Origin: Leptolyngbya sp. BL-A-14
Lineage (GTDB): Bacteria; Cyanobacteriota; Cyanobacteriia; Leptolyngbyales; Leptolyngbyaceae
Direction: 5' to 3'
Assembly: GCA_041937185.1 (NCBI GenBank)
Contig: CP166621.1
Location: 2,260,571-2,324,570 of the forward strand
Length of the DNA: 64,000 nt
Position numbers and translations under genes: made by a program. The notes below the pieces were generated by a model. The model searched no databases and had not been told where the DNA came from. It worked only from the letters and a program-made list of their open reading frames with translations. Positions 1 to 64,000 of the stretch are shown in pieces (position 1 is the first letter of the stretch; the number at the start of each line of letters is the position of its first letter).

Positions 1-1699
1 GGCATCCGCATGGTGTCTCGCTCAACGACAAAAATGTAGTCGGGCAACGTATTAATAAACGTCATGAGTTCAGCGGTACGCTGCTCGACCAGTGCTTCCA
101 GTTCAAGGTTTTGTTGTTCTAAGGTTTGATTGAGCGCTTGGATTTGTTGTTCTGCCTGCTTACGATCGGTAATATCAAGCACAACTCCAATCATCCGCGT
201 GACCTGACCCGCTTCGCTGTAAATGCCCCTGCCTCTGCCAATGATCCAGTGCAGGCTGCCGTCGGGATGCAAAACGCGGTATTCGGCTTCAAAGTTCGTC
301 CTGGTTGCCAATGCTTGATTGACGGCCTGTTCTACTCGGTCGATATCGTCAGGATGCACGCGATCGCGCCATGCCTGATAGCTGGCTTGCACTTCACCCG
401 GCACAAATCCCAGCAGGCGAGCGTGATTGTCGTTCCAGATCACTTGATTTGTCGGCACACGCCAATCCCAGCTACCAATGTGGGTAAAGTCCAGAGCTAG
501 CTTAAAAAACTCCTCATTTTCGCGTAAGGCAACTTCAGTCTGTTGGCGATCGGTGAGCAATGCAAGGTAGTTTGCCAGACTTGTTAGCCACTGCAAAAAT
601 TCTGGCTTTGTTTCTACGGCATCGGGATGCGCCAAACTCAGGGTGCCGATCGTCCTGCCGTTTACGATCATGGGAATGCAAACAAAGGTTCTTAGCCCCA
701 ATTGGCTGAGCGCTTCATTGGTGTCGCATTTCTTCGGTTCCGATGCATCGTAGGTTTTAACCAGCATTTGCCCCGTTTGAGCAACCATGCCAGAAGATGT
801 TTGGCTGACTGGTACTTCAATGGGCTTTCCATCTAAGGGCAACGGAATGCCTTCGGTGCCTTCAAACACCATCATCTGGCGAGCCGAATCGTAACGCTCA
901 ATCGCCACAATTGGGAAAGCGGTCGCTGCGCTAATTTCCTTCACAATGACTTGAAAAGCAACGCTGAGTGATTGCTGATTGAGAATGATTTCCGAAAGCT
1001 GATGGAGCAATGCCAATTCTCGGTTACGCACGCGCAGCACGGCTTCAGAGCGTTTGCGATCGGTCACATCGACCCCAATACCCCAAGACTGCCAACCGGG
1101 AATTGGAAGGCGATCGGCAATATTTGACCACGCCACGGTTTTCACGCTGCCATCACGGCACGTTATCTCCCATTCCCAATCGCGATAGTCATTGCCTCGA
1201 TCGGCCCATTGCTCAAGCATCTGCTGACGATATGTCGTATCGGGATAGAGCAACGTCATCGCTTGAGGATTCCCAATTATTTCTGCGGCGCTAAAGCCTG
1301 TTACCCTCTCGCACTCATGGTTCCAGACAATCATTTTGTTTTGCTCGTCGAAGGCACCCAGCATGACAGGCATGTTTTGTAGAATCTGCTGCAAGCGGTC
1401 TTCACTGCGTTCGAGCTTTGTCTGGGTTTGCTGTATGGTGCGGAGCGATCGCCACAGAACCCAGTAGAGCAGGCAGGCCGTGGTCGTGGTAAACAGTAAG
1501 CCCTTAATGCTTTGCAGTCGAGTGAGGACGACTGGATCATTGATGAATGCAGCTATTAGACGATCGGACAAAAGAATCCATAGAACGGCTACCAAAAAGT
1601 AGGCTCCAGCCGTTGTAAGCGGTAGCCATCGAAGCGAGCGTTGACCTCGTGGTCCTTTCAAGCGGTAACGGAGAGACTTAATGCTTTCATCGTGCATGG
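1..1699 (-). CDS. PAS-GAF-PAS signal-transduction sensor, probably a sensor histidine kinase. N-terminal start at 1699; the C-terminus runs off the window start
   Basis: Manual translation of the minus strand from the ATG at 1697-1699 gives an uninterrupted frame to position 1 (MHDESIKSLRYRLKG...LPDYIFVVERDTMRM). It is missing from the ORF track because its stop lies outside the window. It has an N-terminal transmembrane segment, a PAS domain (MLGAFDEQNKMIVWNHECERVTGF), a GAF-like region, a second PAS (IGSWDWRVPTNQVIWNDNHARLLGF...VHPDD) and a coiled-coil linker. Confidence 0.7.
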
Positions 1700-1789
1700 A
1701 ACGGTGCCAAATGCATGAGCCAATATCCGTATTATGCGGATTAGACTACTGATCTTGTCTCTTTTCGCCCGCTTGAAGAATAAAGTTTT

Positions 1790-1945
1790 GCGTTGATGGG
1801 AGGGAGGCAGGCGAGGCAGGGGAGGCAGGGGAGGCAGGGAGAGCAGAGGAGGCGGGGGGAGCAGGGGAGGCAGAGGAGGCGGGGGGAGCAGAGGAGGCGG
1901 GGGGAGCAGAGGAGGTGGGGGGAGCAGAGGGAATCATTAAACCCA
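1790..1945. repeat. G-rich tandem repeat array of 9-10 nt units (GCAGGGGAG / GCGGGGGGA / GCAGAGGAG), upstream of the sensor gene
   Basis: Directly visible tandem repetition. It lies in the 5' region of the minus-strand sensor gene. The two listed ORFs on opposite strands here (1741..1953 and 1746..1955) are repeat artefacts. Confidence 0.8.
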
Positions 1946-2018
1946 CACCCCACACCCTACACCCGTTGAAGCCTGATGCCTGACTTCCTACGTTCTAGCG
2001 ACGTCTGGTTTCTGCCCT

Positions 2019-3302
2019 CTAATTCTGATTCCGTGTCTGCCTTGCCAGTTCTAATAGCTGCCCCCAGCGTTTTTGCAGTTGTTTGGGTGTCCACTTCAAT
2101 TGCCGGACAATGTCTTGATCCGTTGTCTGTGCCTGCTTTAGCGAGAGCAATTGTTGCTGTTCGGGAGAGAGTTGGCTGAGAAAGCGTTGCCAGTGTTGGG
2201 TTGATAGCCCCAGGTTTTGATCAACATCGGCACCTAGCCACTGGTGAACGAGCTTCCAGTTTTGGGATAAGGTAAATTTCTCGACGTGGTATTTAAAGCG
2301 TTGTTGCAGGTAGTCACGTTCGCGAGCCGACAACCCCAGCACATCATCAATTTCAGGTGCAGACAGATCTTGTAGCTTGAGGGTCAGGTAGTTGACGCAA
2401 TCGGTTTGACCCTGTGCTTCGAGATATTGAATGAGTTCAGCAATGACCCGATCGCGCAACACAGCTTCTGAAGGTGTATCGATCGCGTCGGCTACCATGC
2501 GTTCGCGCAACTGATGAGCTAGGGGAGAGCGATTGCTGGCCTCGGCTTCTTCGCCTTTTGGTGACTCTAACGCCTGCTCAATGTCGATCGCCACTTCCAG
2601 TGGTTGTCGTTGCCCAAACCGCTGGGCACGCAGCACAACTAATTGTTGGCTATGTCCATTGGGCAAAGAAATGCGACGCTTGGCGTACTGTTCGGTAAAC
2701 GCCATGTATTCAGCTAGCTCTAACCGTGTGCGAGGCTGATAATCTTCTGGTTGTTCGTTTTCGCGTCGAAAAGCCTTTAACGACTCGGTATAGAAGCCCT
2801 GGAGAAAATCTTCGACCAGGCTGTAGCGCGCTTGAAAGCCGAGCTGCATACGGCTAGGGGCGATGTGACGGTAAACCATGGAACCTAGCGTGCTGTGCAG
2901 TTCCACTCGTCCCCGGCGAGAGCCAAGCTGGTAATAGTTCAGGCACTTTTGCAATCGATGACGCGCAAGGGAGAGTTGCCACGATCGCACTCGTCCAGAC
3001 GTTTGAATCCGTCCGCTTTTGTGACAGATGCGATCAACTTCAGTGGCAATCCGACTGGCAAGCCGCTCAATGTTATCGCTTTGTGTACTGACTTCAGCAC
3101 GGAGTTCTCGTATCAGGATTTGTGTCAGTGCTGAGATATCCAAAAAATCAGCTGTGTTCTTGGCAGTGGTCAGCATAGGGTCATGATTGAGGCCATCCTG
3201 AAGGTCAGAATGCTGCTCAGTAGTAGCAGCAACGGCATCTGTGGGGGCTACGTTTGCCGAGGCTGCCGCTGGGGGGCGGGGAGAAGTTGAGTCGAAGTTC
3301 AT
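2019..3302 (-). CDS. Hypothetical DNA-binding protein with C-terminal HTH segments resembling sigma-70 region 4; possibly a HetZ-like cyanobacterial regulator (unverified)
   Basis: 427-aa ORF. The C-terminal LSAPEIDDVLGLSARERDYLQQRFKYHVEK and LSPEQQQLLSLKQAQ...IVRQLKWTPKQLQKRW segments resemble sigma-70 region-4 HTH motifs. No sigma region 2 was recognised. Confidence 0.35.
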   Translation of the reverse strand: MNFDSTSPRPPAAASANVAPTDAVAATTEQHSDLQDGLNHDPMLTTAKNTADFLDISALTQILIRELRAEVSTQSDNIERLASRIATEVDRICHKSGRIQTSGRVRSWQLSLARHRLQKCLNYYQLGSRRGRVELHSTLGSMVYRHIAPSRMQLGFQARYSLVEDFLQGFYTESLKAFRRENEQPEDYQPRTRLELAEYMAFTEQYAKRRISLPNGHSQQLVVLRAQRFGQRQPLEVAIDIEQALESPKGEEAEASNRSPLAHQLRERMVADAIDTPSEAVLRDRVIAELIQYLEAQGQTDCVNYLTLKLQDLSAPEIDDVLGLSARERDYLQQRFKYHVEKFTLSQNWKLVHQWLGADVDQNLGLSTQHWQRFLSQLSPEQQQLLSLKQAQTTDQDIVRQLKWTPKQLQKRWGQLLELARQTRNQN

Positions 3303-3348
3303 GGCGCTGGTAGTGCACAGGGGCGAGAACGGTAGATCAGACGAACGA

Positions 3349-3432
3349 AAAGTTTTGAGTTTTGAGCAGCGCTAGCCTCCGAAGGAGGCACTTTGTAAAT
3401 GCGCCGACAAGCTAGAGAGTTTTGAGTTGATC
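3349..3432 (+). repeat. Dispersed ~70-bp element, copy A (core ...CTAGCCTCCGAAGGAGGCACTTTGTAAATGCGCCGACAAGCTAGAGAG...), flanked by GAGTTTT heptamers
   Basis: Matches copies at 20627..20780 and 40731..40800 (reverse orientation). The hairpin CCTCC-GAA-GGAGG here corresponds to GCTCC-GAA-GGAGC in the other copies, a compensatory change. Confidence 0.7.
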
Positions 3433-3701
3433 AATACTCAAGCCTTAAAATTCATCCCTTCTCATTCAGCACTTCCATCTACACATAGAAAATGAGCCGC
3501 TACGGGTCGGGTCGGGTTAGGATATGTCACTTTCTCAGGTGGTTAACCAAAGGCGTGGATCTTGTCCTGCAAGTAACGTGCCATTGACCGTTCCTGATTT
3601 AGCCTACACCCAACGGTGGGTATTGGTTAGTCTGCTGTGATCGTCCACTTAAAAACCTCATCATCGCCCAGTGCCCTCAGTGGACAGTTCAACCCATTGG
3701 T

Positions 3702-4364
3702 TTAAACTGACTCCACTGCCCATGCCGCTGCTGCTTCCCATCCTAGACCACGCCGAACGATGATCGGTTCCTCAGTCGTCAGATCCAAAATGGTTGACAC
3801 TTGATAGCCAGGTTCAGTGTCGCTATCGATGATGACATCAACCAGTTTCTCCAAACTGTCAAACAGTTCAAAGCGCGAGATCTCGGAGGCTGCTTTGGCA
3901 TTACCGTTCGGTAAATCGTCCAGCAAGTGAGCGGAGGTCGAAATAATGGGATTACCCAAGGCATTCGTTAACGCGAGGCAAAGCGTATGGTCAGGCACTC
4001 GAATCCCTGTTGCTTTACGTTTGGGATTCATGACCAATTTAGGCACCAGCTTGGTTGTTGGTAACAGAAATGTATAGGGGCCTGGAATCAACCGTCGCAT
4101 AATACGATAGGCCGAATCACTCACGACGGCATACTGGGCAATGTCAGAAAGCGATGGGCAAAGAAAGGTCAGAGGCTTGTCATTAGAAAGCTGCTTGATC
4201 TGCCGCACCCGTTGGATGGCGCTCTTAGAATTGAGATCACAGCCGATCGCGTAAACCGTATCGGTTGGATAAAGCATGACAGCTCCATCCCGCAGAGCCG
4301 CGACAATTTGGTCGAGACTTCGCGTTTGTGGATTATCAGGATGCAGTGTAAACAGGGTAGACAT
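3702..4364 (-). CDS. tsaC: L-threonylcarbamoyladenylate synthase, YrdC/Sua5 family
   Basis: 220 aa with a YrdC-domain pattern (LYPTDTVYAIGCD, IQRVRQIKQL..KPLTFL, GIRVPDH, ISTSAHL). Confidence 0.85.
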   Translation of the reverse strand: MSTLFTLHPDNPQTRSLDQIVAALRDGAVMLYPTDTVYAIGCDLNSKSAIQRVRQIKQLSNDKPLTFLCPSLSDIAQYAVVSDSAYRIMRRLIPGPYTFLLPTTKLVPKLVMNPKRKATGIRVPDHTLCLALTNALGNPIISTSAHLLDDLPNGNAKAASEISRFELFDSLEKLVDVIIDSDTEPGYQVSTILDLTTEEPIIVRRGLGWEAAAAWAVESV

Positions 4365-4394
4365 GGAGGGGATGAGGGATGGGGAAGGGGGGAT

Positions 4395-4500
4395 AAAAGA
4401 TAAAGGCTGAAGGATAAAGGCTGACTTCTGGCTTCTGGCTTCTGGCTTCTGACTTCTGACTTCTGGCTGCTAACTTCTGAATGACTAACCACTGACTTCT
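4395..4500. repeat. STRR-like heptamer array (CTTCTGG/CTTCTGA units), intergenic
   Basis: Visible tandem 7-mers: gcttctggcttctggcttctgacttctgacttctgg... Confidence 0.85.
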
Positions 4501-4506
4501 GAATCA

Positions 4507-6087
4507 ATGACTAAAATTGCCTATTTGGACTGTCCGACGGGTATTGCAGGCGATATGTGCCTGGGGGCGCTGGTGGATGCAGGCGTCCCACTGGAGTATT
4601 TGATCGACAAACTTAGCCAGCTTGGCATTGATCACGAGTACCAGCTATGGGCAGAGCGGGTGCTTCGTAATGGTCAGCAAGCGACAAAAGTGCATGTGGA
4701 TTTACTCTTAGATACAGCAGCAGATGCCGTGATACGCAATGAAACTGACGCGATCGCCAATCCTAAACCAGCGCATCACGTCAGTCATCACCCCTCCCAT
4801 TCTGCTACAGAAGCGGTTGTGACGACAGAAACTGGTAAACCCCAGACGGATTCATCTAGCCATACCCATCGTCACAGCCATAGCCACACGCATGACCATA
4901 GCCACACTGACGCACCTACTCACCATACGCATCATGCATTGGTGCGTCACCTTCCTGAAGTAGAGCGCTTGATTTTTAACGCCAAGTTGCCGACACGAGC
5001 CGAAACCTGGAGTTTAGCCGTCTTTCGCAAACTGGCAGAGGCAGAAGGTGCTATTCATGGTGTGCCGCCGGAACAGGTTCATTTTCATGAAGTGGGGGCT
5101 ACCGATGCGATCGTCGACATCGTAGGCACCTGCCTGGGGTTAGATTGGCTGGGCATCGATCGCCTCTACTGTTCGCCTTTACCGGTAGGCGGTGGCACCG
5201 TGCGGGCGGCCCATGGACGCCTGCCTGTCCCTGCGCCAGCCGTGCTGAAGCTGTTTGAGCTACGCCAGATACCTATCTACAGCAATGGCATCGATCGCGA
5301 AATGGTTACTCCAACAGGAGCCGCACTGGCTACAACGTTAGCGACTCAGTTTAGCGCACCACCACCCATGACCTTGCTTCGTGTTGGCTTAGGGGCTGGG
5401 TCAATGAATCTGTCATTGCCAAACATATTGCGGCTGTGGGTCGGGGAGATGGGCAGAGGGCAGGAGGCAGAAGGCAGGAGGCAGAAGTTGCAGGGGGAGC
5501 AGGGGCAGCGAGGGGAGCAGAGAACCACTGTCCCCCATCCCCCATCCCCCATCCCCCATCCCCCAAACTCCATCCTCCACACCCCATCTCCCCACTCCCC
5601 ACTCCCCACTCCCCACTCCCTCCAACCGATCGCCCTACTGGAAACCCAAATCGACGACCTCAACCCACAGGCGATCGGCTACGTGTATGAGGCGCTCTTT
5701 GCAGTGGGTGCGTTGGATGTGTTTACACAGGCGATCGGGATGAAGAAATCACGGCCGGGAATGTTGCTGTCGGTGGTGTGTCACCCAAAGGATATGTCTG
5801 CTTGCGAAGCGGTGTTGTTTCGGGAGACGACCACACTGGGAATTCGGCGATCAATGCAGGAACGCAGCATCTTGCAACGTGAAATGCAGTCGGTGCAGAC
5901 GCCTTATGGGACGGTGCAGGTGAAGGTGGCATGGCTCGATCACAGTCAACCGCAGCCAACAAATGTGCAGCCTGAGTATGAAGACTGTGCGCGTATTGCC
6001 AGAGAGCATGATTTGCCCTGGCGATCGGTGCATCAACTGGCGTTACAGGCATGGCACGAAAGCGATGCTGCCAGGAGCCACGCCTAG
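4507..6087 (+). CDS. larC: Nickel-pincer cofactor biosynthesis protein LarC (DUF111), with a His-rich insert and an in-frame heptamer-repeat-derived insert
   Basis: The N-terminus [28 protein letters not shown] matches the LarC/DUF111 signature. It carries a His-rich stretch ([10 protein letters not shown]...[18 protein letters not shown]...HHTHH). At 526 aa it is longer than typical LarC (~400-420 aa). Confidence 0.85.
5436..5640 (+). repeat. STRR heptamer arrays (GGCAGRR, CCCCCAT x4, CCCCACT x4) embedded in-frame within the larC coding sequence
   Basis: The sequence ggcagagggcaggaggcagaaggcagg...cccccatcccccatcccccatcccccatccc...ccccactccccactccccactccccactccc lies inside the larC ORF. It translates as [12 protein letters not shown]...[29 protein letters not shown]. 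Antisense ORFs 5346..5663, 5351..5602 and 5413..5625 are repeat artefacts. Confidence 0.85.
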
Positions 6088-6100
6088 AAAAGAGTCGTGT

Positions 6101-6778
6101 CTAAAACTCGTCGGCAGCACCTGGCTGATTGAGGAAATCTTCCGCACTGCTTTTAGCGGGCAGGGCAGGGCTCTTTTGCTCGTCTGTTTGAGCCGCTATG
6201 GTGGGATTCACTGCTCCAGAAATGATGCGCTGCCAGTTGATGTTATTCTCTGGATCGATCCGAACGACAATGACATCCGGCTTACTGGGCTTCACCGACA
6301 CAGTTTTCAGTGCGGCTTTCTTTTGATCGATCGCTTGCGGTGGTTTTGGTGCTGGCTGCTTAACCTCAACGGCACATACAAAGGTCTCACCCGGCCTAAC
6401 GGCTTTGTAGGTGCCACCACAGTGAATCAGAGGACGAGAACCAATCTCACTCTCTACCGATTGCTGCACGATCGTTTCAAGCTTTGCCACGTTCAGTAAC
6501 CCCTTTGCATTGGGCACATCCCACACGAGGTTGCCTTGATCGTCCTGTTGCTTGACGGGAATGATGAAGGTGTAGCTTGTATCTGTCTCGCCAATGCACT
6601 CAAAAGATTGCCCTGCTTCTGGCTTGATGTTTCTAGGACAGGTCACAGTCTTTAACGAAATACCGCCCTGCTTAATGACACTTTGCTGAATCGATTGAGC
6701 CACACTATAGCCATCCAGCGTTTTGCTACACGCTGTCAGCAGAAACAAGCCAAAGGTCAGCAGCACACAACGTTTCAC
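6101..6778 (-). CDS. Lipoprotein with two DUF4333-like repeats
   Basis: Signal peptide with a lipobox (LLTACS). There are two similar about 70-aa modules, each with paired Cys (TCPRN...FECIGE and IHCGG...FVCAVE). Confidence 0.5.
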   Translation of the reverse strand: MKRCVLLTFGLFLLTACSKTLDGYSVAQSIQQSVIKQGGISLKTVTCPRNIKPEAGQSFECIGETDTSYTFIIPVKQQDDQGNLVWDVPNAKGLLNVAKLETIVQQSVESEIGSRPLIHCGGTYKAVRPGETFVCAVEVKQPAPKPPQAIDQKKAALKTVSVKPSKPDVIVVRIDPENNINWQRIISGAVNPTIAAQTDEQKSPALPAKSSAEDFLNQPGAADEF

Positions 6779-6844
6779 GACTCACTGCCCTCACAGATAC
6801 CCAAATTACAGTACCGATCTTGGGTAAAGGCTGCGTTAAGCAAT

Positions 6845-6895
6845 ATCGCAAAAGGCAGGAGGCAGAGGGCAGAAGGCAGAAGGCAAAACCCAATC
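6845..6895. repeat. STRR-like GGCAGAR heptamer array
   Basis: ggcaggaggcagagggcagaaggcagaaggc. Confidence 0.8.
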
Positions 6896-6992
6896 AATCA
6901 GAGCTTTAATCGGGACGGTGTGTCCTAGCTAATCTATGTTCGGCTAGAAGCTAATCTATGTTCGGCTAGAAGTAGTTGACAGAAGACGATCG

Positions 6993-8999
6993 CTACCAGG
7001 AAACGCCGATCGCTGCTAAGACGGTCTTAATGCCTGCGGTAATGGTAGGCAAGTACTTTTCTGCAAACTCCATCAGTCCATTACCCCGCTTGATAATGGT
7101 GGGCAAGGCATCTAGCGCATCGCCTGCTTTCTCCAAAAGGTCAGCGTTTTTTGGGTCATTGCCTAACTTGGCGATCGCATCCACATGCTTCAGCGCTTTC
7201 TCTTTGTCTTTGGCATCTAAACCGGAGTCTGGTTTTTCGATCGCGCTTTTCAATTGCTTCAGCAAATCTGCCAACTTCAGTGCTTCGGGATCTTTGGTCG
7301 CCTCCAGTTTATCGAGGGTGAGGGTGAGAGTGCCGCTGATGTCGCCGCCTGCTGCACCTGTAATGTCTTTGCCTGCTACGCCGCTAATGTCGCCGCCTGC
7401 AATGCCGCTGACATCACCCTGAACGTTGCCAAACTGGATACTTTTGTCATTGTCTGCCATAAAATCACCTGTGAAATTTGCGTTGGGAGCGTTGAACGAG
7501 GGTCTACTGAAGCGATCGGTTTGATAATGGACAAAACTCTGCAAGAATACCGAGTGCTCTCGAAAAACAGTAAGTTGACCTTCAGCATAGGCTAACTTTT
7601 TCTGCGCCGCTTGCTCCGCTTCTCGTGCTGCCTTCAGTTGTTTCTGCGTTGCTTCGTAGTCTTGGGTAAACTGCTCATGCATGGGCTTTTTGTCAGCCGT
7701 TGGATTGGCGACATTTAGTTTGACCAATCGGTCTCCATCTCCCACATCCACTACTGAATGCAACGACAAACCTGCATCCTTGTATTCAGCTAACAAGTTT
7801 CGCAGTGCCACATCAAATGCCTGAGGTTCAATACCATTGCGAAAGAGAAAATCGAGTGTGTCTGTAAATTGATGCACAAGCTTCGCAAAATCTCCTGGTT
7901 CAAAAATACCACTGGCAGGTCTGCGTTCTTGCTTGTCTGGCTCTAAATAAATGTAGTCACAACAAACATCATCGAAACGAGTCGCGGCGTTGATGCTCCA
8001 GTTTTGAATGCACGCTCCCGTTAACACAGCGTTGGAAAAATCGGTGCCAGATGCTTGAATGCTGCGTAAATTTGCTCGTTCTAAATTGGCATATTTCAAT
8101 TTAGAACCACTTAAATCTGCTTCAGCCAGATTGGCCCCAGACAGTAACACTCCGCCTAAATAGAGATTTTTCAGGTTGGCATTGCGATAATTTTGATTAC
8201 AGCCATTACGGCTAGTGCAAAGTTGTCTAATTTGACGGCGATCAAAGGCATTAGGAAATTTACATCGAGTAAACGATGCGCCAGTCCAGTTGACAAAGCT
8301 GAGTGTTGCATTTGAAAAGTCAGCATTTTGAATATTGGCATGAGCAAAATTTGCATTGGTCAAATTTGCCCCCTCAAACAAGCTTCCGGGTTCACCATCA
8401 ATGGCTTTGATTAGTTCTTTGAGAGAAAAAATAGTAGGTCTAATGAGAAGAACTGAAAAACCACTGAAAACAATTCCTGCAACAATCGAGCTTTTGCCAA
8501 ACGAAGCGATTGCAGCATTAGCGGCGACGACACCAACAGCGGTAACAATAGCAACAGCAGCAGCAGCAACAATAGGACTGGCACTGGCAATAGTGCTAGC
8601 GACAGCAAAATCACCAGTGAGAGCCGCGATGACAACAGCAACAATAGCAGCGTAAGCAATATTGGTATCAGCGAAAGCGTAAGCGGCAACGACAGCGATA
8701 ACGAAAGTAATAATAACAACTAAAGCAATCACGAAATCGCCAGCTCCAACGATAACGAAAGCAAGAACAATAGCCGTGATGATAGCAACAGCAGTAGTGC
8801 CAGCAAGTGTAGTAATGAATTGCTTATGGCTTTGTCCAGTTCTGACTCTCTGGAAGTTTGCGCCTATTAGCGTGGTACTGCTAAAGTTGCAGCCTCGGAT
8901 GTCAGAGTTAGTAAAGTCTGCGTCTGTTAGATATTTGTCCTTGAACGATCGGTTTCGCAGGTCGCGGTTGCTATAGTCCAGTCGTGACTGTTGAGGCAT
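6993..8999 (-). CDS. Pentapeptide-repeat protein with a central multi-pass transmembrane region and a C-terminal coiled-coil/Gly-repeat region
   Basis: 668 aa. Runs of A(D/N)LxxAxLxxAxL-type pentapeptide repeats (ANLTNANFAHANIQNADFSNATLS...; ANLKNLYLGGVLLSGANLAEADLSGSKLKYANLERANL). A very hydrophobic Ala/Val/Ile segment spans residues ~60-190. Internal ORFs 8356..8655 and 8411..8719 are rejected. Confidence 0.8.
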   Translation of the reverse strand: MPQQSRLDYSNRDLRNRSFKDKYLTDADFTNSDIRGCNFSSTTLIGANFQRVRTGQSHKQFITTLAGTTAVAIITAIVLAFVIVGAGDFVIALVVIITFVIAVVAAYAFADTNIAYAAIVAVVIAALTGDFAVASTIASASPIVAAAAVAIVTAVGVVAANAAIASFGKSSIVAGIVFSGFSVLLIRPTIFSLKELIKAIDGEPGSLFEGANLTNANFAHANIQNADFSNATLSFVNWTGASFTRCKFPNAFDRRQIRQLCTSRNGCNQNYRNANLKNLYLGGVLLSGANLAEADLSGSKLKYANLERANLRSIQASGTDFSNAVLTGACIQNWSINAATRFDDVCCDYIYLEPDKQERRPASGIFEPGDFAKLVHQFTDTLDFLFRNGIEPQAFDVALRNLLAEYKDAGLSLHSVVDVGDGDRLVKLNVANPTADKKPMHEQFTQDYEATQKQLKAAREAEQAAQKKLAYAEGQLTVFREHSVFLQSFVHYQTDRFSRPSFNAPNANFTGDFMADNDKSIQFGNVQGDVSGIAGGDISGVAGKDITGAAGGDISGTLTLTLDKLEATKDPEALKLADLLKQLKSAIEKPDSGLDAKDKEKALKHVDAIAKLGNDPKNADLLEKAGDALDALPTIIKRGNGLMEFAEKYLPTITAGIKTVLAAIGVSW

Positions 9000-9019
9000 G
9001 GTAGAGATTTAGGCGAGCG

Positions 9020-9310
9020 TTGCGTCTATTATTGCTTTGTCAAAAAATTCTGTCATCATTGATGGTAATAGGGATGGAAGTAACTTACGCGAACTCGTTA
9101 GCTTTGCTCAAAGCGCATCTAGCGGACTATCAACCACAGCTAGAACGGGCGATCGCAGCACTCCACGTTCTGCAAACGGCTGATCCAACTGCTGAAACCT
9201 TCTCGGATGCGCTAGCTGAACTGCATGTTGCTGCTACGATTCTGGAGCCATATTCGCAGAGTATGGTAGAAGCCATTAATCAATACACAGAAGATTTGCC
9301 GGACGACTGA
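9020..9310 (+). CDS. Small hypothetical protein
   Basis: 96-aa ORF with no recognisable motif; the start is uncertain (an internal Met at MEVTYANSL). Confidence 0.3.
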   Translation: MRLLLLCQKILSSLMVIGMEVTYANSLALLKAHLADYQPQLERAIAALHVLQTADPTAETFSDALAELHVAATILEPYSQSMVEAINQYTEDLPDD

Positions 9311-9332
9311 TTGCAGCAATCGCTTGAAGTGT

Positions 9333-9510
9333 TGTCGCGCTCAACAATCGTTCTGCATCGCCTCACATTGCCATTGCGATCGTCCATAATCCTTTTGTAT
9401 TAACGCACAATCCTTCTGCATCGACTCACATTGCCATTGTTATGGGTCACCATGCGATTGCGATGTCTAACAATGCGTCTATATCGCGTCACATTGAGGC
9501 TGCATCACCT
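9333..9510. repeat. Degenerate direct-repeat array: three ~40-bp units (AATCGTTCTGCATCGCCTCACATTGCCATTG-like) spaced 61-65 bp apart
   Basis: R1 is at ~9342-9382, R2 at ~9403-9443 and a more diverged R3 at ~9468-9508. The array lies between convergent and divergent small genes. Confidence 0.6.
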
Positions 9511-9705
9511 GCAAAGCCTCGGATATTTGTGTCACCGCGCGATCGCCCACGCGAGAGGCTGAAATTGCCTGTGTACCGCAATATTTCATTTGCATAGTGC
9601 GTTTATGTTGCAACGTAATGCAGTTTTGTTCATCCTCTAGTGTTTCTCCTAAACTTAGGGTGGAGCTAGTAGATTTTTCGATGGCAACGTTGCTTTTTGA
9701 GATCA

Positions 9706-9765
9706 CGGTAGCTTTTTACAGCCATTTTCATTTGCATTCACTACACCCCACACCCTACACCCCAC
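9706..9765 (+). repeat. Dispersed element, long form (TTTTACAGCCRTTTTCATTTGCATTCACYACACC[CCACACC]CTACACCC)
   Basis: Nearly identical to the reverse complement of 32997..33057. Shorter copies of the CACACCCTACACC core occur at 1946..1972, 11855..11885 (minus strand), 39325..39345 and 56494..56512. Confidence 0.7.
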
Positions 9766-9849
9766 CCCCGTATTTGCAGGGCTGTGGTTTATCCAACCAG
9801 TAACTGCTGTAAAATCACGGTCTCTACCAGCTCCATCTGCCGCACACCT

Positions 9850-10353
9850 ATGCTTGAGCAGGAGCTTGTTATGGTTCGTATCCCGCCACCCCCGTCTATT
9901 ACGCCGCGTCAAATGAATCTGCTGCGTATTGTTGCAGCAATGGCTTGGGCTGATGGGCATCTCGCCGCTGAAGAAGTGGATGTGATGCTCGATCGCCTGA
10001 GTCGTGTTTTTGCAAGCGACACCGAGCAGCAACATGCCTTACAGCAAGAACTGCGCGATTATTTGATGCAGCGACTTCCCCTCAGCGAGTTGGTGTCAAG
10101 ACTCCAAAACGATGAAGAGCGCATACTCGTCTTGCGGCTGGGCTATGAAGTGATTCGCTGTAGTGCCCGCACCCCCTCTGAACCGACCATCAACGCTGAA
10201 GAAGCGGCTGCTTATCAAAGCCTGGTGCAGCTTTTGGGACTATCACCCGAAGTCGTCAAGCAGGTTGAGTCTGCCGTCGAGTCTGATTCAACGCCGATCG
10301 AAGATCTAGCTGCTTGGCTCACCCGCACGCTCGAAACCTTTGCACACCAGTAA
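9850..10353 (+). CDS. TerB-like (tellurite-resistance TerB / DjlA N-terminal family) protein
   Basis: The internal Met at 9850 was chosen as the start. The pattern LRIVAAMAWADGHLAAEEVDVMLDRL plus a second helical repeat is reminiscent of the TerB fold. This call rests on motif recall only. Confidence 0.45.
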   Translation: MLEQELVMVRIPPPPSITPRQMNLLRIVAAMAWADGHLAAEEVDVMLDRLSRVFASDTEQQHALQQELRDYLMQRLPLSELVSRLQNDEERILVLRLGYEVIRCSARTPSEPTINAEEAAAYQSLVQLLGLSPEVVKQVESAVESDSTPIEDLAAWLTRTLETFAHQ

Positions 10354-10514
10354 ACGTCACGCAAGGAATTAGAGTGTTCAAGCCTGTTGAACCAGGCATA
10401 GGAGTCGATGGCGGCTGTCTGGAAAGGATGCCATCACTGGAAGCCGACGATCGCGGCTATCCGCTGGGGCACAATGATGCAGTCAAAGCAGTCGCGTTAC
10501 TGGCAGATACGCTT

Positions 10515-11063
10515 ATGAAAAGACAGATGGCGGTTGGGGTGAGCCTTCTGTTGAGTAGCACCCTTTTGCCCATGCCTGCCTTTGCAGGTCGCTATGTGCT
10601 GAACCAAAGCCCCCAGACGGTACAACGCTATTTTGGTCGCCCGATCGCAACCGTCCCAGGGGAGGCCACTCGACTGTCGGAGATGACCTACCGTTACAAT
10701 CCAGCCGGTCTTAGACGGGTGCTACCAAAGTTACCCAAAGGCGCAACCTTTCAAATTGGCTTTGCTAAGCAACGGGTGCAGAGCCTCTGGCTGGATGTGA
10801 ACGCCCGCGAAAATGAATCATTCAGCTACGGTCGCACTGAGGCAAGCCAGTTTTTTACCTACATTTTTGGCTACCAACCTCCCCGCTGGCAGCCCCTTCC
10901 CTTACCCAATGGCGGCGGTGGACATGAGGGGTTCATCGAGTACGAGGCTTGTTTAGGTGATGGCGTAGCAACGTCCTATATCTCCTACCGTCTGGGTGAG
11001 GAGAATATCCGACTTTTCTATAGCCCGCTGTGTGAAACGGCTGCCTTGCAGGGGCAACGGTAG
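10515..11063 (+). CDS. Secreted hypothetical protein
   Basis: The internal start MKRQMAVGVSLLLSSTLLPMPAFAG looks like a signal peptide. The listed ORF start at 10314 overlaps the preceding gene. Confidence 0.5.
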   Translation: MKRQMAVGVSLLLSSTLLPMPAFAGRYVLNQSPQTVQRYFGRPIATVPGEATRLSEMTYRYNPAGLRRVLPKLPKGATFQIGFAKQRVQSLWLDVNARENESFSYGRTEASQFFTYIFGYQPPRWQPLPLPNGGGGHEGFIEYEACLGDGVATSYISYRLGEENIRLFYSPLCETAALQGQR

Positions 11064-11159
11064 GGGAGCGCCTTAAAAGAAAACAGGTTTCTAGAGTCAT
11101 TTGGAGGCGGAAGCAGCATATTCTGGTGAAGAAACTCGGTTTCTGCATCAAGACGATTC

Positions 11160-11828
11160 ATGGCAAAAGCACCAAAGCCCAGCGAACAACGCATTGTGCT
11201 GGAGAAGATTAGCTGGGAGCAGTTTGAAACCATCCTGGCGGAAATGGGCGCAGAACGCACAACGCGCTTTACCTTCGATCGCGGTCGCTTAGAAATGATG
11301 ACGCCGCTTGATGAGCACGATCGCTGCCATAAGCTCATCGAGTCGCTGATTCTCGTCCTCGCTGATATCATGCAGTTGCCCGTAGAAGGCTACAAAGCGC
11401 CGACCTTAAAGCGATTTGATTTAAATATCGCCATAGAACCCGACACAGGCTATTACCTTCAGCACGAGCGGGACATGCGCGGCAAGGCGGCGATCGACCT
11501 GGCAATCGACCCTCCACCAGACATTGTGCTGGATGTTGCTTTAAACAAAAGCACCCTGGATCGGCTTGCGCTCTACGCCGCGTTAGGCGTTCCCGAAGTG
11601 TGGCGCTATGTCAGTCAGCCGGGAGACGATTTTTTGAAGGGAAATTTTCAGCTTTATACCTTAGACGGCACTGGCTACGTTGACTCTACCAGTGGGTTTG
11701 CCTTTCCCTTTTTGCCCGCTGGGCGGATTCTACAATTTATTGACGAGAGCGATGCGTTAGGGTTAATGTCAGCGCTGCGATCGCTGCGCGAGTGGTTGCA
11801 AGACAGGCACAATGACAGCGGCTATTGA
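11160..11828 (+). CDS. Uma2-family (DUF820) endonuclease
   Basis: Characteristic layout: ...IDLAIDPPPDIVLDVA...STLDRLALYAALGVPEVWRY. This is a PD-(D/E)xK-like core of the kind abundant in cyanobacteria. Confidence 0.8.
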   Translation: MAKAPKPSEQRIVLEKISWEQFETILAEMGAERTTRFTFDRGRLEMMTPLDEHDRCHKLIESLILVLADIMQLPVEGYKAPTLKRFDLNIAIEPDTGYYLQHERDMRGKAAIDLAIDPPPDIVLDVALNKSTLDRLALYAALGVPEVWRYVSQPGDDFLKGNFQLYTLDGTGYVDSTSGFAFPFLPAGRILQFIDESDALGLMSALRSLREWLQDRHNDSGY

Positions 11829-11854
11829 TTGGGTAAGCCGCAGATTTTCAAGAT

Positions 11855-11885
11855 GGGTATAGGGTGTAGGGTGTGGGGTGTGGTA
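11855..11885 (-). repeat. CACACCCTACACC-core dispersed motif copy
   Basis: gggtatagggtgtagggtgtggggtgtgg on the plus strand. Confidence 0.6.
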
Positions 11886-12029
11886 AGTGCCAAGGAAACT
11901 GACTGTAGAGTAGCGATCGCTTAACTACAGCCCTTTTATCAGTGCACCCGACATCCGATACCCCATCTCCGACACCCGCTTTTATTACGCTGTAGCGTCC
12001 CGATCAATAAACTGCTGTAAGGTAAATCT

Positions 12030-12419
12030 ATGAATTCGGCAACCAAGTTTTTAAGCGCAATCCCCGTTCTGCCTGCCGCTGATATTGCCGCTACCGTAGA
12101 ATTTTACAAACAGAAGCTCGGCTTCAATGCGGAGTTTCAGTCTGATGATTACGCTGGGTTGTATCGTGGGGGGGTGCAGATTCATCTCTGGCTCACAAGC
12201 GATCGCCAGTTAGCAGACAACACAAGCTGTCGCGTCAACGTTAGCGGTATCGATGCTCTCTACGGCGAATATCAGGCGCAGAACGTGATTCATCCCAACG
12301 GCGCACTGACAACGAAACTCTGGGGTTTGCGTGAGTTTGCCGTCTTAGATCTCAACGGAAACTGTTTGACCTTTGCCGAAACCCCTTCAACCAGCGGTCG
12401 GCGCGATCGAACCGATTAA
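12030..12419 (+). CDS. VOC-family protein (glyoxalase / bleomycin-resistance fold)
   Basis: 129 aa; IPVLPAADIAATVEFYKQKLGF...GVQIHLW... is typical of the bleomycin-resistance/VOC fold. Confidence 0.65.
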   Translation: MNSATKFLSAIPVLPAADIAATVEFYKQKLGFNAEFQSDDYAGLYRGGVQIHLWLTSDRQLADNTSCRVNVSGIDALYGEYQAQNVIHPNGALTTKLWGLREFAVLDLNGNCLTFAETPSTSGRRDRTD

Positions 12420-12491
12420 TCCTACCCACAATAACTTTAGAAAACGTCAAAAATCGATACAATAAACCCTGTTCCCTCGGCTAATTGCTGT

Positions 12492-14894
12492 ATGTCTGCT
12501 CCGATCGCTGCCCCATTCTCTCCAGAAGAAATTGCCTCGGAAGGCATTAAGCCAGAGGAATACGAAGAAATCGTGCGTCGTCTGGGTCGCCATCCCAACA
12601 AAGCTGAATTAGGCATGTTTGGGGTGATGTGGTCAGAGCACTGCTGCTACAAAAATTCGCGTCCGTTGCTCAAGCAGTTTCCCACCGAGGGCGATCGTAT
12701 TCTTGTTGGCCCCGGTGAGAATGCTGGGGTTGTGGATCTGGGCAATGGGCTCCATCTGGCCTTCAAAATCGAATCGCATAACCATCCTTCAGCCGTTGAA
12801 CCCTTCCAGGGTGCGGCTACGGGCGTCGGTGGCATTCTGCGCGACATTTTTACGATGGGAGCCCGTCCGATCGCCCTGCTTAACTCCCTCCGCTTCGGTT
12901 CGCTAGAAGATGCCCGTACGCGTCGCCTCTTCAATGGCGTGGTGTCTGGGATTGCGCACTACGGTAATTGTGTTGGCGTTCCGACTGTTGGCGGCGAAAT
13001 CTACTTCGATCGCGCCTACTCCGACAATCCGTTAGTGAATGTGATGGCATTGGGCTTGATGGAAACGCCCGAAATCGTCGTATCGGGTGCGAAAGGCATT
13101 GGGAATCCCGTGCTTTACGTCGGTTCTACAACGGGACGCGATGGGATGGGTGGTGCCAGCTTTGCCAGTGCCGAATTGAGCGACGAATCGATGGACGATC
13201 GTCCCGCTGTACAGGTTGGCGATCCCTTCCTCGAAAAATCCCTTATCGAAGCGTGCCTGGAAGCCTTCAAAACTGGAGCGGTGGTTGCGGCTCAAGATAT
13301 GGGCGCGGCGGGCATTACCTGTTCCACCTCCGAAATGGCTGCAAAGGGTGGTGTGGGCATTGAATTTGATCTGGATTTGATTCCGGTACGCGAAACAGGC
13401 ATGGTGCCTTATGAGTACCTGCTTTCAGAATCGCAAGAGCGGATGCTGTTTGTCGCACACAAGGGGCGTGAACAGGAACTGATTGACATCTTCGAGCGGT
13501 GGGGATTGCATGCAGTCGTCGCAGGCACCGTCATTGAGGAGCCGATCGTGCGCATTCTCTTTAAGGGCGACATTGCCGCCGAAGTGCCCGCAACAGCCCT
13601 ATCTGACAACACGCCAATCTATCATCGTGAGCTCTTAGCAGAACCACCTGCCTATGCGCGAGAAGCTTGGGCATGGACTCCCGATCGCCTCCCTTCCTGC
13701 ACGGTTGAAGGCATTGAGATTCAAGGGACGCATCACACCTGGAATGATATCCTGCTGAAACTATTAGCAAGCCCGACGATCGCCTCTAAGCGCTGGGTGT
13801 ATCGCCAATACGACCATCAGGTACAAAACAATACCGTGATGCTGCCCGGTGGCGCGGATGCTGCGATCGTCCGTGTGCGTCCTGTAGGGGTGCAAGGGGA
13901 ACCGCAGAGACGCGGAGACGCGGAGATGCCTTCATCTTTTCAAACAGGGGTCGCGGCTACGGTTGATTGCAATCCCCGTTATGTTTATCTACATCCGTAT
14001 GAAGGGGCAAAGGCGGCGGTGGCAGAGGCGGCGCGTAACTTAAGCTGTGTGGGGGCTGAACCGCTGGCTGTAACGGATAATTTGAATTTTGGCAGTCCCG
14101 AAAAGCCGATCGGCTACTGGCAGCTTGCCGAAGCGTGTCGCGGTATTGCCGAAGCCTGTAAGGAATTCAACACGCCCGTTACAGGTGGCAACGTCTCGCT
14201 CTATAACGAAACGCTGGATGTGAATGGCAAACCCCAACCTATCTATCCCACGCCTGTCGTCGGCATGGTTGGCTTGATTCCCGACCTGACCAAAATCGCC
14301 GGTCAAGGCTGGCAGTCCGAAGGTGATTTGATCTATCTGCTTGGAGTGCCTGTAGAAAGCCTTAACCTCAGTGCCTCCCCACTCCCCACTCCCCACTCCC
14401 CACTCCCCACTCTCGGCGGCTCCGAATACCTGGCAGTCATCCACAACACGATCGCCGGTATCCCTCCCATTATCGATTTCGATCGGGAACGACGCGTCCA
14501 GTCTGTCTGCCGTGAGGGCATTCGGCGAGGGTGGCTTCGGTCGGCGCACGACTGTGCAGAGGGTGGTTTAGCAGTAGCGTTAGCAGAATCGTGCTTGAGC
14601 GGGCAACATGGGGCAGCGATCGCCCTACCCGCTTCAACCACACGCCTGGATCATCTCTTGTTTGCGGAAGGTGGCGCACGAATTATTGTCTCGATCGCAG
14701 CAGCCAATCAAGCGATTTGGGAATCTTACTTACAACAGCACCTTGCTAACAATTGGCAAGCCATTGGAATCGTCACGCAGAAACACACGGCACTGTCGAT
14801 CGCGCTTGCAGGGGGGCAACCTGTCATTAACGTCGACTGGGCAACATTGGGCGATCGCTGGCACAACGCCATTGAACGCCTCCTCACCCAGTAG
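12492..14894 (+). CDS. purL: Phosphoribosylformylglycinamidine synthase subunit PurL
   Basis: 800 aa with the full-length PurL pattern ([46 protein letters not shown]-terminal AIR-synthase-like domains). It contains two short in-frame heptamer-repeat inserts. Confidence 0.95.
13893..13930 (+). repeat. Heptamer repeat (GAGACGC units) in-frame inside purL
   Basis: cagagacgcggagacgcggagatgc encodes [11 protein letters not shown] within purL. Confidence 0.7.
14375..14412 (+). repeat. CCCCACT x4 heptamer array in-frame inside purL
   Basis: ccccactccccactccccactccccactc encodes [12 protein letters not shown] immediately before the conserved LGGSEYL segment of PurL. Confidence 0.8.
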
Positions 14895-15220
14895 CAAGCC
14901 ATTAACACCGTGTCGTTCAGGCAAACCCATTAGAAAACATCATTAGAGCTAAAGGAAAAACTGTTTACCCAAGCGGGTGGACGCAAACACAGCAAGTTTT
15001 GGGGTTGTTACGATGTAATCGTCAGTTAATGAGAAGATTAAAGAAATATTAAGCGATCGCGGCTAGCCTTAATCCCCAAAGTCGACCTTGAGCTTTAGAT
15101 GGTCTCGCTCTCAACACCAAAGTGCAGTCCTTTACAACTCACCCACCGACGCCCATCCCAAGACCCATTGCATGCGCGCTTAGTCCCAATTTTATCCACA
15201 ACCAGGAGATGCACTGTAGC

Positions 15221-16750
15221 ATGACCCCAACCTCATCCACGCCTGTTGACCAGTCTCTTGCTCAGTCTACGCTCCCTGAACTGGAGCCATGCGCCGCCGA
15301 CAAGCCCGAAGAAGCCTGTGGCGTTTTTGGTGTTTACGCGCCCGGTCAGGACGTTGCAAAGCTCGCCTACTTTGGGCTCTTTGCGTTGCAGCATCGTGGT
15401 CAAGAGTCGGCAGGGATTGCCACTTTCGATGGCGATCACATCCATCTACACAAAGAGATGGGGTTGGTATCCCAGGTCTTCAACGAGACTATTTTAAGCA
15501 AAATGCCGGGAACAATGGCGATTGGGCATACCCGCTACTCCACGACAGGCTCCAGTCGCGTCGTGAACGCTCAGCCCGCAGTCGTGAACACTCGGCTTGG
15601 GTCTCTGGCACTCGCGCATAACGGCAACCTCGTCAATGCACCTGATCTACGCGACGATCTCCTGCAAAGCAACTTTACCCTCCTCACCACCACTGATTCG
15701 GAAATGATTGCCCTCGCGATCGCCGAGGAAGTCAATAAAGGCAAAGGGTGGATAGAAGGGGCTATCAGTGCGTTTCACCGTTGCCAGGGCGCATTTAGCC
15801 TCACGATCGGCACCCCAACCGGCATGATGGGTGTTCGTGACTCTAACGGCATTCGTCCCCTCGTTATTGGCACCCTCCCCCCAACAGCACCGGACGAGCC
15901 ACTCCGCTACGTTTTGGCGTCTGAAACTTGCGGCTTAGATATCATTGGTGCGGACTATGTGCGCGATGTGGAACCTGGCGAACTGGTTTGGATTACTGAA
16001 GAGGGCTTGACATCCATTCATTGGACAAAAGAGGCGGCACCTAAACTCTGTATCTTCGAAATGATTTACTTTGCCCGTCCCGATAGCGTCATGCAGACAG
16101 ACAGCCTCTACAGTTACCGCATGCGCATTGGCCGCCGTTTGGCGATCGAGTCTCCTACAGACGCCGATATTGTCATTGCCGTACCCGATTCTGGTATTCC
16201 GGCGGCGATCGGCTACTCCCAGTCCTCTGGCATTCCCTATGCTGAAGGGCTGATCAAAAACCGCTATGTCGGTCGTACCTTCATCCAGCCAACTCAGGTC
16301 ATGCGCGAATCGGGCATCAAAATGAAGCTCAATCCGCTCAAGGATGTGTTAGCTGGCAAGCGCGTCATTCTGGTCGATGACTCGATCGTTCGAGGCACCA
16401 CCAGCCGCAAAATCGTGAAAGCGCTACGCGATGCTGGAGCCATTGAAGTTCATATGCGCATCTCTTCACCGCCCGTTACGCATCCCTGCTTCTACGGCAT
16501 CGATACCGACAGCCAGGATCAACTCATAGCCGCAACCAAATCTGTCGCTGAAATTGCCGCGCAAATTGGCGTCGATTCGCTCAGCTACCTCACCTGGGAA
16601 GGGATGTTAGAAGAAACGCGCCACGATCCTAACAACTTTTGCTCTGCTTGCTTCACAGGCAAATATCCCGTACCTGTGCCTGAACCCGTGAAACGTTCCA
16701 AGCTCAAACTAGAGACGATCGCGCCGTTAGAACCCGTCACGACCGCTTAG
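15221..16750 (+). CDS. purF: Amidophosphoribosyltransferase PurF (start uncertain; the ORF opens at 15122)
   Basis: Contains the propeptide-Cys motif ACGVFGVYAP and the PRPP-binding region VILVDDSIVRGTTS. It lies adjacent to and co-directional with purL. Confidence 0.93.
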   Translation: MTPTSSTPVDQSLAQSTLPELEPCAADKPEEACGVFGVYAPGQDVAKLAYFGLFALQHRGQESAGIATFDGDHIHLHKEMGLVSQVFNETILSKMPGTMAIGHTRYSTTGSSRVVNAQPAVVNTRLGSLALAHNGNLVNAPDLRDDLLQSNFTLLTTTDSEMIALAIAEEVNKGKGWIEGAISAFHRCQGAFSLTIGTPTGMMGVRDSNGIRPLVIGTLPPTAPDEPLRYVLASETCGLDIIGADYVRDVEPGELVWITEEGLTSIHWTKEAAPKLCIFEMIYFARPDSVMQTDSLYSYRMRIGRRLAIESPTDADIVIAVPDSGIPAAIGYSQSSGIPYAEGLIKNRYVGRTFIQPTQVMRESGIKMKLNPLKDVLAGKRVILVDDSIVRGTTSRKIVKALRDAGAIEVHMRISSPPVTHPCFYGIDTDSQDQLIAATKSVAEIAAQIGVDSLSYLTWEGMLEETRHDPNNFCSACFTGKYPVPVPEPVKRSKLKLETIAPLEPVTTA

Positions 16751-16785
16751 CCCACTGGCAGGTGAGGGAAGGGATAAGGGATGGA

Positions 16786-16930
16786 AGTTTTGAGTTTTGA
16801 GTTGAGCAATCAGCGATCAGCAGTCAGCCTTTTAGCCTTTAGCCTTCTCCTGCCCACTCCCCACTCCCGACTCCCCACTCCCTCATTTCAAAGCCTTTTA
16901 GCCTTTAGCCTTTTCCTGCCTCCTGCCCTC
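16786..16930. repeat. Mixed STRR heptamer arrays (GAGTTTT, TAGCCTT, CCCCACT), intergenic
   Basis: gttttgagttttgag...agccttttagcctttagcctt...cccactccccactcccgactccccactccc... Confidence 0.8.
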
Positions 16931-16935
16931 TACCT

Positions 16936-18435
16936 CTAAGTCATCTGATGATTAAAATACTCAGATGTCATTAGCCCCGATCGACTGGAGCGGCGGGTGT
17001 AGTTCTTCAGCATATAGTTCAGGTCATCTGGTAAGAGAGACGCCGTGAGCGCATCGTGAGGCGTGATGACACCACCCTCATAGAGGTCAAAGAGCGCCTG
17101 GTTAAGGGTCTGGCTTCCGTCTTTGCCTTCTTCCATGAGTTGATAGATTTCTTCGATCGCGCCCTTTTGGAGATAATCTCGAATGGTGTCTGTGTTGAGC
17201 ATGATTTCTAACGCCGCCGTACGCCCGCCATGCACGGTTGGCACTAGAGCCTGAGCAATCACAGCCCGGAGGGCATCGACAATTTGAATCCGCACGGTTT
17301 CTTGCTCTTCGGGCGTGTAGAAGTTGAGCAGCCGCTTAAAGGCATTCACCGCACCTTTTGTATGCAGGGTGCCCAAAACCAAGTGCCCCGTGAGGGAAGC
17401 GCGAATCGCAGTATCAACCGTTTCCCGATCGCGCATTTCACCAATTAAAATAATGTCTGGGTCTTGCCGGAGGGCAGCGCGTAGAGCGTCCTTAAATTCC
17501 TGCGTGTGAAGGCCCACTTCTCGCTGAGTCACAAGCGATTGGTTAGAGGTGTGCACGTACTCAATGGGGTCTTCAATCGTGACAATTTTGCGCGGTAAGC
17601 TTTCATTCACATGCCGCAGCATGGCAGCCAACGAGGTCGATTTCCCAGAGTTGACCGAGCCTGTCACCAGGATGAGCCCCTGCCGCTCCTCTGCCAGCAC
17701 ACCCAAAATATCTGGTAGCCCTAATTTCTTCAGCGTGGGCACGTCCAGCGAAATCAATCGCAGCACCATGGCTCCACCCATGATCGACTGCGAACAGTTG
17801 ACCCGGCATCGCACCATGCCTTCGTAGAGAATAGCTGTGTCCAGTTCTTGCCGCGTCCGAAACTGCTCTTGTTGCGCTGGTGATAGTACTTCTTGAAGAA
17901 ACTCTTCAAACTGGCGCGCTGTCACTTTGCCGTAGGTCTCTTGCTTGACCATCTTGCCTTGAATCCGAAAACGCACCGGTTCACCCACCTGAAGATGGAT
18001 ATCAGACGCACGTTGCTTGCATGCATCCTCAACCATGACCTGTACGGTGCCTTGCCGCTGGACATCGCGACCGGGTCCATCCAACGCGATCGCGTTGAGG
18101 CTCATTGCCTCCGTTCCTTGTGCTGTTGGTCCACAGTTGATGCGCCCCTGCATGAATCCGGGAATCCGCACATCCACGTCCAGTTTGCGTGTCTCCAGAT
18201 AATACTTAAGTTGCTGAGGCGTTAGTACTTCCTGAAGGTAATGCCGAAACTGCTCTGGTGTAAGTGGCGCAAGATGATCCTGCGGCAGCAGCTTACCACT
18301 CATACGATAAAACGGTGGACGCCCTGGCTGAAGATATAAGGCTGTTGCTCCACGATCGTAAGCGTCTTGAACGACAAACCGGATGGATGTACTGGCATCA
18401 GGTTTTGATCCGGTAGAAGCATTAGTAGCAGTCAT
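16936..18435 (-). CDS. PilT-family type IV pilus retraction ATPase (longer than canonical PilT; duplicated N-terminal domain)
   Basis: Walker A GSVNSGKSTS; His-box TGHLVLGTLHT; Asp-box region. At 499 aa it is longer than the ~370-aa canonical PilT. Two N-terminal PilT-N-like segments are present (DAYDRGATALYLQPGRPPFYR and DACKQRASDIHLQVGEPVRFR). Confidence 0.7.
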   Translation of the reverse strand: MTATNASTGSKPDASTSIRFVVQDAYDRGATALYLQPGRPPFYRMSGKLLPQDHLAPLTPEQFRHYLQEVLTPQQLKYYLETRKLDVDVRIPGFMQGRINCGPTAQGTEAMSLNAIALDGPGRDVQRQGTVQVMVEDACKQRASDIHLQVGEPVRFRIQGKMVKQETYGKVTARQFEEFLQEVLSPAQQEQFRTRQELDTAILYEGMVRCRVNCSQSIMGGAMVLRLISLDVPTLKKLGLPDILGVLAEERQGLILVTGSVNSGKSTSLAAMLRHVNESLPRKIVTIEDPIEYVHTSNQSLVTQREVGLHTQEFKDALRAALRQDPDIILIGEMRDRETVDTAIRASLTGHLVLGTLHTKGAVNAFKRLLNFYTPEEQETVRIQIVDALRAVIAQALVPTVHGGRTAALEIMLNTDTIRDYLQKGAIEEIYQLMEEGKDGSQTLNQALFDLYEGGVITPHDALTASLLPDDLNYMLKNYTRRSSRSGLMTSEYFNHQMT

Positions 18436-18982
18436 AACAAGTGGCTTCCAAAGCGAGGAGAAAGTGAGCGTGAGTTTCAGGGACGGGGCGTATCAGAATG
18501 GTGCGATCAGGAGAACAGTTGAGCAGTGGAAGAGGCAAACGCTGAATCAGGCCTTTGCTTAGTAGGCACTTATTAGCAGGCGCTTGCTAGCACTTCCCTG
18601 CACAACAGTACCGTTAAGCTGCTCAACAATGCCAGCGCTGAGCAAAATTGAGTCGCCGATGCTAAGGGGGCTGGGCCACGACTAAGCCAGGGTGCCCGTC
18701 TTTATGACCGCACGTAGCGACTTAAACGCAGTCATGGACAAAACTATTTAACCGACTCATCAGCGTTTCTGCAACCGAAAAAGGCGATGAACTAAGAACA
18801 TCATCTTGCAGAGGTGTGTCTTCCGAAGACACATGGGGACTTATGGAACGAGTAGTTGCAAGCCAGGAGATCTGCTCCTGCAATCTAATCTACCCTGCTC
18901 AGGTAGAGCACTATCACATAAGCTTTAGTGAAGTTTGATGAAATCTTTATCAAGTGTCATCGATTACAATTGCTTATCTCAA

Positions 18983-19792
18983 TCACTTTACGTTGCGATC
19001 CGGCAAAAGACCGGACTTCTTTGGCGTTTCTAAATGTTCATGGATGATGACTAACGCCTCGGCAAGCTTGCCAAGATGGGCATCCAACTGTTGCTTGCGG
19101 GCTAGTAAATGCTTCAGACGTTCGTGGCGATCGATCGCCAACTTCACCGCTGCAACCTGTTCTGCTGGACAGTGACGAAACCAGAGCTGCCCGTCGTCGC
19201 CCACGCCACAGAGCCGAAAACTGCCGACCGCTGAGTCAGGCGCAACCATTGGGTGAGAGAGGTTAGAGGCAGGTTGAATTGTTTGGGCGGCATCTTTGGG
19301 GGAATCGTAGGCTTCTAACCAGCCAGCCACAATGGGTCCTTCAGTATAGATTGCTTCCATCTGCTGTAAAAGCTGCTGTAGCTCGTCCTGCCAACCAGTT
19401 GCAACTTGCTCGATCGCTTTCAGTTGTTCTAGAGCACTGCCTGAAGTTGAGACCAGTGGTTCGCTCGTTACGGTAGAAGCGATGAACCCCGGCAAACTGG
19501 GTGCTTTTGCCGTACCTACGCTGGGCGATCGAGGGGGGTTCACGGTTGCCGCTATGCTCGGTGAGGTTGCTGCCACCGCTGCGGCAATGAGTGGTGGCAG
19601 CACTGACTGATGATCATTGAAGGGCGTCTCAGCCTGCCTGTGGGTCTCAATAGAAGGTTCACGGATGATGGGAAAGGACTGTATGGCTTGAGGGAGCACG
19701 GTAGCGGTGGAGCTAGATTCGACGGATTCTGGCTGTTGTTGAATTGCCAATTGAGCCAGCATTGACTCAATTCGTCTCAAATCTTTTCTCAT
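18983..19792 (-). CDS. Hypothetical protein (Pro/Ser/Ala-rich centre, C-terminal coiled coil)
   Basis: 269-aa ORF with no recognised domain. Confidence 0.4.
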   Translation of the reverse strand: MRKDLRRIESMLAQLAIQQQPESVESSSTATVLPQAIQSFPIIREPSIETHRQAETPFNDHQSVLPPLIAAAVAATSPSIAATVNPPRSPSVGTAKAPSLPGFIASTVTSEPLVSTSGSALEQLKAIEQVATGWQDELQQLLQQMEAIYTEGPIVAGWLEAYDSPKDAAQTIQPASNLSHPMVAPDSAVGSFRLCGVGDDGQLWFRHCPAEQVAAVKLAIDRHERLKHLLARKQQLDAHLGKLAEALVIIHEHLETPKKSGLLPDRNVK

Positions 19793-20066
19793 AATGGTTC
19801 TACACGGTTCACGACAGTTGAGTTTGCTGTGCGATCAGTCTCAGCCATGAAGAGCCGCGACCCCTTTGGGGCAGAGAGGTTTGCATCTGCTGCAGATGCT
19901 TGCGACAGCCATCTGAGGGCTACAGATTACTCTGCAAAGCATCAGAAGGTGACATATAGATGCATTGATACGCACGAATTGGATGATTATGCTCCAGGTT
20001 TTGCTAACGAGCACAAAAGGTTTGACTCAACTTTAGATGACTTGGGTCAAATCGTCTCTTGAAGAG

Positions 20067-20567
20067 TTATGAGGACGACAGTCTTCCGTTGTCTACTAAC
20101 AGCACGACAGCATAGGCTGAAATCCCTTCTTCGCGCCCGGTCGCATCAAGCCTTTCGTTCGTCGTTGCTTTAATACCAACTTGATCGGGTTGCAGCTTAA
20201 GAGCCGTAGAAAGCCGATCGCGCATTGCCTGAATATGGGGCTTAAGCTTTGGGCGCTCTGCTACAACCACTGAGTCAATATTGCCAATCTGCCACCCCTT
20301 GTCTTGGATCAGGTGATCGACCTGCATCAGTAAGGCAATGCTGTCTGCCCCTTTCCATTTGGGATCAGTCGGCGGAAAGTAATGCCCAATATCCCCCAGA
20401 CTAAGCGCACCTAGCATCGCATCCATAATGGCATGGGTGAGAACATCGGCATCGCTGTGCCCCAGCAAGCCCAATTCATGCTCAATTTTCACCCCGCCCA
20501 GAATGAGCGGGCGATCGCTGACCAATCGGTGTATATCGTACCCATTACCAATCCGGATATTCGTCAT
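20067..20567 (-). CDS. ispF: 2-C-methyl-D-erythritol 2,4-cyclodiphosphate synthase
   Basis: [12 protein letters not shown]...[19 protein letters not shown]...; 166 aa and a textbook IspF. Confidence 0.95.
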
Positions 20568-20626
20568 CAGCCCACAGCACTCAACGTTTCGATTATAAGT
20601 TGATGCGTGTAGTCAGCCTTCTAAAG

Positions 20627-20780
20627 GAGTTTTGAGTAGCACTAGCTCCGAAGGAGCCACTTCGTTAATGCGCCGACAAGCTAGAGAGTTTTGAGTAGCA
20701 CCAGCGCCAAAGGAGCCACTCCGTGTTTCTTGTATACCGGAGGCTTTATGCGCAGTTACGCTAGAGAGTTTTGAGTTCAG
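20627..20780 (+). repeat. Dispersed ~70-bp element, two tandem copies (B1 and a diverged B2)
   Basis: B1 is gagttttgagtagcactagctccgaaggagccacttcgttaatgcgccgacaagctagagagttttgag. B2 is more diverged (...ccaaaggagccactccgtg...atgcgcagttacgctagagag). Confidence 0.7.
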
Positions 20781-20828
20781 TCGTCAAAATTCAGATCATT
20801 CCCAACCCCCAACCCCTAACCCCAAACA

Positions 20829-21458
20829 TCAAGCAATCGGCACCAAATCTGAGTAATCCGCTTTCAAGTCTGCTTCTGTTAAGCTGTCCAGCGGATCTTG
20901 AGGTGTCCAGAGAAGTTCAAACGCTAGCAAATAGCGCGAACTTACCAACAAAATATCCTTCAACACATCACGCAGCAGAGAGCCAGAATAAATCTCATTA
21001 AAGAGGGGTTGATCATCAGCCGTTCCTAACAGCAAAGTTACCACAATGTAAGCAGGGTTATCGCTAGCAGTTGGTGCGGGGGGCGTGGGTTGCTGGCTAA
21101 CCACTCCATTGACATTGCTTAAGGTTTCAGCGCTGAATTTAGCGCGTTCTTGCATAGAGAACTTATTAAAGAGCGCTTCTGCTTCTTCCCGACTATCAAC
21201 GGTGTGCGATCCTGCTAAAACATGCGTCCAGAAATCTTCGTTCTCCAGTAGCACATTCGCTGTCTCTTGCAACAGTTCAAACAGTCCCTCTGGCGTGGCC
21301 GTGTTTGACCGTAGCGCGATCGCTGAGAATTGGGTTTGGAGACGTTTAGCCCGCGATCGCAGCACCACCTGTAGCCTGCTGACCGTCACAATATCATTCG
21401 TTAATTCGGGACTGTCTAAAGATTCGCTTTCTGAAGATTCTTGTAAGTATGGTTCCAT
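20829..21458 (-). CDS. DUF1517-like protein: N-terminally truncated paralogue of the downstream gene, lacking the signal/Gly-Ser/TM region
   Basis: Shares blocks with 21682..22800: VTVSRLQVVLR versus VTVSKIQVALL, YIVVTLLLGTADDQPLF versus YIVVTLLVGTAHDKPLF, FELLWTPQDPLDSLTEADL versus FELLWSPQDSSDSLTYDEL. Confidence 0.5.
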   Translation of the reverse strand: MEPYLQESSESESLDSPELTNDIVTVSRLQVVLRSRAKRLQTQFSAIALRSNTATPEGLFELLQETANVLLENEDFWTHVLAGSHTVDSREEAEALFNKFSMQERAKFSAETLSNVNGVVSQQPTPPAPTASDNPAYIVVTLLLGTADDQPLFNEIYSGSLLRDVLKDILLVSSRYLLAFELLWTPQDPLDSLTEADLKADYSDLVPIA

Positions 21459-21681
21459 AACACCCTATTGTGCAGCATTTGCTGATTGAGATGGTTTGAG
21501 TATACGGTCATATGGCTTTATCGCTACAAAACCATAAAGCGACAAAGGCAAGTTGGGGCATTGGCAACGGCTGTTCCTTCGCTCTATGTCATGGGCGAGA
21601 CGCTCAAATTAGAAGCCAATTTTTCAGCATTCCTCACCCATTTATCCCCACCACCATCAAGCATGCCGCCACGGTGCCTGC

Positions 21682-22800
21682 TTAAATTTGCACCATGTCT
21701 GTGTATTCGGTTAGCAATTCGTCATAGGTCAGGCTATCGGACGAATCCTGAGGGCTCCAGAGCAGTTCAAACGTCATCAGGTAGTCAGACGGAAGAGAGG
21801 CTAGTTGTTCTAACACCTGGGTCAACTCTTCTTGCGTTCGTACCTTGTCGAAAAGGGGCTTGTCATGTGCGGTTCCAACCAATAGCGTCACGACGATATA
21901 GGAAGCGGGGTCGTCCTCAGGATCAGGCTTAAACCGATCGTTCTTGCTCACCCTGCCGCCCACATTGGTCAAGGTCTCGACACTAAACTTGCTACGTTCA
22001 GTAATCGAAAGCTTGTTAAAGAGAGCTTCTGCATCTTCCCGTCTTTTGACTGTTTTGGAGTCTGCCAGGACGTGTGACCAGTTTTCAGGCATGCGCAGCA
22101 ATGCTAAAGCGGCTTCTTGTACAAGTTGTAGCAGCCCTTCTAAGGTATCTGTATCGACCTCCAGGCTCAGATTGGTCAACTCTGACTGGATCTCGCGTGC
22201 TTCTGCCAACAACGCTACCTGGATTTTGCTCACGGTGACGGTGTTGTTGTCCAGTTCGGCGTTACCTGTTGCCCCGTCTGGGTTACGCATGACTTTAAAG
22301 AAAAGGAAAGCAAGCCCAATGCCGACGATCGCAAAGATACCAAGGACAAAGAGTACGATGATCCAACCAAGGGCAGAATCATCAGTCGTTGAGGCTTGGC
22401 TGTTGTTAGAGCCATTATTGGAGCCATTGCTGTACCCGTTGTTGCGGTAGGGATCATTGTAGATGGTGGGTCCACCTGGCACTGGCACAATGACCGTACC
22501 ACCGCCGCTGTTATAGGAGCGATCGCGCGAGTAAGACGGGCTATTGCTGAAACTGCTCGAAGAACCAGACGAGCGGGAACTAGAGCCTGATGATTTAGAA
22601 CTACTAGAACCCGACGATCGGGACGGAGACGAACGAAAGGAACCGCCTCCACTGCGTCCACCACTACTACGAGCGGTAGCAGCGGCATCAAAGGTCAGGT
22701 GTGAACTGGTTGTATCTGTAGCAGGGTGAATGGTGATCGTGCTCGCTAGTAGTGCTCCTACAGCGAGGGCACTATAGCGCCGAAAGCTTGAATGTCCCAT
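21682..22800 (-). CDS. DUF1517-family protein (signal peptide, Gly/Ser-rich region, TM helix, conserved C-terminal domain)
   Basis: 372 aa. Signal peptide, a long SSGSSS low-complexity stretch, the TM segment WIIVLFVLGIFAIVGIGLAFLFF, then a conserved domain shared with the upstream paralogue. Confidence 0.55.
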   Translation of the reverse strand: MGHSSFRRYSALAVGALLASTITIHPATDTTSSHLTFDAAATARSSGGRSGGGSFRSSPSRSSGSSSSKSSGSSSRSSGSSSSFSNSPSYSRDRSYNSGGGTVIVPVPGGPTIYNDPYRNNGYSNGSNNGSNNSQASTTDDSALGWIIVLFVLGIFAIVGIGLAFLFFKVMRNPDGATGNAELDNNTVTVSKIQVALLAEAREIQSELTNLSLEVDTDTLEGLLQLVQEAALALLRMPENWSHVLADSKTVKRREDAEALFNKLSITERSKFSVETLTNVGGRVSKNDRFKPDPEDDPASYIVVTLLVGTAHDKPLFDKVRTQEELTQVLEQLASLPSDYLMTFELLWSPQDSSDSLTYDELLTEYTDMVQI

Positions 22801-22892
22801 GAGGTGAATTTATGAATAGATTGTCCGATCGCAAGCCGTCACGCCTGACCTACACCCATTGTAGGCAATCCACTCTGGGCAAGCGTGTCTTG

Positions 22893-23597
22893 CTATGATT
22901 CTTGACTGAGGTGCTCTGCAAGCCATTGAGCGTAGAGGTCAGGGCGGCGATCGCGGGTACGTTCAAGTTGCTGGGTCTTACGCCACTGCGCGATCGCCTG
23001 GTGATTCCCCGATAGCAACACGTCGGGTACGCTCCATTCCCGAAAAACAGGCGGACGAGTGTATTGCGGAAAATCGAGCAGGCCATCTTCAAAGCTCTCA
23101 GCTTTCAGGGATTCGGCTTTGCCAACGGTGCCTGGTAATAAGCGGATCACCCCATTGAGCAGTGCCAGTGCTGGAATTTCGCCGCACGTCAGCACAAAAT
23201 CGCCAAGCGACACTTCGTGCGTGACCAGGTGCAGCACCCGCTCATCCACCCCTTCATAATGTCCGCAAATGATGACGAGTTGATCCCAGTCGATCGCCAA
23301 CTGCTGAAACATCGATTGCCGCATCGGCTCACCCTGAGGGGTCATCAATAGCACCGCACGCCGGGGCAACGCAGGTAAGGATTCAACCGCCGCAAAAATT
23401 GGCTCGGGTTTCATTAACATGCCTACCCCGCCGCCATAGGGTTCATCGTCTACTCGATGATGCTTATCCGTTGTAAAATCGCGGGGATTGGTAAAGTGCA
23501 CTGTGGCGATTTGCTTCGCCAAAGCTTTACCCAGCAAGCCCGAACTCAAGGGTGAGGCAAAAAAATCGGGAAAGAGCGTGACAAGATCAAAGCGCAT
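22893..23597 (-). CDS. trmD: tRNA (guanine37-N1)-methyltransferase
   Basis: MRFDLVTLFPDFF...HRVDDEPYGGGVGMLMKPEP... is a canonical TrmD. Confidence 0.95.
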   Translation of the reverse strand: MRFDLVTLFPDFFASPLSSGLLGKALAKQIATVHFTNPRDFTTDKHHRVDDEPYGGGVGMLMKPEPIFAAVESLPALPRRAVLLMTPQGEPMRQSMFQQLAIDWDQLVIICGHYEGVDERVLHLVTHEVSLGDFVLTCGEIPALALLNGVIRLLPGTVGKAESLKAESFEDGLLDFPQYTRPPVFREWSVPDVLLSGNHQAIAQWRKTQQLERTRDRRPDLYAQWLAEHLSQES

Positions 23598-23996
23598 TGT
23601 AGTTGAACGGTAGACTAGAAGGCGTTACCAACTTGCAAGCCCACCTCGTCCTGGTTTAAGGTTCATCGTTTCAACCCTATCAGTTAGATGAAAAAATTGA
23701 ATAAAATCTTGTGGTCAGTTAACTTACGTTTCCACGATCTGGCATGATGAAGCCTGAGAGAGCGAAAGGCTTTAAGGTGCGGTTTGGGTCTGCAACGATC
23801 GCGCTTAATGTCTTAGTCTCAGTCCTTTCAATCGTTTTGCCAAGCAAACATTATGATGAGGACAATGAGCGAGGCACGCGGCAATATGGATAAAGGCAGC
23901 GTCTATACCTCAGTCATAAAGCTATGGGAGCGCTTTTTCCCGACTGCGCCCGACCTTACAGCGTCGCAAATCGACTTTCAGTGCCTTGGAGAGAAC

Positions 23997-24821
23997 ATGC
24001 CCCAATCTACAAAGACTGCCATTATGGTCATTGGGGGAGCAGAAGATAAGGTTCACGGACGGGAGATTCTGTACAACTTTTTCGGTCGTTCAGGGTCTAC
24101 CGAGGCTCGCATCGCCATTATTCCCTCTGCTTCCCGAGAACCTGCCATTATTGGCGATCGCTATCTAACAATCTTTGGCGAGATGGGCGCAAAAGGGATC
24201 GAAATTCTGGACATCCGCGATCGCGAGCAGTGCGAAGATCCCCTGATGCAAAGTTACGTTGAAAACTGTACAGGCGTCTTTATGACCGGTGGTGACCAAC
24301 TGCGCCTTTGTGGACTTTTGGCTGACACACCGCTCATGAAAACAGTACGAGAACGGGCACAGAAAGGTGACATTACGCTTGCAGGGACGAGTGCAGGCGC
24401 AGCGGTCATGGGTCATTATATGATTGCAGGTGGAGGCAGTGGTGAGTCACCCAACCGAGCGTTGGTTGATATGACGACAGGATTGGGTATCATTCCTGAA
24501 GTCATTGTGGATCAACATTTTCACAACCGTAATCGGATGGCTCGGCTCATGAGCGCGATCGCGGCCTACCCCGATCGAATGGGCATTGGCATTGATGAAG
24601 ATACCTGTGCGCTGTTTGAAGGGGATGGTACGCTGCAAGTAATTGGTAAAGGAACCGTGACCATCTTAGACCCAGGCGAACTGTGTTACACCAATCACCC
24701 CAAGGTTGGTGCAACCGACCCGCTCAGCATTGGTAACCTTCGGCTGCATATCTTGAGCCATAGCGATCGCTACGATTTTCACAAGCGCATGCCCATCTTT
24801 CCCGGCTGCGGCATCACTTGA
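23997..24821 (+). CDS. cphB: Cyanophycinase (peptidase S51)
   Basis: From the internal Met at 23997: MPQSTKTAIMVIGGAEDKVHGREIL...GTSAGAAVMGHYMIAGG...VDQHFHNRNRMARL, closely resembling known CphB. The ORF-track start at 23853 is probably too long. Confidence 0.9.
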   Translation: MPQSTKTAIMVIGGAEDKVHGREILYNFFGRSGSTEARIAIIPSASREPAIIGDRYLTIFGEMGAKGIEILDIRDREQCEDPLMQSYVENCTGVFMTGGDQLRLCGLLADTPLMKTVRERAQKGDITLAGTSAGAAVMGHYMIAGGGSGESPNRALVDMTTGLGIIPEVIVDQHFHNRNRMARLMSAIAAYPDRMGIGIDEDTCALFEGDGTLQVIGKGTVTILDPGELCYTNHPKVGATDPLSIGNLRLHILSHSDRYDFHKRMPIFPGCGIT

Positions 24822-25225
24822 AGGTTTCAAGCAAGCGGAAGCATAAATTCTCACTGAACTAAACTCAGTAGGCAGTTTCTGTCAAAGCGCGGCGTTACCT
24901 TTACAAGGCAACGCTTCCAATGACATCTTGAGGATGAAAGTTTCCTTTCCCCTATCCCACACGACCGGTCCTGCTGTTTTTGCCGAATGCTTTAAGTCGG
25001 GTTCCCCACATTTTAACTCCAAAATGTTCGCCATGAACAGTATGTCAGCTTTTGAGGGTTTGAAACTGGTTAATCGGTTCCCTATACATCGTTTTAAACA
25101 CAACTATTTGATGCAACCGCCTGGTGCGCCGTGAGCCAGCTTTGAATCGGGTATCTCATCACATTTGCTTTAGATACACCTAATCAGACACATCTAATCA
25201 GAGTCCCTCCTAAACCTTCAGTGTC

Positions 25226-27973
25226 ATGAAAATACTCAAAATACAGACATTACGTGGTCCCAACTATTGGAGCATTCGACGCCAAAAGCTCATCGTGATG
25301 CGTCTGGATTTGGAGGATCTAGCAGACAAGCCCTCAAATGTGATTCCCGGTTTCTACGAAGGGCTGACCGAAGCATTGCCCAGCCTGATTGAGCATTTTT
25401 GTTCGCCCGGGTGCCGGGGTGGTTTCCTTAGTCGCGTTAAGGAAGGCACGATGATGGGGCATATCATTGAGCACGTTGCCCTGGAACTTCAAGAATTGGC
25501 AGGCATGATCGTTGGGTTTGGCCGCACCCGTGAAACCGCCAATCTGGGCACCTATCAGGTGGTGTTTGAGTACCAGGACGAACAGGCAGGACGCTATGCT
25601 GCCAGAGCAGCCGTGCGGCTTTGCCAGAGCATTGTTGAAACGGGACATTACCCCAAAGAAGAACTGGAACAAGACCTGCAAGATTTGCGATCGCTCTGGG
25701 CTGATGCCTCGCTAGGTCCCAGTACTGAAACGCTGGTAAAAGAGGCAGAAGCACGCGGCATTCCCTGGTTTCAACTCAGTGCCCGCGCCATGATTCAGTT
25801 AGGGTATGGCGTGCATCAAAAGCGCATTCAGGCAACGCTGAGCAATCGCACCAGCATTCTGGCGGTAGAGCTTGCGTCCGACAAAGAAGGCACCAAGCAA
25901 ATCCTACGGGAAGCAGGCGTTCCGGTTCCTCGTGGGACGGTGATTAGCTACCTGGACGATCTGGAAGGCGCGATCGCCGACGTGGGTGGATATCCGATCG
26001 TCATTAAGCCACTGGATGGCAATCATGGTCGAGGCATCACGATCAACATCACAAATTGGGATCAGGCGGAAGCTGCTTACGATGCCGCTAAAGAAGTCTC
26101 CAGAGATGTAATTGTCGAGAGGTTTTATCAGGGACGGGATCATCGCGTTCTGGTTATTAACGGTAAGGTTGTAGCCGTAGCTGAGCGCGTCCCCGCTCAT
26201 GTCGTGGGCGATGGCAAACTGACGATCGACCAACTCATCGAGCAAACCAATCTCGATCCCCGGAGAGGTGAAGGGCACGAGAATGTGCTGACCAAGCTGG
26301 AAGTCGATCGCACGACCTGGCAACTATTGGAAAAACAGGGCTATACCCTCGATACCGTGCTGCCAGAGGGGGAGATCTTCTACTTGCGCGCCACCGCGAA
26401 TTTGAGTACGGGTGGCATTGCGGTCGATCGCACAGACGATATTCATCCTGAAAATATTTGGCTGGCACAACGGGTTGCCAAAATCATCGGCCTGGATATT
26501 GCCGGGATCGACGTAGTAACGGCTGATATTTCGCGTCCGCTCAGTGAAGTCGATGGCGTCATTGTTGAAGTCAATGCGGCTCCTGGCTTCCGGATGCATG
26601 TTAGCCCTAGTGAAGGCATTCCCCGTAATGTGGCGGAGCCTGTCTTAAGTATGTTGTTTCCGCCTGGTGCCCCTAGCCGCATACCCATCATTGCGCTGAC
26701 TGGCACCAACGGCAAAACCACAACCACCCGTCTGACGGCACACATCTTTAAGCAAACGGGGCAAGTCGTTGGCTACACTACAACGGATGGTACGTACATC
26801 GGTGATTACCTGGTCGAGCCGGGAGACAATACAGGGCCGCAGAGCGCTCGCCTCATCCTGCAAGATCCAACTGTTGAAGTAGCGGTGTTAGAAAGCGCTA
26901 GAGGTGGCATTCTTCGCTCTGGGTTAGCGTTTAACGCCTGCGATATTGGTGTTGTGCTGAACGTAGCCGCCGACCATCTGGGCCTTGGCGACATCAATAC
27001 GATCGAGCAAATGGCACAAGTAAAAGGGGTCGTGGCCGAAACTGTGATGCCCGGTGGCTATGCCATCTTGAACGCGGATGATCCTCTAGTGGCAGCGATG
27101 GCCGATCGCGTCAAGGGACAAGTGGCTTATTTCTCCATGAAGCCAGATAGCCCGTTGATTCGATCGCACACACAGCAAGGCGGACTGGCTGCCGTCTACG
27201 AAAACGGTTATTTATCAATTCTTAAGGGCGACTGGACGTTGCGGATTGAGCAGGCGGTGAATGTACCCCTCACGTTGGCAGGACGGGCACCCTTTATGAT
27301 TGCCAACGCGCTGGCTGCAAGTTTGGCGGCCTTTGCTCAGGGCGTTCGCATTGAGGATATTCGCGACGCACTGATGACCTTCCAGGCATCGACCGAGCAA
27401 ACGCCTGGACGGATGAACCTGGTCAACCTTGGTCGGTATCATGCCCTGGTCGATTATGCTCACAATGCCCACAGTTACGAAGCGTTGGCTGGCTTTGTGC
27501 AAAACTGGCCCGGTGAACGGATTGGTGTAGTGGGTGGCCCTGGTGATCGTCGGGATGAAGACTTCGTCACGCTGGGCAAACTCTCGGCACAGATGTTCGA
27601 TTGTATCATCATCAAAGAAGACGACGACACACGGGGTAGACCACGCGGAGCCGCCGCCGCTTTAATTAGCGAGGGGATTGCTCAGGTAAAACCAGACGCA
27701 CGGTACGAAACGATCCTTGATGAGACCACGGCAATTCAGACTGCTCTGGATGCAGCCTCGCTTAACGGTCTGGTCGTGATCTTGCCTGAAAGCGTCACTC
27801 GCGCCATTAGCTTGATCGAAGCACGTCGCCCAGACAAACCACAGACCCCTGCCCCCGTTGCCGTAAAGCCAGCGGAAAATGGACAGGCTGCCACTAACCA
27901 TTCAGAACAACTACAGACGGTTTCCGAGACCAATCCAGAAGAATCTGTAGAATACGTTAACTTCAGCCGCTAA
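25226..27973 (+). CDS. cphA: Cyanophycin synthetase
   Basis: 915 aa. The N-terminus MKILKIQTLRGPNYWS is a CphA hallmark. It has an ATP-grasp domain plus a C-terminal Mur-ligase-like domain (GTNGKTTTTRL). Confidence 0.95.
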   Translation: MKILKIQTLRGPNYWSIRRQKLIVMRLDLEDLADKPSNVIPGFYEGLTEALPSLIEHFCSPGCRGGFLSRVKEGTMMGHIIEHVALELQELAGMIVGFGRTRETANLGTYQVVFEYQDEQAGRYAARAAVRLCQSIVETGHYPKEELEQDLQDLRSLWADASLGPSTETLVKEAEARGIPWFQLSARAMIQLGYGVHQKRIQATLSNRTSILAVELASDKEGTKQILREAGVPVPRGTVISYLDDLEGAIADVGGYPIVIKPLDGNHGRGITINITNWDQAEAAYDAAKEVSRDVIVERFYQGRDHRVLVINGKVVAVAERVPAHVVGDGKLTIDQLIEQTNLDPRRGEGHENVLTKLEVDRTTWQLLEKQGYTLDTVLPEGEIFYLRATANLSTGGIAVDRTDDIHPENIWLAQRVAKIIGLDIAGIDVVTADISRPLSEVDGVIVEVNAAPGFRMHVSPSEGIPRNVAEPVLSMLFPPGAPSRIPIIALTGTNGKTTTTRLTAHIFKQTGQVVGYTTTDGTYIGDYLVEPGDNTGPQSARLILQDPTVEVAVLESARGGILRSGLAFNACDIGVVLNVAADHLGLGDINTIEQMAQVKGVVAETVMPGGYAILNADDPLVAAMADRVKGQVAYFSMKPDSPLIRSHTQQGGLAAVYENGYLSILKGDWTLRIEQAVNVPLTLAGRAPFMIANALAASLAAFAQGVRIEDIRDALMTFQASTEQTPGRMNLVNLGRYHALVDYAHNAHSYEALAGFVQNWPGERIGVVGGPGDRRDEDFVTLGKLSAQMFDCIIIKEDDDTRGRPRGAAAALISEGIAQVKPDARYETILDETTAIQTALDAASLNGLVVILPESVTRAISLIEARRPDKPQTPAPVAVKPAENGQAATNHSEQLQTVSETNPEESVEYVNFSR

Positions 27974-28137
27974 CCCGTTTGTGAAGCAATCTCAGGATCG
28001 TGAGGAGCAGGTTAAACCTTAGACAACCCTGCACGTAGTGTCGATCGGCTTACTTCCAGTCATTTCTATTTCTGACATGACTGATCTATTCATTCAAATA
28101 GCGGAACTAGTCGATCGCGCCCCGTTCTTTAAGCCAC

Positions 28138-28205
28138 ATCTGCTAAAGCGTGATCGTTGTTTTGCCAGCACCATTCGATTGTTTGGCAACTCTGAAAGCT
28201 AGCAC
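28138..28205. repeat. About 70-bp direct repeat, left copy (CATCTGCTAAAGCGYGATCGTTGTTTTGCCARCACYATTCGAT...)
   Basis: About 85% identical by eye to 29012..29080, in the same orientation; the two copies bracket the Uma2 gene. Confidence 0.7.
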
Positions 28206-28229
28206 TAGCAATTTGGGCGATCAACAATT

Positions 28230-28856
28230 TTATTTGACCGCTCTTAACACTTGCTCAGCCGTCAGTTTTAAGCTTGGAAAGGTGAGTGAAACGATCGGCT
28301 GATTACCTCGAAGCTGTTGAATCTCATACTCCCCATTCACTAACGTACAGATAGAGAGGGTAGGTTGTTTAGGTTTCCCAATGTGTCGAGTTCCGCCTAA
28401 GCCTGCATAGTCTGCAATCCAATATTCGGGAATGCCTAAAACTGCGTAATCTTCAACCTTACGGGCATAATCATTTTGCCAGTTGCTACTCACAACTTCC
28501 GCTACAAATTTAATCGAACTGCCCAGCGTGAGAATTGACTGATCAGACCAGAGCGGCTCTTTGGCTAGTTCATCGCGATCGACAACTAGAACATCAGGGC
28601 GAAAGGCGGTCATGCCACTGTTAGAAGGGCGCAAGAGTCCCCGTTGGAGAACGAACCAAGGTAAATCTGTTCCGTCGATTTGGACGCAGAGCTTTGCAGT
28701 AATGAAGGCTGCTACCTCTTCATGCAAGCCTGTTGGTTCCAAGTCGAACACCTCTCCATCGATCAATTCGTAGCGGTTGTCGCTGCCATAACAGGCGAGA
28801 AATTCGTCAAAGCTAAGTGGCTGCTGTTGTATTGGCTGGTTGATTGCAATAGTCAT
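28230..28856 (-). CDS. Uma2-family (DUF820) endonuclease
   Basis: ...FRPDVLVVDRDE...FVAEVVS...GIPEYWIADY... core. Confidence 0.8.
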   Translation of the reverse strand: MTIAINQPIQQQPLSFDEFLACYGSDNRYELIDGEVFDLEPTGLHEEVAAFITAKLCVQIDGTDLPWFVLQRGLLRPSNSGMTAFRPDVLVVDRDELAKEPLWSDQSILTLGSSIKFVAEVVSSNWQNDYARKVEDYAVLGIPEYWIADYAGLGGTRHIGKPKQPTLSICTLVNGEYEIQQLRGNQPIVSLTFPSLKLTAEQVLRAVK

Positions 28857-29011
28857 CGGTCAACTTAGCCCGATCAATATCTTCACAGCCTACCAAATAG
28901 AAGCAGTGAGGGACACGTAACGCATTAATGTTATTGGACGAGTGCCCTAATTGCATATAGGAATCAATGCGATCGCACTCGCTCATCGATCGCACCCTAT
29001 CACTTCAACCG

Positions 29012-29080
29012 CATCTGCTAAAGCGCGATCGTTGTTTTGCCAACACTATTCGATCTTTGGGCAGATTCGAAGCTTTTAGT
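29012..29080. repeat. About 70-bp direct repeat, right copy
   Basis: See 28138..28205. Confidence 0.7.
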
Positions 29081-29164
29081 GCCAAAGGTTTGAGCGATCG
29101 TAGCCACGGATAGCCAATTGTAGTCGGCACTCGCAAACAGAGACGGGACAGCATACACCCTACG

Positions 29165-29569
29165 TTACTTATTGCCACTATCTTTAAAGGAAACGAAACC
29201 AACCATATTTTCGGCTTCTTTATGTGCAGAAAGCAGTTTATCAATATCAGGCGTTTTCCCTTCTGAATACTCTAGAATTGCTTGCTCTAAATGTCTGAAG
29301 GCTCTCCAAACATCGCTTGCTTTACCTTGTACATTGAAAGAATTTAGTAAAGCTGTAAGTAAGGCAGCTGTAAATGTTAAAGCTTTCAGCCAAACACCGT
29401 TTTTCAACTCATCTGTGAATGTAGCTGCAACTAGCGAAGTAACAACTGAAGCTATGGCAAGCACAATAAACAAAGCTTGTAAAATTCCAGCCCAAATGCC
29501 ATATCTTTTCACCCTTTCTCTAATTTGGCGAGGGACTTGTCTGAAATCACTACTATTATCAATATTCAT
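29165..29569 (-). CDS. Small two-transmembrane membrane protein in an AT-rich patch; architecture resembles a standalone SLATT-type 2TM domain (inference)
   Basis: 134 aa. A basic segment (RQIRERVKRY) is followed by two TM helices (IWAGILQALFIVLAIASVVTSLVAA; WLKALTFTAALLTALLNSF) and a helical tail (WRAFRHLEQAILEY). By eye the local GC content is clearly lower than in the flanking DNA. The opposite-strand ORF 29172..29579 is rejected. Confidence 0.4.
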   Translation of the reverse strand: MNIDNSSDFRQVPRQIRERVKRYGIWAGILQALFIVLAIASVVTSLVAATFTDELKNGVWLKALTFTAALLTALLNSFNVQGKASDVWRAFRHLEQAILEYSEGKTPDIDKLLSAHKEAENMVGFVSFKDSGNK

Positions 29570-29609
29570 AAGTTCTTAAAATCTTTGCAGAATTGAACAA
29601 GTTGATTTA

Positions 29610-39215: not shown

Positions 39216-39412
39216 ATGTTAGAAACGTTCAACTTTAGCCTAAATGATGTTTGCAGCAATGGTGTCCGCAGAGCAGATACTTCCCATCCCAAGAAGCTCT
39301 GCGGATCTTATAGCTGTCTTCCTTTGCATCCACCACACCCTATACCCTTTAACCGGATTCACGAGGCTGTAGCTTACCTGACTGATCGCCGCTGAAGGTT
39401 GTGGGTTCGGCA

Positions 39413-40171
39413 TCACTCAGCCAGCAACCAGCGCCAGATTTCGGGGAGTCGTCGTTGCCAGGAGGTTTCGTAGTGTGATTCGCCGTTGCCGAGCAAAAAG
39501 TGGACTTCGTGATCTTTGTAGCCCAGCCCTTTGAGGTGATTGTAGAAATTTTGCGTGATGGGAACATAGTCAAGCCAAACGCCATAGAACGAGTACTGCT
39601 CCTGGCTTCCCACATACAGATAGATTTTTGACCAGACATTTTCATGACGATCCCAGAACTTAAACATCCGATCGCCACCCCACATTAATGCAGGCGAAAG
39701 TCCACCAATGCGACCTACCGTCTGAGCGTACTTTTTGCCGATGTAAAGGGACATCAACCCGCCCATACTGGAACCCATCACGCCTGTCCACTGGGGCTGT
39801 GGGAGCGTGCGGTAAGTTTTATCGACGTAGGGTTTAAGCTGCTTCACCAAAAACTGAGCGCACAAGTCGCCCCGTCCACCCATCCAGGGAGAGTATTCAA
39901 TCATGCGATCGCGCGTACTGTCGATCGCCACAATAATCCAGGGACGCACGCTCCCTTCTTTCACCAGCGCTTCCATCGTTGTGTTGGCGCACCAGGTATC
40001 GAACATGGCGGATTCAGGATGGGAAAACACATTCTGCCCATCAAACATGTACAAGACGGGAAACGATTGATTGGGTTGCTGGGCATACGCATCCGGCGTA
40101 AAGATGCGAATGGTGCGCGTCATCTGCTCAGCATCAGAATGGAAGTCACGGATAATTTGGATAGTGCCCAT
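39413..40171 (-). CDS. Alpha/beta-hydrolase esterase (putative esterase family)
   Basis: FPVLYMFDGQNVF...WIIVAIDS...GVMGSSMGGLMSL has a GxSxG nucleophile elbow and the layout of the esterase D / putative esterase family. Confidence 0.75.
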   Translation of the reverse strand: MGTIQIIRDFHSDAEQMTRTIRIFTPDAYAQQPNQSFPVLYMFDGQNVFSHPESAMFDTWCANTTMEALVKEGSVRPWIIVAIDSTRDRMIEYSPWMGGRGDLCAQFLVKQLKPYVDKTYRTLPQPQWTGVMGSSMGGLMSLYIGKKYAQTVGRIGGLSPALMWGGDRMFKFWDRHENVWSKIYLYVGSQEQYSFYGVWLDYVPITQNFYNHLKGLGYKDHEVHFLLGNGESHYETSWQRRLPEIWRWLLAE

Positions 40172-40375
40172 AGTTGAGTGAGGAAGGGTAAACGACGTGT
40201 AGTTGGGGGCTTAAAAAACGCATCTCTGCATCAAACCGTTGATGAATACACAGCCAGCGATCGCCATTCCTAACAGAGCGTGGAGAAAATTTAGAGTACA
40301 GAGAAAAATCGCTTGCAGAGAGATGGTTCCACCCCGCTAAGCTGAGTTTAATGATGAAAGCTTTGCCACCAAACT

Positions 40376-40651
40376 ATGGAACTAATTCGCGCACACGTAT
40401 GGATTTCGGGACGGGTTCAGGGCGTTGCCTACCGCATGACTACAGCGAAGATTGCCACACATCTGGGCTTAAAGGGCTGGGTGCGAAACTTGCCCGATGG
40501 ACGAGTAGAGGCCGTGTTTGAAGGCGATGAAGCGTCGATCGAATCCATGCTGCACTGGTGTCACGAGGGACCGTTAGAGGCGATCGTGGAGCAAGTCAAA
40601 GCCTCCTACGAACCGCCAGAGGGATTGCAGTCATTCAACATTCGGCGTTAA
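40376..40651 (+). CDS. acyP: Acylphosphatase
   Basis: VWISGRVQGVAYR...GLKGWVRNLPDGRVEAVFEG is a classical acylphosphatase signature; 91 aa. Confidence 0.9.
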   Translation: MELIRAHVWISGRVQGVAYRMTTAKIATHLGLKGWVRNLPDGRVEAVFEGDEASIESMLHWCHEGPLEAIVEQVKASYEPPEGLQSFNIRR

Positions 40652-40654
40652 TTG

Positions 40655-40730
40655 GGAAGGGAGGACGGAGAAAGGCTAAAGGATGAAGGCTAAAGGCTAA
40701 AAAGCTGATGGTTGACTGCTTTCTTTCAAC
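40655..40730. repeat. AAGGCTA heptamer array
   Basis: gaaaggctaaaggatgaaggctaaaggctaaaaagc. Confidence 0.75.
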
Positions 40731-40800
40731 TTAAAACTCTCTAGCTTGTCGGCGCATTAACGAAGTGGCTCCTTCGGAGCTAGTGCTACTCAAAACTCCC
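40731..40800 (-). repeat. Dispersed ~70-bp element, copy C (reverse orientation)
   Basis: ttaaaactctctagcttgtcggcgcattaacgaagtggctccttcggagctagtgctactcaaaactc is the reverse complement of copy B1. Confidence 0.7.
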
Positions 40801-40857
40801 AGGCTGATCGCTGGTATTCGACACAAGCTTTTACGGATGCAGTCTTCTGTCTAATGC

Positions 40858-41916
40858 TTAATGCGTTAGTTGCAAGGGTGTGGCAACCTGCTGGAGTTCG
40901 CGTAGTTTTTGTAGTACCAACCCTTCGGTCAGCAAGCGCTGAGCTTCTTGAATGCCTGCTTCGAGCGATCGACAGCTACCACAGCGCCACAGGTAGAAAC
41001 CACCGCTCCAGAGGGTCGATTGCATCAACTCGGAGGGCTGCCCTTTCAAAACGGTGTACATGGCTTCGACGAGCGTTGGGGTTGCGTCTAAGGGAACGTT
41101 TTTGCCTTCAAAGCCGTAGTCACGTGGATGCAGGTGTAGGCGTTCAAAGCCGATCGCAGGTGCGCCCAAGCCAATGATGGCTGTTCGTTCTCTGGGCAAA
41201 TCGCTACTCCCTTCCAACCCTTTCACGCTGGTGAATTGAGAAAGACCTCGTAGCGCGATCGCCTCTTGAAACATCAGTTCAGTTGGCGGATGCACGAAGC
41301 CAGAAACAAGATGCGTCTCACCGGCATAGGGCGACCAGATTAGTTCCATCGTGGCGAATGGTGGCCGTTTACCAATTTGCTCGCGGAAGGGCACCAAGCC
41401 TTGCGCCAGGGGAAAGTGGGTCGGCAAATAAATAAAGCCCAGACCCGTCGCTTCTAAGACGTGCTGCACTTGCGCAACTGCGAGTTTGCCCCAATCCACA
41501 CCCAGTTCTCGCCAATAATTAATAAGCGGTTCACCCTCTTTCGTTGGCATACGATCGCCGCCATGCATGATTACCGGGCACTGAGCCGTTGCCAGAATTA
41601 AGGCAATCAATGGACTCAAGGGAGCGGTGCGCGATCGGCCATCGTACGGTATCCCCATGACCGTCACGGGATGGGCAGCGGCGATCGGTTGCAGGCGTGG
41701 ACCCAGTTCTTCATAGGCATCCAGCATGCCTGCCAGTTCGGTGCCTGTGGGTCGCCGAATACGATGGGCAATCATAAACGCGCCAATTTGAGCCGGGGTT
41801 GCCTCCTGTAGCAACATCATCCGCGTTGCCGCTGCCGCTTCCTCACGGGTCAAAGATTCACTGGTGTGCGTGCCGCTACCCACTTTACGAAGTAGTTCTC
41901 TAAAAGCATGACTCAT
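40858..41916 (-). CDS. Anthranilate phosphoribosyltransferase-family (glycosyltransferase family 3, TrpD-like) protein
   Basis: The internal Met MSHAFRELL was chosen as the start. The Gly-rich region and overall length fit the TrpD fold family, but canonical TrpD motifs are not all present, so it may be a TrpD2/YbiB-like paralogue. Confidence 0.5.
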   Translation of the reverse strand: MSHAFRELLRKVGSGTHTSESLTREEAAAATRMMLLQEATPAQIGAFMIAHRIRRPTGTELAGMLDAYEELGPRLQPIAAAHPVTVMGIPYDGRSRTAPLSPLIALILATAQCPVIMHGGDRMPTKEGEPLINYWRELGVDWGKLAVAQVQHVLEATGLGFIYLPTHFPLAQGLVPFREQIGKRPPFATMELIWSPYAGETHLVSGFVHPPTELMFQEAIALRGLSQFTSVKGLEGSSDLPRERTAIIGLGAPAIGFERLHLHPRDYGFEGKNVPLDATPTLVEAMYTVLKGQPSELMQSTLWSGGFYLWRCGSCRSLEAGIQEAQRLLTEGLVLQKLRELQQVATPLQLTH

Positions 41917-41956
41917 AGTATTTACCCATAGCAGCAGAAGCGACCAAAAAACGCCC

Positions 41957-42931
41957 TTATTCGGCGGCTGCGACCGACAGTGGTAGTTTGATTTGGGGTG
42001 GCAACAAAGCGGCCACAAGGTTGAAAAAATGCTGAATCGGCGGAATTTGCAGGCGATCGCGAGTTGTTACCAGCACCACCTGTCGGGTAAACGGCGGATC
42101 GGCCAGGGAATCGGTTAACCCACCCTGCTTGCCCTCGAAACAAGGAGCCAGCGATCGCACCGCTAACGTAGGGTCAGCATATGCTTCAACCAGCGCCGTT
42201 TCGGGCAACAGTGCAATGAGTTCACCCTGCCGCACCACGCCTCGAAAAGCATCCGGTGTGTTTAGCTCCAGCACCGCTCGTAACGTTGCGCCCCGCCGTT
42301 CAAACTGCTCTTGCACCAAGCGCTGCATGCCATACCCATCCTTAAACACCACTTGAGGATAGGTCACCAAAGCCTCCCAGGGTACGATTTCATAAGCGGC
42401 CAGGGGATGGTTTGCTGCCAACAAGACCTTAATGGGCTCATCGTACAGTACCTGTACCACCATTTCTGGGTTCGTCATTAAAAATCGATTGTGCATCACG
42501 ATCGCGAGATCGACCAGCCCATCTTTCAGGACTTTCAGGGAGCGATCGCTGCCCAAGGCCGTCACTCGCAGTTGCACATCAGGATAGTCGCGGCAAAACT
42601 GCTGCAACACGGGCGGCAAATGGTAGGCACAAATGGAATGAATCGCCGCAACGCACAGTTCGGGCTGCTTACCCGCCAATAAATCATCCAGATCCTGAAT
42701 CGCGTTGAGCCATTCCTGGCAAATCTTTTTGGCACGAGGGAGAAAACGATCGCCCGCGATCGTCAGTTTTGCCTGAGTCGTGCGGTGAAACAGGGGAATT
42801 TTCAACGCCGTTTCTAAGCTTTGAATTTGGCGACTGATTGCCGATTGAGTCACACCACAGCGCTGAGCAGCTTGCTGAAAGCTACCCGTCTCTGCCACCG
42901 CGAGAAACGCTTGCAACTGCTCTAAACGCAT
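41957..42931 (-). CDS. LysR-family transcriptional regulator
   Basis: MRLEQLQAFLAVAETGSFQQAAQRCGVTQSAISRQIQSLE is a canonical LysR HTH, followed by a substrate-binding domain. Confidence 0.9.
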   Translation of the reverse strand: MRLEQLQAFLAVAETGSFQQAAQRCGVTQSAISRQIQSLETALKIPLFHRTTQAKLTIAGDRFLPRAKKICQEWLNAIQDLDDLLAGKQPELCVAAIHSICAYHLPPVLQQFCRDYPDVQLRVTALGSDRSLKVLKDGLVDLAIVMHNRFLMTNPEMVVQVLYDEPIKVLLAANHPLAAYEIVPWEALVTYPQVVFKDGYGMQRLVQEQFERRGATLRAVLELNTPDAFRGVVRQGELIALLPETALVEAYADPTLAVRSLAPCFEGKQGGLTDSLADPPFTRQVVLVTTRDRLQIPPIQHFFNLVAALLPPQIKLPLSVAAAE

Positions 42932-43165
42932 GAAGGAGGACGCAAAAAGGAGAAAATGTAGTCACGGTCACAACCGCAACCTCCAGTGACCTTAACGGAT
43001 TTGCCCAACCAGTTCGGTAGAGCTTGATACAGCCAACAGGTTCAATGCTCAATAAAAAGCCCCGCCAAAGGCAGGGCAAGGGCTGAGGACTTGACCTCGA
43101 TTCACTGTCGGCAAGCGGCATCAGCCATAAGCCGGGCTGCGATGGCCGGTCTAGCGCCCGAAGCT

Positions 43166-44005
43166 CTAGCGGAAATTCCCAGGATTTAGTCGCTTAGGGG
43201 TCGATCGGATGACTGAGGCACGACCTAACTGTTCACCTGTGCCGCCGTCACGACGATCGAGGAAAGGACGCAGGTTAATGCCATCGGACCCACTCGTCGA
43301 TCCGCCAATATTAGACAGTCCACCGATCGCCCGTCCAATTTGATCCACGATGCTATTACCGCCGCCACCCGTATAAGTGTTGACGCCTTGCGTTTGCTGC
43401 CCACTGTCAGCAACGGTCAGATTTTGGAAGACGCGATCGCGGGTCGACGTGGGGTCTTGTCCATTCGGCACCGTTAACACAATCCGGCAGTTTGAAACCC
43501 GCTCTGTTGTGACGCAAACGGTGTTGTAGCCATTCTCCATACCTGTTTTCATTTCCAGTAAGCCATCCGGTCGATAGGACTCTAGACGGCGGCTAATTTC
43601 GTTACAGCGACGAGTGGCATCCCAACCACCACCCATGTTGCTGGGAACAGCCCAGGGGTAAGACTGGGATGGTTGGCTTTCGGGATGGTACATGACGGTA
43701 TACTGGCCGTTGACCATCTCACAGGTAAAGCGAGTACCAGACGCTGTTCTTGTCGTGGTACCAGATGGATTAGTTGTGGAAGGGGTGGTGGTTGAGCCTG
43801 ATCGTTGGGGCTCAGGATTGACAATGACATCGCCCGAATTCGTCGTGCTTTGAGCAACCTGAAGTGGTGATGCCGTTGGTACAAACGTCGGGGCCGCGAT
43901 CGCACTACCACTGCCCAGCACTAACAGAGCACCTAGCGATAAGCCCAAGCCACTAAACCGTGAAGCCGAATGCCCCAACCCTGTGTTTAACCTCGGTAAC
44001 GACAT
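43166..44005 (-). CDS. COP23-family (circadian oscillating protein) secreted protein
   Basis: The internal start MSLPRLNTGL is followed by a signal peptide and an S/T-rich linker. The C-terminal domain has four Cys and the CNEISRRLESYRPDGL motif recalled from COP23. Confidence 0.55.
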   Translation of the reverse strand: MSLPRLNTGLGHSASRFSGLGLSLGALLVLGSGSAIAAPTFVPTASPLQVAQSTTNSGDVIVNPEPQRSGSTTTPSTTNPSGTTTRTASGTRFTCEMVNGQYTVMYHPESQPSQSYPWAVPSNMGGGWDATRRCNEISRRLESYRPDGLLEMKTGMENGYNTVCVTTERVSNCRIVLTVPNGQDPTSTRDRVFQNLTVADSGQQTQGVNTYTGGGGNSIVDQIGRAIGGLSNIGGSTSGSDGINLRPFLDRRDGGTGEQLGRASVIRSTPKRLNPGNFR

Positions 44006-44544
44006 AGCAAAAACCTCAAAAATACGGTGGTAACTGAAGCGGTGATCAAAACCAGGCATCCTTCTCTAGTAAAGTCTGCCCTTAGCAGTGTCGAGAAAGA
44101 AGCAGTGTCGGAAAAAGGTGAATCCCAGGGGACTTTTGGGCAGCATCGCAAAACTTCTGTCCCAACGCATCGTTCCAAGGATGCAACGACAGAGCTTGCT
44201 ACAAAACAGAGCCTGTTATAAAACAAAGCCTGCTACCAACGGATACGCGATAGGCAAAACCATGCCAACCTTCTTTATACTGACTCCTTTGTAAGGCTCA
44301 AAGTTCCCTCAATGCATCTGGTTCTTAGCCTCAGCCATACTTCTTTACACGTTGTTGGCCACTAGCGTTGCTTGTCTGTGAGCCCCGATCGCAGGAATGT
44401 AACAGCAGCTCGATCAGGAATGACATAATCTCAAGTACGATCGTGACGAGATTCCGATTAGCGGAGCTCATTTCACAAAACTTTATTTCCAAACGATAGG
44501 TATCGTATACTACGCGTTGGTGGTTAGAAGGAGCAGAACTGTAA

Positions 44545-45570
44545 ATGTCGGAGGCAGTAAAGCCCCTGACGGTGCCCAAGGAGTTGCTGGGTCCGCCTGG
44601 TAGTTTCAACATAACTCTACTGATGTTTCTAGGATCAGTAGTGCTGGCATCGGTATCTACTTTGGGTTACTTTTGTTGGCATTGGCATCACTGGTGCAGC
44701 TTTTTGCTTAACTTTGTGGCGCTGCATATCGTGGGTACGGTGATTCATGATGCCTGCCACAATGTAGCGCATCGCAATCGGGTTCTCAATGCAGTTCTGG
44801 GGCATGCTAGTGCCCTAATGCTGTGCTTTTCGTTTCCCGTCTTTACGCGGGTACACATGCAGCATCACGCCCATGTCAATGATCCGCATAACGATCCTGA
44901 CCATGTGGTGTCGACAGCGGGGCCGTTATGGATTATCAATGCTCGCTTTCTGTATCACGAGGTTTATTTTTTCAAGCGCAAGCTATGGCGCAAATTTGAA
45001 CTATGGGAATGGGTCGCAGCTCGGCTTGTGCTAGCGGCGATCGTGTTTTCTGCATTCCACTTTGGCTTTACAGACTATGTTTTTAACTACTGGTTTGTGC
45101 CGCTTGCGTTTGTTGGCCTGGCGTTAGGGCTGTTTTTTGATTACTTGCCGCATCGCCCGTTTGATGAACGCAACCGCTGGAAAAATGCCAGAGTGTACCC
45201 CAGTAAGATACTCAATCTGTTGATTATGGGGCAGAACTACCATCTGGTGCATCATCTGTGGCCTTCGATCCCCTGGTATAACTATCAGCCTGCTTATTTT
45301 GCGACTAAGCCTCTACTGGATGCGAAGGGCTCACACCAGTCGCTTGGTATTCTCCAAACGCCAAAAGATTTGTTGGGCTTCCTTTACGATGTGGTCTTAG
45401 GTATTCGCTTTCATAAGCCCCAGCAACCAGTCGTTAAACCGACTTGGGAAAATGCGAACGATCTGGCCGTGGGTCGATCGGAGGAGACGGGAGAGGCTGA
45501 CCTTGTGGAGCCACTAGCCGAACTTGTAGAGCCATTGCTGGTGAGCCGTTCTACCTCATCATCCTTGTAG
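44545..45570 (+). CDS. Membrane fatty-acid-desaturase-family di-iron enzyme (His boxes HDACHN, HMQHHAH, HLVHH); possibly a carotenoid hydroxylase/ketolase-type enzyme
   Basis: Three His boxes in the arrangement typical of membrane desaturases/hydroxylases, with several TM helices. Confidence 0.6.
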   Translation: MSEAVKPLTVPKELLGPPGSFNITLLMFLGSVVLASVSTLGYFCWHWHHWCSFLLNFVALHIVGTVIHDACHNVAHRNRVLNAVLGHASALMLCFSFPVFTRVHMQHHAHVNDPHNDPDHVVSTAGPLWIINARFLYHEVYFFKRKLWRKFELWEWVAARLVLAAIVFSAFHFGFTDYVFNYWFVPLAFVGLALGLFFDYLPHRPFDERNRWKNARVYPSKILNLLIMGQNYHLVHHLWPSIPWYNYQPAYFATKPLLDAKGSHQSLGILQTPKDLLGFLYDVVLGIRFHKPQQPVVKPTWENANDLAVGRSEETGEADLVEPLAELVEPLLVSRSTSSSL

Positions 45571-45740
45571 GTTTTCGAACGTAGTTTTCAGAATTGCGTT
45601 CTCCATAACCCACTTGCTTCCGTGGGCGGATAGGTTCCGATCGAGATATCTATCTGGGTAGAGATACATCAACTCGGTGCTTCCTCAATAATGAATGCAT
45701 AGCAAGACCGTTAGCTCTTGGTAAATTTGAGGAAAAAACT

Positions 45741-46121
45741 ATGGTTGGAAATCTTTTAACCTTACTCGCTACGGCACTTAGTCTGCTGGTCGTTGATTTA
45801 GCAGTGCCTGGAGTTGATATCGCTACATTCCCAGCCGCGCTCATCGCTGCCATTTCGATCGGGCTGGTTAACGCGTTTGTTAAACCCGTATTGTCTCTTC
45901 TGTCCTTACCGCTCAACTTTCTGACGCTGGGTCTGTTTTCCCTAGTGGTGAATGGCTTTTGCTTTTGGTTAGCATCCGTCCTGGTGCCGGGCTTCCGGGT
46001 TGATGGGTTGTTGGCCTTCCTTTTAGGTCCAGTCATTCTGTCGCTGGTCAGCACATTCCTGAATAAGTACTTTGCCGAGCGGAACGTTGGCACACTGCCC
46101 GAAGCCAGACCTGAAGTTTAA
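45741..46121 (+). CDS. Phage-holin-4-family (YqxA/YvlD-like) small membrane protein
   Basis: 126 aa with four TM helices; LAVPGV...LVNAFVKPVL..LS.P pattern. Confidence 0.55.
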   Translation: MVGNLLTLLATALSLLVVDLAVPGVDIATFPAALIAAISIGLVNAFVKPVLSLLSLPLNFLTLGLFSLVVNGFCFWLASVLVPGFRVDGLLAFLLGPVILSLVSTFLNKYFAERNVGTLPEARPEV

Positions 46122-46175
46122 GCGCTTTAAATTTCATTAAGGGGGGTGCGTTCGTGGCTTACCCCTCATAGCAAA

Positions 46176-46216
46176 AGCGAGGTAGGAAACACTTTAAGTG
46201 ACTCCTGCCTCGCTTT
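46176..46216. terminator. Candidate bidirectional stem-loop terminator between convergent genes
   Basis: gcgaggtagg...cctgcctcgc forms a 10-bp stem with one G-U pair, followed by tttgtctg. Confidence 0.3.
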
Positions 46217-46328
46217 GTCTGTGCCTGTTTGTACGAGTCTATTTGTAGAGGCTGTCCTTGCAAAGCGGGCTGCAATGCCAGTAGCGCTAAAACGCTCATC
46301 ACGTTAAAGCTCTTTAAGGCAAAGCGGT

Positions 46329-46751
46329 TTAGGTCGTAGACTTTGCGATGAGCGCGGCTTGAGCCATGGTCCAATCGGGGCGAAGACTTTGGGCATGGCG
46401 CAGATAAGGGTGATAAATCTCGATATCAGGATTGGCTGTATTGAAGTGGATGAGAAAGCGGATGCATCGCTCCAAACTTCCTTCCACATGCATTTGCTGT
46501 ACATCCAGCAACGGGACATTTGACCAGTGAGGCCGTTCCCGCGCGATCGAGGCTGGAAAGGTTGCATCCAAATCACGGGTGGCAGAAAAGGTCGCACTCA
46601 CAATTTCATCTGGATCGAGTTGATTGTAAGCTTCCAACTCATCCAATAATTCATGGACGGCTTCCCGAATCGCTTCAATTGAATTTTCTGAGACTGTTGT
46701 TGCCCCACGCACTGCCCGCACTCTCCAACCCACGCTCAATCCTCCGCGCAC
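46329..46751 (-). CDS. aroH: Chorismate mutase, AroH class
   Basis: VRAVRGATTV is the hallmark N-terminus of AroH-type monofunctional chorismate mutases. Confidence 0.8.
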   Translation of the reverse strand: MRGGLSVGWRVRAVRGATTVSENSIEAIREAVHELLDELEAYNQLDPDEIVSATFSATRDLDATFPASIARERPHWSNVPLLDVQQMHVEGSLERCIRFLIHFNTANPDIEIYHPYLRHAQSLRPDWTMAQAALIAKSTT

Positions 46752-46915
46752 ACTTACTAACGATTTTCTCTGATATTGAAATCTAATGTTGGTTTACTCG
46801 TTGTAAGCAAACCTGACTTCATCATGGCTGATCTTAATCATGGCTGCAAATTGTCAGGATGGCAGCGAGAATGCCAGGTCCTTAGTAAGACTTTGCGATG
46901 ATTCAGTTGGGTGGG

Positions 46916-47764
46916 TCAGGGACGATAAAGCCAAAGCGGCAAGCCGTTGGTCGCAAGCTCAAACTCTAGCCATTGTGCCCCCGTTGCCAATCCGGGTAAC
47001 GCTGTGAGCTGACTAAAAGCGCTTTCATCTCTTGACAGCAGCCGATTGAGAAAGGGTTTGCGCTCTTCTAAGGTGAAGGTGCGGGTTTTCTCAGGGTCTA
47101 GCCCCGCCAGTTCTGCGGCCCAGCGCCGTGCATCTTCTTCTGTACCCAGTCGATCGACCAATCCCAATGCCAACGCCTGCTGTCCGGTAAAGACGCGACC
47201 ATCGGCAAAACTCCGTACAGTTTCGGCTGCTAGCTTGCGCCCATCAGCGACCGTCTGCACAAACTGCTGATAGCTAACGTCAATCAACTCTTGCAGAATT
47301 GTCTTTTCGGGCTCGGTGATTTCGCGATCGAACGCCAGAATATCTTTGTAAGGCCCCGATTTCACCACTTTGAATGAAACGCCAACCTTCTCCAGCAAGC
47401 GCTCCAAGTTATTGCCACGCAGAATAACGCCAATGCTGCCTGTAATCGTACCGGGGTTTGCCACGATGTGTTCTGCACCCATGCCAATGTAAACCCCACC
47501 TGAAGCAGAAATATTGCCGAAGCTCGCAACAATTTTGGTCTTACCGTGCAGCCGCTTCAGCGCTTCATAAATTTCTTGCGAATCGCCTACAGTACCCCCA
47601 GGGCTGTCAATGCGCAGCAAAAGGGCTGGGAAGCGTCGTTCTTCTACCGTTTTAAGTGCTTCCAGAACTCGTTTACGGGTAGCACCGGCGATCGCGCCAT
47701 TAATTTCAATGCGAGCAATTTGTTTTTGAAAGGGAGGCTTAAAAGGCCAGATCATAAGGGGCAA
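46916..47764 (-). CDS. sppA: Signal peptide peptidase SppA (36K type)
   Basis: RIDSPGGTVGDSQEIY...ASGGVYIGMGAEHIVANPGTITGSIGV... shows the S49 peptidase Ser/Lys dyad context. Confidence 0.85.
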   Translation of the reverse strand: MPLMIWPFKPPFQKQIARIEINGAIAGATRKRVLEALKTVEERRFPALLLRIDSPGGTVGDSQEIYEALKRLHGKTKIVASFGNISASGGVYIGMGAEHIVANPGTITGSIGVILRGNNLERLLEKVGVSFKVVKSGPYKDILAFDREITEPEKTILQELIDVSYQQFVQTVADGRKLAAETVRSFADGRVFTGQQALALGLVDRLGTEEDARRWAAELAGLDPEKTRTFTLEERKPFLNRLLSRDESAFSQLTALPGLATGAQWLEFELATNGLPLWLYRP

Positions 47765-47990
47765 ACCGCGATAGGTGAAAACGGCAGGGGCAAATAGCCA
47801 TATCTGGCAGAACGCTCAGTGGTAGCGATCGCCCAGGCTGATATCGCAACGACTCATTGCATCAACACCTGCGTTTATTGATTCTAGACCAGCACTTAGC
47901 CTAGAGACACCGAATTCGAGTCATGCGATCGATCAGAATTGGCCTTAAAGCGGTTGAAATCCGAGTTCAGTGATGACTCCAACACTCCCC

Positions 47991-49259
47991 CTACTTGACC
48001 TGAATCTTTGCCAGGTTTGTGTTCTGGTAGTAATACAACAAAATTTGCTGATAGTTGTAATTTCCTTGCGCCAGGTTGTAAGCGCCCCATTGACTTAGCC
48101 CCAACCCATGCCCAAACCCACGCCCAATGACCTGGAACATGGTAGGAGAGGTCTGTGCTTTATCTTTGCTGGCCTCCAGCACAGGCTGAGCAACGATGTT
48201 AAAGAGCGTACTTTTAAGGTTCAGCGCGCTTTGGAGGGCTTCACCACTGATGGTTTTGCGACCACGATCGCCGACTACTTGCATCGACACAATCCGGCCG
48301 CAGGGCGTGGTTGATATGGGTTGGAAGGATACAATATTGCCCACTCCACCAATACGTTTGCTTAGTTCAGTCCGAGGAACATCAATCTCCCATTGGGCAA
48401 CGGGTGAAACTTCAGTAAAGCCTTCCCGAACTGATTTCAAGTAAGGCATTGGCTTAGACCAAACATTCTCGGAATTTTCGGTGCAGCCACCCGCCGAAGA
48501 GTGGAAGACTGCTTCAACAATCTGTCCACCAGAGATTAATACCTGTTCAGCCGTAGCGTTCACGGCCATCTGCGTGCCGACCGATTCATCCTTAATGCCT
48601 CTATATACCTGGGAAGCCGTTGTATCGACAACATCGTAAAGTCCATTACGGGCGTGTTGACGGTGATAGAGCGCATAGGAGCGAGCCGCAACGGCCTGTG
48701 CCTTAAGTGCTTCCTGGGGCCAGTTGCCATTCATTTCGCCGCCCAGCACGCTGTAAAGATACTGCTCTAGGTCGACATAATTAACGGCAGTCAAGCCGCT
48801 TTTGCTGGGAGCAACCAGTGTCCGTCCGCGATACCAATTTTCGCCAATGTAAACGTAGCCACCGTCCGTTGGCTCGACCCAGATCAGCCCAGACTGCCAG
48901 CGATCGAGGCTGACGTTGCCTTGCTTAGGCTGGGCGATAAAGGCATTCATCGGTGCGATTTCACCCAGAGGGCGACCACTGCTGTCGCGCACGATCGCTT
49001 TGGTAGAACTGCCAACTGCGACCTGGCTCACACCATCCTTGATCGCCACTCGGAGTTCTAAGGCGGCTTCTGCTGGGCGGCTCATAGCGCTTTCCATTGC
49101 TGAAAACGCGGCCATACAAACTAGAATGCCGAACCACCAAATGCGTCCTGTTTTGTGCGCCAGTGTTCTCGATTGAGAAACTAGCTTCAGTTGAGAAACT
49201 AGCAAATGGGGGAAGCGTTCCAATGACATGTTTAGAAGTCTCCTCACAGGTTTAAGCAC
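47991..49259 (-). CDS. SpoIID/LytB-domain protein
   Basis: ...EQYLYSVLGGEMNGNWPQEALKAQAVAARSYAL... and FHSSAGGCTENSENVW are typical of the SpoIID/LytB amidase-enhancer domain. It has an N-terminal TM/signal segment. Confidence 0.8.
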   Translation of the reverse strand: MLKPVRRLLNMSLERFPHLLVSQLKLVSQSRTLAHKTGRIWWFGILVCMAAFSAMESAMSRPAEAALELRVAIKDGVSQVAVGSSTKAIVRDSSGRPLGEIAPMNAFIAQPKQGNVSLDRWQSGLIWVEPTDGGYVYIGENWYRGRTLVAPSKSGLTAVNYVDLEQYLYSVLGGEMNGNWPQEALKAQAVAARSYALYHRQHARNGLYDVVDTTASQVYRGIKDESVGTQMAVNATAEQVLISGGQIVEAVFHSSAGGCTENSENVWSKPMPYLKSVREGFTEVSPVAQWEIDVPRTELSKRIGGVGNIVSFQPISTTPCGRIVSMQVVGDRGRKTISGEALQSALNLKSTLFNIVAQPVLEASKDKAQTSPTMFQVIGRGFGHGLGLSQWGAYNLAQGNYNYQQILLYYYQNTNLAKIQVK

Positions 49260-49608
49260 TTAAAGGTAGTAGCGTGACAAAGCGATCGCACCCCGATGGC
49301 AGTTCATTGAATTAATGAAGCTGAATAGAGCAGAAGCTGAATAGAGCAACGAGGCCTAATATAAGTCAATTTGCTTTAGATAGAGTCAGCACTCCTGGTG
49401 CAAATGTTCCCTACAGACGCCAGATGTATCAGGGTGAGTGAGGCAACAAGGGCTTTAACCCGTGTATCTGGTGCTTTGATCATTTGTAACGATTATTAAA
49501 TCAGATTTGTGCCTTACTGTCTTGATCCTCACTGCCTTGATCAAGCTCTTAATCTCCTTCGCCTGTGTCAGTATAGGTTCAGGAAAAACTTGTACGGATC
49601 GCTCAGTT

Positions 49609-50562
49609 TTGCAAATTACCTTTCTTGGAACCAGTTCCGGCGTACCGACGCGATCGCGCAACGTTTCTAGCGTCGCTTTGCGCTTGCCTCAGCGTGCCGA
49701 ATTCTGGCTTTTTGATTGCGGTGAAGGCACTCAACATCAGCTGTTGCGTAGCGAAATTAAGAGCAGTCAGTTAACCCGCATCTTTATCACCCACATGCAC
49801 GGTGATCATATTTTTGGGTTGATGGGGTTGCTTGCAAGCTGTGGACTGGCCGGAAATGTACAGCGCGTTGACATTTACGGCCCTCCTGATTTGGACGAGT
49901 ACCTGAAAGCCTGTCGGCGCTATTCGCAAACCCATTTTTCGTATCCGGTGAAAGTGCATACGGTACGTCCTGGTGTGATTTACGAAGATAGTGAGTTTAC
50001 GGTAAGTTGCGACTTGCTAAAACACCGGGTGCCTGCCTATGGGTATCGTATTGCAGAGCACGATCGCCCCGGTCATTTCGATGTCAAACGTGCCGCAGCA
50101 TTAGGCATTCCGCCGGGTCCCCTTTATGGCAAATTAAAGCGCGGCGAAGTCATTACACTTCCCGATGGGCGGCGCATTCATGGAGCAGATCTGTGCGGTC
50201 CTACAGAAATTGGGCGCAAGCTGGCCTATTGCACCGATACGGTTTTTTGTGAGACATCCATCGAACTGGCGCAGGATGCCGACGTGCTGATTCACGAGGC
50301 GACGTTCGCCCATCAAGATGCAGAAATGGCCTACCAGCGGTTACATTCCACCTCCACGATGGCGGCACAGGTTGCGTTGGCAGCACAGGCAAAGCGATTG
50401 ATTATGACGCACTTTAGCCCACGCTATGCACCGGGTAATGAGATTGAGCTCAAAGATTTGCTGGCAGAAGCCCGTACGATTTTCCCAGAAACGGAGATGG
50501 CCTCTGACTTTTGGACCTACGAAATTCCCCGCCGACAATCAGCGGAATTGGCGGCTGTTTAA
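49609..50562 (+). CDS. rnz: Ribonuclease Z (start probably the TTG at 49609; the ORF opens at 49507)
   Basis: LQITFLGTSSGVPTRSRNVSSVALRL...HMHGDHIFGLMGLL...THFSPRY shows the metallo-beta-lactamase HxHxDH and RNase Z layout. Confidence 0.85.
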   Translation: MQITFLGTSSGVPTRSRNVSSVALRLPQRAEFWLFDCGEGTQHQLLRSEIKSSQLTRIFITHMHGDHIFGLMGLLASCGLAGNVQRVDIYGPPDLDEYLKACRRYSQTHFSYPVKVHTVRPGVIYEDSEFTVSCDLLKHRVPAYGYRIAEHDRPGHFDVKRAAALGIPPGPLYGKLKRGEVITLPDGRRIHGADLCGPTEIGRKLAYCTDTVFCETSIELAQDADVLIHEATFAHQDAEMAYQRLHSTSTMAAQVALAAQAKRLIMTHFSPRYAPGNEIELKDLLAEARTIFPETEMASDFWTYEIPRRQSAELAAV

Positions 50563-50655
50563 TCTCCATTAGTCGATTAGGCCCGACTCTGTAAGCAGGG
50601 TTAGCTGTGACTTTTTAACTTATCACTCAAACTAATTCGCCACCCAAACCGTCGC

Positions 50656-51078
50656 TCAATGGCCGTTCGCTCGACGTAGTCGATCGCGCACTTGCCCAAT
50701 GACTGCCTGGCTACTAATAGGCGCGCGTGGCTGAGGCAGATCCATATTTGGCCAGCCTGGTAGATCAATACAGGGGCATTCCAACGTTGCAACACCTTGC
50801 ACTTTAATCGGTACCGGCATTTCACAACGACTGCATGGATTCACTTCCCAGGCTGGGCTAAGGAGTTCCGCGATCGTTTGATCCGTTCCTTCTAAGTAAC
50901 AATCGCCTGCGTCACCCGAACGGACTAGCTGCCAGCAGGACTCGAATTCCTGGCTGTAGTGATCGCCTTGAATCACCGGACGAGGCTGCAAAAACTCTTT
51001 CCCACCTCGAATGGCAAGTCGTTTGCCCAACTGAAACCAGTAGGCGAGGTACTGTCTAACGTATTGTTCAGATGCCAT
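50656..51078 (-). CDS. Hypothetical Cys-containing protein
   Basis: 140-aa ORF; family not recognised. Confidence 0.4.
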   Translation of the reverse strand: MASEQYVRQYLAYWFQLGKRLAIRGGKEFLQPRPVIQGDHYSQEFESCWQLVRSGDAGDCYLEGTDQTIAELLSPAWEVNPCSRCEMPVPIKVQGVATLECPCIDLPGWPNMDLPQPRAPISSQAVIGQVRDRLRRANGH

Positions 51079-51274
51079 AGCGTTGAAACGAAGAGCTAAA
51101 AACTGCTCTGCAATAGTTGAGTGACGTGTCTACTCTCCTTATGGCGCTTCTGCAACTAACAGGCTTCCAGCCAAAGGTTGAACTCAAAAGGAAGTCTTCC
51201 GATAGATTTATGCTAGTCCGTGCAGGTTGGTCTATTGGTAAGCTAAATCTTTAACTAAGCTTAAATTCTTACGA

Positions 51275-51480
51275 GACAAGCAGAAGGCAGAGGGCAGAAG
51301 GCAGGGGGCAGAGGGCAGAAGGCAGGGGGCAGAAGGCAGAGGGCAGGGGAAGCAGGGGGAGCAAGGGCTGAAAAGGACAGGAGATAAGAGACGGGGGACA
51401 GGAGTTAGAAGTTGAGAGTCAGGAGTCAGAAGCCAGAATTAACTCAGAACTCAAAACTCAAAACTCAAAACTTAAAACTC
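51275..51480. repeat. Largest STRR array in the window: ~10 GGCAGRR units, then GTCAGRA units, then ACTCAAA x4
   Basis: gcagaaggcagagggcagaaggcagggggcagagggcagaaggcagggggcagaaggcagagggcag...gagtcaggagtcagaagccag...actcaaaactcaaaactcaaaacttaaaactc. Confidence 0.9.
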
Positions 51481-51505
51481 CCAGGTTGACCACTGACTGC
51501 TGACT

Positions 51506-52066
51506 TCATCTATTTCTTTCTAGTGGGGTGCCCAAGGCGCTTAGATTGAGGACGTGGCCTCCAGTGACGAGATAGACGGGGTGAGCGATCGCGCCGATGC
51601 GTCGAGTGAGTGTGCCGAGGCGATCGCGAAACAACCGCCCTATGGGGTATGCAGGTACGACGCCCCACCCGGTTTCCTCAGCGACCAAAATGATATCGCT
51701 CGTGGTGTTGCGCAGGATGTGTAAGAGTTCAGCCAGGGTTTTGTTCCAGGTCTCCTGATCCTGATCCAACAGGTTTGCTAGCCAGGTGCCCAGAGAATCG
51801 ACCAGAAGGCAACTGTTTGATGGTGCGGTTTGAATCGTTTCAGCTAGAGCGATCGGCACTGCCAGCGTTTGCCAGGTAGAGGGACGGCGCTGCTGATGCT
51901 GCTCAATGCGCGTTTGCCATTCGCGATCAGTGGGGTCAATTTGAGCCGTTGCGACGTAAATAACTGGCTTACCAGACCGATCGGCTAGAGTTTCGGCCCA
52001 TTCGCTTTTGCCCGATCGTGCTGGACCTGTTACCAATATGAGCTGATGTTCAGACGTTGCCATCAC
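51506..52066 (-). CDS. cobU: Bifunctional adenosylcobinamide kinase / adenosylcobinamide-phosphate guanylyltransferase
   Basis: LILVTGPARSGKSEWAE P-loop, YVATAQ, ETLVDSLGTWL-like LVDSLGTWLANLL. The size (186 aa) fits CobU/CobP. Confidence 0.9.
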   Translation of the reverse strand: MMATSEHQLILVTGPARSGKSEWAETLADRSGKPVIYVATAQIDPTDREWQTRIEQHQQRRPSTWQTLAVPIALAETIQTAPSNSCLLVDSLGTWLANLLDQDQETWNKTLAELLHILRNTTSDIILVAEETGWGVVPAYPIGRLFRDRLGTLTRRIGAIAHPVYLVTGGHVLNLSALGTPLERNR

Positions 52067-52457
52067 GTTCTCCCTTCCTAAGCCAATGTACTAAACCAAT
52101 TGCGGTTCTTAAGGAGATTTTTAGAAAACAAATGACCTGTACGGGCAGGTTATGCAGAGAGCCTGTCGTTGTAGCGTTCAGTTTTGGCTAAACCTGCCTC
52201 TACCAATGGGTATCTTCGTTCGTAGGAATCGCCTAAGTAACCCGAATCTAATTTTTAACCAACGAATTCTGTGTACTCAACGCCTGCTGCCTGCTCCAAC
52301 GGATGTGACCCGAAACAAAGATTCACTGATGTTGAGAGTAGCTTTTCTAACAACATCTGTCGCTAGATGGGCTGTTCTCTCTCGATCGTTAGATGTTGCT
52401 GCCTTCATCCTTTGTGACCCTTAAAGGCAAGGTTGAGCCTCGGAACAGGAGAGAGTT

Positions 52458-53510
52458 TTGGAAATTAACAGACGTGACTTATTAAAAGCGGTGTCTACCT
52501 CTGGCATCGTTGCTGCCGGAGTGGTTGCTACAGAAGGATGGTTGAAGCCACTGCTGGCTCAGGACGGAGCCGCTCAGACCACGCCAACACCTCAGTCAAC
52601 GAAGCGTGGCGAAATGCTGTACCGAACCCTGGGGCGCACAAACGAGCGCGTGTCGCTGATTGGGTTGGGTGGCCATCACATTGGTAGACCACCGAATGAA
52701 CAGGATGGTATCAGGCTCATTCATGCCGCGATCGACCGGGGCATCAACTTCATGGACAATAGCTGGGACTATCACGATGGTGGCAGCGAAATTCGCATGG
52801 GCAAAGCGCTCCAGAATGGCTATCGCGATAAGGTTTTTCTGATGACCAAAATTGACGGTCGCACGAAGAAAGAAGCCGCACGACAAATTGATCAATCCTT
52901 GAAGCGCTTGCAAACCGATCGCATTGACCTATTGCAGCATCATGAAGTCATTCGGCTAGAAGACCCCGATCGCATCTTTGCGACCGGTGGGGCACAGGAA
53001 GCCTTTTTAGAAGCGAAACAGGCGGGCAAGATTCGCTACATCGGGTTTACGGGGCATAAAGACCCCATGGTGCATCTCCGCATGCTGGAAATTGCAGCCA
53101 AACACAACTTCCGCTTCGATACGGTACAAATGCCGCTGAACGTGATGGATGCCCATTTCCGCAGCTTTGAAAAGCAAGTGCTGCCTGTGCTGCTTAAAGA
53201 CGGCATTGGCGTGCTGGGGATGAAGTCGATGGGCGACCAGATCATTCTCAAGAGCAATACGGTGAAGCCGATCGAGTGCCTCCACTACGCCATGAACCTT
53301 CCTGTTTCCACCGTCATTACAGGCATTGAGAGCATGCCGATTTTGGATCAGGCGTTTGAGGCTGCTCGTACCTTCCAGCCGATGGATCAAGCTCAAGTGG
53401 CGGCCTTGCTGCAACGGACTGCTCAAGCGGCGGCTACGGGTGAGTATGAGAAGTTCAAAACCAGCAGCCAATTTGATAGCACCGCTAAAAAACCGCAATA
53501 TTTGGGTTGA
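52458..53510 (+). CDS. Aldo/keto reductase with a twin-arginine (Tat) signal peptide
   Basis: MEINRRDLLKAVSTSGIVAAG is a Tat motif; AKR pattern LGRTNERVSLIGLGGHHIG...IDRGINFMDNSWDY. Confidence 0.85.
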   Translation: MEINRRDLLKAVSTSGIVAAGVVATEGWLKPLLAQDGAAQTTPTPQSTKRGEMLYRTLGRTNERVSLIGLGGHHIGRPPNEQDGIRLIHAAIDRGINFMDNSWDYHDGGSEIRMGKALQNGYRDKVFLMTKIDGRTKKEAARQIDQSLKRLQTDRIDLLQHHEVIRLEDPDRIFATGGAQEAFLEAKQAGKIRYIGFTGHKDPMVHLRMLEIAAKHNFRFDTVQMPLNVMDAHFRSFEKQVLPVLLKDGIGVLGMKSMGDQIILKSNTVKPIECLHYAMNLPVSTVITGIESMPILDQAFEAARTFQPMDQAQVAALLQRTAQAAATGEYEKFKTSSQFDSTAKKPQYLG

Positions 53511-53708
53511 GCTTCATTTGGGTTGTCACGACTTACTCCATTGCGTTCAAGCGGTTCAAAAGCGGAAACACGGCTCGTCACGCTACGCTAAAGCAAAGGG
53601 GCTAGTCAGTGTTTAGAGTGCTGCAACGGTGGGCATGAGCCTGGTTATCGTTGCAGCACAAACGGCGATTTGTAGCCTGAAGGAATTCATCAAAGCGAGA
53701 GAAGGAGT

Positions 53709-54530
53709 ATGTTGCTGGATAAGCTTGAAAACCTGAACACGTTGTTTGCTGGAATGGAGCGGGCGCTGATTGCCTATTCTGGCGGCATTGATAGTACGCT
53801 AGTCGCGAAGGTTGCCTACGATGTACTGGGCGATCGTGCCCTTGCCGTTACCGCTGTTTCTCCCTCTCTTCTGCCCGAAGATTTGGAGGATGCTTGCGTG
53901 CAAGCGGCTGAGATTGGCATTGCCCATGAGTTGGTACAGACCCACGAAATGGACAACCCCAACTACACGGCAAACCCAGCAAATCGCTGCTATTTCTGCA
54001 AAAGCGAACTGCACGACACGCTGAAACCACTGGCACTGGAGCGCGGCTATCCCTATGTGGTGGATGGTGTCAATGCCGATGATTTGTCCGATTATCGACC
54101 GGGCATTCAGGCGGCAAAGGAACGCGGTGCCCGATCGCCCCTTGCAGAGGTTGGTATCAGTAAGGTCGAAGTGCGCGAAATCGCTAAGCATCTGGGGCTT
54201 GCATGTTGGGATAAACCCGCACAGCCATGCCTCAGTTCACGCTTTCCCTACGGTGAGGAGATTACGATCGCCAAACTCCAGCGCGTGGGTCGAGCCGAAG
54301 CCACATTGCGACGGATGGGGCTCAGAACCTTTCGAGTCCGTTCTGAGGGTGATACTGCCCGCATCGAACTGCCTGCTGAAAAGCTGAAGGAATTTGTGCT
54401 GACCACCGATTTGCCGACACTGGTCGAAAAATTCCAGTCTGTCGGTTTTCTCTACGTCACCCTTGACCTGGAAGGATTTCGCAGTGGTAAGTTAAATCAG
54501 GTGCTTCAGTTTGCGACGGCTGAAAAATGA
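53709..54530 (+). CDS. larE: LarE-like PP-loop ATP pyrophosphatase (sacrificial sulfur transferase of nickel-pincer cofactor biosynthesis; TIGR00268 family)
   Basis: The PP-loop is IAYSGGIDST. The conserved Cys sits in the PCLSSRFPYGE context (the LarE sacrificial Cys position). 273 aa. Confidence 0.75.
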   Translation: MLLDKLENLNTLFAGMERALIAYSGGIDSTLVAKVAYDVLGDRALAVTAVSPSLLPEDLEDACVQAAEIGIAHELVQTHEMDNPNYTANPANRCYFCKSELHDTLKPLALERGYPYVVDGVNADDLSDYRPGIQAAKERGARSPLAEVGISKVEVREIAKHLGLACWDKPAQPCLSSRFPYGEEITIAKLQRVGRAEATLRRMGLRTFRVRSEGDTARIELPAEKLKEFVLTTDLPTLVEKFQSVGFLYVTLDLEGFRSGKLNQVLQFATAEK

Positions 54531-54542
54531 GGACAAGCTGAC

Positions 54543-55211
54543 ATGACGCGATCGCCTGCCCTGAATCAAGAGATCCATTATCCCGACAGCGATGGGCAAC
54601 CAATGGCTGACAATACCAAACAGTTCAACTGGATTGTGTATATCAAGTTGGGCTGTGAAGCGCTGTTTAAGGATGATCCCAACGTCTTTGTGGCGGGTGA
54701 TTTGCTCTGGTATCCCGTTGAAGGAGACAACACGATCAAAGCGGCTCCCGATACGATGGTCGTGTTTGGTCGTCCCAAGGGCGATAGAGGTTCCTACCAG
54801 CAGTGGAAAGAGGACAACATCACGCCTCAAGTGGTGTTTGAAATCCTTTCTCCTGGAAATACGCTGGTCGAGATGGCGAAAAAGTTTCGCTTTTATGAGC
54901 GCTACGGCGTTGAAGAATATTACCTTTATGACCCCGACAAAGGCGATTTTAGCGGCTGGCTTCGCTCAGGCGATTTTTTAGAGGTCATTGAAACCCCGAT
55001 CGGCTGGATCAGTCCCCGTTTAAACGTCCGCTTTGAGCTAGTGGAGGGCGAACTAGAGATCTATCGCCCCGATGGGGAGAAGTTTGCGACCTATCTAGAA
55101 CTGATCGAACAGACCGAACAAGCTCAACAGCAATTAGAACAAGAACGGCAACGATCGTACAAACTAGCTGCCAAACTGAAAGAATTGGGCATCAACCCAG
55201 AAGCGTTATAA
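54543..55211 (+). CDS. Uma2-family (DUF820) endonuclease with a C-terminal coiled coil
   Basis: ...PDTMVVFGRPKGDRGSY...VFEILSPGNT...GVEEYYLYDP... Confidence 0.75.
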   Translation: MTRSPALNQEIHYPDSDGQPMADNTKQFNWIVYIKLGCEALFKDDPNVFVAGDLLWYPVEGDNTIKAAPDTMVVFGRPKGDRGSYQQWKEDNITPQVVFEILSPGNTLVEMAKKFRFYERYGVEEYYLYDPDKGDFSGWLRSGDFLEVIETPIGWISPRLNVRFELVEGELEIYRPDGEKFATYLELIEQTEQAQQQLEQERQRSYKLAAKLKELGINPEAL

Positions 55212-55260
55212 AAGGTTGCCTTTTGTAGAGACATTCTATGGAACCTCCCTACAAAGGGGA

Positions 55261-56025
55261 TTAAAGGGCGATCGACTGCCGTGCTTTGTAGAGGGTGGAA
55301 CCCAATACTTCTGGCTGTGTACTGTTGCCGAGCAAGCGCAAAGTATTGACCTTGATGCCACTTTCAACGTTCTCGCGCTGAAAGTCGATCGCATACTCAG
55401 GAATGGGCTGAGGCGCGCAAAGCATGGCACAGATTTCCTGATCCCGCATCTCAAATCTTAAGCAAAGGGGCACAGCAAGCGTCTGCTCAAACCGGAAATC
55501 CTTGTAACCATAAACTACCGTGGCATCAGAACCCAGTGGTGCAAAGCGAGTCTCATCCGTATAAATGTCTTGCGAATGGGGATGGCGCTCCAGTACCTTC
55601 AGTCCGGCTTTGAGACTCAAAACATACAGCAAGCCAGAAAGCTGGCAAAGCCCGCCCCCAACGTCTGCCTTGAGTTGGTTCTGAATAATGGTGCGCCCTT
55701 CCAGATAACCTTTCGCCTGACTTGGCTCACCCACCAACTGCCAGAAGGAAAAAATGGCTCCAGGCAAAATGGCGATGTTTTGAAGGCGCTGTATGGCTAA
55801 TGCCAGATTGTGCTTTTTGTTTTCGGATAGGGTTGTGGCAGGGATCGGCTGAACGATCGCAATCTGCGGTGTGAAGCGCTGTTTTTCGTCGTCGGTCATG
55901 GGGCGAAACGCAACAAATTTAGCTGCGTGCCCGACCCAAAGATCAGTGGTCGATCGCTGAATGACTCGACACCGCCTTCTCCAATACGGCGAAATGAACT
56001 GTTTCATACAATGCGTTTTAGGCAA
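55261..56025 (-). CDS. VanW-family protein
   Basis: GGGLCQLSGLLY and the overall VanW layout. Confidence 0.7.
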   Translation of the reverse strand: MPKTHCMKQFISPYWRRRCRVIQRSTTDLWVGHAAKFVAFRPMTDDEKQRFTPQIAIVQPIPATTLSENKKHNLALAIQRLQNIAILPGAIFSFWQLVGEPSQAKGYLEGRTIIQNQLKADVGGGLCQLSGLLYVLSLKAGLKVLERHPHSQDIYTDETRFAPLGSDATVVYGYKDFRFEQTLAVPLCLRFEMRDQEICAMLCAPQPIPEYAIDFQRENVESGIKVNTLRLLGNSTQPEVLGSTLYKARQSIAL

Positions 56026-56149
56026 TCCTTTTCTTCATACCACCCGTTCTACAGCGGAACACAGGCTCATTTCGTAGCGCGATCGTGTGTTTCCCGTTTT
56101 AGGCAAACGGATCGATGGAGCACCATTCTGAAGCAATCGCAATCACTCT

Positions 56150-56503
56150 TCAAGCTTGTGGCAAGAAAAGGGCGATCGCAAATAGTCCCGTTGCTACCAA
56201 ACTCAGCCCTGCCAGCAAGCCTGCGGGCATAAATTTGTTCGTTGCGCGAAAGCGGAGGGCAAAGACAATCACCAACGCTAAGGCAATGATGGTGGCGATC
56301 GCCAGTCCCACCGTAGGATTTTGCAAGCTGACGTACCAGGCGATCGCCAATGCAATGCCGCTGCCCAGACCTGAGATGAGCGATTGATTACTCTTCGCTT
56401 TGACGTAGCCAATGATGCCACCGATCGCCACAAGCAGCGCGTAGACTAGAATGAGCCAGATAATCGTTGCCAAAGGTGTGCCTCCTTTTTTCCAACATTT
56501 CAC
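56150..56503 (-). CDS. TMEM14 / UPF0136-family small membrane protein (start uncertain)
   Basis: Four predicted TM helices, a GGIIGY-like motif and ~110 aa. Confidence 0.5.
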   Translation of the reverse strand: MKCWKKGGTPLATIIWLILVYALLVAIGGIIGYVKAKSNQSLISGLGSGIALAIAWYVSLQNPTVGLAIATIIALALVIVFALRFRATNKFMPAGLLAGLSLVATGLFAIALFLPQA

Positions 56504-56544
56504 ACCCTACACCGTATTCTGACCGTTCACGTCTCGTCGTCATA

Positions 56545-57492
56545 ATGCTTCTTACACAGACCATTCCCGTTCTGGATTTGCGCGATTTTTATGCGGTCGA
56601 TCGGCGTCAAGCCTTCATCCATGAGTTAGGCAGAGCTCTGGAAGGCATCGGCTTTTTTGCGGTGACGCACCACGGCGTTGATGCCGATCTCATTCAAGCG
56701 GCCTACGCAGCAACGGAAGCGTTTTTCACCCTGCCGGAAGTGGTGAAGCTGCGGTATGAAGACCCTGCTCTGCACGGACAACGGGGCTTTACCCGCTTTG
56801 GGCGCGAACATGCCAAAGATCATCCTGTGCCCGATCTCAAAGAATTCTGGCATGTGGGGCGCGACCTACCACCTGATCATCCCTTAGCAACCAAATATCC
56901 AGCAAACGTATCACCCATTGAAGTGCCGCAGTTTGCCACCGTCATGAACCAGCTTTACGCGCAGTTAGAGGCATGTGCGATGGAACTGCTGAAAGCATGT
57001 GCTCTATATCTAGGCGAGCCAGAAACCTTGCTGAGCGACATGATGCGCGATAGCGATACCATTCTGCGCGTAATTCACTATCCGCCGATCGCCCCCGATG
57101 TTCATCCTGCCAGTCTGCGCGCTGCCGCTCATGAAGATATCAACCTCATCACGCTCTTATGCGAAGCCACAGACGACGGGCTTGAACTCTTGCAGCGAGA
57201 TGGCACCTGGCGATCGATCCGGGCGTTACCGGGACAGATCATCGTGGATAGTGGCGATATGCTGCAACAGCTCACGAATGGTCTGCTCAAAAGCACCACT
57301 CATCGCGTAGTCAATCCAGTTAATGCACGCGATCGCCGCTTTTCCATGCCGTTTTTCGCCCATCCCCGTCCCGAAGTAGACCTTACACCCCTCCCAAGTT
57401 GCATCGCCAAAACGGGACAGAAACCGTTCCCCAATATCACTGCTGGAGCATACCTGCAACAACGCCTGCGGGAGATTGGCTTGGCAGGGTAA
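56545..57492 (+). CDS. 2OG-Fe(II) oxygenase (isopenicillin-N-synthase-like family)
   Basis: The internal start MLLTQTIPVLDL is used. The HED...H iron-binding triad context (AHEDINLITLL ... THRV) and a non-haem dioxygenase N-terminal domain are present. Confidence 0.8.
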   Translation: MLLTQTIPVLDLRDFYAVDRRQAFIHELGRALEGIGFFAVTHHGVDADLIQAAYAATEAFFTLPEVVKLRYEDPALHGQRGFTRFGREHAKDHPVPDLKEFWHVGRDLPPDHPLATKYPANVSPIEVPQFATVMNQLYAQLEACAMELLKACALYLGEPETLLSDMMRDSDTILRVIHYPPIAPDVHPASLRAAAHEDINLITLLCEATDDGLELLQRDGTWRSIRALPGQIIVDSGDMLQQLTNGLLKSTTHRVVNPVNARDRRFSMPFFAHPRPEVDLTPLPSCIAKTGQKPFPNITAGAYLQQRLREIGLAG

Positions 57493-57661
57493 AGGAAGTT
57501 GTTAGTTGTTAGTTTCTAGTTGTTAGAAGGGGTGATGGGAAAATTTAGGAGAAGGCTACAAGGCGGGAGCTAAAAGTTACAAGCTCGTCAAGGTTGGCTC
57601 TTTACTAAAAACTTTTCTTGAATGCCCAACGGGCTATACAACCAACAACTAAAAACTACTC

Positions 57662-57757
57662 TCACCCTCCGGCAGCAAAGGTCACCATGACGGCAACCGA
57701 AAGGAGAAGGCCCGGAAACAGCATCAGCGCTAGCATCAAAAGATCGTGTGTGTTCAT
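57662..57757 (-). CDS. Possible 31-aa hydrophobic small protein (below the ORF-track cutoff)
   Basis: The manual translation is MNTHDLLMLALMLFPGLLLSVAVMVTFAAGG*. An AAGG lies ~9 nt upstream. It does not match any small photosystem or cytochrome subunit that I can recall. Confidence 0.2.
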   Translation of the reverse strand: MNTHDLLMLALMLFPGLLLSVAVMVTFAAGG

Positions 57758-58055
57758 TTAGTACCTTGAGCGATAGACAGAGAGCTGGGTTGGGGGCCAC
57801 GATCACGGTGTCGATTAGCAACACCGATTGTGACCTGTCTTCATCCTAGTGAACGATCCTCCCCCTCCTACCTCAAAAGCATTGAGAAATGCTGAAGATT
57901 GTGTCGATCATAGAACGACGTTTAGACGTAAGGTAATGAGAGCAGCAGGGTAAGGGGCCATCCCTGTACAGCAAGAGCCGTTTTTAAACGGGAGACCGCA
58001 CTGAATGCCCCCTGCATAAGACCTTACGCTTGTTAACGGAGAACGATGCTGAAGC

Positions 58056-58457
58056 TTGAAACGTCTTCCTGCTTCAACGCTGGAGTCCATCCTTGAGTCA
58101 ACTATGAGCAATTTTTCTTTTGATGACCTGTTGCGACGAGATTTTCTTAGAGGGTTGGGTCTATGGATTGTCATTGAGATCGTTAGTTTTCTGGTGTTGC
58201 CAGGGATTGGAGCGATTCAACCGGGCGATCGCCTGAAGGTTTGGTTTGGTCTTAGCATTCCTTTGGGGATCGGTGGGGCACTGCTTTTGGGCGGTAGCTC
58301 TCGCTTTGTTGCCATTACCAACGAACGGACGGCGAGCGGTAGCAAAACACTGCTCAGTTTGTTAGGGCAGTTTGCTGGGTCAATTGGCATTGCAGGCATT
58401 CTCTTCCCCTTTGTGATGGCGGCGGGTGAGTTTCTTGCCAAAATTTTTGCGCGGTAG
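58056..58457 (+). CDS. Hypothetical membrane protein
   Basis: About three TM helices; a possible internal start at MSNFSF. Confidence 0.4.
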   Translation: MKRLPASTLESILESTMSNFSFDDLLRRDFLRGLGLWIVIEIVSFLVLPGIGAIQPGDRLKVWFGLSIPLGIGGALLLGGSSRFVAITNERTASGSKTLLSLLGQFAGSIGIAGILFPFVMAAGEFLAKIFAR

Positions 58458-58540
58458 CATTGAGGAAGGCTGTTTTGAAAGGGATGCTTGGAAGCAGTAT
58501 CACTGTGGAGCGGCCTTAGACACACGCAAAGAAGGAAAAA

Positions 58541-59158
58541 GTGGCGATGGTCAGTGCGGCTTCGCTAACGCTACCCACCCATGCATTAAAGGAATGGCAG
58601 GTTGCTGTTAATGCATTGGAGCAGGGTGAAACAATCATGCTGCTGCGGAAAGGAGGGATTCGCGAGGCGGGAGGGAGGTTTACGATCCCGCATGATCGGG
58701 CCTGGCTCTATCCCACCTACGAACACCAGCGATCGCACCTGGTCAAACGCCCGTATATGGATGCGATCACTCCGGTTGAGCCTGGTTGGTACCCTAAGAC
58801 TGTGCGCCTTGGTTCATGGGCGCTTATCACTGACTGCTTTCAGATTGGCGCTGCGGCCAAAGTAGCTGCCTTGCTTCCTTTTCATCTTTGGAATGAAGCC
58901 TTTGTCGCAGAACGGTTGAAGTGGAAACCCAATCAGCCGTTGGACGTTCTCCTCCTGCGGGTTTATAGGCTGCCGTTGCCGCAGATGTTACCCTATGACA
59001 CAGCCTATGGGGGCTGTAAATCGTGGCTTGACTTGACGCCGATCGTGCAACAGGTATCTTTCACTCAGGCGTGGGCTGATAGTGTGCCAGCGCTGAGCGA
59101 TGCGGATTATGACGAGCAGAAAGACGCGATTCAAGCGATCTTACGTCAGTACTTGTAA
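58541..59158 (+). CDS. Hypothetical conserved protein (possibly DUF1802-like)
   Basis: 205-aa ORF with protein-like composition; the family assignment rests on recall only. Confidence 0.35.
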   Translation: MAMVSAASLTLPTHALKEWQVAVNALEQGETIMLLRKGGIREAGGRFTIPHDRAWLYPTYEHQRSHLVKRPYMDAITPVEPGWYPKTVRLGSWALITDCFQIGAAAKVAALLPFHLWNEAFVAERLKWKPNQPLDVLLLRVYRLPLPQMLPYDTAYGGCKSWLDLTPIVQQVSFTQAWADSVPALSDADYDEQKDAIQAILRQYL

Positions 59159-59419
59159 GCGCATACTGATGCCAGCGATCGCTGTGGATAAAATTTTGTG
59201 AATGACGCCATCCAAACTCTACATCTGGTGGCATCATGAGGTGGAATTGGAATCTTGCCCCCAAATAGGGTAAGGTCAGTCGTGTATTTTCAGTTGAAGT
59301 CGCCTCGGGTGCCGTATGGGGAGTCATGCTCTGGTATTGAAGCGATTCGTGCATCTCAGCCAGGAGCGTTGCGTGTGGTCTTAGGAGAGAGAACTAAATA
59401 AAACCGATAATCTGTAGGG

Positions 59420-59479
59420 GTTTAGCATTCGGCAGGTGCGCCCTTGGTTACGGCAAAGATCGTTGCCCGAATGCTAAAC
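59420..59479 (+). other. Long perfect stem-loop (13-bp arms GTTTAGCATTCGG / CCGAATGCTAAAC) with a 34-nt structured loop, in a 520-bp intergenic region
   Basis: Read directly from the sequence. The loop contains a nested GGCAA/TTGCC stem. No U-tract follows. Confidence 0.4.
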
Positions 59480-59675
59480 ACTTGCGCTTGAGTTTCCGGT
59501 GTTATTTAATCCACGATCCTTAGAAAAGCTGGCAAAGTTTGAGCGCTGTTGGTCATCGCTTGCTTTTTGAAAGGTTCTCTGATGGCGAAATACGCTGGTT
59601 GCGACTATCCTATAGCCAGATTCAGCATAGTCAGGCCAATCGAATGCCAGATTTATCCGATAGATTCAGCGCAAA

Positions 59676-62090
59676 GTGATGCAAAGCCAGAAATTGGAAT
59701 CAAAGGTTCATCCCGACATGAAACGGCCCTTCGTACAGCAGTATCGTCTCCGGCAATTGCTTACAGCGACGATCGCCGCGATCGGTGCAATCGCCGGAGA
59801 AGCAACCGTTCTTGCGGTACAAGCAGCATCCCTGACCCAATGGAGTTTTGATCCAGCGGCAAACCAATTGGAGATCACGGTCAAAGACGGTACAACTCCT
59901 CGCTACTTTCTGATGGCTCAACCGGCACGCATCGTGGTTGATCTGCCCGATACCGCTTTGGGTGCGGTCAGCGCTCAACAAACTTACTCTGGTGCTGTAC
60001 GCCAGATTCGGGTATCTCAATTTGAACCAGGTCTCACGCGCATCGTGATGGAAATTTCGCCTGGCGTTTCGCTTGCGCCTGGGCAGGTGAAGTTACAAAA
60101 GGTGGGCAGCGAAACAGCCGCAAGCAACTCTCGATGGGTCTTGCAACCACTTATTACCAAATCAATCTCGGCAAATGCCGTCACTATAAAGCCTTCAGTG
60201 CCGTCTCAAGCGCGATCGTCAAGGATTGCCTCAGGCACAAGTGCGGTTAAGCCACAGGCTGCACGTTCCGTTGTGCCACCCGCCGCTACTGCTGCCAGTG
60301 CGAAACCGCCAAGTGTACCGACTCAATCGCCGACTACCAATGATCGGAGTCCGGTGTCTACCTTGCCGAAAGGGAGTAACGCGCCAGTTGCTTCCACCAG
60401 CCAAACGGCTACCAGCCAAACAGCCGCAAGCATAACGAATGGAAACTCGATCGTTGCCGTGCCTGACATCGATACGGTTCCACCCGCTCCACCGACTGCT
60501 GTACCCATACCCGCTCCGGCTGTTTCAACCACCGCTCCAGCCCTGGCTCCAGCCCTGCCTTCTCCACCGTCTGAAGCTCAGGCCGCAAAGCCTTTGCCAC
60601 CAACGGCCACCAGTCCAGTAGACCCAAACGTGGCTGTCGATACTCAAGGTGGAGTGGCGATCGCAGTCCCAACGCCCAAGACAAGCGCTTCAGAACAGGG
60701 CGCACCGCCGCAAACACTTGCTGCTGCAACCGTCCCGTTACCTGCCAGCCCGCCACCGCTATCGACTGCGCGCATTGACCCCTCTCGAACAAATCCACCA
60801 TCGGCAAAACCAGCCACCACTCTAGCTACTGCTTCCCCAACTCGATCGCCCAAGCCAACGCTGGCTTACCCACCGACGACTACATCCACCACGTCTGGCT
60901 TCACTACTGCGGAGATCCCAACAACCCTTGTAGCCAACACAGCAGCGCTCTCGCCGAGCGTCACTGTACCGCCGCTTACCGCTCCATCAAATCCATCCAA
61001 CCGCTCAGAACCTCAAACTGGATCTGCTCAAGTCAGGCCGCCTGATGTTGCTTTTGAAATACCATCAGATGGACTCCCTGCGGGTGCCAGCGCTTCTCCA
61101 ACGGTGAGTGTCCCTCCACCAATTCAGGTTGGGTCGCCTAGCCTGGGCACGACTGGAGCATCGACACTTGCAGCACCGTCTGTTTCGGTCTTTGCTCCCA
61201 ATGCGTCGATCGAGCCTCCTGTAAGTGTGCCGCCGTTGCAGCAAGCACCCGTACAGCCATCTGTGCCGCCCCTCGCGCCTCAATCAGGAGCAACACCAGG
61301 AACACAGACGACCTACGACGCCAATACCATCAGGCAACCCACGTCTAGCGCGAACCTTGCACCACCGCTGAATGTCGTGCCATTGCCACCCCAACCCTCA
61401 CAGCCATCGGCATCATCTGTAGTAACGCCGGGGTACGATGCCGATACGGTCAGGCAAGCGCCACCCAAGTCAGCACCAGCGTCGATCGTTGAATTTGGTC
61501 AACCCTTACCAGCAAAAACCAGTACGGAGAGACCAAGCCAACCGTTTAATGGGCTCACGGCTTCTCAAGGAGTCCGGCAGGCATTCAAACCAACCGCACC
61601 CAATGTTTTGTTACCGGCTGGTACACTGCTCAACTTGCGTTACCCCGGCGACTCGGCGCTGCTTTTGTCCACCGATCGCCCACAGCAAGAAGTCCTGGTG
61701 CTGCTTACAGAATTGCGCGATGCTGCTGGCAACCTTTTGGCACCCGTTGGCAGCGCGGTGACGGGACGGTTTGAAACAACAACCAGTGGCAGTCAGTTTG
61801 TGACGCAGGCGATTGCCGTGAATGGCCGCACCATTCCCCTCACCGCCCAATCGGACACGCTCGACGGTAGCCGTAAAGTGCAAGGCAACAACCTGGCAGT
61901 CAATTCTGGCATTGGGCTAGTGGCAGGAGGGGTGCTGGGAGCTGTCAGTGGCTCGGCAGGTCTTGGAGCGCTCGGCGGAGCTGCTGCTGGTGCTGCTGCT
62001 ACCTTAATCACAGCTCCCAAGCCTGCTGCCATTCAACCCGGTCAAGTGGTGCAGGTTCGCTTAACGCAAGACCTTCGGAGTGTCGAGTAA
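59676..62090 (+). CDS. AMIN-domain protein with a ~450-aa Pro/Ala/Ser/Thr-rich linker and a conserved C-terminal domain
   Basis: After a signal peptide comes an AMIN-like N-terminal domain (TQWSFDPAANQLEITVKDGTTPRYFLMAQPARIVVDLPDTAL...). A very long PAST-rich low-complexity region follows, then a C-terminal ~200-aa domain ending in a Gly/Ala-rich hydrophobic segment. Confidence 0.6.
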   Translation: MMQSQKLESKVHPDMKRPFVQQYRLRQLLTATIAAIGAIAGEATVLAVQAASLTQWSFDPAANQLEITVKDGTTPRYFLMAQPARIVVDLPDTALGAVSAQQTYSGAVRQIRVSQFEPGLTRIVMEISPGVSLAPGQVKLQKVGSETAASNSRWVLQPLITKSISANAVTIKPSVPSQARSSRIASGTSAVKPQAARSVVPPAATAASAKPPSVPTQSPTTNDRSPVSTLPKGSNAPVASTSQTATSQTAASITNGNSIVAVPDIDTVPPAPPTAVPIPAPAVSTTAPALAPALPSPPSEAQAAKPLPPTATSPVDPNVAVDTQGGVAIAVPTPKTSASEQGAPPQTLAAATVPLPASPPPLSTARIDPSRTNPPSAKPATTLATASPTRSPKPTLAYPPTTTSTTSGFTTAEIPTTLVANTAALSPSVTVPPLTAPSNPSNRSEPQTGSAQVRPPDVAFEIPSDGLPAGASASPTVSVPPPIQVGSPSLGTTGASTLAAPSVSVFAPNASIEPPVSVPPLQQAPVQPSVPPLAPQSGATPGTQTTYDANTIRQPTSSANLAPPLNVVPLPPQPSQPSASSVVTPGYDADTVRQAPPKSAPASIVEFGQPLPAKTSTERPSQPFNGLTASQGVRQAFKPTAPNVLLPAGTLLNLRYPGDSALLLSTDRPQQEVLVLLTELRDAAGNLLAPVGSAVTGRFETTTSGSQFVTQAIAVNGRTIPLTAQSDTLDGSRKVQGNNLAVNSGIGLVAGGVLGAVSGSAGLGALGGAAAGAAATLITAPKPAAIQPGQVVQVRLTQDLRSVE

Positions 62091-62265
62091 CGTTTGACCT
62101 GCCATTCACTGGATTGCCATTCGTCGGATGGCAGTTTGCATAGTCGCCATTAAAGCAGAGACATTAAGAAAGAGCAGGATAGTGAGAGGGCAGGAGGGCG
62201 AGAAGTTCATGCTTCCATCATCCCTCGGTTGCTTTTCATCCTTTCCTAAATAGGACTATTCTAAA

Positions 62266-62296
62266 AAGAGCCACAACGTTTCAGTCATGGCTCTCT
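62266..62296 (-). terminator. Rho-independent terminator for the minus-strand gene at 62341..62955
   Basis: On the minus strand AGAGCCATGACTGAAACGTTGTGGCTCT forms a 7-bp stem and is followed by TTTTTAGAA. Confidence 0.5.
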
Positions 62297-62340
62297 TAAT
62301 AAGATGCTGCTTCTATGTAAACGCTATTAGCGCGTGCCGT

Positions 62341-62955
62341 TTAATATTTCTCGTTCTCTGGCTTGGGCGCTCCGCCTGTACCGGGTTGATTCAAGAAGAA
62401 GTTTTTAGCGGCATCGTTCTGATAGATACAGTCGATCTTGGGCGATCGCTCCAGCGCATCTGTAAAGCCAAAGGTATTCATGCGGTTTTTACAATCACGC
62501 ACCTGCTCCGACTTCACCAGACCTTTCTGTTCCAAAATCGACCAGTTGTTGGTACGAAGGACGCATCCCGGTTGCGTACTAGGCTGAGAGACATACACGT
62601 TTAGTGGATTCAGCGTCACAAAAACACGAGTATCCATCGTAATTGCAGCCGAACCAAACTGGGCACAGAGTTCAGGGTTGGGTGCCCGCTGGCTCAAGTC
62701 CAAATCGGTGACAATCTTGCCCGCACCAGAACTGGAAACAGAGCTAAAGCCAAGACCAATCCCAATGCCTAGAATGAAAACACCAGCCAGCACAGCCAGA
62801 GCCGTTGCGTTAAAAAGAGCCGCAATAGACGATTTGGGCGAGCTTTGCCTGGAGGATTCTGAACCGGAGTAGCCGTCGTAATCACGATCGTAGTCGCGAT
62901 CGACGTCACGGTCATAGCTAGAGCCTAAGTTCCTGGGTTTACGTTTCATAGTCAT
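62341..62955 (-). CDS. Hypothetical membrane-anchored protein (possibly DUF3172-like)
   Basis: An N-terminal charged DRDYDRDYD repeat, one TM helix, then a Cys-containing globular domain. Confidence 0.45.
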   Translation of the reverse strand: MTMKRKPRNLGSSYDRDVDRDYDRDYDGYSGSESSRQSSPKSSIAALFNATALAVLAGVFILGIGIGLGFSSVSSSGAGKIVTDLDLSQRAPNPELCAQFGSAAITMDTRVFVTLNPLNVYVSQPSTQPGCVLRTNNWSILEQKGLVKSEQVRDCKNRMNTFGFTDALERSPKIDCIYQNDAAKNFFLNQPGTGGAPKPENEKY

Positions 62956-63153
62956 CTGATCCGGTTGGACGCATTAAAAGTGACCTTCTTTCAGTATGCC
63001 GCGAATGGGCATTGGTCTGCACATGGAGAATATGAGTCACCAAAAGAGATACTCTCCGCGTCACCCTAGCGTATTTTTACCTCAAACAGCAAGAAGGAGC
63101 CTGCACTTGCGGAGGCTCCTTTACTCTAACGGGCTTACATGTATAGCGCGGGA

Positions 63154-63399
63154 TTAATTACCACCCGTTGTAATCGGTTTATTGTGAATGCCGGTATCGG
63201 ACGCTTGTCTAAAGTGCCATTTGCCATCAGAGCCTTTTTCGTAGTTCGGCTTGAGGCTATTCCAGGCAACATTGGTAGCTGCCTCTTCATTTAAGCCATC
63301 GCTGATAGCACTATTGTAGGCAGCCACAAAGATCTGCTGAGCACCGTCAGCCAGATTTTCTTGAATCTCTTGAGGAAACTCTTCCAGTTTTTTAGCCAT
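63154..63399 (-). CDS. ChaB-family protein
   Basis: 81 aa; the pattern AQQIFVAAYNSA...WHF... matches the small ChaB (cation-transport regulator-like) family. Confidence 0.6.
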   Translation of the reverse strand: MAKKLEEFPQEIQENLADGAQQIFVAAYNSAISDGLNEEAATNVAWNSLKPNYEKGSDGKWHFRQASDTGIHNKPITTGGN

Positions 63400-63751
63400 A
63401 GTGATCTCCTAACAAACGTATCAATATGGATCAGCATAAATGTCTGGTATTGATGCTTCCTCTCTCCGGAGGCACGGCAGGACGTCTACCCACCGACACG
63501 CAAAGGATGAATGCCCTGGGTAATCGTGACAACACTCAGCACTCTCAGGAAGTTAGGAGAGGCTCGATCGCTGGCAAGCTGCTATTGGCAAAGACCGCTT
63601 AAAGTGGGGCATTGATCCACCACTAGATTTGGTCATTGAAATTGCTGTCCAACCCTTTGCAGGAGTCTGGGATCTTTGCGTCAGCCCTTACGAGAGATGT
63701 AACAATAGGTAAAGACAACTTAACGTTAACTTTATCTGTGAGTCTTCATCT

Positions 63752-64000
63752 GTGAGTGTTCAAGTGCGGTTACCGCTACACAAAGCTGCTTCTCGCTCCA
63801 CCCTTCAGACTTTGTGGCGTGATTGCCTTACCGTCTTTTGGGGTGACTGGTTGGATCTGCGAGTGCGGCTGGTGCAGGTCATTGCCTCTGGTCTGGTATC
63901 GCCGCTGATCTACATTGTCGGCTTTGGTCTGGGGTTGGGAAGCGCGTTGGATTCGGCCGTGAAGCCATCGGCGGGAGACAACTACTTGCAGTTCATTCTG
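63752..64000 (+). CDS. ABC-2-type transporter permease, N-terminal fragment (GTG start; continues beyond the window end)
   Basis: Open frame from the GTG at 63752 after a stop at 63710-12. LWRDCLTVFWGDWLDLRVRLVQVIASGLVSPLIYIVGFGLGLG resembles the ABC-2 permease N-terminus. Confidence 0.55.
   Translation, partial: MSVQVRLPLHKAASRSTLQTLWRDCLTVFWGDWLDLRVRLVQVIASGLVSPLIYIVGFGLGLGSALDSAVKPSAGDNYLQFIL

Follow-up and report, generated by a model that had tools for sequence, protein, structure and literature searches.

The larC gene of the window, as we call the whole 64-kb stretch of DNA that was analysed, raises the question of how arrays of STRR heptanucleotides can lie inside the reading frame of a conserved enzyme, and what keeps that frame open. 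The original prediction placed heptamer arrays in-frame inside larC. Analysis with TRF bore this out, since four arrays were identified within an intact ORF of 526 amino acids; all four lie inside this ORF on its strand and hence are translated and not intergenic. The coordinates of the gene, its domains and its arrays are shown in Table 1.

Table 1. Features of larC and its interdomain linker; positions are those of the window.
Feature	Position	Strand	Basis
larC ORF, 526 aa, CTP-dependent nickel insertase of nickel-pincer cofactor biosynthesis	4507..6087	+	ORF list, Pfam, NCBIfam, PDB
His-rich low-complexity segment, aa 85-146, with period-6/12 repeat at 4857-4904	4759..4944	+	TRF, AF2
LarC1 catalytic core, aa 147-313, last beta-strand ...LRLWVG	4945..5445	+	NCBIfam LarC1, aligned catalytic residues, pLDDT
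LarC1-LarC2 interdomain linker, aa 314-375, 62 aa	5446..5631	+	12bi alignment, AF2
Array 1, GGCAGRR x5	5452..5487	+	TRF period 7, GGCAGAA x5.1
9-mer array, GCAGGGGGA x3.4	5490..5520	+	TRF
Array 2, CCCCCAT x5 (5531-5565), then degenerate units	5531..5589	+	TRF, codon reading
Array 3, CCCCACT x4 perfect units (5590-5617)	5590..5620	+	TRF
LarC2 domain (CTP-binding, hexamer-core), aa 373-526	5623..6084	+	NCBIfam LarC2, PDB 6bwo, pLDDT mostly >85

Analysis of the larC product revealed LarC1 and LarC2 domains joined in a single polypeptide, matched full-length by the Ni_insertion family model (PF01969/TIGR00299). In the Pfam search PF01969 was aligned over profile positions 1-375 of 375 (E=1e-144, 482.8 bits), and the NCBIfam equivalog models were found at aa 147-312 for LarC1 (215 bits, cutoff 90) and at aa 376-495 for LarC2 (146.8 bits, cutoff 50). 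The protein also matched the full-length LarC structure PDB 12bi (E=3e-89) and the LarC2 structure PDB 6bwo (E=6e-28). Alignment with 12bi, read with the numbering in PMC13510736, equated H148, E180, H184, H192, H194 and H236 with H72, E104, H108, H116, H118 and H160 of Moorella thermoacetica LarC, respectively. Among 48 homologues E180, H184, H192, H194 and H236 were invariant and H148 was at least 90% conserved. The AF2 pLDDT of the LarC1 core is mostly above 85 and falls to 50-79 at aa 221-270. Judged from its sequence, this LarC has intact catalytic residues and is predicted to be functional; LarC of Synechocystis has nickel insertase activity (PMC11796402). An identical LarC protein was not found in public collections, where the best match was 77-78%, and the closest relatives of LarC and of the purL product are all cyanobacterial, from Stenomitos/Leptolyngbyaceae. 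The window carries 60 copies of the HIP1 sequence GCGATCGC, and hetZ is a neighbour gene.

A histidine-rich low-complexity segment precedes the LarC1 core. It has no counterpart in the 12bi alignment, its AF2 pLDDT is below 50 at aa 87-140, and its length is polymorphic among relatives. This segment is an extension of the nickel-binding histidine region already known in the LarC family. The original prediction treated both the histidine-rich insert and the length of 526 aa as unusual. The protein is indeed long compared with the LarC enzymes of about 400 aa that have been characterised biochemically, but it is of normal size among its close cyanobacterial relatives, in which 460-550 aa is the usual LarC length.

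Alignment of orthologues, which had been proposed for delimiting the repeat-rich insert, showed that it corresponds to the LarC1-LarC2 interdomain linker and not to an arbitrary site. In the 12bi alignment query residue 314 equals chain residue 254 and query residue 377 equals chain residue 268; the linker of M. thermoacetica LarC, residues 236-248 (PMC13510736), equals chain residues 254-266. In the AF2 model the linker has a pLDDT of 37-53 and is bounded by strands E307-315 and E373-382, and it is predicted on this model to be disordered between the final LarC1 strand and the initial LarC2 strand. The DNA coding for the linker is almost wholly a composite of STRR heptanucleotide arrays and one 9-mer array, and the low-complexity residues that it adds number about 50-60, in line with the 60 or so first estimated. 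Array 2 was reported by TRF as TCCCCCA at 5531-5600 (period 7, 9.7 copies, 79% matches) and array 3 as CCACTCC at 5577-5620 (6.1 copies). The longest linker array is at most 70 nt.

Comparison with relatives revealed that repeats recur at this site. In all 120 of the closest homologues the linker, flanked by LRLWIGE and LETQIDD, is hypervariable and of low complexity. Among 77 linker sequences, representing 76 loci and the window, period-7 arrays were found in 43 and covered at least 30% of the linker in 36, these loci not being phylogenetically independent of each other. A total of 67 linker arrays were counted across the loci, and 28 loci have flank arrays too; in 10 of them linker and flank share a unit. 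Array units in orthologous linkers are lineage-specific, and the unit AGAAGGA is present in 7.3, 10.3, 19.1 and 20.4 copies in the Microcoleus-type loci L033, L041 and L055 and the Kamptonema locus L040. Linker length varies between 18 and 115 aa among cyanobacterial loci. It differs even inside clusters of relatives at 90% identity (55/52/48, 43/45/38, 86/80/87 and 62/54 aa), and the site is length-polymorphic. The linker is 31-58% identical, LarC1 85-93% and LarC2 72-87%. In the closest relative, L081, the edges of the array DNA are common with the window while the interior has been replaced: the left edge of array 1 is the same, as is the right edge of array 3, where L081 has CCCTACT. The linker arrays thus occupy an old site that is turning over continuously across many genera, and are not the product of one recent insertion.

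The original prediction held that heptamer arrays keep the frame only in multiples of three units. This is true of the composite, whose 171 nt (5452-5622) are divisible by three, but not of the single arrays, whose unit counts of 5, 5 and 4 are none of them multiples of three; it is the total linker length, and not 3n units per array, that keeps the frame. The accompanying view that selection is implied in frame retention gained support, as a single intact reading frame was found in 80 of 80 orthologous cyanobacterial larC loci despite a repeat-rich, length-polymorphic site. On the same count a split or frameshifted larC was rejected as a candidate. Analysis of the units themselves revealed that the consensus unit, read on the sense strand, contains no stop codon in 64 of 67 linker arrays, compared with 62% per strand for arrays elsewhere. 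Furthermore, the sense orientation gives the more hydrophilic peptide in 37 of 40 arrays and in 16 of 18 distinct units. Stop-free units and the more hydrophilic orientation thus appear to be selected as well.

The 64-kb window holds 24 period-7 arrays detected by TRF, nine of them with a score of at least 50, whereas 20 dinucleotide-preserving shuffles of the window gave a mean of 0.75 such arrays and none with a score of at least 50. The period-7 arrays of the window far exceed chance expectation. The families inside larC are those of the intergenic arrays, as originally suggested: non-coding GGCAGRR arrays were found at 6848-6885, 32848-32883 and 51280-51346 and a non-coding CCCACTC array at 16853-16882, and in BLAST comparisons of larC arrays with non-coding arrays of the window the best array-length matches were 93-97% identical, the others 84-90%. 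The matches of array 1 lie at 6854-6885, 32854-32883 and 51280-51368. A related array is also present in purL at 14375-14412, where 14375-14407 is 100% identical to array 3 over 33 nt. It is in-frame and in a surface loop, and in-frame arrays were found in about 20 of 80 purL orthologues, at two loops. On the strength of the purL array, in-gene STRRs are taken to be a general habit of these genomes. Outside larC, about 480 kb of flanks of larC loci contained only three dubious in-ORF arrays.

The arrays follow an order. Purine-rich arrays precede pyrimidine-rich arrays in 67 of 77 linkers (Spearman -0.69), and the purine-to-pyrimidine order is also present in non-coding STRR clusters. Slippage together with protein-level filtering does not account for it. 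A strand rule, with G-rich arrays after stop codons and C-rich arrays before start codons, was considered as the source of the polarity and set aside, the trend being weak: from rough ORF calls, the G-C skew of flanking intergenic arrays is +0.07 downstream and -0.13 upstream. The linker STRR cluster shares its purine-to-pyrimidine architecture with non-coding clusters, and a reading that we regard as quite improbable is that in filamentous cyanobacteria the LarC1-LarC2 junction acts like a spacer of intergenic type or is derived from one. The junction could then be the fossil of a larC1-larC2 fusion across an STRR spacer, or the arrays could determine how much LarC1-only protein is made relative to full-length protein, via slippage or ribosomal frameshifting. 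The latter would parallel the programmed frameshift of Lactiplantibacillus at the equivalent junction.

The locus is probably best explained by slippage-driven turnover of STRRs in permissive disordered segments, with reading frame, stop codons and solubility acting as the filter. At the linker site many filamentous cyanobacteria carry different heptamer families, drawn from each genome's own STRR repertoire, and arrays there would grow, shrink and be replaced through slipped-strand mispairing; recombination with other STRR loci probably contributes to their replacement. Purifying selection on the two-domain enzyme would discard total lengths that are not 3n, and likewise variants with a stop codon in any unit phase or with a hydrophobic peptide. 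Since 7 mod 3 = 1, three heptamer units would code for one repeat of 7 aa in which the unit is read in each of the three phases, so that the phase of an array would be irrelevant and only stop-free units would persist. Since the linker would serve only as a tether between the LarC1 trimers and the hexamer core of LarC2, its extra length appears to be tolerated and is probably near-neutral. The array in the purL loop would represent the same process on another permissive surface segment. In M. thermoacetica, deleting, shortening or rigidifying the linker, or swapping it for (GGGGS)2, each reduced activity to less than 10% (PMC13510736), which means that linker composition can matter and counts against near-neutrality.

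This last result also speaks for a different reading, in which positive selection acts on the long repeat-encoded linker and STRR slippage sets its length. A longer tether, charged and then proline-rich, would help LarC1 trimers to move around the LarC2 core or control that movement, or else do the same for the hand-off to a cyanobacterial NPN-binding client. The M. thermoacetica linker is critical in length, flexibility and composition (PMC13510736), cyanobacterial linkers nearly all exceed its 13 aa, a charged N-side and a P/S/T-rich C-side are repeatedly seen across orders, and LarA is missing in most cyanobacteria, so that LarC must serve another client (PMC11796402). We nevertheless hold such tuning to be unlikely. 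Length and sequence vary widely inside the 90% clusters and no conserved motif is present; the Nostoc and Halotia orthologues (L039 and L042) manage with array-free linkers of 24 aa; comparable arrays occupy purL loops, where there is no tether role; and the purine-to-pyrimidine order is present in non-coding clusters too. It is very unlikely that the arrays act as a switch in which gain or loss of one heptamer causes a frameshift, giving an ON/OFF state or LarC1 without LarC2. Such a switch would fit a unit length that is not 3n, arrays situated exactly at the LarC1/LarC2 junction and the joining of L. plantarum larC1 and larC2 via a programmed frameshift (PMC13510736), and in one metagenomic contig, L162, LarC1 and LarC2 are in differing frames. 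The shifts in that contig are single-base indels, possibly sequencing errors, and not unit changes. No genome locus among the 80 is out of frame, the arrays are short with four to five clean units, and CTP-dependent activity requires LarC2. A role in the nucleic acid itself seems equally remote. In this reading the G-rich 5' half would pair with the C-rich 3' half in an mRNA hairpin, or a G-quadruplex would arise on the template strand, and either could pause ribosomes or polymerase between the coding parts of the two domains; the linker region has an RNA MFE of -79.8 kcal/mol over 205 nt and a perfect 11-nt inverted repeat (GGGGAGATGGG/CCCATCTCCCC), and (ATGGGGG)5 on the template strand matches the G4-forming heptamer type studied in Nostoc. 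The hairpin of the G-rich with the C-rich half was rejected, however, as 53 of 200 dinucleotide shuffles fold equally well or better (z = -0.72). In most lineages the units of one half bear no relation to those of the other, as with AGAAGGA and AATTCCC, and many orthologues are array-free. No Rfam family reached its gathering threshold for the linker region; only weak miRNA-precursor-like matches were obtained, which mirror the hairpin propensity. The arrays have no internal promoter or terminator, and terminator-like matches start at 5798 and further downstream.

Two further readings concern the origin of the sequence. Misassembly of repeat reads into larC is suggested by the presence of the same repeat families elsewhere in the window and by the lack of an independent copy of the exact sequence in public data. 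We judge an assembly or sequencing artefact extremely unlikely because complete genomes of relatives have similar arrays at the equivalent site, namely the complete chromosomes of L003 (Leptothermofonsia, CP120836) and L028 (Stenomitos frigidus ULC029, CP170648). The length of each array is also below read length, the frame is intact, both flanks are colinear with orthologues, and the array edges of L081 match base for base. In the source strain an artefact may still touch exact copy numbers. Hardly any weight is given to a single insertion of a discrete mobile element, of MITE or small-dispersed-repeat type, that brought the arrays with it. The junction from GGCAGRR to GCAGGGGRA resembles the intergenic cluster at 51306-51367 over 64 nt with 84% identity, and in the linkers of relatives a palindromic mini-element of about 24 nt, polymorphic in presence or absence, is nested in AAACTCA arrays. 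However, that mini-element was not found in the window, the 205-nt unit (5436-5640) has no second copy in the 64-kb window and is matched by BLAST array by array, and the inverted repeats are repeat-internal; apart from such internal matches, neither terminal inverted repeats nor a target duplication were seen. Orthologues form a graded mosaic and not a series of empty and filled sites.

STRRs were reportedly first described by Mazel et al. in 1990. The larC arrays resemble them in their 7-nt head-to-tail units, in copy numbers that vary from a few to about 20, and in a small set of unit families dispersed over many loci per genome. Known STRRs are reported to lie chiefly between genes and to be under-represented within coding sequence, above all on its coding strand, whereas the larC arrays are translated and constitute an entire protein linker. 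The coding location sets them apart from the usual description, yet the repeat families are the same. The RNase P RNA gene of heterocyst-forming cyanobacteria reportedly harbours STRR arrays too (Vioque 1997, NAR 25:3471), and the site bearing them is a dispensable helix. In both cases arrays occupy a permissive, strain-variable site of a conserved gene whose function is kept. The RNase P RNA has no reading-frame constraint, whereas larC is protein-coding and yields a 7-aa periodic peptide, so that filters on frame, stop codons and peptide solubility apply. In Nostoc, Elhai et al. (2008, Genome Res 18:1484) reportedly described small dispersed repeats lying within heptamer arrays; the palindrome of the relatives' linkers likewise sits inside heptamer arrays and may be comparable, and the window linker differs in having no such element. 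Like simple-sequence contingency loci, larC has a non-3n tandem unit inside an ORF and a copy number that differs among relatives. Unlike them, it shows no out-of-frame alleles from unit changes in 80 loci, and its arrays are located mid-gene in a housekeeping cofactor-biosynthesis enzyme and not, as in surface or restriction genes, near the 5' end.

Rehm et al. 2015 (PMC4692102) studied the G-rich heptamer repeats of Nostoc PCC 7120. The LarC of M. thermoacetica forms a hexamer and has a flexible linker of 13 residues (cryo-EM, PDB 12bi series; PMC13510736), and the window LarC likewise has, at the equivalent position, a flexible non-conserved tether from LarC1 trimer to LarC2 hexamer core. 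The M. thermoacetica linker is of ordinary sequence and is reported to be sensitive to length and composition, whereas that of the window has about 62 repeat-encoded residues within a cyanobacterial range of 18-115. In Lactiplantibacillus plantarum, larC1 and larC2 are two ORFs in different frames, joined by programmed ribosomal frameshifting (PMC13510736). An unusual genetic feature thus lies right at the LarC1/LarC2 junction in both organisms, but larC of the window and 80 of 80 orthologues have one continuous ORF. A search of the literature found no report of in-frame STRRs in proteins.

Results from this study show that STRR heptamers, commonly seen as intergenic clutter with no apparent function, can be translated and can provide entire disordered linkers or loops of conserved enzymes. 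The filter on translated STRRs is simple, comprising total length modulo three, stop-free units and hydrophilic orientation. For annotation, a repeat-rich stretch in a cyanobacterial gene is not necessarily a misassembly or a pseudogene. The larC linker evolves fast and could serve as a marker within a gene for typing closely related strains. Across cyanobacterial LarCs the linker also ranges naturally from 18 to 115 residues, in the very tether found to be critical and composition-sensitive in the 2026 cryo-EM study of M. thermoacetica, and this series makes the proposed conformational-cycling model of LarC directly testable.

Tandem Repeats Finder detected four arrays in the flagged region 5436-5640, which falls within the 526-aa larC ORF at 4507-6087 (+) of the ORF list; the ORF runs through them unbroken, as the original prediction had claimed. 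Read directly from the assembled sequence, the units are five GGCAGRR and five CCCCCAT, followed after a degenerate stretch by four CCCCACT without mismatch. The proposal that the frame is kept by multiples of three units did not hold, since the arrays have 5, 5 and 4 units and only the total of the composite (5452-5622, 171 nt) is divisible by 3; all arrays are read in the frame of the ORF. Seven is by a large margin the commonest repeat period in the window, with 24 period-7 arrays vs a mean of 0.75 in 20 dinucleotide-preserving shuffles of the window, taken as the chance expectation, and nine vs none with a score of at least 50. The larC units belong, as predicted, to the window's intergenic families, which recur in its non-coding DNA at 6848-6885, 16853-16882, 32848-32883 and 51280-51346. 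The excess over shuffles and the presence of these families in non-coding DNA therefore reveal that the in-ORF heptamer arrays are real and far beyond chance.

Repeat arrays and related elements in the window and in orthologous larC loci (L-handles) and homologous LarC proteins (P-handles)
Feature	Position	Strand	Remark
GGCAGAA x5.1	5452-5487	+	Tandem Repeats Finder
9-mer GCAGGGGGA x3.4	5490-5520	+	Tandem Repeats Finder
TCCCCCA x9.7	5531-5600	+	Tandem Repeats Finder
CCACTCC x6.1	5577-5620	+	Tandem Repeats Finder
CTCCCCA x5.4	14375-14412	+	in-frame within purL ORF 12492-14894
Composite STRR clusters with purine-to-pyrimidine order	1802-1964, 4365-4480, 16786-16914		also in loci L003, L005, L014, L081 and others
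Palindromic mini-element	L028 4076-4100		also in proteins P0003, P0009, P0011-P0014, P0017
Palindromic mini-element	L075 1896-1920	-

Two further repeats accompany the window's non-coding arrays. A dispersed element of ~95 nt occurs twice (6848-6940 and 32848-32935; 79% column identity) as a GGCAGRR array followed by common non-repeat sequence (...ATCASAGC.TT.ATCG.GAC.G.GT.TCCTA.CTAA.CT), with no Rfam family match, and a perfect 22-nt direct repeat, AGCTAATCTATGTTCGGCTAGA x2.1 (6927-6972), lies directly downstream of the 6848-6885 array. On the minus (template) strand of larC, 5531-5620 reads (ATGGGGG)5 and (AGTGGGG)4, which match the canonical G-quadruplex motif type and are candidates for such folding; Nostoc heptamers of this type fold in vitro (PMC4692102).

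The Pfam Ni_insertion model matches the ORF over all 375 profile positions (E=1e-144), and NCBIfam equivalogs match above cutoff for LarC1 (aa 147-312) and LarC2 (aa 376-495). Among solved structures, the ORF matches Moorella thermoacetica LarC, determined at full length by cryo-EM (12bi; E=3e-89), and the L. plantarum LarC2 crystal structure (6bwo; 6e-28). Residues H72, H108, H116, H118, H160 and E104, essential in M. thermoacetica LarC (PMC13510736; in this 2026 structure paper residue number is 12bi chain number minus 18), correspond in the 12bi alignment to H148, H184, H192, H194, H236 and E180 of the window LarC. Across 48 aligned homologues E180, H184, H192, H194 and H236 do not vary, while conservation of H148 is 90% or higher. 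Judged by these full-length matches and conserved essential residues, the gene looks functional, and nickel insertion has been shown for a cyanobacterial LarC, that of Synechocystis (PMC11796402). The best public matches (77-78% identity) are from Stenomitos-like Leptolyngbyaceae; the exact protein is absent from the public collections. The gene order hetZ-like (2019-3302, -), sua5/yciO-like (3702-4364, -) and larC is kept in L081 and L162, the loci of the closest relatives, and the divergent promoter region at 4365-4506 is itself full of STRR arrays (GGGGAT-type, AAGGCTG, CTGACTT). A His-rich low-complexity segment at 4759-4944 (aa 85-146), with a period-6/12 repeat at 4857-4904, has a disorder prediction and differs in length inside relatives' 90%-identity clusters (50/54, 67/68/73 and 84/89 aa).

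Alignment to 12bi, in which window residues 314 and 377 equal chain residues 254 and 268, identified the predicted insert as the LarC1-LarC2 linker. In M. thermoacetica this is a 13-residue flexible segment (residues 236-248) that links the LarC1 trimers at the periphery with the LarC2 hexamer in the centre (PMC13510736); it equals 12bi chain 254-266. The window equivalent is aa 314-375 (~62 residues), of which aa 316-372 are taken up by the arrays, in agreement with the ~60 low-complexity residues predicted, so that the linker is repeat-encoded nearly end to end. In an AlphaFold2 model made with 48 homologues, predicted pLDDT is 37-53 at aa 321-370, between strands 307-315 (LRLWVGEM) and 373-382, below 50 at His-rich aa 87-140, and mostly above 85 in both LarC domains, with a LarC1 dip to 50-79 at aa 221-270.

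A hypervariable low-complexity stretch separates conserved LRLWIGE from LETQIDD in each of the 120 closest homologues (422-551 aa); in many of them, heptamers are translated into motifs with a 7-aa period (QRSAVSG, KTQNSKL, PHSPLPT, EEGRGKK, FPMPNSQ). Across 77 linkers (76 orthologous loci plus the window), Tandem Repeats Finder found period-7 arrays in 43, and in 36 they make up 30% or more of the linker; linker length among orthologous loci is 18-115 aa. Each lineage has units of its own: AGAAGGA, AATTCCC and CCAATGC in Microcoleus and Kamptonema; AAACTCA, CAACCTT, CTCACTC, GGCAGAA and CCCCACT in Leptolyngbya-like genera. A unit is common to linker and flank in 10 of the 28 loci with arrays in their 3-kb flanks. 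In ~480 kb of flanking sequence with rough ORF calls, arrays inside ORFs other than larC number only three, and these are probably mis-called starts, since all adjoin a putative start codon. Thus, the LarC linker is a hotspot of in-ORF arrays.

Identity to the seven closest homologues is 85-93% in the LarC1 core and 72-87% in LarC2; the linker, which aligns with many gaps, has only 31-58%. The window and its closest relative L081, a JGI metagenome locus, have a common left edge (GGGGAG.TGG.CAGAGGGCAGGAGGCAGA.GGCAG) and right edge ((CCCYACT)n CCCTCCAACCGATCGCC) around different interiors. Array length is polymorphic among relatives: linker lengths differ inside clusters whose overall identity is 90% or more (55/52/48, 43/45/38, 86/80/87 and 62/54 aa), and AGAAGGA copies number 7.3, 10.3, 19.1 and 20.4 across three Microcoleus-type loci and one Kamptonema locus. 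A palindromic mini-element of ~24 nt (CTAGCG.AGCGG.GC..GCGCTAC, read SSxAAQSA), absent from the window, is nested in AAACTCA arrays of relatives' linkers and is present or absent within one 90%-identity cluster (P0003 vs P0126); it is reminiscent of small dispersed repeats described in Nostoc.

A single intact frame was found at the DNA level in 80/80 orthologous larC loci from species-representative genomes. Because 7 mod 3 = 1, three units make one 7-aa repeat and all three phases are sampled; an array of at least three units would hence persist in an ORF only if its cyclic unit is stop-free on that strand. The sense-strand consensus unit is stop-free in 64 of 67 linker arrays vs 62% per strand among 118 arrays elsewhere. 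Where both orientations are stop-free, the sense orientation gives the more hydrophilic peptide in 37/40 arrays (binomial p=2e-8) and in 16/18 distinct units (p=0.001), both counts being phylogenetically non-independent. Intact frames, stop-free units and hydrophilic orientation together indicate purifying selection on frame, stop codons and solubility, in line with the selection that the original prediction had named, beside chance retention, for the kept frame. Linker comparisons gave no sign of selection on linker sequence.

Mean purine content of the linker is 0.67 in its first half and 0.47 in its second, the first being richer in 67/77, and array purine content drops along relative linker position (Spearman -0.69). 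This order is strand-symmetric and also occurs in composite STRR clusters outside larC; among 37 clusters with a length of 70 nt or more, 11 go from purine-rich to pyrimidine-rich (one being a frameshifted larC linker) and one the reverse. Therefore, the order may be a trait of STRR clusters at the DNA level and not one of LarC. A hairpin is not supported as its source: the 205-nt RNA fold (-79.8 kcal/mol) is equalled by shuffles (z=-0.72), and in most lineages the two linker halves are built from unrelated units. For a rule that places G-rich arrays after stop codons and C-rich ones before start codons, a rough test showed a weak trend only.

The purL array is a 15-aa loop insertion relative to the Thermus PurL structure 3viu, with 100% identity to the larC array over 33 nt. 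In-frame period-7 arrays occur at two loops in ~20/80 metagenomic purL orthologues, one loop ranging from 5 to 60 aa. Thus, these genomes generally tend to have STRR arrays in frame where a protein segment is disordered and permissive.

An assembly artefact, raised in the original prediction, is unlikely: no array exceeds 70 nt, the sequence on either side is colinear with that of orthologues, the array edges are common to the window and its closest relative, and relatives' complete chromosomes have arrays at the same site; the exact copy numbers given are those of the assembly. Insertion of a discrete mobile element is not supported, as matches within the window are array by array only. The genomes examined likewise do not support a slippage switch or an L. 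plantarum-like frameshift junction; the sole split gene found, in L162, is due to single-base indels. In this locus (3380-3620; JGI metagenome 3300041964 contig, P0164) linker indels put LarC1 and an otherwise intact LarC2 in different frames, which could mean an error of sequencing, a pseudogene or a gene split in nature. M. thermoacetica mutagenesis shows that the linker matters (PMC13510736), as adaptive lengthening would have it; extreme linker variability and the parallel purL loop arrays point to tolerance rather than tuning, and we consider adaptive lengthening the less probable reading.

STRRs are described as lying mainly between genes and as under-represented in ORFs (PMC4692102), whereas the larC arrays are translated inside an ORF. 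No description of translated STRRs as protein linkers, nor of a LarC linker hotspot, was found in the literature covered. The closest precedent is the STRR arrays reportedly described by Vioque in 1997 inside the gene for RNase P RNA. The main value of the larC arrays is as a clear case of linker evolution driven by repeats, and LarC linkers form a natural length series for studying the LarC mechanism.

Follow-up and report, generated by a model that had tools for sequence, protein, structure and literature searches.

Copies of the element and the neighboring genes

The DNA analyzed, referred to here as the window, is a 64-kb stretch of contig CP166621, the closed chromosome of the freshwater isolate Leptolyngbya sp. 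BL-A-14 (PMC12341861). It contains four copies of a short repeated element (A to D, delimited by local BLAST) at three intergenic loci, and GAGTTTT heptamers bracket every copy, as the original prediction had claimed. The genome of the isolate also includes seven small circular contigs, and Leptolyngbya sp. CENA387, at 99.6% 16S identity, is a very close strain. Copy A is located in the spacer between the Sua5 gene and a gene for a 427-amino-acid protein, here called hetZ, whose orthologue in Stenomitos rutilans has a HetZ domain. Copies B and D are located in the spacer between a DUF1517 gene and ispF, and copy C lies between the convergent stop codons of an acylphosphatase gene (40651) and a TrpD-like gene (40858). 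A Pfam scan of the open reading frames (ORFs) of the window confirmed that all copies are intergenic. The further claim that they often lie near gene starts applies to A and B, which are just upstream of the starts of hetZ and ispF, but not to C. The heptamer run of copy A begins 48 nt upstream of the hetZ ATG (3302, minus strand), and copy B is located 60 nt upstream of the ispF start. The orientation of the element relative to the neighboring genes is mixed, with A, B and D antisense and copy C and the S. rutilans copy L001 sense.

Copy B, the canonical long form, extends from 20627 to 20696 on the plus strand. Its left flank GAGTTTTGAGT (20627-20637) is followed by the left end of the core (20638-20643), a 24-nt hairpin module (approximately 20644-20667, with the hairpin at 20645-20657), the right part of the core ATGCGCCGACAAGCTAGA (20668-20685) and a second GAGTTTTGAGT (20686-20696) that is common to B and D. 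Copy D (20686-20776, plus strand) directly abuts B and is a divergent long form with an extra 21-nt module at approximately 20726-20746. Copy C, on the minus strand (40729-40798), is also a long form and has its hairpin at 40768-40780. Copy A, also a long form, occupies 3350-3427 on the plus strand when its heptamers are included (3357-3427 by local BLAST) and consists of heptamers at 3350-3366, a 50-nt core at 3367-3416 and heptamers at 3417-3427; its hairpin, GCCTCC-GAA-GGAGGC, is at 3375-3389. With these limits, the predicted positions of the copies required only small adjustments.

Over 67 bp, copies B and C show 100% identity, which ends inside the flanking heptamers. Copy A is 91.5% identical to B (local BLAST). 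Four copies had been predicted and four are present, but D is no plain fourth copy: it has its two ends in common with B and matches it at 57 of 67 aligned positions (approximately 85%), and it carries 21 extra internal bases. A 35-mer core probe gave three matches in the window at up to 3 mismatches, versus none in 100 shuffles. The flank GAGTTTTGAGT occurs 15 times in the window at up to 1 mismatch, versus 1.2 occurrences expected.

The spacers that host these copies contain other conserved sequences. The sequence TATAATCGAAACGTTGAG (window 20592-20597, minus strand), 27 nt upstream of the ispF ATG, is kept in five relatives, with one or two substitutions in some of them, and the spacers of these relatives are otherwise unalignable. 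It is probably the -10 box of ispF, and the B/D pair directly adjoins the place where the -35/UP region is expected. Downstream of Sua5 and upstream of hetZ, a noncoding stretch of approximately 240 nt is 85 to 90% identical among BL-A-14, S. rutilans and Lyngbya sp. HA4199-MV5 (window 3440-3690, L022 4900-5130 and L027 10670-10900), compared with approximately 55% identity at four-fold degenerate sites. This stretch contains the palindrome ACCCACCGTTGGGT and is a candidate hetZ regulatory region or noncoding RNA. The heptamers directly upstream of hetZ are arranged as an inverted pair, which reads (GAGTTTT)4 ... (AAAACTC)3 in S. rutilans (L022 5134-5193) and degenerate in BL-A-14 (window 3417-3460) and HA4199-MV5 (L027 10920-10968). 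The presence of inverted pairs in three species indicates that a long hairpin upstream of hetZ is conserved in position. Copy A is located in the right arm of this hairpin. Expression of hetZ and ispF could differ between close relatives through the copies placed directly in front of hetZ and of the putative ispF core promoter, and such effects would be a side effect of the landing sites.

GAGTTTT arrays

All 11 distinct copies, from three organisms, are located between GAGTTTT runs and have the same orientation relative to the heptamer. The window also contains two GAGTTTT arrays without the element. One, of 2.6 units (16785-16803, plus strand), lies in the PurF-T2SSE spacer and continues into other heptamer types. 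The other, of 5.7 units (51441-51480, minus strand), is upstream of cobU and has a flank, CCTGGGAGTTTT, similar to the one on the left of copy C. The element thus occupies 3 of 5 GAGTTTT arrays in the window, 1 of 4 in S. rutilans (36 kb fetched through genes) and 0 of approximately 6 in HA4199-MV5 (60 kb). Since the arrays are common and are mostly empty in the relatives, the arrays appear to have come first, with the element as a later occupant.

The window has a G+C content of 51% and contains 60 copies of HIP1 (highly iterated palindrome, GCGATCGC) as well as dozens of heptamer arrays of the STRR (short tandemly repeated repetitive) type. The element resembles the STRR heptamer tandem repeats in that STRR-type GAGTTTT arrays flank it, in a window rich in other heptamer arrays, and in that its short form, described below, is exactly 28 nt. 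This corresponds to four heptamer lengths, so that the short form stays in phase with the array. The element differs from STRR sequences in its unique, nonperiodic core, which is conserved between species and is present or absent as a block in arrays that otherwise exist without it. Many of the heptamer arrays in the window are composite, with a recurring order of types, GAGTTTT -> xCAGCxx -> AGCCTTT -> CCCACTC (e.g., 16785-16914).

Distribution and nested structure

An exact 19-mer scan of one genome per species, covering 185,579 species, detected the element in only two organisms, in addition to two chance matches. It was found at three loci in S. rutilans HA7619-LM2 and at one locus in an Oscillatoriales metagenome-assembled genome. 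A looser pattern applied to metagenomes yielded two more S. rutilans loci, and a sixth S. rutilans copy is located at the site orthologous to locus C. The detected copies therefore number four in the 64-kb window and at least six in S. rutilans. Plasmid and viral collections contained no match to the element.

The copies in S. rutilans include short forms. These are found in L006, L010 and L014 and, in diverged form, in the sixth copy, and they read GAGT-AGCGCTATGCGCCGACAAGCTAGA-GAGTTTT. The core of approximately 25 to 28 nt, (GAG)TAGCGCT-ATGCGCCGACAAGCTAGA, exists alone in S. rutilans and can form a GCGC-TAT-GCGC mini-hairpin. The long form consists of this core and the 24-nt hairpin module GCTCCGAAGGAGCCACTTCGTNAA, which is placed in the loop of the mini-hairpin. 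A clean 24-nt indel, GCTCCGAAGGAGCCACTTCGTGAA, separates long from short copies within one larger S. rutilans repeat unit of approximately 170 nt. Copy D corresponds to the long form with a further 21-nt module. Together, the 24-nt indel and the 21-nt insertion in D indicate that the element is a nest of modules of 21 to 28 nt. Neither the 24-nt nor the 21-nt module was found on its own in 336 kb searched with blastn-short and nhmmer --max. Their independent mobility is therefore suggested solely by the indels, which could equally have arisen by deletion.

The larger S. rutilans unit starts with AATACCAG and ends with ...GTAGCTCAATGAAAGRAAA..GGTAT, with the short inverted ends ATACCA/TGGTAT. 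Units carrying the element are located at L003 3730-3900, L006 2170-2300 and L014 1190-1330. One possibility is that this unit is a MITE with the small element inside it. A permissive search of the unit against Rfam gave no match. The sequence AATACCAG is also present 9 nt from copy C (window 40815-40822, minus strand).

Orthologous sites and sequence conservation

At locus A, the Sua5-hetZ spacers of BL-A-14 and S. rutilans align at 85%. The window has ACTCAAAACTC-element-CTCAAAACTCAAAAC where S. rutilans has an uninterrupted heptamer run at the same point, and the site is also empty in HA4199-MV5. Compared with the empty HA4199-MV5 site, the filled locus gained the core and one GAGTTTTGAG, 59 to 60 nt in all, which is the same as the spacing between B and D. 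The extra GAGTTTTGAG may represent a duplication of 10 bp, or it may belong to the unit itself. Because the flanks are themselves repeats, target duplications are unreadable inside the array. At locus B/D, the orthologous DUF1517-ispF spacers of S. frigidus, two metagenome relatives and HA4199-MV5 contain no element; in these relatives, the 50 nt next to ispF, including TATAAT, are conserved. At locus C, HA4199-MV5 has no element. A diverged short form is present there in S. rutilans, and the window has a long form identical to B, which indicates that the locus-C copy was overwritten or reinserted.

These comparisons of orthologous sequences demonstrate that copies were gained, lost or overwritten as discrete units inside preexisting heptamer arrays. 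The identity of B and C likewise demonstrates, within the aligned 67 bp, recent copying of the sequence from one locus to another, unlinked one. Whether each event was an insertion or a deletion we infer.

Between BL-A-14 and S. rutilans, the identity at four-fold degenerate sites of two orthologous genes was 0.53 to 0.56. Long forms at nonorthologous sites in the same two organisms match at 47 of 49 positions (96%). The six changes between A and B within one genome outnumber the two changes between B and L001 from different species. As judged from the aligned copies, the sequence of the family is thus far more conserved between species than neutral DNA. An identity of 96%, compared with approximately 55% at four-fold sites, indicates that the sequence either is constrained or selected, through its own propagation or by the host, or has moved between species. 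Passive drift of a family evolving in concert does not explain this difference.

Folding of the element

Copies B and C and three long copies outside the window fold the hairpin GCTCC-GAA-GGAGC, with 5 bp and a folding energy of -6.8 kcal/mol. The hairpin of copy A has 6 bp and a folding energy of -10.6 kcal/mol. In copy D, the GAA hairpin is broken by a G.A mismatch and the loop is AAA; the new bases create a CTCCG/CGGAG pairing. The original prediction described copy A as carrying a compensatory exchange of a G-C for a C-G pair and took this as a sign of selection on RNA structure and of a small structured RNA. In the structural register, the exchange is genuine, but it resulted from a 1-nt insertion in the 5' arm and a C-to-G substitution in the 3' arm and not from two substitutions. 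In simulations of five random substitutions and one insertion, with only the trials having at least two hits in the stem retained, a stem of at least 5 bp survived in 5.6% of trials and one of at least 6 bp in 0.7%, a post hoc comparison based on one copy. The retention of the stem in copy A is suggestive. A compensated hairpin would serve equally well as a recognition structure at the DNA level.

RNAalifold, applied to seven long copies, preferred a different stem, CTAGCT/AGCTAG, which overlaps the GAA hairpin, with a covariation term of -0.06 kcal/mol. The two structures are mutually exclusive, and the CTAGCT/AGCTAG stem contains one compensated pair, in D. The covariation sample of only seven near-identical long copies with three hairpin variants, one compensated and one broken case among them, has too little power. 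Folding of the whole element on both strands was no better than that of shuffled sequences (z-scores of -1.9 to +1.7). Comparison with Rfam gave no matching family, with no hit at gathering thresholds for the whole window and only noise at E <= 10 for the element. No promoter or terminator common to the copies was found.

A tRNA or tmRNA origin of the element was rejected, as none was found. Avoidance of CTAG was also rejected as a cause of the CTAG-rich ends, with CTAG not unusually rare at an observed/expected ratio of 0.74.

Nature of the element and its mode of spread

Small dispersed repeats (SDRs) reportedly measure 21 to 27 nt, nest in one another and lie within tandem heptamer repeats. 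The element shares these features with SDR1 to SDR8 of Nostoc punctiforme and other Nostocaceae: its modules are 21 to 28 nt long, and it is dispersed, intergenic, nested and located in heptamer arrays. SDRs are very small mobile repeats of Nostocaceae, one of which, SDR5, inserts precisely into HIP1, and no SDR-like repeat was reported outside the Nostocaceae (Elhai et al. 2008, Genome Res 18:1484). Precise insertion at defined short sites and the absence of a known transposase are further points of likeness, as is presence or absence at orthologous sites, with sites A and B empty in relatives and site C occupied by a different form. The differences are that the host of the element belongs to another order, Leptolyngbyales, and that its modules are seen only as one composite.

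The best reading of the element is that it is a very small mobile or copied DNA module, of a recognized repeat type, rather than a small-RNA gene. We assign a probability of approximately 0.65 to the explanation that it is a small noncoding, nonautonomous, SDR-like dispersed repeat residing in preexisting tandem GAGTTTT arrays. The element would spread into these arrays by a copy-and-paste process, with the conserved core, including the hairpin, as a recognition feature for a trans-acting function encoded by the host or by an element. The heptamer would be the target or would provide short flanking homology. Each event would add the core and one GAGTTTTGAG, and nested modules could accumulate. 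This explanation is favored by the constant target and orientation in 11 of 11 copies, by presence and absence at orthologous loci A and B/D together with the different form at C, and by the nesting seen in the 24-nt indel in S. rutilans and the 21-nt insertion in D. The match of 47 of 49 positions at nonorthologous sites, versus 0.53 to 0.56 at four-fold sites, and the evidence against an RNA gene from Rfam, signals, folds and mixed orientation point in the same direction, as does the precedent of mobile SDRs, one inserting into HIP1 (Elhai et al. 2008). The points against it are that no transposase or other function that would mobilize the element was found among the 57 window ORFs, that clear terminal inverted repeats are lacking, that neither added module was found by itself in the 336 kb examined and that precise deletion between flanking direct heptamer repeats would also leave empty orthologous sites.

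Several of these observations could also arise by passive spread without dedicated machinery, in which gene conversion, template switching or unequal recombination would act through the flanking homology of the heptamers and the hairpin and core would have no role. The restriction of the element to a single type of heptamer array and a single orientation, the lack of inverted ends, and the identity of B and C exactly up to the heptamers and no further are as such a process would leave them. The same applies to the B-D tandem with one heptamer block in common, the apparently overwritten copy at locus C and the filled locus A, which equals the empty site plus the core and one GAGTTTTGAG. The flanking homology is, however, very short (11 to 12 nt to the left of B and to the right of C), and neutral concerted evolution should lead to drift between species, yet the identity of the element is 96% compared with approximately 55% at four-fold sites. 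Passive spread would therefore need selection on the sequence or recent horizontal transfer in addition, and we consider it unlikely. A structured small RNA or cis-regulatory RNA, with its GAA hairpin kept by selection on RNA folding and acting on neighboring transcripts or in trans, would account for the compensated and even lengthened hairpin of copy A, the compensated pair in the alternative outer stem of D, the strong conservation between species and the location of two loci just upstream of gene starts. Against this, each helix has one compensatory event and the helices exclude each other, the GAA hairpin is broken in D and the fold z-scores are ordinary. Neither an Rfam family nor a common promoter or terminator was found, the element is antisense to the flanking genes at A and B/D but sense at C and L001, and relatives that retain the genes and promoters have the same spacers without the element. 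An RNA function of this kind is accordingly judged highly unlikely, and a small structured RNA, one of the two candidates of the original prediction, is not supported.

A GTAG is present at the 5' junction between heptamer and core (GA-GTAG-CGC...) in 9 of 11 copies, and GTAG-tagged REPs (repetitive extragenic palindromes) with stems of 5 to 13 bp exist in cyanobacteria. The element could accordingly be REP-like and moved by a Y1 tyrosine transposase, either a RAYT (REP-associated tyrosine transposase) or a TnpA of the IS200/IS605 type. The GTAG would then be the tag, the adjacent hairpin the recognition structure and a short specific sequence within the heptamer the target, entered without target duplication. 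REP, BIME and REPIN elements with their RAYTs are likewise short extragenic hairpin repeats that have GTAG at one end and are dispersed and sometimes adjacent, and the hairpins near the end of the element, the lack of inverted ends and of a clear duplication, and the always identical flanking target agree with this. However, the stem geometry does not fit, with stems that are either too short or too far from the tag. The short form has a GCGC/GCGC stem of only 4 bp that takes in the G of GTAG, and the long form has a 5-bp stem separated from GTAG by 5 nt. An unpaired GTAG directly abutting a stem of 5 to 13 bp, as in REPs and REPINs, was not found in the element. No inverted doublets (REPINs, in which two REPs form a hairpin) were seen, B and D being in direct orientation, and a Pfam scan of 57 window ORFs revealed no domain of a Y1 transposase, RAYT or TnpB. 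Mobilization of this type is thus improbable.

The description of the family as a MITE-like dispersed element held with respect to discrete presence and absence at orthologous sites, identical copies at unrelated loci and a constant GAGTTTT target. The element shares with bacterial MITEs (e.g., Nezha of Anabaena/Nostoc) that it is nonautonomous, intergenic, polymorphic for insertion and foldable. It is not a classical MITE, however. It measures 49 to 70 bp compared with 70 to 300 bp, and it has inverted ends of no more than 6 bp (CTAGCT/AGCTAG) or 4 bp (TAGC/GCTA) compared with 15 to 30 bp in MITEs. Moreover, no matching insertion sequence was found, and the element is built of nested 21- to 28-nt modules.

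A more specific and rather speculative proposal is that the 49-nt composite is the conserved recognition module of an uncharacterized mobility system. Such a system would either do without its own transposase or rely on an enzyme of the host, and it would write discrete sequence blocks into STRR arrays. If this were true, SDR-type elements would extend beyond the Nostocaceae, and the family would offer a tractable case for the spread of heptamer arrays and their tiny passengers, since the genome is closed, identical young copies exist alongside paralogous and orthologous sites that are empty, and constraint between species is strong. The spread of the very small dispersed repeats and STRR arrays of cyanobacteria has been unexplained since they were first described. 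The family described here combines nested 21- to 28-nt modules, gain and loss at orthologous sites and conservation between species far above the neutral level. It is also present outside the Nostocaceae, and no repeats of this kind had been reported there.

Other features of the window

The only mobile gene in the window belongs to an intact insertion sequence of the IS5 family (29609-30518). This insertion sequence encodes a transposase (29644-30459, minus strand) with DUF4096 and DDE_Tnp_1 domains, terminates in perfect inverted ends of 17 bp, AGAGGCTGTTTGAAAAG, and shows a target duplication of TTA. Derivation of the element from this insertion sequence was rejected, as the ends AGAGGCTGTTTGAAAAG are unrelated to it. 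In Tildeniella nuda, the sequence upstream of ispF is interrupted by a transposase that likewise has DUF4096 and DDE_Tnp_1 domains in Pfam (L007 9019-9876). Several overlapping 21-bp tandem repeats (30607-30791) adjoin the insertion sequence and are located mostly inside an ORF at 30641-31111 (minus strand) that has no Pfam match.

Five genes of the Uma2 family (putative restriction endonuclease-like) are present in the 64 kb, at 11160-11828, 28230-28856, 33130-33687, 37860-38459 and 54543-55211. The gene at 31158-32843 (plus strand) encodes a protein of 561 amino acids with weak matches to the major-vault-protein shoulder, vault repeat and SPFH/Band 7 domains, an unusual combination for a bacterium.
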